Source: an uncultured Candidatus Saccharibacteria bacterium
GTDB lineage: Bacteria > Patescibacteriota > Minisyncoccia > Phycocordibacterales > GWA1-40-21
DNA length: 33,980 nt
Assembly (NCBI GenBank): GCA_964416925.1
Contig: CAYQFQ010000006.1
Location: 1 to 33,980, forward strand
Direction of reading: 5' to 3'
In this document: positions 1 to 33,980 of the stretch, piece by piece
How positions within the stretch are numbered: position 1 is the first letter of the stretch
Layout of the letters: the number at the start of each line of letters is the position of its first letter
Translations under genes and position numbers: made by a program
The notes under the pieces: model-generated
Databases searched by the model: none
Seen by the model: only the letters and a program-made list of their open reading frames with translations
Told to the model about the DNA's origin: nothing

Positions 1-1680
1 TATTTTTCCATCTTTCATTACTATAATCCTATCCATTTTTCGAATGGTTGAGAGTCTATGCGCGATGACAATAGTTGTCTTATCTTTAATCAAGTTATCC
101 AGAGCCTTCTGGATCAAGGACTCAGAATGAGAATCAAGACTTGATGTGGCTTCATCTAAAATAAGTATTGGTGCATTTTTAAGTATTGCTCTTGCTATAG
201 CGATTCTTTGGCGTTCACCACCGGAAAGTTTTATTCCCCTTTCACCAACAAGTGTGTCGTATTTTCCTGGTAATGCATCAATGAAGTCATCGCAATGTGC
301 AAGCTTAGAGGCACTAATCACCTCTTCATCTGTTGCGTTAGGTTTTCCATAACGAATATTTTCTTTCAATGATCTATGAAAAAGGATTGGATCCTGAGGT
401 ACAAGACTTAAATTTTCTCTTAAGCTTTCTTGAGTAACTTGGTTTATATTTTGCCCGTCTATAAGTATTTCTCCACTAGTTAAGTTGTAAAGCCTCAATA
501 TCATTCGAACAAAAGTTGTTTTCCCTGCACCTGAAGGACCAATCAGTGCAACTTTTTCCCCAGATTTTATGAGACAACTTATATCATCTAAAACAGTTCT
601 TGTTTCATTAAAATTAAATACGATATTCTTAAATTCAATTTCCCCTTTCGATATTTTCAGATCTTTCGCAGAATATGTATTTTGAATCTCATGTGGTGTG
701 AGCATGATTTCTACCATTTCTTCAGAATCAGCCACGCTTTCCATACTATCTCTCAAGACTCTATTTATACTCCAAATCTGTTTAGTCAAAGACATAACAT
801 AAATTTGGATCATAGCTATTCCTCCGATTGTTAGCTCGTCTCTACCCCAATATTTAACAGCGTAAAAGAAAATCACAATTTCTGTTGTATAAGTCAAAAA
901 TAACAATATTGAATCATAAATACCCGCCATATTCCAAGTCCTTAAAGTGATCTTAGCTTGTTCTTTTGTCGCTTCAGTAAAAGAATCTATTTCATTTTTG
1001 TAACCATTAAACAATGAGATGGTTTGATTGTTAGTGATATTATCTGACAATAAACCGGTTGTTTTGGAATCTGTTTCAGCCATCAGAAGATTATATTTCA
1101 TTCTCCATCTATAGAAGATAAAACTAGACGCAAAGAACACAACAATCCACACAAAAATTAAAAGTGATAATGGTTTTGATGTGTAATAGGTTATAACAAT
1201 TGAGCCAATTATAGAAATAACTAGCGGAATAAAATTGTATACGAGTGTATCAAAAAGTCTTTCAAATGCACGTGATTGTCTATTTACCTTTTGAACCAAA
1301 CTCCCAGCAAAATTATTTGTAAAAAAACTATGAGAATGTTTAATTAGGTAATTAAAAGAGTTCTGCTTAATCTTTGCCATAGTACTGGATTCAACATAGT
1401 TGTATAAGAAATATCCAGCCCTATAAAATAACCAATCAAAAACATAAAAAACAGTTATTAAAAATATAATATGGTTAAGCTCTGATACCAAAACTTGTTT
1501 TGAACCCAACCCACTTAAAATATTAAAGAAATCTTTAAAATAATACGGAACGATAATACTAAGGACCCCACTAAAAATAAAGAACAGGACACTTACAACA
1601 AAAAGGATTTTGTATCCTTTTAAGCCCCTCAAATATTCAGAAATTATTTGTTTAATTGTTATCTTTGGTTCGTCCGTCAT
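1..1680 (-). CDS. ABC transporter, fused permease + ATP-binding subunit (MsbA/MdlB-like exporter); 3' end runs off the window
   Basis: Not in the ORF track because no stop lies in the window. Manual translation from ATG at 1680 (MTDEPKITIKQ...) gives hydrophobic TM segments, Walker A GPSGAGKTT, signature LSGGERQR, Walker B ILILDEATSSLD and H-loop IAHRLST. Confidence 0.93.
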   Translation of the reverse strand, partial: MTDEPKITIKQIISEYLRGLKGYKILFVVSVLFFIFSGVLSIIVPYYFKDFFNILSGLGSKQVLVSELNHIIFLITVFYVFDWLFYRAGYFLYNYVESSTMAKIKQNSFNYLIKHSHSFFTNNFAGSLVQKVNRQSRAFERLFDTLVYNFIPLVISIIGSIVITYYTSKPLSLLIFVWIVVFFASSFIFYRWRMKYNLLMAETDSKTTGLLSDNITNNQTISLFNGYKNEIDSFTEATKEQAKITLRTWNMAGIYDSILLFLTYTTEIVIFFYAVKYWGRDELTIGGIAMIQIYVMSLTKQIWSINRVLRDSMESVADSEEMVEIMLTPHEIQNTYSAKDLKISKGEIEFKNIVFNFNETRTVLDDISCLIKSGEKVALIGPSGAGKTTFVRMILRLYNLTSGEILIDGQNINQVTQESLRENLSLVPQDPILFHRSLKENIRYGKPNATDEEVISASKLAHCDDFIDALPGKYDTLVGERGIKLSGGERQRIAIARAILKNAPILILDEATSSLDSHSESLIQKALDNLIKDKTTIVIAHRLSTIRKMDRIIVMKDGKI

Positions 1681-1700
1681 AGTGCTTGATAATAACACAA

Positions 1701-1729
1701 AATAATATGGCTGAAAATAGCCATTTATT
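1701..1729 (-). terminator. Probable intrinsic terminator of the S66 gene
   Basis: ATGGCT-N6-AGCCAT stem (1707-1724) extended by A/T pairs, followed on the minus strand by a T-rich run. Confidence 0.45.
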
Positions 1730-1758
1730 AAAAGACTGCCTGCTCTTAATCAAAAATA

Positions 1759-2739
1759 TCAATGTTTGATTATTGTTATCTGATTATTTTTAGTATCTAG
1801 TTTTACTTCACCTCCAATTGGAAAAGTAATTAAGGGGCTCGTGTGTCCGAAATCAACATTTGCAATAACAGGTATATTTTTTAATTCTGCCTTATTCTTA
1901 ATAACTTGAATGAGTTTTTCATTACTTACTTCACTCTCTTTTTGAAATCTTCCAATAACAATCCCTTTAACATTCTTAAATGAAGGTAAATGAATCAGGG
2001 ATTGTAAATCTCTATCAAAGTTTTCAATTGTAACAGTATGATCATCCTCAATAAACAGGATGGTATTTTTTGCGACTGGAAAATATTCTGTACCTTGAAG
2101 CAGATTGAAAGTACAAAGATTTGCACCAAGAATAGTTCCTGAAGCAGATCCTTTGTTAATTACAAGCCATCCATCATTTTTAATTAAAGTTCTATTGTTC
2201 TGATCTCTATACCAAGCATCGTCACTCCACGATTCTGAAGGTTCCACAGAAAAGCTACCATCTGACACTAAACACTTTTTAAAATACTCAAGAGTGTAAT
2301 CAAAGTATAGTTTTTGTCCAAAAGTTGACCATGCTGGTCCAGAATATGTAACTAAACCAGTTTTTGCAAATATTGCATTCTGTAATGCAGTAGTGTCTGA
2401 GTAACCGATAAATATCTTTGGATTTTTCTTGATAATATCCCAGTCTATGTATCTTAAAAGTTGATTACAATTAAAACCACCAATAACCACAAACACAGCT
2501 TTAACTTTTTTATCTGAAAAAGCTTTGTGTAAATCAGAAACTCTTGATTTTATAGATGAAGATCTAAAGTCATCACTTTCCTCAACATTTTTTCCATATG
2601 TAACTTTAAACCCTAAATCAGAAAGTCTCTCGTTTGCTATGTCTCTATTTTCTTTTGAAATGATAGACATCGAACACGAAGGTGCAATTACCCTGATTTC
2701 ATCTCCTTTCTTTAATTTCGCTGGATATATGATTTTCAT
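1759..2739 (-). CDS. S66 family serine peptidase (LD-carboxypeptidase / MccF-like)
   Basis: IAPS motif, GYSD (catalytic Ser), LFIEDD (Glu) and DFGH (His) triad motifs; 326 aa. Confidence 0.92.
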   Translation of the reverse strand: MKIIYPAKLKKGDEIRVIAPSCSMSIISKENRDIANERLSDLGFKVTYGKNVEESDDFRSSSIKSRVSDLHKAFSDKKVKAVFVVIGGFNCNQLLRYIDWDIIKKNPKIFIGYSDTTALQNAIFAKTGLVTYSGPAWSTFGQKLYFDYTLEYFKKCLVSDGSFSVEPSESWSDDAWYRDQNNRTLIKNDGWLVINKGSASGTILGANLCTFNLLQGTEYFPVAKNTILFIEDDHTVTIENFDRDLQSLIHLPSFKNVKGIVIGRFQKESEVSNEKLIQVIKNKAELKNIPVIANVDFGHTSPLITFPIGGEVKLDTKNNQITIIKH

Positions 2740-2752
2740 ATTTGATTAACAA

Positions 2753-3232
2753 CTAAAGAGTTACAATTTCTTGGAGAGCGTCAGGATTTGATTCATCCAA
2801 TACTTGTTCTTGCTGAACGTCTGATTCATCAGAACATCTAATTCCATCAGTTAAGCTTTCTTCATTACAATACTCATATGAACAATTCTCTTCACCCTCA
2901 GTACAGGTGAGCTCTTCATTGCAACCGAGTTTTTCATCACTTGCTTCACAAAGAGCAATAGACGAAGCCTTTTTATTTATGATTTTATAGATGAAAACAT
3001 TTTCTTCTGCAACATCTGAGCATTCACCGTCTATTTCTATATCACATTCCCAAACAAAGCATTTTTCATTTACTGGGTCACAAGAAGTTTCTGCAACAAT
3101 CTGATAATTTTTATTAACTACTATTTTGACATAAGTTACAACAATTGAGCCAATAAGTAACAAGAAAAAGATAGTATAAAAAATTGCATTTTTCAAACTA
3201 CTTTTTGTGTCTAATTTAGTTTCTGTTTCCAT
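2753..3232 (-). CDS. Membrane-anchored, acidic, cysteine-rich hypothetical protein
   Basis: One N-terminal TM segment followed by a domain with 10 Cys. Start moved to ATG 3232 because a TATAAT box lies inside the longer ORF call. Confidence 0.8.
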   Translation of the reverse strand: METETKLDTKSSLKNAIFYTIFFLLLIGSIVVTYVKIVVNKNYQIVAETSCDPVNEKCFVWECDIEIDGECSDVAEENVFIYKIINKKASSIALCEASDEKLGCNEELTCTEGEENCSYEYCNEESLTDGIRCSDESDVQQEQVLDESNPDALQEIVTL

Positions 3233-3268
3233 AAAAGTATTATATAACAATCAGGGAAAAAGAAAACA

Positions 3269-3314
3269 AAATCGAGGTGGAGCCTTTTTGAGATTCAAGG
3301 CTCCACCTCGATTT
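3269..3314 (-). terminator. Intrinsic terminator downstream of dnaJ
   Basis: Perfect 18-bp inverted repeat AAATCGAGGTGGAGCCTT / AAGGCTCCACCTCGATTT with a 10-nt loop, then GTTTTCTTTTT on the minus strand. Confidence 0.85.
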
Positions 3315-3317
3315 CTA

Positions 3318-3343
3318 CTGGATTCCCAATCATGTCGGGAATG
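3318..3343. repeat. REP-like palindromic repeat (CTGGATTCCC-N9-GGGAATG)
   Basis: ATTCCC-N9-GGGAAT palindrome; its reverse complement shares ATTCCCGACAT...GAATCCAG with the element at 7091-7119. Confidence 0.7.
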
Positions 3344-3357
3344 TTAGAAAGGAAAAA

Positions 3358-4458
3358 TTATAACCCTTCATTAATCAAATCATTGATGACTTTTTTTGCA
3401 TTCTTCGATAAATGAGTTGGAATTTTAATATTTACTTCTATTAGCAAGTCTCCTCTTCTACCATTGTCCATTGGTATTCCTTTTCCTTTGATTCTTAGAA
3501 CCTCACCAAAACTAACTCCTTCTGGTATTTTTAGTTCGATTGGTCCATCTAAGGTCTCAAGAGAATATTTAGCTCCCAACAGTGCATCAGATAATTTTAT
3601 ATTTAATACTGTGGCGATATCTTTTCCTTGTCTCTCAAATACAGTTTTATTTCTAACGTGAAGTTTAATGTATAAATCTCCATTTTGACCACCTTTAACT
3701 GCTTCTCCCGCGCCGGTCAGTCTGATGGACTCGCCATCCTCTACATCAAACGGAATATTAACCTTAACTTGTTCCTGTTTCTTTACGAGACCATCTCCAC
3801 CACATTTGTTACATTTCTCTTTGGGAACCTTCCCAATTCCGCCACATCTTTCGCATGTTTTTTCAGTATTGAATACTCCAAAAATTGATCTTTTTGTCTC
3901 AACAACTTTGCCTATCCCGTTACAGACTGAACATGTAACCATATCAGTACCTTTTTTAGCACCTGTTCCATTACAGTCATCACAATGAGAAGTTTTCGTA
4001 AAGGAAATATTTTTTTCTGCTCCAAATATTGATTCGGCAAAAGTTATTTCCAAATCAACTTGTATGTCTCTACCTTTTTTCTGCTTCTTGCGTCCACCTC
4101 CACCACCACCAAAGAAGTCCCCAAAAATATCTCCCAAATCAAATTCAAAATTTTGTCCTCCTTGAGCATTTTGAAAGCCGGAAAAATCAAAACCTCCAAA
4201 TCCACCCTGATCAAATCCACCAAAACCACCTCCTTGAGGACCACCATTTGAGAAAGTTTGACCATATTGATCGTACTGAGCTCTTTTTTCGTCATTACCC
4301 AAAACAGAGTAAGCTTCATTTACTTCTTTAAATTTCTCAGCATTACCACCTTTGTCTGGGTGATATTCATGAGCAAGCTTTCGGTAAGCCTTCTTTATTT
4401 CTTCTTTGGAAGCGTTTTTTTCTACTCCAAGTGATTGATAATAATCTTTTTTGGGCAT
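3358..4458 (-). CDS. dnaJ: Chaperone DnaJ
   Basis: J-domain with HPD, G/F-rich linker, four CxxCxGxG zinc-finger repeats and C-terminal domain. Confidence 0.98.
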
Positions 4459-4501
4459 AGTTATTTAAGATAAATTTGATTTTGAAATTATTTAATTGGT
4501 A

Positions 4502-4530
4502 TTGACATTACAATGTTAAGTCGTTATTAT
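4502..4530 (+). promoter_or_regulatory. Sigma70-type promoter for the plus-strand permease
   Basis: TTGACA (4502-4507), 17-nt spacer, TATTAT (4525-4530). Confidence 0.8.
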
Positions 4531-4563
4531 ATTACAGGACTTAACAAATAACAAGGGGTGGTT

Positions 4564-5058
4564 ATGAAAGCTTTTTGGACTGTTGGTGTTGTTATTGTTG
4601 TGGCTCTTATTCTTTGCGGGATAAACTACAAAATCGGCGGAGTAGATCTGATTAAGTCGGGATTGGCTAGTGGTGTGAAGCTATTTGGTGGAATGATTGC
4701 ACTAATAGTTGCACTTTCATTTCTCTCTGGACAAATAAGTGCCTATTACAAGGAGAAACCTGATACAATCAAAAAAATTGTCGACGGTAAGCACGGTGTT
4801 CTAAAATCCATCTTAGCTGGAGTGATTATGCCTGGCGGGTTAGCTGCAGGACCGGTTCTTAAAACAGAGTGGGACAACGGTGGTAGCAAGTTGGCTATTA
4901 TCGCATTTCTGGTATCTTCTGGTCTTCTTAACTGGAGTGGAGTATTTTTCAGAATTCCCTTACTAGGGGGAGAAATAACTTCGATAATGTATGGTATAGG
5001 CATTGTCGTGGTTATGTCACTTGCCTCAATATACTTCGTTGCACGATTTGTGCACTAA
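4564..5058 (+). CDS. Predicted permease (DUF318/ArsP-like membrane protein)
   Basis: About 4-5 hydrophobic segments with LAGVIMPGG...AIIAFLVSSGLLN pattern. SD-like AAGGGGTG upstream of ATG 4564 (the ORF track starts at GTG 4558). Confidence 0.65.
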   Translation: MKAFWTVGVVIVVALILCGINYKIGGVDLIKSGLASGVKLFGGMIALIVALSFLSGQISAYYKEKPDTIKKIVDGKHGVLKSILAGVIMPGGLAAGPVLKTEWDNGGSKLAIIAFLVSSGLLNWSGVFFRIPLLGGEITSIMYGIGIVVVMSLASIYFVARFVH

Positions 5059-5071
5059 CCCCCTTTTGGGG

Positions 5072-5120
5072 ACCGGTAGTGGGACTGCATGTTGCAGTAT
5101 TCCTCTACCGGTTTTTCTTT
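5072..5120 (+). terminator. Unidirectional intrinsic terminator of the permease gene
   Basis: ACCGGTAG/CTACCGGT outer stem, ACTGCA/TGCAGT inner stem, then TTTTCTTT on the plus strand only. Confidence 0.75.
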
Positions 5121-5123
5121 TAA

Positions 5124-7043
5124 TTATTTTTGTTCTCCAGAATCATCTTTCTTTTTTTCCTCATAATCTGCATCTCTTACCTTTTCGTCTTTCTTTTCTT
5201 CACCTTGATTTGGGGCGCTTTGTGCTCCTGGGGCTGTTTGTCCTGCTTTGGACATTGCTTCACCAATCTTCTGCATCTCATTCGAAAGTGCTTCAGAAGC
5301 GGTTTTTATAGCTCCCATATCAGTTCCATTCTTAGCAGACTTCAAGGCTGTTATTTTATCTTCAACTGAACGAACAATTTCTGCTGGTACTTTGTCTTTA
5401 TTATCTTTCAAAGCTTTTTCCGCAGTATAAATCATTTGCTCTGCGATGTTTTTTGTCTCAACTTCATCTTTCTTCTTCTTATCTTCTTCTGCATGAAGCT
5501 CAGCATCTTTCTGCATTTTCTTTACATCGTCTTCAGAGAGACCCGATCTGGCTTCTATTCTAATAGACTGTTCTTTAGCTGTGGCTTTATCTTTTGCTTT
5601 AACATTTAGAATTCCGTTTGCATCCACATCAAACGTAACTTCAACTTGTGGCATACCTCTTGGTGATGGTGGTATTCCATCAAGAATAAATCTACCAAGA
5701 GATTTATTATCAGTCGCCATCGGTCTTTCTCCTTGAACGATATGTATTTCAACAGAGGTCTGATTATCTGCTGCTGTAGAGAAGATTTGGGTCTTTGAGG
5801 TGGGTATTGTGGTGTTTCTCTCTACGAGTTTTGTTGCAACACCTCCCATTGTCTCGATTCCGAGAGATAGTGGTATAACATCCAAAAGTAAAATGTCTTT
5901 GACATCTCCACGAAGAATTCCACCCTGAACCGCAGCACCGAGAGCCACGACTTCATCTGGGTTGATAGATAGGTTTGGTTCTTTCCCGAACAAATCCTTA
6001 ACAGCTTTTAATATTGCAGGCATTCTTGTCTGTCCTCCAACCATAAGAATTTGATCAATGTCAGCAAACTTGAATGGCGATGCAGCAACAGCTCTCTTTG
6101 TTATCTCAATTGATCTATCAATGTATTCTTTGGTCAAATTTTCAAGAGTTGCGCGAGAAAGTTTAAGTGCCAAGTGTTTAGGTCCATTTGCATCAGAAGT
6201 AATGAACGGAATATTTATTTCACTTTCCATTGCAGTTGAAAGCTCAATTTTTGCTTTTTCAGCGGCTTCATCAAGTCTCTGTAGTGCAAGCGCATCTTTT
6301 CTGACGTCAATTCCATTTTCTTTCTTAAATTCCTCTGCCATCCAATCGACGATTTTCTTATCAATATCACGACCACCAAGATGACTATCTCCATCTGTAG
6401 ATTTCACTTCTACAACTCCATCTCCAACCTCGAGAATGGAAATATCAAATGTTCCTCCTCCAAAGTCATAGACTGCGATCTGTTCATTCTTCTTTTTATC
6501 CATTCCGTAAGCAAGAGCTGCAGCGGTTGGCTCGTTAATAATTCTCAAAACATTAAGTCCTGCGATTTGTCCCGCATCTTTTGTTGCCTGCCTTTGTGAA
6601 TCGTTAAAGTATGCAGGAACTGTGATAACAGCATCTGTTATTTTTTCACCGAGTTTTGTCTCTGCATCAGTCTTCAGTTTCTGTAGGATCATAGCTGAAA
6701 CTTCCTCAGGTCTATAGTTCTTACCACCCATAGCAAGTTCTACACCTCCGTTTAAGGATTTTAATACATCAAATGATACAGATCCTTTATCTTTTTGAAC
6801 TCCAGCATCATCATACTGATGACCCATGAACCTTTTAACCTGAAAAACTGTGTTCTTTGGGTTTGTAACAGCCTGTCTTCTTGCTAGAAGACCGACTAGT
6901 CTCTCATTTGTTTTTGATGTTGCAACAATAGAAGGAGTTGTTCTTTGACCTTCAATGTTTTCAATGATTTTAGGAGCATCTCCATCCATAATTGCTACAG
7001 CGGAGAAAGTTGTTCCTAAATCGATTCCAATTATTTTTGACAT
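5124..7043 (-). CDS. dnaK: Chaperone DnaK (Hsp70)
   Basis: [31 protein letters not shown] motifs; 639 aa. Confidence 0.99.
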
Positions 7044-7090
7044 AAGTTAATTTAATTATTGTGAATAATAGATAGTAATTACACCCTCTT

Positions 7091-7163
7091 TGTTATTCCC
7101 GACATAACCGAGAATCCAGTGTAATTTAAATAATCCTGGATCCCCGCATACGCGAGGATGACA
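7091..7163. repeat. Inverted pair of REP-like palindromes forming a branched stem-loop in the dnaK leader
   Basis: TGTTATTCCCGACATAACCGAGAATCCAG (7091-7119) and CTGGATCCCCGCATACGCGAGGATGACA (7136-7163) are mutually inverted degenerate copies, each internally palindromic. Confidence 0.75.
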
Positions 7164-7171
7164 GAAAACAC

Positions 7172-7471
7172 TTATGCAAAATTAGGAGCTCGAGTAATTT
7201 GACTTGAGAAAAATGATAAATCTTTTTGTGCTAAAAAATTATATGAAAAAAGTGGTTGTTTAAGTGGGATAATCGGAATACTTTCTATGTGCGTTGGTAG
7301 AGCATAAATTTTTTCTTCAGAAGTAGTTTGTGAAATTAATTTTCCACAGATAGCTCTAGCCTTCAACCTTCCATTTACTTCAACAATTTCAAAAACAACC
7401 ATCGCCAAAGTTCCGTTTGGCAAACGCACCATTTTTTCTAAGTATTTTGGCTGTTTTTGAATTGATAACAT
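7172..7471 (-). CDS. 99-aa upstream ORF of dnaK with C-terminal RAP motif (candidate arrest peptide)
   Basis: Open frame with its own consensus promoter directly before the ATG; ends ...FFSSQITRAPNFA*. Confidence 0.75.
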   Translation of the reverse strand: MLSIQKQPKYLEKMVRLPNGTLAMVVFEIVEVNGRLKARAICGKLISQTTSEEKIYALPTHIESIPIIPLKQPLFSYNFLAQKDLSFFSSQITRAPNFA

Positions 7472-7477
7472 ATAACG

Positions 7478-7505
7478 ATTATAACTAAAGAATAATCAGA
7501 GTCAA
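7478..7505 (-). promoter_or_regulatory. Sigma70-type promoter driving the uORF-dnaK transcript (apparently leaderless)
   Basis: TTGACT (7505-7500), 16-nt spacer, TATAAT (7483-7478), 6 nt, ATG. Confidence 0.8.
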
Positions 7506-7530
7506 TATTAGAATAAACACAAAATTAATC

Positions 7531-8145
7531 CTAATTTGATTCACCAACCACAACTTTTGGAGCCAGAATTACTCTACCATTTATAGAGTATCCTTTCTTC
7601 TTAACAAATAGAATTACCCCAACTTTTGAATCATCCTCTACCTTTTCCATTTCTTCAGCGACATGAAGCCCTGGATCAAACTTTTGACCAACGGGATTCA
7701 TCTCTTCAATACCATTTTCTTTTAAGACTTTAATTAAATGAGTATGAATATACTCCACACCAACACGCCAGTTTTTATCAACTTTTTCCCAAGCTTCGCG
7801 ATTTGCATAAGCCATTTCAAAACTATCTAGCACTGGGACTAAATCTTCAACCAAGCTCTCATTAGCATATTTAATCAATTCAACTTTCTCATTTTCTATT
7901 CTTTTTTTGTAATTTACAAAGTCTGCTCTTTCTCTCTGCCAACCATCCATATATTCCTGTTTTTCTTTTTCGCAAAGTTTTAGCTTTTCTCGAAGATTCT
8001 TAACTAACAACTCGAGGGATTCCTCAACTTCTTCAGGGACCACTTGGTCAGAATCTGTTAAATCTTTTTTGTTAGTTTTGGATTTCTTGGTCAATTCACT
8101 GTCATATACGACATCGTCTGAATTTTGATTATTTTTGTTATTCAT
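7531..8145 (-). CDS. grpE: Nucleotide exchange factor GrpE
   Basis: QRERADFVNYKKR, LVPVLDSF, FDPGLH, KKGY...GRVI...KVVV motifs. Confidence 0.96.
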   Translation of the reverse strand: MNNKNNQNSDDVVYDSELTKKSKTNKKDLTDSDQVVPEEVEESLELLVKNLREKLKLCEKEKQEYMDGWQRERADFVNYKKRIENEKVELIKYANESLVEDLVPVLDSFEMAYANREAWEKVDKNWRVGVEYIHTHLIKVLKENGIEEMNPVGQKFDPGLHVAEEMEKVEDDSKVGVILFVKKKGYSINGRVILAPKVVVGESN

Positions 8146-8169
8146 AATATTAAGTGTATTTATATCTAT

Positions 8170-8197
8170 ATTCTATCACATTTTTTTAACAAATCAA
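8170..8197 (-). promoter_or_regulatory. Probable grpE promoter
   Basis: TTGATT, 16-nt spacer, extended -10 TG-A-TAGAAT. Confidence 0.55.
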
Positions 8198-8336
8198 CAT
8201 TTCAATGTATTAATATAATTTAGAGTAATACAATTTAGATTATGTATTTTTTATGAATTTTAAATTTAAAAATCATTGATTTATAAGTTTCCGGGTATAA
8301 CATGAATATGGGTTATGATTTTAATGAAAGGAGAAA

Positions 8337-8486
8337 ATGAAAACTGGATTATTTCTTGTTGGCCTCGTGAGTATTTTTGCAACATTGTTTGCTTACAAAA
8401 AACACAGCGTCGTCGCTGTGTCATCCATGAGGATGGATATCAGCTCTGGATTCTCAAAAGATCCAGATTGGGACAACTACATTTAA
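8337..8486 (+). CDS. 49-aa small membrane or secreted protein (below ORF-track cutoff)
   Basis: AAAGGAG SD before ATG 8337. Translation MKTGLFLVGLVSIFATLFAYKKHSVVAVSSMRMDISSGFSKDPDWDNYI* has one hydrophobic helix, and a terminator follows. Confidence 0.7.
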   Translation: MKTGLFLVGLVSIFATLFAYKKHSVVAVSSMRMDISSGFSKDPDWDNYI

Positions 8487-8511
8487 TGACATTTTTCATG
8501 AAAGGGTGCTT

Positions 8512-8540
8512 CGGGCTCGAGTTAAACTCGAGCCCGTTTT
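8512..8540 (+). terminator. Intrinsic terminator
   Basis: CGGGCTCGAGT-TAA-ACTCGAGCCCG 11-bp stem followed by TTTT. Confidence 0.85.
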
Positions 8541-8544
8541 GTTA

Positions 8545-8573
8545 TTGACTATAAGTAAAATAATTGCTATAAT
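8545..8573 (+). promoter_or_regulatory. Near-consensus sigma70 promoter
   Basis: TTGACT, 17-nt spacer, TG-C-TATAAT. Confidence 0.85.
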
Positions 8574-8612
8574 ATTCAAAGGAGTCGTACACAAAAAATC
8601 TAAGTAAGGAGA

Positions 8613-8948
8613 ATGTCGATGACGTGCAAACCAGTTATCTCGGTGCTTCGTGTCCCTGGATTCGCAGACAGAGCAATGCGGTTACTTCTGATGACCTCGA
8701 TCGCCAGAGCGTTTATCGCAATGAAAATCGGAGTGGAGAAAGTAGGGGACATTATAATTATCCCCCCGCCTACTCAGGAAAATTACGGTGACACTGATGA
8801 TATCGTAATCGTCATTGATCTCGGACCAATTCAAGCTGACTCACGCACGGTTATGGAAAATATACTTTATCGCGTAAAAGAAATATTTCCAAAATCCATC
8901 GTTCAAGTCACGCTTCGCAAAAGTGATGATCGCTATATGGTACTCTAA
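8613..8948 (+). CDS. Hypothetical protein, possible tautomerase/MIF-like beta-alpha-beta fold
   Basis: AAGGAG SD, own promoter and terminator. The fold is only guessed from the hydrophobic periodicity (PVISV...helix...DIIIIPP...DIVIVID...helix...IVQVTL). Confidence 0.7.
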   Translation: MSMTCKPVISVLRVPGFADRAMRLLLMTSIARAFIAMKIGVEKVGDIIIIPPPTQENYGDTDDIVIVIDLGPIQADSRTVMENILYRVKEIFPKSIVQVTLRKSDDRYMVL

Positions 8949-8968
8949 TTACCTTACCAAATGCAAAC

Positions 8969-8998
8969 AAACCGGAGTCTCCCAAGACTCCGGTTTTT
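8969..8998 (+). terminator. Intrinsic terminator
   Basis: AAACCGGAGTCT-CCCA-AGACTCCGGTTT 12-bp stem followed by a T run. Confidence 0.85.
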
Positions 8999-9014
8999 CT
9001 ATATCCGTTCTCCA

Positions 9015-9054
9015 ACCCCAGTACCAAATAAATAAGAATTTCTTGCTACGGGGT
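9015..9054. repeat. Degenerate palindromic element CCC(A)GTA...TACGGG
   Basis: ACCCC-A-GTACCAA pairs with TTGCTACGGGGT; same arms and bulged A as 9298-9330. Confidence 0.5.
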
Positions 9055-9128
9055 AAACTTAAAGCGAGGCTTATCATTTTAAAAGCCTTACGGAGAAAGT
9101 TTTTTAGCAAAAAAAATTGTGAATAGAG

Positions 9129-9156
9129 AAAAAGCACCGCGACGGCGGTGCCTTTT
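9129..9156. terminator. Bidirectional terminator-like hairpin
   Basis: AAAAA-GCACCGC-GACG-GCGGTGC-CTTTT. Confidence 0.65.
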
Positions 9157-9297
9157 ATTTTGGCTAGTGAGAAGCAGAATAGAAAATTCTTATTTTATAT
9201 TCTGTCCGAACGACGACATAAATATAATTTTTATATCGTGCTTTTGAAATGATACACTGAGCGTCCTTTAACGTTTTGACCACTGTGCGGCTTTTTT

Positions 9298-9330
9298 GTC
9301 CCAGTAGTAGAGCAAAGCTCACTACGGGAC
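9298..9330. repeat. Palindromic element GTCCC(A)GTAGT(A)GAGC-AAA-GCTCACTACGGGAC
   Basis: 14-bp stem with two bulged As and no adjacent terminator-type T tract. Confidence 0.6.
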
Positions 9331-9347
9331 TGCGAAAAGTTGTGGGT

Positions 9348-9375
9348 AAAAGAAAACAGGTGCCTTAGCACCTGT
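9348..9375 (-). terminator. Terminator of the ribosomal protein operon (after rpsI)
   Basis: ACAGGTGC-N4-GCACCTGT stem 12 nt after the rpsI stop, then TTTCTTTT on the minus strand. Confidence 0.8.
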
Positions 9376-9387
9376 AATCTCTTATAT

Positions 9388-9807
9388 TTATCTCTTACTC
9401 CATTGTGCGGCTTTTCTTGCTTTCTTGAGACCGAACTTTCTTCTTTCTTTACTTCTCTGATCTCTACATAGAAATCCAGCTTTCTTTAGATCTTTTCTTA
9501 ATGTTGCATCAAAGTCATTAAGCATTCTTGCAATTCCATGTCTTATTGCTTCTGCTTGGGCTGAAGAACCTCCTCCAACAACCTTGACTGTAATAGCGAA
9601 AGCTACTGGAACTGGAAACTTGATCAAAGACTCCATTGCTGTCATTCTCTGCTTTTCTGTTTTGAAGTATTCCTCAAGACTCTTTTCACCATCAACTGTC
9701 AAAATCTTTACAGAGTTTTTTGCTGCTTCAACACCTCTGACTCTTGCTGATGCTGTTTTTCTTCTACCAACAGCTTCAATATATCTTTTTTCAATCTTTT
9801 CAACCAT
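9388..9807 (-). CDS. rpsI: 30S ribosomal protein S9
   Basis: GRRKTASARV, GGG..AQAEAIRHGIAR, ERRKFGLKKARKAAQWSKR; start placed at MVEKIEK. Confidence 0.98.
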   Translation of the reverse strand: MVEKIEKRYIEAVGRRKTASARVRGVEAAKNSVKILTVDGEKSLEEYFKTEKQRMTAMESLIKFPVPVAFAITVKVVGGGSSAQAEAIRHGIARMLNDFDATLRKDLKKAGFLCRDQRSKERRKFGLKKARKAAQWSKR

Positions 9808-9811
9808 AATA

Positions 9812-10165
9812 TTATTCTGATATTTTAAGATTCTTAACAAGCTTTGACTTTAGCTTATTTTGTGGAATCATCTTATTAATGGCAAGTCTAAGTACTTCAG
9901 AATATCCTTTCTTTGCTATAACTTGTTCCATGCTCAATTCATGTAAACCTCCTGGGTAACCAGAGAATCTCTTATACTGCTTATTTACCAATTTCTTTTC
10001 ATCAACTGACATTTTTGAAGCATTTACAACTTCAACCTTAACGTTGGTAACAATATTCTTAGCATAAGTTACAGTGTTCTTACCCATAAGTAAGACAGCG
10101 ACTTCACTTGCGAGTCTACCAACTTTTTTACCAGTTGCATCTATTTTGTAATTTTTTTGTTCCAT
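9812..10165 (-). CDS. rplM: 50S ribosomal protein L13 (short, about 117 aa)
   Basis: IDATGKKVGRLASEVA..LMGK, VVNASK, SGYPGG; start placed at MEQKNY. Confidence 0.96.
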   Translation of the reverse strand: MEQKNYKIDATGKKVGRLASEVAVLLMGKNTVTYAKNIVTNVKVEVVNASKMSVDEKKLVNKQYKRFSGYPGGLHELSMEQVIAKKGYSEVLRLAINKMIPQNKLKSKLVKNLKISE

Positions 10166-10175
10166 TGTTGTAATT

Positions 10176-10523
10176 TTATACAAATTCTATCTGAACCATT
10201 TTAGAACCATCATTAATTCTTGAATTAATTTTTGTAATTCTAAGATAGCCACCCTTTCTGTCCATATACTTAGGTGAGATATCTTTTACTATTTTATTTG
10301 CTGTGACTGCTCCTACCTTTCCAGCTAAAAGTCGATGAGAAGTTAATGTTTTCTCTCTACCTTTTGTAACAAGTTTTTCAACAAAAGATTTCAAAGAATT
10401 TGCCTTTGCTGCGGTAGTTGTTATTTTGCCGAATTTAATTAAAGACACTGACATTGTCTTGATCAAAGCATTTCTTTGACCCTTTTCTCTGCTAAATGTT
10501 CTTTTTGTATTGCTGTGATTCAT
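10176..10523 (-). CDS. rplQ: 50S ribosomal protein L17
   Basis: ITTTAAKA, VEKLVT, RKGGYLRITK, R..DG..M..IE. Confidence 0.96.
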   Translation of the reverse strand: MNHSNTKRTFSREKGQRNALIKTMSVSLIKFGKITTTAAKANSLKSFVEKLVTKGREKTLTSHRLLAGKVGAVTANKIVKDISPKYMDRKGGYLRITKINSRINDGSKMVQIEFV

Positions 10524-10526
10524 ATT

Positions 10527-11492
10527 TTACTTTAAAGTAATACCAAAACTATTTAGGACATCTTTAATCTCATTAATACCCTTTGCGCCCAATCCTTCTA
10601 TTTCAGAAAGATCTATCTCCTTCTTTCTTGTGAGACCACCAATTGTCCTAATATTGGCTCCCGACAGCGCGTTTATAGTCCTCACGGACAAGTCTAGGGT
10701 TTCGATTCTTGTTTTCAAAAATTCTGGATCAACATCTTTTTCTCCATTTTCAGCTGGTGCAGAATCATCAACTTTTGTTTTTTCTTCAATAACTTCTTCT
10801 TGAAAACCAACAACAGCTTTCAATTGTTCAATCATAACTGTAATTGACTTTTCAAGGGCTTCTTTTGGAGTCAAAGTTCCGTCAGTTTCGATGAAAACTC
10901 TCAATTTATTAAAATCTGTTCTATCACCAACTCTCATATTTTCTACTTCGTAGTTGACTCTTCTAATAGGAGTAAAGATAGCATCGGTTGCGATTGTTCC
11001 AATTTCAACTTTTTCCTTCTGCAAGACTTCCTTTGGAATATAACCTAGACCAAACTCAACTTTAACCTCAGCATTAAACTCGGCATTTTTATCTGTAACT
11101 GACGCAATATGCTGTTCAGGATTTAGAATTTCAACTTGACCAGGGACTGTAATATCTCCAGCTTTGATATCCTTAATACCCTTTACCTTTATTTCAAGTG
11201 TCTGAGGCTCCTCGGTAAACATCTTAACTCTGACTTTTTTAAGATTTAAAATTATATTTATGACATCCTCCTTTACGCCAGTCATAGTTGAGAATTCATG
11301 AGAAACCCCATCAATTTTGACTGAAGTTATAGAAGCACCTGGAATAGAAGAAAGAATAATTCTTCTTAGGGAGTTACCAAGAGTATGACCATATCCAGGA
11401 TAAAGACCGTCTATTTCATAAACACCAGAAAAGCCTTCCTCGTGGATGACTTTTGGTTTTGACGGTAAAATAATTTTGTTTTTGTCAGACAT
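10527..11492 (-). CDS. rpoA: RNA polymerase alpha subunit
   Basis: GYGHTLGNSLRRIILSSIPG, HEFST..GVKEDV, alpha-CTD LSVRTINAL...GLGAKG. Confidence 0.99.
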   Translation of the reverse strand: MSDKNKIILPSKPKVIHEEGFSGVYEIDGLYPGYGHTLGNSLRRIILSSIPGASITSVKIDGVSHEFSTMTGVKEDVINIILNLKKVRVKMFTEEPQTLEIKVKGIKDIKAGDITVPGQVEILNPEQHIASVTDKNAEFNAEVKVEFGLGYIPKEVLQKEKVEIGTIATDAIFTPIRRVNYEVENMRVGDRTDFNKLRVFIETDGTLTPKEALEKSITVMIEQLKAVVGFQEEVIEEKTKVDDSAPAENGEKDVDPEFLKTRIETLDLSVRTINALSGANIRTIGGLTRKKEIDLSEIEGLGAKGINEIKDVLNSFGITLK

Positions 11493-11545
11493 TTTTTTTA
11501 TAAAAAATATTAATAAAAACTACTAACTAAAAATAACCCTAAAAA

Positions 11546-12154
11546 CTATCTGCTATAAAACTCATAAATTGATGCGACATCAAAGCCAATCTCAGCAGGA
11601 GCAAGCTTTGGCAAACCTTGTACCTTACCTTCTTTCTTAGCCTTATCAAAAGCTAACCATGAGGGGCAGTTATATGACTTCATTCTCTCTTCAAAGTCTT
11701 TAAATAAATTCTTACCCAAACTTCTTTCTCTAACGGTAATTACATCCCCAACTGAAACTTCAAAAGATGGGATAGAATTTCTCTTACCGTTTACGTTTAT
11801 ATGACCATGGTTTACCATCTGTCTTGAAAACTGTCTTGTATTAGCAAGTCCTAGTCTGTATACAGCATTATCAAGTCTCATTTCCAACTTCTTTACAAGA
11901 GAGTCTTCATTATTTTCACCTCTCTTACTCAAAATACCAGTGACATAGTTCTTAAATTTTCTTTCGTCAATACCGTAAGTGACTTTGGCTTTTTGTTTTT
12001 CCAAAAGCTGCATAGCGAAGCCAGACTTCATCTTTGGCTTCTTGTTCATTGGTTTACCTGTCTTCTCTCTCAACGCAAACTTTTGAGTCTGTGTTTTATC
12101 GAAAACTAGTGCTCCAAGTCTTCTTGCTATTTTGTATTTTGGTCCAAATTTCAT
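11546..12154 (-). CDS. rpsD: 30S ribosomal protein S4
   Basis: QLLEKQK, LEMRLDNAVYRLG, RQMVNHGHI, IYEFYSR. Confidence 0.98.
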   Translation of the reverse strand: MKFGPKYKIARRLGALVFDKTQTQKFALREKTGKPMNKKPKMKSGFAMQLLEKQKAKVTYGIDERKFKNYVTGILSKRGENNEDSLVKKLEMRLDNAVYRLGLANTRQFSRQMVNHGHINVNGKRNSIPSFEVSVGDVITVRERSLGKNLFKDFEERMKSYNCPSWLAFDKAKKEGKVQGLPKLAPAEIGFDVASIYEFYSR

Positions 12155-12194
12155 ATTTTTCTTTTGTGTTTATTTAAAGCGTCCGTGTTAGCTG

Positions 12195-12626
12195 TTATAC
12201 TCTTCTTGGCTTCTTTGGCTTAGGTCCGTTGTGTGGAACAGGTGTTTCATCTTTTATACCAGTAATATTAAAACCTTTTGAAATAAAACCTCTGATTGCT
12301 GACTCTCTTCCAGAACCAACTCCTTTAACTACAACAGAAATTTCCTTCATACCTATAAGTACTGCCTTCTCGCCAAGAACCTCACCAACTTTTGCTGCTG
12401 CAAAAGGAGTTCCTTTCTTTGCGCCTTTGAATCCAAGAGCTCCAGCAGATGACGCCATAAGGGAATTACCCTTTGGATCTGTTAAGGTAACCAAAGTATT
12501 GTTATATGTTGACTGCACACACAAAATTCCAGCTTCAATTTTCTTCTTTGAAGTTTTTGGCTGTGCTGCTGTTTTTGCACCTTCTTCAGCTTTCTCTCCG
12601 GTTTTTACAATTCGTTTCTTACCCAT
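12195..12626 (-). CDS. rpsK: 30S ribosomal protein S11
   Basis: STYNNT, GFKGAKKGTPFAA, GSGRESAIR, TPVPHNG. Confidence 0.98.
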   Translation of the reverse strand: MGKKRIVKTGEKAEEGAKTAAQPKTSKKKIEAGILCVQSTYNNTLVTLTDPKGNSLMASSAGALGFKGAKKGTPFAAAKVGEVLGEKAVLIGMKEISVVVKGVGSGRESAIRGFISKGFNITGIKDETPVPHNGPKPKKPRRV

Positions 12627-12646
12627 TTTTTTATTTGATGATTTGA

Positions 12647-13027
12647 TTATTTCTTATCTGCAACCTTTCTTCCTGTTCCCATTGTCTTTCTAGTATTTCC
12701 TCTAAGTGTTCTTGAATTGGTCTTTGTTCTCTGACCTCTACATGGAAGTTTCTTTATATGTCTTGTGCCTCTGTATGACTTTATATCTTTCAATCTCTTT
12801 ATGTTTGAAGATATTTCTCTCTTTAAGTCTCCTTCAATCTTTAAACTCTCAACAACTTTTCTAATCTTGTTTTCTTCCTCGGCTGAAATCTCTGAACCTT
12901 TTTTCTCTGGGTCAACTCCAGCATTTTTTAAAATAGTGATTGCACGCGAAAGTCCGATTCCGTAAAGAACCGTTAAACCTATCTTTAATCTCTTGCTGTC
13001 TGGTATTGTTATTCCTACTACACGCAT
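12647..13027 (-). CDS. rpsM: 30S ribosomal protein S13
   Basis: YGIG, EGDLKRE, YRGTRH..LPCRGQRTKTNSRT. Confidence 0.98.
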   Translation of the reverse strand: MRVVGITIPDSKRLKIGLTVLYGIGLSRAITILKNAGVDPEKKGSEISAEEENKIRKVVESLKIEGDLKREISSNIKRLKDIKSYRGTRHIKKLPCRGQRTKTNSRTLRGNTRKTMGTGRKVADKK

Positions 13028-13075
13028 AAAAATATATTAAGCGCTACAATAGCACTTATTCATTTAAAAATCAAA

Positions 13076-13192
13076 TTATCCCTGCCTTTGCTTGTGTCGT
13101 GGGTTGGAAGGACATGTTATAAAAACTCGACCCTTTCTTCTTACGACTCTGCATTTTGCACAGATTTTTTTTACTGATGATCTTACTCGCAT
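13076..13192 (-). CDS. rpmJ: 50S ribosomal protein L36 (zinc-ribbon form)
   Basis: Manual translation [38 protein letters not shown] (38 aa), between infA and rpsM; missing from the ORF track. Confidence 0.98.
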
Positions 13193-13203
13193 TGTATATT
13201 TAT

Positions 13204-13419
13204 TTAAAATCTCTTAATTATTCTCGCTCTACCACCGTAATCGTCAAGTTGCAAAATGACTTTATCGCCTATAAGGACTCTTATTCTATGGAGCCTCATT
13301 TTTCCTGCTAAATTAGCAAGAATTTCTTCACCTCCTTCAGTTAACTTTACTTTAAAGAGTGTATTTGGAAAAGCTTCTAAAACTACTCCAGTGACGGTAG
13401 GTTTATTTTTATCATTCAT
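13204..13419 (-). CDS. infA: Translation initiation factor IF-1
   Basis: [14 protein letters not shown]...[18 protein letters not shown]; start placed at MNDKNK. Confidence 0.97.
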
Positions 13420-13439
13420 TGTTTTAAGCAACGGGGTTA

Positions 13440-13467
13440 ATAATAACAAAAAACACAATATAGTCAA
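13440..13467 (-). promoter_or_regulatory. Probable promoter of the infA-alpha operon
   Basis: TTGACT, 16-nt spacer, TG-T-TATTAT, 20 nt upstream of the infA ATG. Confidence 0.65.
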
Positions 13468-13516
13468 GCTATTTAGTCAATATTATAGCTTTACAGAGCG
13501 ATAATTGCTTGTGTAA

Positions 13517-14872
13517 TTAATCTAATACCACTCTAACCTTTATATTTTCAGCTTTTTTCGGCAGACTCAAGTTCCACTGAGGTCTTAAATTTATACTTAT
13601 TTTTTCAATTTCGGTGGAAAATTCTGAGCTTATCAACACACCTACTGAAGATTTTCTCATTCCTTTTACAAAATCTTTCAACTTCTCTTCAGAAACTGAT
13701 TTTACTATTTTAACCTGACCCTGCAGGTTTAGAGTTAGTGTATCTTCGAGCCAAGGTTTATCAGTCTTACTCTTTAATTCAGTGACAATATTACCAGAAA
13801 AAACTGGGTATACGTCTCCTTTTTCAAATCCCTTAATTTTTTCGGTTGCTAAATACGAAGCGAGTTTATTCTCATTAAAAACAAAAACCTTTAATGTTCC
13901 CTTTTCGCTAACCTCATTCTCTGACGACACCTTTCCGGAAATTGAGTTATCAAATTCGACATATTTTATATTTTCAAAAAATACATATCCTTTTGGTTTT
14001 TTAGTAGAAAACTCTTTAATCAATTCCGTTGAGAGAGCATCCCTCAATTCTTTCGTGTAAACCGCTTTCTTTTCCTCTGAAACTTGCTTAACTACACCGG
14101 TAAACCCTCCAGTAATGTCTGAGCTTAGTCTTCCATAAAAACCCTCATATTTTTTCGGTGAATCCTTCAATCCAGGGATTGAGAAATCGCCTTTCAAATC
14201 AGAAATTTGCATATTGTATTTTTCTCCGGCTTCATCAGCAATGAAATCAACAGCAATCTTTCCTGGTATTTTTTTAGAACCATCCATAGTAAAACCCGGA
14301 ACGTCCACAGATGTCTTGATCCTATAAACCAATCCATCCGTCGTCGCCAATCTTGTATTGGCTATAAGTCTCTGTTTTTCAGTGCTGTAAGAATTAAAAA
14401 TAAATGCCTTACCTGTAGCTTTTAAACTCACAGGTCCTTCACTATCAGGAGTAACTTTTTTTGATAAAGTCTTTTCCACCTGAACAATTTCAAAAGGAAT
14501 AAGTTTGGTATCAGAATCTTTGGAAATTACATAACTGTCATTAAGTTCTACCACATCATTGTTTGGATATACTTTAATCTCAGCAGTTGAGAACAGAGAT
14601 GAAAGCAAAAAAATTGCAGCAATACAAAAAACCACGGCAACAATCCAAATAGCTTTTCTACTTCCGCCATTCGTGGGCTCGTTTTCGCGTGGAGAAGATG
14701 AGAGAGTTGTTGAAAAAACATCTTCACCTCTTTTCTTTTCACTAATCCAAATGGGCTTATCTTCAATTTTCTTATTTGTGGTCTCTTTAATCTGTGATAC
14801 CACACAAACAGACGTCCTGAGTCCTTTTGCATCTTTATTTACTATGATGTCTTGGATAATTTTTTTAGCCAT
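13517..14872 (-). CDS. Single-pass membrane protein with a large C-terminal extracytoplasmic domain (partner of the FtsA-like gene)
   Basis: Charged N-terminal tail, TM AIWIVAVVFCIAAIFLLSSLF, then a beta-rich domain (ATGKAFIFN, QRLIANTRL, ADEAGEKYN, ITGG); overlaps the upstream gene by 8 nt. Confidence 0.8.
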   Translation of the reverse strand: MAKKIIQDIIVNKDAKGLRTSVCVVSQIKETTNKKIEDKPIWISEKKRGEDVFSTTLSSSPRENEPTNGGSRKAIWIVAVVFCIAAIFLLSSLFSTAEIKVYPNNDVVELNDSYVISKDSDTKLIPFEIVQVEKTLSKKVTPDSEGPVSLKATGKAFIFNSYSTEKQRLIANTRLATTDGLVYRIKTSVDVPGFTMDGSKKIPGKIAVDFIADEAGEKYNMQISDLKGDFSIPGLKDSPKKYEGFYGRLSSDITGGFTGVVKQVSEEKKAVYTKELRDALSTELIKEFSTKKPKGYVFFENIKYVEFDNSISGKVSSENEVSEKGTLKVFVFNENKLASYLATEKIKGFEKGDVYPVFSGNIVTELKSKTDKPWLEDTLTLNLQGQVKIVKSVSEEKLKDFVKGMRKSSVGVLISSEFSTEIEKISINLRPQWNLSLPKKAENIKVRVVLD

Positions 14873-16079
14873 TTTTATTTTTTAGAAATTTGTCTATTAG
14901 TATTATAGCAAGTTTTTGGTGAACGTCATCTGTTGATATTTCTTGCTTCTTAATAATAGGGATAAATTTCCTGTTATCCAGAACAGTAATCTTAAAATCA
15001 TTATCTACTATGTTTAATCCATGAAGTTTACTCTCTTTGATTTTTTTACTTATAATCGATGAGATTTCATCATCAGAGACAATAAAGACATCCTTTGGAA
15101 TATCCCCCTTAGGAGAAACCTCCCGGAAAATTTCAATTAAATTATTTGTCCATTCATTTATGGCTATATCCATTGAAGTTGTGACTTGCTCAGTAGTTTT
15201 GACATCACAATTACCACGACACTTCATGTTTATCAACGAAAGTGCCATTTCCTCGGGAATCTTTAAATCACCGGATATTTTTTTAACAATTGCGCTCTTA
15301 CCAAATGGAAAAGTAAAAATCTTCTCCACGGCGTCATCTTTGGCAACGCAAACCTCTGTGACCTCAGCACCAATATCCAAGAAAACAAAATCATTCTGAG
15401 CAGGGTAAGCGTCCCTAACGTAAGAAAACGCAGAAAGTATAAATGAATGAAAAATCGTTTTGTCTGAGACAATATTCTTATTAATTGAGGATACTATCTT
15501 TTGCAAAGTATCATTCTGAATAATACTGATAAATAGATTTGCTTCAAAAGAGCTAACGATTTTGTTTTTTATATCCTCTATCTTGTATCCGTTTAATTTT
15601 GTCTGAATGATATATTCTTCAAAAATCTTAAAGTTTGCCTTATCTTTATATTCTTGTGGCAAGGATGACTTTAAAACATCCTGACCTTCAATAGTGCGGA
15701 CATCACTTAGAAAACCCTCATCAATTGTAAAAGGTTTATCTTTTTTTACTTTTAAACTCTTACATTTTGATAAAATCCAGGGAGAGGAGACGTTAATACA
15801 TATCGTATCGACTTTATACATCTTCTTAAAAAGGCCAGACGGAGATAAATACCTTCTCCTCACAGTAAAAGACAATTTATCAAACGCATCAACCATTAAG
15901 GAAAAATATTTTTTAATCCCATACTTAACAGACCCACCAAACTCTATTTTTTCATAAAATAAAATCTCAGGCTTTTCAGATTTAGAAAAACTCACCATTG
16001 AACAACATAGACTTTCACTTTTTAAATCAAAAAGTAAAATTTTTTCTATTTTGGACGAGTTAAAAGAAAAGAGCGACAT
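14865..16079 (-). CDS. Divergent FtsA/PilM-like actin-fold protein
   Basis: Phosphate-2-like FLDIGAEVTEV and FPFG...I...IS..L.I..E.A..L segments; phosphate-1 degenerate (LFDLKSES). Confidence 0.65.
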   Translation of the reverse strand: MSLFSFNSSKIEKILLFDLKSESLCCSMVSFSKSEKPEILFYEKIEFGGSVKYGIKKYFSLMVDAFDKLSFTVRRRYLSPSGLFKKMYKVDTICINVSSPWILSKCKSLKVKKDKPFTIDEGFLSDVRTIEGQDVLKSSLPQEYKDKANFKIFEEYIIQTKLNGYKIEDIKNKIVSSFEANLFISIIQNDTLQKIVSSINKNIVSDKTIFHSFILSAFSYVRDAYPAQNDFVFLDIGAEVTEVCVAKDDAVEKIFTFPFGKSAIVKKISGDLKIPEEMALSLINMKCRGNCDVKTTEQVTTSMDIAINEWTNNLIEIFREVSPKGDIPKDVFIVSDDEISSIISKKIKESKLHGLNIVDNDFKITVLDNRKFIPIIKKQEISTDDVHQKLAIILIDKFLKNKNG

Positions 16080-16120
16080 AGAGATATTATAATACCAGTC
16101 GTTCTAATCCGCAATGCAAA

Positions 16121-16942
16121 TTAAACTTTCGCATTCTTCAGAACCTCTCTTAAAACTTCTTCGTCTTCAGGATTGGTCACACCCATCCATTGACCAAGAC
16201 CTTTTAGTAACTTTATCTTCATCTTTCCTTTTTGTATCAATTCAGAAAGTTCACAAGGTAGATAACATTCAGATTTTCTATCGTTTTTATGTTTTTCCTT
16301 AAAATCATATAGTTGTTCTTCAAGTAAAAGAACGTCCTCCTTTCTTAGCCCCCAAATATTTTGGCTAGAAATATTCATTTCGTTTAAGCCAAACTGAGAT
16401 AGCTTCGATTTTTCTATACCGATCATCTCTTTAATATTTACAACACAACCATCGTCTCCGGCTGTAAATATACCCCTATTAACTGTTCCTTTCTCTGGCA
16501 AAACACTTCCCAAAATATATCCAGCCGTTACCGGTGTTCCTTCCTTTGATAACCACTCAAAAATCATCTTAAAAGTATTCTCTCCATATAGATCGTCACC
16601 ATTACATACAACAAACTTTCCTGTAATAACATCTTTTGCAGACACAACAGCGTCACAAGTACCCCAAGGCTTGTCCCTTTCAAGCGGATTAAATGTTTGC
16701 ATTGCATAAGCTATTTTTGTCCCTTTATATTCGAAACCAAATTTCTCTTTAAAAAGTTTTTCAGTTTTTTCCCCAACAATAAAAATAATTTCATTAAATC
16801 CCGCACTCAAGGCTTGATTCATGGATATCTCGATAAGTGTTTCTCCATTTGGACCAACTTGAGCAAACTGCTTCACTTTACCACCAAAACGAGACGATAA
16901 TCCTGCCACCATATAGACAACTGAAATAATTTCTTTATTCAT
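16121..16942 (-). CDS. Sugar-phosphate nucleotidyltransferase family protein
   Basis: AGLSSRFGGKVKQ, KPWGT, VCNGDDLYG, WMGVTNPED. Confidence 0.9.
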   Translation of the reverse strand: MNKEIISVVYMVAGLSSRFGGKVKQFAQVGPNGETLIEISMNQALSAGFNEIIFIVGEKTEKLFKEKFGFEYKGTKIAYAMQTFNPLERDKPWGTCDAVVSAKDVITGKFVVCNGDDLYGENTFKMIFEWLSKEGTPVTAGYILGSVLPEKGTVNRGIFTAGDDGCVVNIKEMIGIEKSKLSQFGLNEMNISSQNIWGLRKEDVLLLEEQLYDFKEKHKNDRKSECYLPCELSELIQKGKMKIKLLKGLGQWMGVTNPEDEEVLREVLKNAKV

Positions 16943-16971
16943 AATGGTATAAATTAAAACTAATAATTTAT

Positions 16972-18771
16972 TTATTCTAAAACCGCTTTTATTCTTCGAA
17001 TGCCCGCACTTGAAGCTTCTTCTTTTACTATTTTAAAGTGGCCAAGCTCAAAGGTATTAGTGACGTGAGGACCACCACAAAACTCTGTACTAAAATCGCC
17101 AATCCTATAAACCTTCACCACGTCTCCGTATTTAGAAAGATCAAAGGAAAGCGTTGTGACTACTTTTTTAGCTTCTTCTTTAGGTAATTCAAGCATTTCC
17201 ACAATTAATTTATCATGAATTTTTTCGTTAACCATATCTTCTACTGCTTTCAACTGCTCTGGAGTGAGCTTTTCTGGCCAGTTAAAATCAAAACGCATTC
17301 TCTCTGTTGTAATGTTGCTTCCTTTTTGTGTTATTTCACCTTTTAATACTCTTCGTAGTGATGCTAGAAGCAAATGTGTGGCTGTATGATATCTTGTTTC
17401 CATCTCGCCAGTACCAGCAAGACCGCCTTTGAATTTTTGTTCAGAACCAACTTTTGAAATTTCTTGATGTTTTCTGAATTCTTCTTGAAAAGATTTTTCA
17501 TCAACCAAGATACTTTTTTCTAGTGCTAATTCTTTTGTTAGTTCAACAGGGAAACCATAAGAAGAAAACAATAAAAAAGCATCTTTTCCAGAAATATCTT
17601 TGTCACTTATTTTTTCAAATTCTTTTAGTCCTTTTTCGAGAGTTGTTCTAAATTTTAGATCTTCTGCTTTTATGACATCTAATATTTCGATCTTATTTGT
17701 AACTAAAACAGGATAAGCATAATTCAACTGATCAATAACAACGCCCGCAATGGACAAAATATTTTCTTTTTGGATACCGAGCTGATCAATAAACTTAATC
17801 GCTCTTCTGAGAAGCCTTCTCAAAACATACCCAGCTTCTGTGTTTGATGGAATTACACCATCAGAGATCATCATTACAGCAGAACGAATGTGATCTGCTA
17901 TTATTCTCTCAGCTCTTTCATCTGATTTTGCGGCGCCTTTCTTTATCTCAGAAAGTATTGCTTCAAAAATGTCTGTATCAAAAACGGTCGTCTTACCTTG
18001 CATTACAACAGTGGTCCTCTCAAGCCCCATTCCAGTATCAACATTCTTTTTTGTAAGTGGAAGATATTCTCCATCAGCGGTTTTATTAAACTCCATAAAG
18101 ACGTTGTTCCAAATTTCAATAATTCTGCCGGATTTTACTAAGTCAGCGAATTTACCATGAACTTTTCCGTCTTGTGGTCGTACATCATAAAACATTTCAG
18201 TGTCTCCACCACATGGACCAACAGCCCCTGCTATCCAGAAATTGTCATCTTTGCCAAGAGGAATGATTCTGACATCATCTTTTATAAACTCATCCTCACC
18301 AGCTACCTCAACATCAATGTTATGCTTCGTAAAATTTTCTTTCCAAAACTTTATTGCGTCTTCATCTCTTGGAATACCATCCTCACCCTTAAAAACGGTT
18401 ACATAGAGTCTCTTGGGATCGAGATTCAAGCCTTCTTCCTTACTTGTAAGAAATTCCAAACTCCATTCTATGGCTTCCTTTTTAAAGTAATCCCCCAGTG
18501 ACCAGTTGCCCATCATCTCAAAAAACGTTAAATGTCTATTATCACCCACATCATCTATATCCCCTGTCCTGACGCATTTTTGAACGTCTACAAGCCTTGT
18601 GCCGGCTGGATGTTTAGCTCCCAAAAGATAAGGCACGAGTGGCTGCATTCCAGCAGTGGTAAATAAGGAAGATGGATCATTTTCGGGGATTAAAGAAGCA
18701 GAAGGAATTATTGTGTGTCCTCTTTTCTCAAAAAATTTAAGATATCGTTGTCTTATGTCACTTGATTTCAT
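16972..18771 (-). CDS. alaS: Alanine--tRNA ligase, short form without the C-Ala domain
   Basis: FTTAGMQP, RHLTFFEMMGNWS, EIWNNVFM, DTGMGLER, editing motifs HTATH and CGGPH; ends at GIRRIKAVLE. Start placed at MKSSDIR. Confidence 0.97.
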   Translation of the reverse strand: MKSSDIRQRYLKFFEKRGHTIIPSASLIPENDPSSLFTTAGMQPLVPYLLGAKHPAGTRLVDVQKCVRTGDIDDVGDNRHLTFFEMMGNWSLGDYFKKEAIEWSLEFLTSKEEGLNLDPKRLYVTVFKGEDGIPRDEDAIKFWKENFTKHNIDVEVAGEDEFIKDDVRIIPLGKDDNFWIAGAVGPCGGDTEMFYDVRPQDGKVHGKFADLVKSGRIIEIWNNVFMEFNKTADGEYLPLTKKNVDTGMGLERTTVVMQGKTTVFDTDIFEAILSEIKKGAAKSDERAERIIADHIRSAVMMISDGVIPSNTEAGYVLRRLLRRAIKFIDQLGIQKENILSIAGVVIDQLNYAYPVLVTNKIEILDVIKAEDLKFRTTLEKGLKEFEKISDKDISGKDAFLLFSSYGFPVELTKELALEKSILVDEKSFQEEFRKHQEISKVGSEQKFKGGLAGTGEMETRYHTATHLLLASLRRVLKGEITQKGSNITTERMRFDFNWPEKLTPEQLKAVEDMVNEKIHDKLIVEMLELPKEEAKKVVTTLSFDLSKYGDVVKVYRIGDFSTEFCGGPHVTNTFELGHFKIVKEEASSAGIRRIKAVLE

Positions 18772-18824
18772 TCGATTTAATATATCATAATTCGATAAAT
18801 TGCAAAACACGTGGGATTGAAAAA

Positions 18825-19433
18825 TTATTCAAAAATACTTCTCAGAACTTCAATATCTTTTTTAAGCTCAGGAAGTTTCGTTGGATTATATACAGCTACG
18901 CATGGATGATACAAACAGACAATTTTAACTTTTCCATAGGAAGTGACCGCCTCGAAACTTCTACCATGCATTTTGCCTATTGGTTCAAGCTTATCAGTAA
19001 GTCCAAATTTATTCATGATATAACCCATTGAATATCTACCCAAGGCACATATAACTTTTGGCTTAATTATTTCAAATTGGCGATCAAGAAATGGTCCGTA
19101 TATTTTAATTTCTTTTTCAGTTGGGTCACGATTTTCCTGTGGTCTATCTTTAACTATATTTGTTATGTAAATATCCTCTCTCTTGATTTTGATATGACTT
19201 AAAAGGGAATCGAGAACCTTGCCCGCCGTTCCGCAAAACGGTTTACCTGTTTTTGCCTCATTTCTACCTGGCGCCTCTCCAACAAAAACAATATTAGCAT
19301 CGAGACTTCCCTCTCCGATAACGTGAAAATATTTGTTTTCTATTCTATATGAAAAAAGAGGCGAAATCTTAAGGTTCAAGACTTCGTCTGCTATTTTTTT
19401 CATTTGGACCAACTTATTTTCAGTCTGTTTCAT
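18825..19433 (-). CDS. Uracil-DNA glycosylase, family 4-like
   Basis: VFVGEAPG..E...GKPF.G.AG, YITNIVK.RP..NR.P, YHP motifs. Confidence 0.92.
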   Translation of the reverse strand: MKQTENKLVQMKKIADEVLNLKISPLFSYRIENKYFHVIGEGSLDANIVFVGEAPGRNEAKTGKPFCGTAGKVLDSLLSHIKIKREDIYITNIVKDRPQENRDPTEKEIKIYGPFLDRQFEIIKPKVICALGRYSMGYIMNKFGLTDKLEPIGKMHGRSFEAVTSYGKVKIVCLYHPCVAVYNPTKLPELKKDIEVLRSIFE

Positions 19434-19437
19434 TTAA

Positions 19438-20280
19438 CTACAAGACACAATTTGCACAAGCACTAATTATTTCTTCTCTCACCACATTAGCTTTCTTTTC
19501 ACTAAAACCCATTTTTTCCAGTAAACCTTTTTCAGTTAATCTTTTAGAGATAACATAACCCTTTGAAAGCAACATATTTTTTTCACCATTTGTAATCGTG
19601 GTCAAAGCTGTAATTGGAATAAGCTCAGACTTTTCAATCATATTATGGAGTGTATTCCCATATGGATAATTCCAGCCGATCAAATGCAATCTCTGACATT
19701 CGCTGTAGCTAATAGCAGTATGACTAAACTTTGTATTTGTTATAAGCCATCCATCAGTAACCTTCCTTTTTTTACCTCCAAATTCAAATTCAAGACCAAT
19801 AAGATCATCAAATCTAGCCTTTACATATAAGGCGACTTTGAGATCGGATTTCATATCAACGTGACTATGAAATTTTGCTTCAAGCATTATTAGTTGATTA
19901 TCTTTCCAAGCCACAATATCAATTTCATGTTCAGCACATCTACCCGCAACTATTTTGTTTGTTGCAGTCTCATACCCTTGCGATTTTAAAATCTCAGCAA
20001 CAAATTGTTCAAAAGGAAAACCAGTCGGTCCAAGCATTCCAACAGCCTTACGTAAAGAATATCTTACTGCAACTGATTTTTGTTTTCGTCTCAAAATAGA
20101 AAAGGCTTCTCTATATATTTCTCTGGTGGTTATACCATCATGAAGTTGTTCACCGACTTCTAAAAGTATGTTCTTAACAACCTCATCAGTAGCACCGAGT
20201 TTTTTTAACGAATATTCAAGCTTCTTATAATCAAATATCTCTTTTTCTCCATTTGCTTTTATAACAAAAAATTCTGGCAT
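19438..20280 (-). CDS. ATP-cone domain + Mrr-like PD-(D/E)xK nuclease-fold protein
   Basis: N-terminal VIKANGEKEIFDYKKL ATP-cone pattern; GFPFEQFVAEIL, HEIDIVA, LEAK, LITNTKFS. Confidence 0.85.
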   Translation of the reverse strand: MPEFFVIKANGEKEIFDYKKLEYSLKKLGATDEVVKNILLEVGEQLHDGITTREIYREAFSILRRKQKSVAVRYSLRKAVGMLGPTGFPFEQFVAEILKSQGYETATNKIVAGRCAEHEIDIVAWKDNQLIMLEAKFHSHVDMKSDLKVALYVKARFDDLIGLEFEFGGKKRKVTDGWLITNTKFSHTAISYSECQRLHLIGWNYPYGNTLHNMIEKSELIPITALTTITNGEKNMLLSKGYVISKRLTEKGLLEKMGFSEKKANVVREEIISACANCVL

Positions 20281-20287
20281 ATAGATA

Positions 20288-20806
20288 TTATAACAAGTTC
20301 TTTTGTATTAAGAAACCGACATATTCTCCTTCTTTGACTTCTTTCAAAATCTTTCCGTTTTTAGATATATATCCGGTAAGAAGCCCATAATCTACTGACT
20401 GGTCGCTTAAGATATCAACGATAATCAAATATTTTGTTTTTATGCTAAATAAAGAATCTAGCATTTTAGAAAAAGGTTCCTTACTAAACTTTTCTGCTTC
20501 TCCTAAAAGTAAATGTGCCAAAACAATATCAAAATCAGTCTCTTGGGTATATTTGTTTAAATCCGTTTCTTTGAGAGTATAATTACGAGCCTTCACACTT
20601 TCAGTAATTCCTGTTCTTTTTCGCTCGTCTCCTGGATAAATAATTGCGGAAATAAAACCATCATTAAAATGCGTAGTCAAAAAAGATAAGCTAGTCCTTC
20701 CGGAGCCCGCGTCTAATATTTTTAGTTTGCCATTATTATTAAAATCCGCGAATAAACTTTTTAAAATGGTCTCATGAACCGGATTAATTTTCCAATCTTC
20801 ACTCAT
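20288..20806 (-). CDS. Class I SAM-dependent methyltransferase-like protein
   Basis: ILDAGSG motif I and FDIVLAH. Start placed at MSEDWK to avoid overlapping mnmA; a TATAAT lies 6 nt upstream. Confidence 0.7.
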   Translation of the reverse strand: MSEDWKINPVHETILKSLFADFNNNGKLKILDAGSGRTSLSFLTTHFNDGFISAIIYPGDERKRTGITESVKARNYTLKETDLNKYTQETDFDIVLAHLLLGEAEKFSKEPFSKMLDSLFSIKTKYLIIVDILSDQSVDYGLLTGYISKNGKILKEVKEGEYVGFLIQKNLL

Positions 20807-20822
20807 GTTTACATTATAACTT

Positions 20823-21983
20823 CTATTCAATAATTCCACCACCAACACAAATTTCCCCATCGTATATAACAGCTGACTGACCTGGGGTTACCGATTTTTG
20901 CGCATTAACAAAATGTAGTTCTAGACCACCTTCCGTTTTCTTAATTTTGCATTCTTCAACCGGTTGTCTATACCTTATTCTAGTTTGATATGTTTTTTCT
21001 TCGTTAATATCTTCTGAGATCAAATTAACATTCTTGAGTAAGACTTTTTTTGACTCTTCGTTTTTAATTTTTTCTATATCTTGAGATACAGTAAGAGTAT
21101 TATTATCAACATCTTTTGCAATAATATAATAAGGTTTGTCATTTGGTGTTTTCTTAGTGATCTCAAAACCATGTCTCTCACCAAGTGTAAAAAAGAATAC
21201 GCCAAAATGCTTACCAATAATATCTCCATTTTCATTTAGAACATTACCCTCTTTTTCATCGATATAATTTTTCAAAAAATCTTTCACATCGACTTTTCCC
21301 ATAAAACATAAACCTTGGCTATCCTTCTTAGTCGCATTTGCAAGATCATATTTTAAGGCGAGTTTTCTCACTTCAGGCTTATCTATACCTCCTACTGGGA
21401 ATAGAGTTTTTGAAAGTTCATTTTGCGTGAGAGTCCAAAGAAAATATGATTGATCTTTATTGCTATCTTTCCCAGCAAGCATTTCAGTTTTACCATTTTT
21501 TTCTCTAACCTGCGCATAATGCCCAGTTGCAACATAATCGGCTCCAAGCTCCATAGCTTTCTTAAAAAAACCTCCGAACTTTACATACTTATTACACATA
21601 ACATCTGGATTAGGTGTTCTACCAGCCCTATATTCAGAGATCATATAATCAACAACGTCTCTTTTGTATTCTTCCTCAAGATTTAGGGTCAAAAAAGGTA
21701 TCTCGAGTTTTGCACAAACACGCATTGCGTCTAATCGATCCTCCTTCCATGTGCACTCTGTATATTCCGGTTTCCAAACTTTTATAAATACTCCGGTTAC
21801 ATCAAAACCGGCTTCCTTGAGTAAGGCCGCACTAACTGCTGAATCCACGCCACCCGACATACCCACAAACACCTTGGGTCTAACTCCACCAGCCTGCCCT
21901 GTAGGAAGCGTTCTGACGCTTTCCTTCAGGGACATACCAATAAAGACTCGTATTTTTTTACTTTCCTTTTTAAGCACAACCAT
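20823..21983 (-). CDS. mnmA: tRNA 2-thiouridine(34) synthase MnmA
   Basis: SGGVDS, TPNPDVMCN, ATGHY, KDQSYFL, DSQGLCF, TPGQSAV; unusual duplicated N-terminus. Confidence 0.98.
   Translation of the reverse strand: MVVLKKESKKIRVFIGMSLKESVRTLPTGQAGGVRPKVFVGMSGGVDSAVSAALLKEAGFDVTGVFIKVWKPEYTECTWKEDRLDAMRVCAKLEIPFLTLNLEEEYKRDVVDYMISEYRAGRTPNPDVMCNKYVKFGGFFKKAMELGADYVATGHYAQVREKNGKTEMLAGKDSNKDQSYFLWTLTQNELSKTLFPVGGIDKPEVRKLALKYDLANATKKDSQGLCFMGKVDVKDFLKNYIDEKEGNVLNENGDIIGKHFGVFFFTLGERHGFEITKKTPNDKPYYIIAKDVDNNTLTVSQDIEKIKNEESKKVLLKNVNLISEDINEEKTYQTRIRYRQPVEECKIKKTEGGLELHFVNAQKSVTPGQSAVIYDGEICVGGGIIE
21897..21931. repeat. Palindromic element inside the mnmA 5' coding region
   Basis: CCCTGTAGGAAGCGT-TCTG-ACGCTTTCCTTCAGGG hairpin (one mismatch, one bulge). 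Confidence 0.75.
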
Positions 21984-21987
21984 TTAT

Positions 21988-22030
21988 AACACAAAACCGA
22001 CAACAGATAAACTGTTGTCGGTTTTGTGTT
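21988..22030. terminator. Long perfect hairpin, probable terminator between the DUF2157-like gene and mnmA
   Basis: 19-bp perfect inverted repeat AACACAAAACCGACAACAG / CTGTTGTCGGTTTTGTGTT with a 5-nt loop. Confidence 0.75.
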
Positions 22031-22035
22031 GATTC

Positions 22036-23043
22036 TTAGACCATCGATGACTTTATATATTTTCTATTTACATATATTGCCAAATAACCAAGACCCATAA
22101 CTACAATACCCATAAATATTAGTGCTACTGGCCATCCTGTAACATCAGCAAAATATTGAGCTGTAATTTTAATAAGATATGCCACCAAAAATATTGTTCC
22201 AAAAGTTAAAAAGGAAGTCTTTTTAAAATATACACTTCCAAACAACACAGCGACAAGAATAAGAGGAAACAAGACAGACCATAGAGCAGAGGCAGAAGTA
22301 TTGAGACCTAGAAAATTTGAACCAGTCATAATGTTGAGGGCAAAAGAGGCACCCAAAATACCAAGTACTCCAAATCCATCAAAATATGAACTGAAAGGTC
22401 TTTGTCTCAATTGAAGGTAGTACCCAAAAAATAGATAGCTGATACCAACAAGTAGCACCCTGTAAAGATTGAAGTTTACACCAAAATTATTACTTGAATT
22501 TGAAATCATGGTATTTGTGATTGAAAAGAAAAGCCATGTTCCAAAGACCGCATTAAACAAAGTAAAAACATTTTTCTTGGTCACAAACTGTGCTATACCA
22601 AATTGCAACAGGAGCAAAAACGGTACAAGTATAAGAAAAATATTTTCATTTGTTGGTCCAACAAACTTTTGAAATGTAACAAAGTAACCAAAAGCCATAA
22701 GAATAGCAGAAAGTATAAAGAAGATGTCATTCAACTTACCCAAAACTTTTGTTTGAGTTAAAGCAATCGCACCGATAAAGAAAGCAATACCAACACCAAG
22801 TGTCGTTAGGACCTTCACACCGTAAGACATCGTCATCCAGTTTTGAGCAACTAGGATTATCAGGCCAATAAGAACAATAATCCCTCCAATGAGATAGAAT
22901 ATTTCTGAAATACCAAGTCTTTTTACGACTGAACTGGTTTCGATGACCCTAGTATCCCCAACAATGTTATTGACTTCACTTTTACTAATCAGACCGCTAC
23001 CGACAGCCAACTTTAATTCACTCAATATTTTATCTTTGTCCAT
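22036..23043 (-). CDS. Polytopic membrane protein, DUF2157-like
   Basis: N-terminal GLIS..E, then YLIGGIIVLIGLIILVAQNW..M....K and about 10 TM segments. Confidence 0.75.
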   Translation of the reverse strand: MDKDKILSELKLAVGSGLISKSEVNNIVGDTRVIETSSVVKRLGISEIFYLIGGIIVLIGLIILVAQNWMTMSYGVKVLTTLGVGIAFFIGAIALTQTKVLGKLNDIFFILSAILMAFGYFVTFQKFVGPTNENIFLILVPFLLLLQFGIAQFVTKKNVFTLFNAVFGTWLFFSITNTMISNSSNNFGVNFNLYRVLLVGISYLFFGYYLQLRQRPFSSYFDGFGVLGILGASFALNIMTGSNFLGLNTSASALWSVLFPLILVAVLFGSVYFKKTSFLTFGTIFLVAYLIKITAQYFADVTGWPVALIFMGIVVMGLGYLAIYVNRKYIKSSMV

Positions 23044-23068
23044 ACAAATATAATATTAGAACTAATAA

Positions 23069-23611
23069 CTAGATAACCCAACCAATAAATATAAAGTCAT
23101 AATAGTTTGAGGTGCCGACATCTATAGCCTTTGTATCACCCTTACTATTTGCCAAGTATGCCTGATTGTAATTTCTATTTGTTCCACCAAAAATATCAAA
23201 AATACCAGCATTATTATAACTTCCATTTCTAATAGATAATCCGTCGGGAGAAATAGCATTATTGTCTAGACTAAGCTTCCTTGCGTCTTCAAATGATACT
23301 TGATAGTTACCGCCCTTGACTGAATCATATCTATAAATTTTTGGAGGATCCGTTTCTAAGTCATACCTACACTCAGACCCCTTTGGAACAGCCAAACTTT
23401 CAGCAATCTTAATTTTTCCTTTTACGACAGTATATATTCCGTCATTTATGCAATATTGTTTTGTATAATCCCTGAAGTAATACAGAAAATCATACTTTGG
23501 ACTAATACTTTTTGTGGGTATATAGGCAAAGATTGCTACTAAAATTATAACTATAATTGGAATAGCAATTCCTAATATTAAAGCTATGTTTGATTTTTTT
23601 TCGTTTTCCAT
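23069..23611 (-). CDS. Hypothetical membrane-anchored protein
   Basis: N-terminal TM, PKYDFLY, SPDG, C-terminal FIGWV; co-oriented with the next gene. Confidence 0.75.
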   Translation of the reverse strand: MENEKKSNIALILGIAIPIIVIILVAIFAYIPTKSISPKYDFLYYFRDYTKQYCINDGIYTVVKGKIKIAESLAVPKGSECRYDLETDPPKIYRYDSVKGGNYQVSFEDARKLSLDNNAISPDGLSIRNGSYNNAGIFDIFGGTNRNYNQAYLANSKGDTKAIDVGTSNYYDFIFIGWVI

Positions 23612-23650
23612 ATAAATGTATTATAACATGGAAAATAGTATTAAAGTAAT

Positions 23651-24799
23651 TTATATCTTGAACTCTATAACATCCCCATCTTTAACGATATATTCCTTAC
23701 CTTCGGTTCTGATTAATCCTTTTTCACGAGCATTACCATGTGAACCAGACTCAAGAAGTTTATCCCACTCAATAATTTCAGCACGAACAAACTTTTCTTT
23801 AAAATCTCCATGAATCGCTGTTCCAGCTTCAGGTGCTGTCCAACCCTTTCTGATCGTCCAGGCACGCGTTTCGTCTTCTCCTGTAGTAAAGTAAGTCATC
23901 AGACCGAGTAAATCATACCCGGCTTTAATTAGATTATCTATCCCATCATCTTTTGCACCCAGTCCTTCTCTCATTTCAACTTTTTCAGCGCCTTCAAATT
24001 CAGAAAGTTCTTTTTCTACACCAGCGTCTACAACTACATATTTTGCATTTATTTCTTTGAAATACTTCATTAAGGCAATCCAGCGTGGATCTGTAGTTTC
24101 ACTTGCCCCGTTGGAAGTAGCCAATTCTTGATTGGCGTTAGTTCCGATGGGGTCTAAGTTTTTTCCACCAGTCTTTTTATTGAGCACATACAAAATTGGC
24201 TTCATCGTGAGAAGACAAAGTTTTTTAACTTCAACAATTTCAAATTCATCAAAAGATACAATACTTGCCAATTTTCCGTCCTCAAGTGCCTTTTTAACTC
24301 TTTCAAGTGCACCATTTTCAATTACTGCCACCTTACTTCCGCGTCTAATTTCACTTTGTAAGCTTCCAAGTCTCTCCGTAACTGACTGCAGATCAGCTAA
24401 AACAAGCTCCAAATTGATGGTTTCGATATCGGATACTGGATCAATCTTGTTTGATACATGAATAACATTTTCATCTTCAAAAATACGAACAACCTCAGCA
24501 ATTGCGTCTGTCTCGCGAATGTTCGTAAGAAATTTATTTCCAAGTCCTTCTCCGGCTGAAGCACCTTTGACGAGTCCTGCAATATCAACAAACTCAACAG
24601 CTGCGGGAACAGTCTTTAATGATTTCGAAAAAGTAGAAAGTTTCCAAAGTCTCTCATCAGGCACAGCAACAACACCAACAGATGGATCTATTGTACAAAA
24701 AGGATAATTTTCACAAGGCACTGCCTTTCGAGTTAGTGCATTAAAAAGTGTGCTCTTGCCTACGTTTGGCAAACCTACAATTCCTATTGATAGTGACAT
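23651..24799 (-). CDS. ychF: Ribosome-binding ATPase YchF
   Basis: GIVGLPNVGKSTLFN, NYPFCTIDP, DIAGLV.GAS.GEGLGNKFL, C-terminal EGKEYIVKDGD. Confidence 0.98.
   Translation of the reverse strand: MSLSIGIVGLPNVGKSTLFNALTRKAVPCENYPFCTIDPSVGVVAVPDERLWKLSTFSKSLKTVPAAVEFVDIAGLVKGASAGEGLGNKFLTNIRETDAIAEVVRIFEDENVIHVSNKIDPVSDIETINLELVLADLQSVTERLGSLQSEIRRGSKVAVIENGALERVKKALEDGKLASIVSFDEFEIVEVKKLCLLTMKPILYVLNKKTGGKNLDPIGTNANQELATSNGASETTDPRWIALMKYFKEINAKYVVVDAGVEKELSEFEGAEKVEMREGLGAKDDGIDNLIKAGYDLLGLMTYFTTGEDETRAWTIRKGWTAPEAGTAIHGDFKEKFVRAEIIEWDKLLESGSHGNAREKGLIRTEGKEYIVKDGDVIEFKI
24105..24153. repeat. Palindromic element inside ychF
   Basis: Outer arms GCCCCGTTGGAA / TTCCGATGGGGT and inner GCCAAT-N5-ATTGGC. 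Confidence 0.75.
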
Positions 24800-24862
24800 G
24801 AGTCTAAAGATAACCGAAAAACTATAAAAAGTAAAATTAAGACGTGGGTCAAACTATATTAA

Positions 24863-25246
24863 TTAATTCTTGATATATTTAAGTGACTGAATAAATAAAA
24901 CGGCAAAAATAAGATCAAAACCGGCAAAAATCAAGAATGGCATATCTACATAAGATGAACCTACTAGAAGATAGTAATATAATACCGTTCCAACATAAGC
25001 GAATTTCACTAATATAGCATAGATGATAAGTCTTCTACTCCCATCCAAATTTGTGTAAATCATAAAAAGTAAAACTCCAAACAAAGCAATCAAAATTGCA
25101 CAAAATGTAAGATATGCTGGATTTTCCGGGAGATTCATTCCGGTTATCTTAAAAATAGTTTTATAAAAAAACACGAAACCGATTCCTAATATAAAATCAT
25201 ATAATGCAGAAACAAGAAACAGTCCTTTATAATATTTGGTATTCAT
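24863..25246 (-). CDS. Small four-TM hypothetical membrane protein
   Basis: Four hydrophobic segments in 127 aa. Confidence 0.75.
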   Translation of the reverse strand: MNTKYYKGLFLVSALYDFILGIGFVFFYKTIFKITGMNLPENPAYLTFCAILIALFGVLLFMIYTNLDGSRRLIIYAILVKFAYVGTVLYYYLLVGSSYVDMPFLIFAGFDLIFAVLFIQSLKYIKN

Positions 25247-25311
25247 ATTAAATTTGAGTTATTAATAATGGATAAACTATACGCTTTTATATTGTCTACA
25301 CAAACAAAAAA

Positions 25312-25704
25312 TCAATTTATCTTCAACTTCTCATGAACCTTTTTTACAACGTCTTCCAATTTAATATCTGATTTAACAAAATATTCAAATGATTCATTTA
25401 CCGTTACTCCGGCAATTTTCATGGCCTTTGCAATCTCAGCGTTGCTATCTACGTTAGTTAGTATTATAAATTTTATCTCCTTTCCTTTATCAGTTTCCCT
25501 TAGCCTTTTAAGCATAGTCAATCCATCAATCTTTGGAGTAATAATATCAACCAAAATTAAATCAGGACTCTCACTCTTGGCAAGCCTAAGTCCCTCCTCA
25601 CCATCTTTTGCTTCAATTATTTCAAATCCTGCAGATGATAGTTTGTCGTGCAATATGTCTCTAAGTGCAGCCTCATCTTCTAAAATTAATATTTTTTTGT
25701 TCAT
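25312..25704 (-). CDS. Single-domain response regulator (CheY-like receiver)
   Basis: ILILEDE, PDLILVDIITPKIDG (phospho-Asp), ILTN, YFVKS; start placed at MNKKIL. Confidence 0.92.
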   Translation of the reverse strand: MNKKILILEDEAALRDILHDKLSSAGFEIIEAKDGEEGLRLAKSESPDLILVDIITPKIDGLTMLKRLRETDKGKEIKFIILTNVDSNAEIAKAMKIAGVTVNESFEYFVKSDIKLEDVVKKVHEKLKIN

Positions 25705-25757
25705 TGTTCGTTCTTTATTTAGATTGATAATATTTACCTTATTATACAACAATATAT

Positions 25758-25787
25758 TAAAAAGCCAGAGGAGTTATCCCCTGGCTT
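25758..25787 (-). terminator. Terminator of the 25801-26235 gene
   Basis: AAGCCAG...CTGGCTT stem followed by a T run on the minus strand. Confidence 0.65.
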
Positions 25788-25800
25788 CACCTTTCGTTTT

Positions 25801-26235
25801 TCAAACAAAAGGATTTTGTACCGGAACATACACATAACTGAACGTGATCTTGGTGACAATGGCTTGTACACACAAATCAGCGTTGCGAAGATTGTGAATC
25901 AACCCCAAATGTTGAACAAGCGATGCTTGATCAAAGATATCCAGAGTTGAACCAGAAAAATCCGCAGCCGCGAGTGACCCGATCTTTCTAATCTCAATCC
26001 TTTCGGTAAAGATAGCCTGTGCCACAGTCTCAGAAAAAATTGGCACAATTTTCCCGTTCATAATGCAGAATCGTTCTACAGCACGAACCGGAATCGTTTC
26101 TCCAACCGAGTAACCACCATCTTCGATGTGCATTCGATGCCCCGGAAGATAGATGGTCGTCACACTCTGATTCTCTATAGCTCCTCGATAAGCCCACAGA
26201 AAGATGAGTGGTAATCCAGACCTTGGATCCTTCAT
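25801..26235 (-). CDS. Hypothetical protein, possible ASCH/PUA-like domain
   Basis: AAAGGAG SD; pattern F...Y...I.....TTI..PG...Y.VGE...L...DF...L...L..I....VT.ITF resembles ASCH. The fold is a guess. Confidence 0.65.
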   Translation of the reverse strand: MKDPRSGLPLIFLWAYRGAIENQSVTTIYLPGHRMHIEDGGYSVGETIPVRAVERFCIMNGKIVPIFSETVAQAIFTERIEIRKIGSLAAADFSGSTLDIFDQASLVQHLGLIHNLRNADLCVQAIVTKITFSYVYVPVQNPFV

Positions 26236-26267
26236 TTCTGTTTCTCCTTTTGTTTAAAGTGTCCTAG

Positions 26268-26299
26268 ATTATATTAACACATATATTTGTATATGTAAA
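26268..26299 (-). promoter_or_regulatory. Probable promoter
   Basis: TTTACA, 17-nt spacer, TG-T-TAATAT, with an overlapping TATAAT. Confidence 0.55.
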
Positions 26300-26330
26300 A
26301 GGCTCAGACCAATTTGGCCTGAGCCTTTTA
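26296..26330. terminator. Bidirectional-type terminator after the His-phosphatase gene
   Basis: TAAAAGGCTCAG-N11-CTGAGCCTTTTA. Confidence 0.8.
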
Positions 26331-26338
26331 CTCTTAGG

Positions 26339-27214
26339 TTAATTTTTCATTATCATATTCTCAACCACATCCCTTGGCACAACCTGGTCAAATTCAAAAA
26401 CAACTTGTCCATCTTTCTCTTTTTTAAACGAAACCCTTACTTTTTCTTCTCCATCTGTATCACGAACAATTTCAGCATTAAAACCTTCTGCGAAGCCAAA
26501 TCCTTGGTTTCCTAGAGCGGCTACGAGGGCATCTCTCTCAGCAACACCTTTTGTGAGTTCAACAACTTTTGCCAAGAATGATTCTGTAACTGATTGATGA
26601 GACACTAAGATTCTTTCCATAATAGGCTTAACATCTTTTTCTTCATCGTTAACAATCTGTTCCCATCTAGGCATTATTTTTAAATATTTTGCTACTATTT
26701 CAGCAATTTTTGAAGCCTGACTACTATAAGACATTAGGTCTTTGCCTCCACCTATTTCTTCTGCCTTACGATCGCTTTCCTCAACAAGATATTTAAGTAA
26801 TCTCCCTTCCTTAAACGCCAACATCATTTCATCATAATATGGCCCCTTCGGAGGCAAGACAAAATCTAGTCTTTTATCAATACCCAGTTTGGAACCAAAA
26901 CCAATACCTTCATCGGCCACAGCTAACGTTTCTTCATAACCCCTCAATGGAAAATAATTTTCTTGCTTTCCTGATAGAATGTGTAAACCGGTTTCAGCTG
27001 TTCTTATTCTGCCAGAGCCAAAAACAACAGAATTAGTCTTATCTCCCTCTTCCGCTAAAGCTCCAGCATGTTCTACACCAGTCCATGCCAACCTAATATC
27101 AGTATCTGATTTAGTCTTATCATTTTCTTTTTCGTCGTGACGAAAAAATTTAAGAACTATTTTTGGTTCTTCTATTCCTTCCTTGGTCTCTGGTGCCTTG
27201 TATGTCTCGTTCAT
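26339..27214 (-). CDS. Histidine phosphatase superfamily protein (divergent)
   Basis: FFRHD (RHG variant), SGRIRTAETG and LVSHQ motifs in canonical order. Confidence 0.7.
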   Translation of the reverse strand: MNETYKAPETKEGIEEPKIVLKFFRHDEKENDKTKSDTDIRLAWTGVEHAGALAEEGDKTNSVVFGSGRIRTAETGLHILSGKQENYFPLRGYEETLAVADEGIGFGSKLGIDKRLDFVLPPKGPYYDEMMLAFKEGRLLKYLVEESDRKAEEIGGGKDLMSYSSQASKIAEIVAKYLKIMPRWEQIVNDEEKDVKPIMERILVSHQSVTESFLAKVVELTKGVAERDALVAALGNQGFGFAEGFNAEIVRDTDGEEKVRVSFKKEKDGQVVFEFDQVVPRDVVENMIMKN

Positions 27215-27225
27215 TTTTTTACGAA

Positions 27226-28518
27226 TTAATTATTAATAATTTTAATTATACCAGCATTTGCATCAACTTCAACATTATCACCGTCTTTTATAACAAGTGT
27301 TGCATTCTTTGTACCTATAACACATGGAATATTTAATTCGCGACTTATAATTGCAGCGTGACATGTAATACTACCTTCGTTTGTCACTACGGCAGAAGCC
27401 TTTTTCATTAAATAAATAAACTCAGGACGAGTCATTGAGGTCACCAATATATCCCCTTCATTAAACTCTTTTACATTTGCTGAATCCATAACTACTCTCG
27501 CAGTCCCTCGAACAATTCCCTTGTTGGCTGTAACACCCTTAATTATCTTCAAATCTGATGTGACGTCAAACATTTTTTGTGTCTCAGAATACTCACCGAG
27601 ACTAATCTGATAGCTTCTATCAGGGTTGAGCAACACAACGTAACCGCTAGTCCTCTTTATAATTTCTTCTTCAGTTGGAAGTTTATCTTGAATTAATTCC
27701 AATGGCATTATTAAAGGTAAATACCTATCTGCCAAATTAGGATATAACAATTTCGTACAACGTGTCATCACGGTTAAATATTTCATCATTGAATCTTTCC
27801 TTTCGTCACGTAACCTAATTATAAACGAAACATAATTAGCCCAGCCTTCATCAAACGTTTCAATGTTATAATTCGTCTCATCCTCATTTAAACTTTTCTG
27901 CTGTGTCTCTGTTAGTTTCTGTTTAACTTTATCTATCGGATCTGTAAAATAATAATCCGTAAACATAAACTCAATTTCTTTCGGCTCTTTTGCTTCTCTC
28001 ATCAATCTATCCCATCTTTTTTCAAAATGTTCAAACTTTGGATTTATTGCCTTTTCCCATAGTTCTTTCGATATCTTTTTCCTAAGAACTTCCTCTACCA
28101 TTTCAATATCAAGATATTCACCGTATATTGTAAATGCAAAAAACTGACTTCCTAGATCATAAGCTCTGCGCAAAGTCTCTTTCGGATCTGTTATCTTGTC
28201 GTCGTATAGCTTATTAATATTTTCTTTCACCCGGATAAATAATTTATATAATTCATCAATAGTAATCAATCCGTCAAGATAATCTTTTAATACATCAATC
28301 GAATATCCTTTAAATCTTTCATCACTAAAAACAAATATAGCATCCCTTTCTTTTCCAATCAGTAAGCACGGAGTTGTCTTTGTTTTATATAATTTTGAAA
28401 AATTTTTATCTTCACACCACGGATTCATCAACATCAAAACAGAAAGAGGTCCACGTAAAATAGCTTCTTTTTCATTATTGATTGAATTTCTAAATGTCTC
28501 CAGAAGTCCCCTGTTCAT
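27226..28518 (-). CDS. PEP-utilizing swivel (phospho-His) domain protein lacking an ATP-grasp domain
   Basis: C-terminal GVTANKGIVRG...GDILVTSMTRPE...TNEGSITCHAAIISRELNIPCVIG (His387), preceded by a ~320-aa helical region. Confidence 0.9.
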   Translation of the reverse strand: MNRGLLETFRNSINNEKEAILRGPLSVLMLMNPWCEDKNFSKLYKTKTTPCLLIGKERDAIFVFSDERFKGYSIDVLKDYLDGLITIDELYKLFIRVKENINKLYDDKITDPKETLRRAYDLGSQFFAFTIYGEYLDIEMVEEVLRKKISKELWEKAINPKFEHFEKRWDRLMREAKEPKEIEFMFTDYYFTDPIDKVKQKLTETQQKSLNEDETNYNIETFDEGWANYVSFIIRLRDERKDSMMKYLTVMTRCTKLLYPNLADRYLPLIMPLELIQDKLPTEEEIIKRTSGYVVLLNPDRSYQISLGEYSETQKMFDVTSDLKIIKGVTANKGIVRGTARVVMDSANVKEFNEGDILVTSMTRPEFIYLMKKASAVVTNEGSITCHAAIISRELNIPCVIGTKNATLVIKDGDNVEVDANAGIIKIINN

Positions 28519-28522
28519 TTTT

Positions 28523-29395
28523 TTAATTATTATAATACTCTAACAATGCTTCAATTCCAGCCTTATTCTGTTCCCATTCAATCGTCTCATGAGTTTTAAG
28601 CTCAACTGTTATTGCTGGAATATTAATTGATGCTAACCAATCTGATGCATCGCCTGTTACTACATAATTATCAAAAGTTTTTGCCACTTGATAACCGGAA
28701 GCCTTTGAATATATATTCATCAATTTAAGCGTTTCTGGTAACATTCCATTTTTACATTCTGACCCATAAACAGTATTTGATTGGCTATGCCAAAAGACTA
28801 CGGCAGATGGATTATTTTCTAAAACAAATTTCTTTATTGCTTGAGCTTCAGGTTCAGAAAAAACTTTTGTCCCAGCACTAACTTTTTTGTTCTGCCACAC
28901 AGCTTCACTTTTCCATTTACAATCAAAATTACGATTAAGATCAACATTATCTGCATTAAATCTACCCACAGCTGTGGAAGTACTTATTTCAATGTCCTGA
29001 ACTGTAAATCTTCCTTCCTTATTTACTACCGCGAAAACCCCATCTGGATTAGCTGATGGAATAACTGTAATAGAAAGACCCTTGGGAATAAATTCTGGAT
29101 TTGCACTCAAATAATCCATGAATTTATAAGCAAGGAGAACACTGTTCCATTCATAACCCCCATGAATGCCACCAATAAAAGCGATGTTTTTCTCACCACT
29201 ACCATATGTGTAACTTTCGATTTTTCTACCTTCGACAGACTGGCCAATTGTAACTATTTTAGGAGAGATATCGTTTATAACTTCAATTACCTTGACTGGC
29301 TTATTCTTGTGAACAACAAGTACAATTCCAATCGCTAAAAGAAAAAATATTACTACAGAAAAAGCAATAGTCTTTTTCGAAATATATACACCCAT
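28523..29395 (-). CDS. M14 zinc carboxypeptidase (MpaA-like), membrane-anchored, catalytic residues present
   Basis: GQSVEGR, GIHGGYE, NPDG, DLNRNF, FWHS, ITVEL; N-terminal TM. Confidence 0.9.
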   Translation of the reverse strand: MGVYISKKTIAFSVVIFFLLAIGIVLVVHKNKPVKVIEVINDISPKIVTIGQSVEGRKIESYTYGSGEKNIAFIGGIHGGYEWNSVLLAYKFMDYLSANPEFIPKGLSITVIPSANPDGVFAVVNKEGRFTVQDIEISTSTAVGRFNADNVDLNRNFDCKWKSEAVWQNKKVSAGTKVFSEPEAQAIKKFVLENNPSAVVFWHSQSNTVYGSECKNGMLPETLKLMNIYSKASGYQVAKTFDNYVVTGDASDWLASINIPAITVELKTHETIEWEQNKAGIEALLEYYNN

Positions 29396-30294
29396 TATTT
29401 AGCAATATATTTAAGGACAGCTTCAATACCGGCTTTGTTTTTATCCCATTCTATGCTTGTGTGAGTGGTTAAGAGAATACTAATTGCAGGAATATTAATC
29501 TTTGCAAGCCAGTTTGTCATATCGCCAGTTGTTTCGTAAAAATCAAAATCTTGGAATGCGGGATATGTGGAAGCCTTAGAATAAACACTTGTTAAAGCAG
29601 TCGTGGTCGCTAAAATACCATTATGACAATTTGAAGAATATACTCCACCCGCAGCACTATACCAAGCAACAACAGCCTTTGGTTGGCTTGCTTCTATATA
29701 GTTTTTGATTGCTAAAGATTCAGGTTCAGAAAATGCGGCTGTTCCACCACTTACAGTCTTATTTTGCCACTTAGCAGACGTCTGCCAGTCACAAGCAAAG
29801 TTTCTATTAAGATCCACTTCGTTTGCATTATATCGTCCAGAAGCTAAAACTGACTGAGAATCAGATACATCTGAAACTACAAATACGCTTGATGTACCAG
29901 CAACTTTATTTAAACCATCTGGATTAAGAACAGGGATAACTGTAACTTTAACATTTGAAGGTATAACTGAAGGATTTGCTTTTAAATAATCAACAGCCTT
30001 AAATCCAAGAAGTGCTGTATTCCAAGCATAGCCACCATGAATTCCACCAACAAAAATAACTTCGTTGGCACCTTCACCAAAATGATATGCAACTATATCT
30101 CTACCTTCAACAGATTTTCCAATAATTGTTTTTGTCTTATCTATAGGTTTCGTTGTTGTAGCCTTATCATCAATCTTTACTGTTGTTGATGCCGTTACAC
30201 CACTAGCAGAATCTTTTAATACTAAAGAATTTAAATAATAATACGCACCAACTCCAATAACTATAACTACTAATACAATTATTACATTTTTCAT
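29395..30294 (-). CDS. M14 carboxypeptidase paralog, probably catalytically inactive
   Basis: Same fold motifs, but GIHGGYA, AWYS and ISILL replace the Zn-Glu, Zn-His and catalytic Glu. Confidence 0.85.
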   Translation of the reverse strand: MKNVIIVLVVIVIGVGAYYYLNSLVLKDSASGVTASTTVKIDDKATTTKPIDKTKTIIGKSVEGRDIVAYHFGEGANEVIFVGGIHGGYAWNTALLGFKAVDYLKANPSVIPSNVKVTVIPVLNPDGLNKVAGTSSVFVVSDVSDSQSVLASGRYNANEVDLNRNFACDWQTSAKWQNKTVSGGTAAFSEPESLAIKNYIEASQPKAVVAWYSAAGGVYSSNCHNGILATTTALTSVYSKASTYPAFQDFDFYETTGDMTNWLAKINIPAISILLTTHTSIEWDKNKAGIEAVLKYIAK

Positions 30295-30397
30295 AATGAA
30301 TCTATTTTACCACCAATACTCTCTAATAGTAATGACTGTTATCAACAAACACTTATAATCCTTATATTTTCTATATAATTTGAGTAATAACGAATAC

Positions 30398-30426
30398 TTG
30401 ACTAATTACTTAAAAGGGTGTATAAT
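30398..30426 (+). promoter_or_regulatory. Near-consensus sigma70 promoter
   Basis: TTGACT, 17-nt spacer, TATAAT. Confidence 0.85.
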
Positions 30427-30491
30427 AGTAAAAGAGTACGAAACGGACATAGTGTCCAAATACAGAAGGCTTAGAAACGAGGAGAAGGATA

Positions 30492-30941
30492 GTGAAGATC
30501 AAGAAAGTTCTGTGTGTGTGCCACGGAAACAGTGACCGAAGCCCTGCAATGGAGGCCGTCCTCAAGATGTTTCTGAAAGACAGACATCCTGATGTGGTGG
30601 TGGAGAGTGCCGGAGCTGGACCAAGTGCGAAGAAAGGTGGAACGGCATCGATATTTACTGCCATCGCCTGCCATTTGATCGGCTTGAATATCATGGGTCA
30701 TCAGCGACGTCACGTCAGCCAGATGAATATCAGTGAGTACGACTTGATCGTTGCCACCGATGACTTCGTAGTCGCCCTGCTGTTGGAGCAAGGTGTAGAT
30801 ATTGAAAAAATCTACAACGCCAACATTCAGGGTGGTCAATGGCCGTTCAAGTTCCAGGAGGATTATAACCGCGTGTTTGAACGCATTCTCCCGGCGATGT
30901 TCACTGTCGTTACGCGTCACTTCATCCAGGAAGCGAAGTAA
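30492..30941 (+). CDS. Low-molecular-weight PTP / ArsC-fold protein (atypical)
   Basis: VLCVCHGNSDRSPAMEA P-loop, VESAG, YDLIVA; GAGGAG SD before the GTG start. Confidence 0.85.
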   Translation: MKIKKVLCVCHGNSDRSPAMEAVLKMFLKDRHPDVVVESAGAGPSAKKGGTASIFTAIACHLIGLNIMGHQRRHVSQMNISEYDLIVATDDFVVALLLEQGVDIEKIYNANIQGGQWPFKFQEDYNRVFERILPAMFTVVTRHFIQEAK

Positions 30942-30946
30942 CACAT

Positions 30947-30980
30947 AAGCCCGGACCTACGGAGGTACGAGCTTTCTTTT
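30947..30980 (+). terminator. Imperfect terminator-like hairpin
   Basis: AAGCCCGGACCT-ACGG-AGGTACGAGCTT followed by TCTTTT, between convergent genes. Confidence 0.5.
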
Positions 30981-33980
30981 ACTTAATTATTCTAACTACA
31001 CCAGTATTAGCATCAACTTCAATAAGATCACCATCTTTTATCACCTTGGTGGCAATCTTGGTACCAATAATACATGGCTTACCCATTTCTCTAGCAACAA
31101 TAGCGGCATGAGATGTTATACCACCCTGATTAGTAACAAATGCTGCAGCCTTACCCATAGAAGGAATATAATCAGGAGTTGTTTCTGGTGCAATGAGAAT
31201 CATTCCCGCCTGAACCTTAAACTGATCACTTGGCTTGAGTACAATAACAGCTAATCCACGAACGATTCCTTTGTTACCTATGGAACCCTTAAATTCTTTT
31301 ACATCTTCATGTTTGTCTAATAGACCAAAATACTTTTCCCACTCAAGTAATTCATCTCCAACAGCCACATGGTTTTGCCCTTTTATTTTTATAAAACCGA
31401 GACCTTTCTGTCGTTCACGTATCACTGCTAATATTTCATCTTTATTTTTACTTAAATCTTTAATTTCAAATGAAATAAGATAAATTAAATCATCATATTT
31501 TAGACCATTTTCTTCGGCCAGCTTTGTCATATATGGTCTAAACTTATAAGCCAATAAAGCTGAACTTTGAGCGCACTCAAGCCTCCATTTTGTTGCTCGT
31601 GCAATAATGTTGAATGCCTCAACACCACTCTCAGTTTTTTGATTTTTTGATTCTAAGCTAGCATTTTTTATTGCATCCATAAGACGACCTATACTTCTTT
31701 CATCACCCCATAAATGGTGAGTGCCGATATACTCAGTAACTTTTTGATATTCTTTTATTTTCTGAGCAAGATCTTTATCCTCCTTTTCCAATTCGCTAAT
31801 ATCAAAAGAGAGCTTTTTATTTTCTATAATTTCTTTAAATCGAGAAAGTTCTTTTTGATCATCAGTTAAAGAATTTGTCAGTTGAGGAATCATCTCGCCC
31901 ACATCCTCAATTGGAACATTGTTAAGTTTTGCATATTTCTTCAAATAGTCTTCCCCTGCTTCACCTATTGGAAAACATCCAAACCATGGGAATCTTAGCT
32001 TTGACATCAAGTCAAATGCTTTTGTGAAATCTTCTTGTGTTGGATTTGATTTAACCTTTTCCGCCATTTCTAAACATTCATTACACATTCGTTCTGCAAG
32101 ACTAAGTATTTTATTTGTAAACTTAAAATCCCCAGATTCAAATTCAGAACTTACCATTTTCACTAATTTAGGATACGATCCATCTTTTGGCATAAAGTAA
32201 TGACCATTTATTACAATAGACGCTGGATCATCCTGAGTTAACCCAAATGATTTAGCTCCTTCTGTATTACACCAATCAACCCAAATCTCGAATTCAAGAG
32301 TAGGAGAAACCCACTGACCCAAAGTAAAATATTCACTTGCATCCTTAAAAGTAAAACCTAACACAGAAAGACTTTTTTTTGCATCAGTTCCGGCGCTTTG
32401 TAATATTTTAACCTTTCCAGTGTTTGCATCCACTTCAATAAGGTCACCATCTTTAATTAATTTTGTTGCATTTTTTGTTCCAATAACACAAGGTTTTTTC
32501 ATTTCCCTAGCGATGATAGCTGCGTGACAAGATAAACCGCCTTCATCAGTAACGAAAGCTATCGCTTTTTCCATTGCTGGAACGAAATCTGGAGTCGTCA
32601 TTGATGTAACCAAAATATTACCCTGCTCAATACGATAGTTCTCTTTGGCTGAATACAGCACCCTTGCTATTCCTTGAACTTTTCCCATACAGGCGACTTG
32701 TCCGACTATTTCATCCCCCAAACTCAAACTTGATTCAACAATATCTTTTATTTCTTTAGCTCTCTTTGGTGCAAGGTCGTAAAATTCATTATCTAAGATA
32801 ACAAAACTATAAGTTTCTTTTCTTTTTTCAATCAATTCTAAATCAACTTTTTTATCTAGAAGTAAATCTCTTATTTCCCAATAATATCCAAGCGCAAGAT
32901 CACTAAGAGGTATCTTTTTGCCTATCTTATAGAAAACTTCTTTTAAATTGTATCCTGCCTCAATAATACAGTCTCTCCTGATTAATCTAATATGTGGTAA
33001 CATTTGGGCACTTTTACACAAATCCACAAGCTTTTCGTTTAATTTATATTTCTCAATTATATCTTTTTGTCGTTCTGCCAATTCCTTAAAACCTTCATTC
33101 ATCTTCTTCAACTCTTCCTTAGGATTATCAATTACAGGTATATCCTTATTGAATTCATCAAAAGACTGATATTTAAAAGAAAAAGTCTGGTCAGTTGACC
33201 ATGCGTATTTCTCATAGATTTCTTTAAGATCTTTTCCTTCCAAAATATCTATCTTCTTAAGATTCATATCAGAAGACTTCGTCGGAGAAGTAAGTAAAAC
33301 GATTGTCTCTTTAAAAAGATTGAAATCTACTTTTGGATCAATGTACTTTGCCAATTCAGCTTCAATCTGACTTAACATCCATTTTTCTGGAGCCGCACAA
33401 GGCCATAGATGACTCATTATCTTTAAAGATTTCTCAATAAATGAATCGTAAACGTTAATCAAATCATCTGAATTTTTTTGTTCTTTAGACCAAGAAATAA
33501 ATTCTAAACAATCTTTTTCTACTTTTTCAAAATATCTGTTAAAAAATGTATTATCTTTTTGGGCTTTTTGTAAAATAATATCCTCCAATTTCTTAAGATC
33601 ATTTTCACAATAATAAATATCATTATCCAAAACAATATGAACCGCCATTCTACTGTCAAAATCTAATTCCGGATTATTTAAGGTTGATCCAATTCTCATG
33701 ATTGAATTGAAAAGCGGACTATTATTCCTTCGAACGATCTTTGCAAGTTTAAGTTTTTTAATATCTGGATCTTTAGATATAAGTCTAATTCCATTTTTTT
33801 CATCAACAACAATCTCAGACTTTAATTCTCCCCCCTCCACACACACCCCACTTTCATTTGTCGGAGTCACTACCTTCTGAAGTGTTGTAATCGGTCTTGA
33901 TTGAACAATGTAGAATTTGTTCTTCTCGAATGCCCATTCAATATCACAAGGGAAACCATAGTGATTCTCAATTCTCATGA
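30979..33980 (-). CDS. Large PEP-synthase/rifampin-phosphotransferase-like protein with two tandem helical+swivel modules; 5' end outside the window
   Basis: Begins with the C-terminal end of the PPDK/PpsA ATP-grasp domain (DIEWAF...YIVQSRPITTL). Swivel 1 is GGLSCHAAIIARE (His485 of the visible ORF) and swivel 2 is GGITSHAAIVARE (His957). No PEP/pyruvate TIM barrel. Confidence 0.9.
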   Translation of the reverse strand, partial: MRIENHYGFPCDIEWAFEKNKFYIVQSRPITTLQKVVTPTNESGVCVEGGELKSEIVVDEKNGIRLISKDPDIKKLKLAKIVRRNNSPLFNSIMRIGSTLNNPELDFDSRMAVHIVLDNDIYYCENDLKKLEDIILQKAQKDNTFFNRYFEKVEKDCLEFISWSKEQKNSDDLINVYDSFIEKSLKIMSHLWPCAAPEKWMLSQIEAELAKYIDPKVDFNLFKETIVLLTSPTKSSDMNLKKIDILEGKDLKEIYEKYAWSTDQTFSFKYQSFDEFNKDIPVIDNPKEELKKMNEGFKELAERQKDIIEKYKLNEKLVDLCKSAQMLPHIRLIRRDCIIEAGYNLKEVFYKIGKKIPLSDLALGYYWEIRDLLLDKKVDLELIEKRKETYSFVILDNEFYDLAPKRAKEIKDIVESSLSLGDEIVGQVACMGKVQGIARVLYSAKENYRIEQGNILVTSMTTPDFVPAMEKAIAFVTDEGGLSCHAAIIAREMKKPCVIGTKNATKLIKDGDLIEVDANTGKVKILQSAGTDAKKSLSVLGFTFKDASEYFTLGQWVSPTLEFEIWVDWCNTEGAKSFGLTQDDPASIVINGHYFMPKDGSYPKLVKMVSSEFESGDFKFTNKILSLAERMCNECLEMAEKVKSNPTQEDFTKAFDLMSKLRFPWFGCFPIGEAGEDYLKKYAKLNNVPIEDVGEMIPQLTNSLTDDQKELSRFKEIIENKKLSFDISELEKEDKDLAQKIKEYQKVTEYIGTHHLWGDERSIGRLMDAIKNASLESKNQKTESGVEAFNIIARATKWRLECAQSSALLAYKFRPYMTKLAEENGLKYDDLIYLISFEIKDLSKNKDEILAVIRERQKGLGFIKIKGQNHVAVGDELLEWEKYFGLLDKHEDVKEFKGSIGNKGIVRGLAVIVLKPSDQFKVQAGMILIAPETTPDYIPSMGKAAAFVTNQGGITSHAAIVAREMGKPCIIGTKIATKVIKDGDLIEVDANTGVVRIIK

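Follow-up and report, generated by a model that had tools for sequence, protein, structure and literature searches.

What does the 99-aa open reading frame (ORF) between grpE and dnaK encode, and could its translation set the level of DnaK? We analysed this locus within the whole 33,980-nt stretch of DNA, referred to here as the window. The first-pass annotation had read the ORF as a candidate ribosome arrest peptide controlling dnaK, followed by a stem-loop. Comparative sequence evidence suggests that the ORF may indeed encode an ApcA-like arrest peptide controlling dnaK translation, a reading to which we assign a probability of roughly 0.55. The gene order and the motif conservation that the earlier proposal called for were both found, but its RNA half fared worse: the stem-loop is part of a mobile repeat, and the pairing at the dnaK start in the window is at background level. 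Feature coordinates are collected in Table 1.

An unannotated gene family upstream of dnaK

The ORF lies where it had been placed in the first-pass annotation, on the minus strand with grpE and dnaK on either side, and dnaJ comes after dnaK. The encoded protein ends in ...RAPNFA (FFSSQITRAPNFA, then TAA), and the RAP codons, CGA GCT CCT, are at 7192..7184, as annotated. We found no annotation or name for the ORF in any source checked, and no match in Pfam, NCBIfam, the PDB or fold searches. The Pfam scan, which should cover the SecM family, returned no match to that family either.

Judged by its homologs, the ORF is a member of a real, unannotated gene family. Full-length homologs were found in 32 of the 36 genomes of the same taxonomic family, and the ORF family is present in 47 of 251 genomes of the window's order and in none of 400 other genomes of the phylum. 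A library of 1.84 billion proteins yielded 257 clusters matching the ORF at E≤1e-3. Frames of 95–125 codons with an ATG start are maintained across 72 loci, at identities of 23–87%. The position upstream of dnaK, on which the earlier proposal hinged, recurs throughout: dnaK lies downstream of an R-[AG]-P ORF, on the same strand, at all 72 informative loci (73 genomes). Upstream, 62 of 69 loci carry a grpE in the same orientation. Among the 69 loci tabulated, the spacer between the ORF and dnaK measures 27–730 nt (median 146 nt); in L081 it reaches about 1 kb. The gap between grpE and dnaK in genomes lacking the ORF is only 25–110 nt (4/4 genomes checked).

Table 1. Features of the grpE–ORF–dnaK region, in window coordinates.
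Feature	Position	Strand	Basis or remark
Candidate arrest/leader peptide ORF of dnaK	7172..7471	minus	99 codons, ATG start; stop TAA 7174..7172
-35 hexamer TTGACT, putative promoter serving the ORF and dnaK	7500..7505	minus	promoter scan
-10 hexamer TATAAT	7478..7483	minus	promoter scan; 6 nt before ORF ATG
Predicted three-stranded beta-meander with two Asn-Gly turns	7337..7444	minus	residues 10–45, AlphaFold2 model
Variable linker, residues 46–86	7214..7336	minus	contains conserved Leu58-Pro59
Candidate arrest motif FFSSQITRAP, residues 87–96	7184..7213	minus	family pattern FxxSQxTRAP
Pro96 codon, predicted P-site	7186..7184	minus	part of candidate arrest motif
Asn97 codon, predicted A-site of stalled ribosome	7181..7183	minus	position after RAP
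Closing-stem 5' arm CATAAGT (last sense codon, stop, 2 nt)	7170..7176	minus	MFE and centroid fold of 7189..7041
Closing-stem 3' arm ACTTATG, covering the dnaK start codon	7041..7047	minus	MFE and centroid fold
Palindromic dispersed repeat (REP- or MITE-like)	7088..7168	minus	within closing-stem loop
grpE, upstream neighbour	7531..8145	minus	PF01025, E 1e-37; own promoter-like site 8197..8170
dnaK (Hsp70), presumed regulated gene	5124..7043	minus	PF00012, E 4e-248

A conserved R-A-P motif close to the C-terminal end

Residues 87–96 form the best-conserved block of the protein at 3.51 bits per column, compared with 2.06 for the N-terminal domain and a mean of 1.0 for the linker (residues 46–74), so the earlier expectation that the RAP stretch would be the most conserved part held. 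In 148 sequences R94 and P96 are 100% conserved and A95 is conserved in 98%, the remainder having Gly. Counted by locus, the core is RAP in 66/69 and RGP in 3/69, with an additional RGP in L056. The stop codon follows 2–8 codons past RAP in 70 of 72 loci, the exceptions being L088 and L081 with 12 and 29 residues after RAP, and among the best 150 cluster representatives 146 have R[AG]P 2–6 residues from the C-terminus. All six Arg, all four Ala and all four Pro codons occur at the RAP positions; the use of all six Arg codons indicates that selection acts on the peptide. Such protein ends are rare in this genome: of its 2021 ORFs that are 40 aa or longer, only the window ORF and its copy on contig C52 carry R[AG]P in their last nine residues.

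The residue that follows RAP, which would occupy the A-site of a stalled ribosome, is drawn from a small set. It is Ser in 32, Asn in 13, Ala in 13, Thr in 9 and Asp in 2 of the 69 loci, and Ser in 101, Ala in 24, Asn in 17, Thr in 3 and Asp in 1 of the 146 cluster representatives; Pro or Gly was never found in either set. ApcA, an R-A-P-G arrest peptide of Actinobacteria, is encoded upstream of yidC (Sakiyama et al., 2021, PMC7897499; Fujiwara et al., 2024, PMC10987492). In the assays reported for ApcA, arrest was permitted by A-site P, C, N, T, S, G, D and A, while ApdA and ApdP strictly required Pro (PMC7897499); by the same account, ApcA tolerates the set S/N/A/T/D, with weaker arrest than Pro gives, whereas ApdA and ApdP do not tolerate it. 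Natural uORFs described for the ApcA cluster include RAPS, RAPA, RAPT, RAPD, RGPT and RGPS (PMC10987492). In ApdA and ApdP, Ala-to-Gly is the sole fully permissive substitution reported and Arg is irreplaceable (PMC12992588). The first-pass annotation had counted the Asn after RAP as a weakness. It fits, however: Asn belongs to the family's own S/N/A/T/D set and is among the residues reported as permissive in ApcA. Characterised members of the class have Pro or Gly in the A-site, and as neither occurs here, any arrest is likely to be weak and context-dependent.

A predicted N-terminal domain at a narrowly distributed distance from the motif

The true N-terminus of the protein is M1 (MLSIQKQ...), with M1 and L2 invariant in 31/31 aligned homologs. 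The domain start given earlier, MVRLPNG..., corresponds to residue 14 and had missed M1 upstream, but the beta-rich character suggested for this region was retained: AlphaFold2 predicts a beta-meander with strands at residues 10–16, 22–32 and 35–45 and a block pLDDT of 87–90. Within it P18, G20, F27 and G34 are invariant (31 sequences). Confident prediction is limited to this meander; the C-terminal half of the model is of low confidence, and the linker has pLDDT values of 61–76 and indels in the alignment. A Foldseek search of the model against the PDB returned nothing at E≤0.001. Known monitoring substrates carry an N-terminal signal peptide or transmembrane (TM) segment that the machinery under their control recognises. 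A crude hydropathy test showed no such segment in this family: the 19-residue Kyte-Doolittle maximum reaches 1.25 for the window ORF and stays under 1.6 for 135 of 148 members.

Residue 45 is the last of the meander, and residue 96 would be the Pro in the P-site. Across the family, G34 and this Pro are a median of 65 residues apart (5–95% range 60–75). Monitoring substrates are described as requiring a spacer of more than 30–40 residues, and the spacers of MifM and ApcA as narrowly distributed (PMC10987492). By that description, the sensor-to-stall spacer here exceeds the required length and is narrowly distributed, as for MifM and ApcA. Residues 10–45 are the putative sensor, which would be outside the ribosome at the stall.

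A specifically folded mini-domain of this kind also fits an ordinary protein. The product could be a small cytosolic member of the DnaK system, for instance an accessory factor or regulator, whose meander is the functional domain and whose SQxTRAP tail docks to a partner such as DnaK, DnaJ, GrpE, the ribosome or a protease; the hairpin would then do no more than tie translation of dnaK to that of the ORF. We regard this as unlikely, yet worth weighing. Conservation in the N-terminal domain is fold-like, with the four invariant residues and a pLDDT of about 90, the tight linkage to grpE and dnaK is often seen for co-chaperone genes, and linear docking motifs are typically conserved disordered tails. 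A hairpin spanning the stop codon would, moreover, give plain translational coupling without a stall. The protein has, however, no family, solved structure or fold match to support such a function. The residues after RAP vary in sequence and in length (2–8, rarely 12 or 29), which argues against a motif that needs a free C-terminus. DnaK binds hydrophobic peptides, and the polar SQxTRAP is unlike them. Docking also offers no reason for the substitution pattern itself, in which R and P are invariant, Ala changes only to Gly and S, N, A, T or D comes next; this is the pattern of arrest mutagenesis, as far as the published assays described above extend.

Promoter and heat-shock regulators

A promoter scan matched the site upstream of the ORF at 11 of 12 consensus positions with a 16-nt spacer, confirming the near-consensus promoter first annotated here (TTGACT-16-TATAAT-6-ATG). 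It is one of just two promoter-like sites in 6900..8400, where shuffled sequences gave 7.2 ± 2.9. A perfect TATAAT 5–8 nt ahead of the ATG was present at 28 of 52 homologous loci, versus 38 of 524 long ORFs of this genome. With TATAAT 6 nt from the ATG, a leaderless or nearly leaderless mRNA is predicted. The promoter resembles the housekeeping sigma-70 type. The same scan found no promoter-like site within 7044..7170, bearing out the earlier statement that dnaK has no clear promoter of its own. The dnaK leader is A/T-rich and has no Shine-Dalgarno core, and GGAG, GAGG or AGGA at -20..-4 was found in 0/69 dnaK leaders.

HrcA (PF01628) was detected in 0/61 genomes of the order, with 7/14 control genomes positive. 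As the first-pass annotation had also noted, there is no CIRCE element; our search with the CIRCE consensus covered the window at up to 3 mismatches. An Rfam cmscan of 6800..8400 at E≤10 gave eight chance-level matches, all with E>1 and far below gathering scores; no Rfam thermometer or other RNA family matched the region between the ORF and dnaK.

RNA structure between the ORF and dnaK

In the window, the predicted closing stem is 7 bp long, and of 524 other gene leaders in the genome, 55% equal or exceed the dnaK leader in pairing with the ORF end. Its 5' arm begins 8 nt past the Pro codon, within the presumed reach of a ribosome stalled at Pro. The stem-loop at 7163..7091 that had been proposed as part of the regulatory element is present and folds above shuffles (-33.2 kcal/mol for the 132-nt stretch past the ORF stop, z -3.4), but it is not specific to this locus and belongs to a dispersed mobile repeat. 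Elsewhere in this 0.75-Mb genome the repeat is matched, in full or in part, at 14 further places (10 with E≤3e-4), and an inverted partial copy lies at 3317..3342, just past dnaJ. Related elements occupy the ORF–dnaK spacer in other genomes, and these spacers often hold mobile repeats.

The signal is clearer in relatives with short spacers. Of the 16 loci whose spacer is at most 75 nt, 15 have a segment from RAP to the dnaK ATG that outperforms its dinucleotide shuffles in folding (p≤0.05), with modest stabilities of -9.6 to -21.5 kcal/mol. Relative to the last nucleotide of the Pro codon, the 5' arm of these hairpins starts at -6 to +5 nt; the 3' arm stops 0–13 nt short of the dnaK ATG. The stem sequences vary by lineage, as in the triple compensatory change between L049 and L058. 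A duplex test reached p≤0.01 in 8 of 10 loci with a spacer of at most 52 nt and p<0.05 in only 14 of 54 loci overall, most long-spacer loci failing. The RNA switch predicted in our model is well supported solely for the short-spacer relatives.

These hairpins raise the possibility that the RNA is the regulator. An A/U-rich hairpin at the dnaK start would then serve as an RNA thermometer or a coupling element and melt when heat shock sets in, translation of the ORF would just deliver ribosomes, and RAP conservation would be unrelated to stalling. dnaK is a classic heat-shock gene, its start region is sequestered in the 15 short-spacer loci by significant if modest hairpins, and neither HrcA in the genomes searched nor CIRCE in the window was detected; a housekeeping sigma-70-like promoter makes post-transcriptional control plausible. 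We nonetheless consider it improbable that RNA acts in this way instead of a peptide. It leaves unexplained that the peptide motif is the most conserved element while its codons vary freely, and that the 5' arm is anchored at the RAP codons and not elsewhere in the spacer. The Rfam matches, all at E>1, include no thermometer, and the pairing is mostly absent from long-spacer loci. An RNA switch is also compatible with an arrest peptide, and both could act together. That 7172..7471 is instead a non-coding, untranslated dnaK leader left open by chance, as the lack of any annotation, name or Pfam family wherever checked might suggest, is for practical purposes refuted by the comparative data, in which 72 diverged loci keep the frame open and conservation is at the amino-acid level with synonymous positions free to vary.

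A proposed model for the control of dnaK translation

Most likely, on the sequence comparisons above, the ORF is the first cistron of a leaderless ORF–dnaK mRNA and its product acts as a regulator while still nascent, as a peptide of the R-A-P class with ApcA as its nearest counterpart. A ribosome that has translated ...FFSSQITRAP would hold the Pro96 codon in its P-site and Asn97 in its A-site, and FxxSQxTRAP, lying in the upper exit tunnel and peptidyl-transferase centre, would slow or block formation of the next peptide bond. The paused ribosome would occupy the 5' arm of the hairpin, whose 3' arm covers the A-rich dnaK start region that lacks a Shine-Dalgarno sequence, and a longer pause would presumably mean more initiation at dnaK. 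In secM-secA, the downstream start site is reported to be hidden by an mRNA stem-loop that a stall opens (PMC7897499). The beta-meander, about 50 residues from the stall site, would by then lie outside the tunnel, where its folding or its engagement by DnaK/DnaJ might pull on the chain and end the pause. Release of this kind would amount to homeostatic feedback on DnaK. We infer from sequence only that there is a stall, which way it acts on dnaK and what signal it senses.

A stronger version of the arrest-peptide model is tentative, and we think it more doubtful than probable: the stall would be released only by free DnaK/DnaJ or by successful folding, free Hsp70 capacity, sensed on the ribosome itself, would set dnaK translation by way of the hairpin, and the circuit would replace HrcA- or sigma-32-type control in part of the order. 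The arrest-peptide profiling results reported in PMC12290083 include no pronounced effect of chaperone binding itself on arrest release, and a folding signal that was mostly raised by deletion of DnaK. Going by those results, a sensor pulled by DnaK is not established physics in bacteria, and the sign of the feedback is uncertain.

Comparison with known arrest peptides and heat-shock systems

The likeness to ApcA was drawn from features rather than from sequence alignment. Both are small uORFs directly upstream of the gene regulated, or presumed to be, with a conserved C-terminal R-A-P near the stop and a stall, predicted for the dnaK ORF, with Pro in the P-site; residues upstream of RAP, on which ApcA arrest depends, are a further point of likeness. 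The next-residue variants S, A, T and D, the occurrence of RGP and a narrow sensor-to-stall spacer are likewise shared with the ApcA uORFs described in PMC10987492. There are also differences. ApcA monitors YidC and bears a TM segment at its N-terminus, whereas the dnaK ORF has no TM segment or signal peptide, carries a predicted beta-meander and precedes dnaK. The commonest A-site residue of ApcA is Gly, which is absent from the dnaK ORF family, and ApcA comes from Actinobacteria, the dnaK ORF from a small-genome order.

SecM, ApdA, ApdP and the 'RQH' RAPP-like peptides, which lie upstream of secA and secDF, have the same R-A-(P/G) core as the dnaK ORF, with Arg irreplaceable and Ala-to-Gly tolerated, and their phylogenetic distribution is as patchy as that of the family. 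Unlike it, they are reported to need A-site Pro, which the family never has; they also bear secretion signals, and translocation is what releases them. RAPP and RGPP uORFs also occur upstream of non-Sec genes, including those for CruR and TonB-dependent receptors, copper genes, thioredoxin genes and a set in S. lividans (Fujiwara et al., 2025, PMC12992588), so R-A-P-type arrest peptides regulate genes beyond protein localization. Those uORFs mostly encode secretory or membrane proteins with RAPP or RGPP, neither of which is found in the dnaK ORF family; DnaK or Hsp70 has 0 occurrences in the main text of that study, the search of which covered RAPP/RGPP only.

The proposed logic, in which chaperone synthesis responds to the level of free chaperone or to temperature, is that of titration systems and RNA thermometers. 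Heat-shock control of the DnaK-titration type pairs sigma-32 with DnaK/DnaJ in E. coli, HspR with DnaK and HrcA with GroEL, and the thermometers include ROSE and FourU. Thermometers have an A/U-rich hairpin over the start site of a heat-shock gene, as predicted for the short-spacer dnaK loci. In all of these the control is exerted by a transcription factor or by the RNA itself, whereas the ORF would act through a nascent-peptide sensor.

Implications

To our knowledge, the characterised bacterial monitoring substrates all sense membrane or extracytoplasmic events (Sec, YidC, metals) and carry export signals. From its sequence, the dnaK ORF may be the first stalling sensor, or 'monitoring substrate', for a cytosolic chaperone. 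If so, force-sensing translation arrest would extend to cytosolic protein folding, and control of the main chaperone would be explained in an ultra-small, uncultivated bacterial order in which HrcA was not detected. An R-A-P uORF free of export signals, with a small predicted domain at a suitable distance from the motif, would be a new type of sensor. The ORF (about 300 nt) with a 30–130-nt spacer offers a concrete, easily cloned system that bears on the long-standing question of whether Hsp70 binding or co-translational folding exerts a regulatory force on a ribosome-bound chain. The family also widens the pattern used in arrest-peptide searches from RAPP/RGPP to RAP[SNATD].

The ORF and its neighbourhood

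The ORF ends in ...FFSSQITRAPNFA, followed by a TAA stop, as the first-pass annotation had read it, and the promoter proposed there is likewise present, with TTGACT and TATAAT boxes separated by 16 nt and the ATG 6 nt further on. A promoter scan of positions 6900..8400 returned only two promoter-like sites, the ORF promoter among them, where shuffled sequences give 7.2. The scan placed none between the ORF and dnaK, in agreement with the claim that dnaK has no separate promoter, and no CIRCE element, also said to be absent, occurs within the window. The reading frame itself stands, but its N-terminus had to be revised: the start is MLSIQKQ..., not the internal Met14, and M1 and L2 are invariant among homologs. 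Further downstream, dnaK and dnaJ are 665 nt apart, and the gap contains a 166-aa hydrophobic ORF on the opposite strand, with a weak Pfam match to Gate (E 0.0095, under the cut-off); because of this ORF, dnaJ may not be co-transcribed with dnaK.

Positions of the features discussed, in window coordinates unless a contig is named
Feature	Position	Strand	Remark
grpE	8145..7531	minus	
ORF promoter	7505..7478		
99-codon ORF	7471..7172	minus	between grpE and dnaK
RAP codons	7192..7184		
Stem-loop	7163..7091		
dnaK	7043..5124	minus	
166-aa ORF	4558-5058	plus	
dnaJ	4458..3358	minus	
Palindromic repeat, ~80 nt	7088-7168; 3317-3342		two GC-rich hairpin halves and A/T-rich centre
Palindromic repeat	contigs C2, C4, C8, C25, C28, C37, C39 and others of the window's own genome		loci L002-L008
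195-nt direct repeat	27233-27427; 30983-31177; 32399-32593		three copies

Full-length homologs of 95–125 codons, all with an ATG start, occur in 32 of the family's 36 other genomes. An alignment of 31 of them gave a profile (A1) that matched 47 of 251 genomes sampled from the order (genome sizes 0.5–1.2 Mb), patchily over many families, and none of 400 genomes sampled elsewhere in the phylum; against a library of 1.84 billion proteins it recovered 257 clusters at E ≤ 1e-3. The link to dnaK, on which the first-pass annotation had made its reading depend, held throughout. Loci were collected from 73 genomes, one of which (L030) stops before the downstream gene, and in all 72 informative loci the ORF is followed by dnaK on the same strand; of the 69 tabulated loci, 62 have grpE upstream. 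Four genomes that lack the ORF have a grpE–dnaK gap of only 25–110 nt. That grpE abuts dnaK in these genomes argues that the ORF and its promoter are a lineage-specific module inserted ahead of dnaK.

Of the 2021 ORFs in the window's own genome that reach 40 aa, only two carry R[AG]P within the last nine residues: the window ORF and a copy on a 2090-nt contig (C52; locus L041), where a second pair of grpE and RAP-ORF is found in the same assembly. The C52 copy is 50% identical to the window ORF and nearly identical to sequences of genus g2, such as that of L016. Bin contamination is 2.99%, and C52 probably came into the bin from a relative in a sister genus; it is unlikely to be a paralog. At two further loci, L081 (genome G135) and L088 (genome G174), SQMTRAP is kept and then followed by 29 and 12 further residues, respectively; L081 also has ~1 kb inserted between the ORF and dnaK, including an extra ORF.

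Conservation and predicted structure of the peptide

Information content per column was calculated for the window ORF together with 147 cluster representatives. As the first-pass annotation had anticipated, the stretch around RAP was the most conserved part: residues 87–96 (FxxSQxTRAP) carry 3.51 bits, compared with 2.06 bits per column in the β-rich N-terminal region (residues 10–45) and 1.0 bit per column in the linker (residues 46–74). Conservation is 100% at R94 and P96 and 98% at A95. The core reads RAP in 66 of 69 genomic loci and RGP in three, and is followed by 2–8 residues and a stop; the tail of locus L056 is RGPNA*. The residue after the core is S in 32 of these loci, N in 13, A in 13, T in 9 and D in 2, and in the set of 146 representatives S is again the most frequent (101), before A (24), N (17), T (3) and D (1); Pro or Gly is never found there in either set. 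SQPTRAPS is a commoner form of the tail than that of the window ORF. At the core, every Arg, Ala and Pro codon occurs (six, four and four, respectively), which argues that selection acts on the peptide, not the RNA. Across 540 long ORFs of the window's own genome, RAP was seen 6 times vs. 14.8 expected, and APR is just as low.

The AlphaFold2 model of the ORF product has a three-stranded β-meander with a pLDDT of ~90 that ends at residue 45, and this, with the putative P-site Pro at residue 96, sets the spacing from the putative sensor to the predicted stall site. The C-terminal half is of low confidence (mean pLDDT 72.5 and pTM 0.37 for the model). A TM-like segment was not found: hydropathy peaks at 1.25 in the ORF product and stays under 1.6 in 135 of 148 members. 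Database searches did not identify the product: Pfam gave chance-level matches only, both for the ORF alone and for all 31 aligned members, and the best NCBIfam match (E 0.01) was far below any cut-off. A profile search of the PDB had a best E of 1, Foldseek found no PDB match to the model at E ≤ 0.001, and the ESM Atlas gave no usable match. A search for homologous proteins returned nine close relatives, none of them named or with a Pfam domain. An AbrB-like repressor was rejected for lack of a fold match in these searches, and a C-terminal degron as the residues that follow RAP differ in both length and sequence.

The foremost rival explanation is that the ORF encodes an ordinary small protein of the DnaK system, with a docking tail and translational coupling to dnaK. 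We consider this rather unlikely. A complex prediction for the ORF product and the substrate-binding domain of DnaK (residues 385–615) gave no answer (score 0.00), and counts neither way.

Comparison with known R-A-P arrest peptides

The passages of PMC7897499 that deal with stalling place the RAP-tRNA of ApcA, ApdA and ApdP at the P-site, and report that ApdA and ApdP require Pro in the A-site, whereas ApcA (RAPG) accepts P, C, N, T, S, G, D and A. The Arg of the motif is described as irreplaceable in PMC12992588. Natural uORFs of the ApcA cluster, as given in PMC10987492, read RAPG, S, A, T, D, C, Q, E or V, and RGPT, S or G. The ORF family shows the same variation as ApcA: R and P are fixed, A is replaced by G only, and the next residue is S, N, A, T or D. 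Arrest of the ApcA type can differ from species to species.

The section of PMC10987492 on search criteria asks of a monitoring substrate that it be a uORF of its target gene, that its C-terminus be conserved, and that its spacer exceed 30–40 residues, and the ORF family has all three properties. The distance from G34 to the Pro is narrow (median 65, 5–95% range 60–75), resembling the narrow spacer distributions that the same source reports for MifM and ApcA. Known monitoring substrates carry an N-terminal export signal, whereas the ORF family has none and is predicted to carry the β-meander instead; according to PMC12992588, R-A-P arrest peptides are also known upstream of non-Sec genes. Searches of the full-text literature, with supplementary uORF tables outside their scope, turned up no paper that describes an arrest peptide or a uORF ahead of dnaK or grpE, nor any that connects arrest peptides with a cytosolic chaperone or with Patescibacteria; DnaK and Hsp70 go unmentioned in the main text of PMC12992588, the survey of 2025. 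The surveys cover sec/yidC neighbours (PMC10987492) and RAPP/RGPP (PMC12992588), and their supplementary data might list related uORFs. R-A-P arrest peptides themselves are known; new in the ORF family would be the predicted link to dnaK.

Start signals and the hairpin before dnaK

Among 52 loci, 28 have a perfect TATAAT that ends 5–8 nt upstream of the ORF ATG, and 36 match it at five or more of the six positions. As background, 38 of 524 long ORFs of the window's own genome have a perfect TATAAT ending 5–8 nt before their first ATG. A −10 box conserved next to the ATG, above this background, predicts that the dnaK message is leaderless and has the ORF as its first cistron. The dnaK leaders consist of 52% A and 4% G, and a Shine-Dalgarno core is found in 0 of 69. 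This is nothing special to dnaK, since such a core is present in just 49 of the 524 long ORFs called, by a crude procedure, in the window's own genome; together with the frequency of TATAAT near the ATG, it suggests that SD-independent and leaderless initiation are frequent in the window's lineage.

The region from RAP to the dnaK ATG folds significantly better than dinucleotide shuffles in 15 of the 16 loci with a spacer of at most 75 nt. The fold is a single hairpin, whose 5' arm begins between −6 and +5 nt relative to the Pro codon's end and whose 3' arm finishes 0–13 nt before the dnaK ATG, and its pairing is kept while the stem sequences vary by lineage. An independent duplex test reached p ≤ 0.01 for eight of the ten loci whose spacers are up to 52 nt, but p < 0.05 for only 14 of 54 over all spacers. 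Such a hairpin might also act as an RNA thermometer or couple translation with no arrest at all, which we hold to be improbable, and which is compatible with the arrest reading. That the ORF is a non-coding leader of dnaK is excluded by the comparative data.

In the window, both the MFE and the centroid fold pair 7176..7170 (last codon, stop and 2 nt) with 7047..7041 (dnaK AUG included), leaving the palindromic repeat in the loop. The closing stem is 7 bp, the ORF 3' end and the dnaK leader pair at −6.4 kcal/mol, and this pairing is no better than that with 55% of 524 other gene leaders. As this short stem does not stand above other leaders, it is by homology to the relatives that an RNA switch is plausible at the window locus. 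A ribosome covers ~12–15 nt of mRNA downstream of its P-site, and one stalled with Pro96 in the P-site should reach the 5' arm of the predicted hairpin in the window.

Proposed control of dnaK

Our preferred reading, to which we give a probability of about 55% on comparative grounds, is that a ribosome translating the ORF would halt at RAP|N in an elongation arrest of the ApcA type and probably of moderate strength; the hairpin would thereby stay open for longer, and initiation at dnaK would rise. A more tentative extension, of which we are doubtful, is that the DnaK/DnaJ system engages the exposed β-meander, or that the meander folds, and that either event would release the arrest and provide feedback. 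The arrest of SecM is released by force, and Hsp70 at a pore exit exerts entropic pulling. Arrest-peptide profiling, as reported in PMC12290083, found that chaperone binding had little effect on arrest release and that loss of DnaK mostly raised folding signals. With this caveat, the β-meander is a candidate sensor, and the feedback could be of either sign. HrcA (PF01628) was matched in 0 of 61 genomes of the order (G000–G060) and in 7 of 14 control genomes, and the ORF promoter looks constitutive in the promoter scan; both observations are consistent with translational control.

Repeats and other observations

The stem-loop that the first-pass annotation had placed after the ORF does fold (z −3.4 for the 132 nt 3' of the stop), but it is not specific to the locus, being a dispersed palindromic repeat. 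The repeat has 14 other matches in the 0.75-Mb genome, one of them just 3' of dnaJ. In many relatives, related elements occupy the same spacer between the ORF and dnaK, and longer spacers between the ORF and dnaK are mostly filled by palindromic repeat elements. By eye, the repeat of the sister species G001 (locus L010) occupies the identical site but is inverted, and the spacer is 128 nt there too.

Three loci, L013, L018 and L021, have a GC-rich hairpin directly 3' of the ORF stop, with varying sequence and pairing kept. Next, in these three and in L035 (ORF–dnaK spacers of 67–85 nt), comes a short AGTA...TACT palindrome, which is immediately followed by a T-run in all of the four but L021; its role ahead of dnaK in that genus could be that of a weak terminator, of an attenuator or of an operator. 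A metagenome look-up listed ten freshwater or lake DNA runs from seven studies, and no RNA run. Elsewhere in the window, the copies of the 195-nt direct repeat are 66–71% identical and are probably paralogous coding segments.
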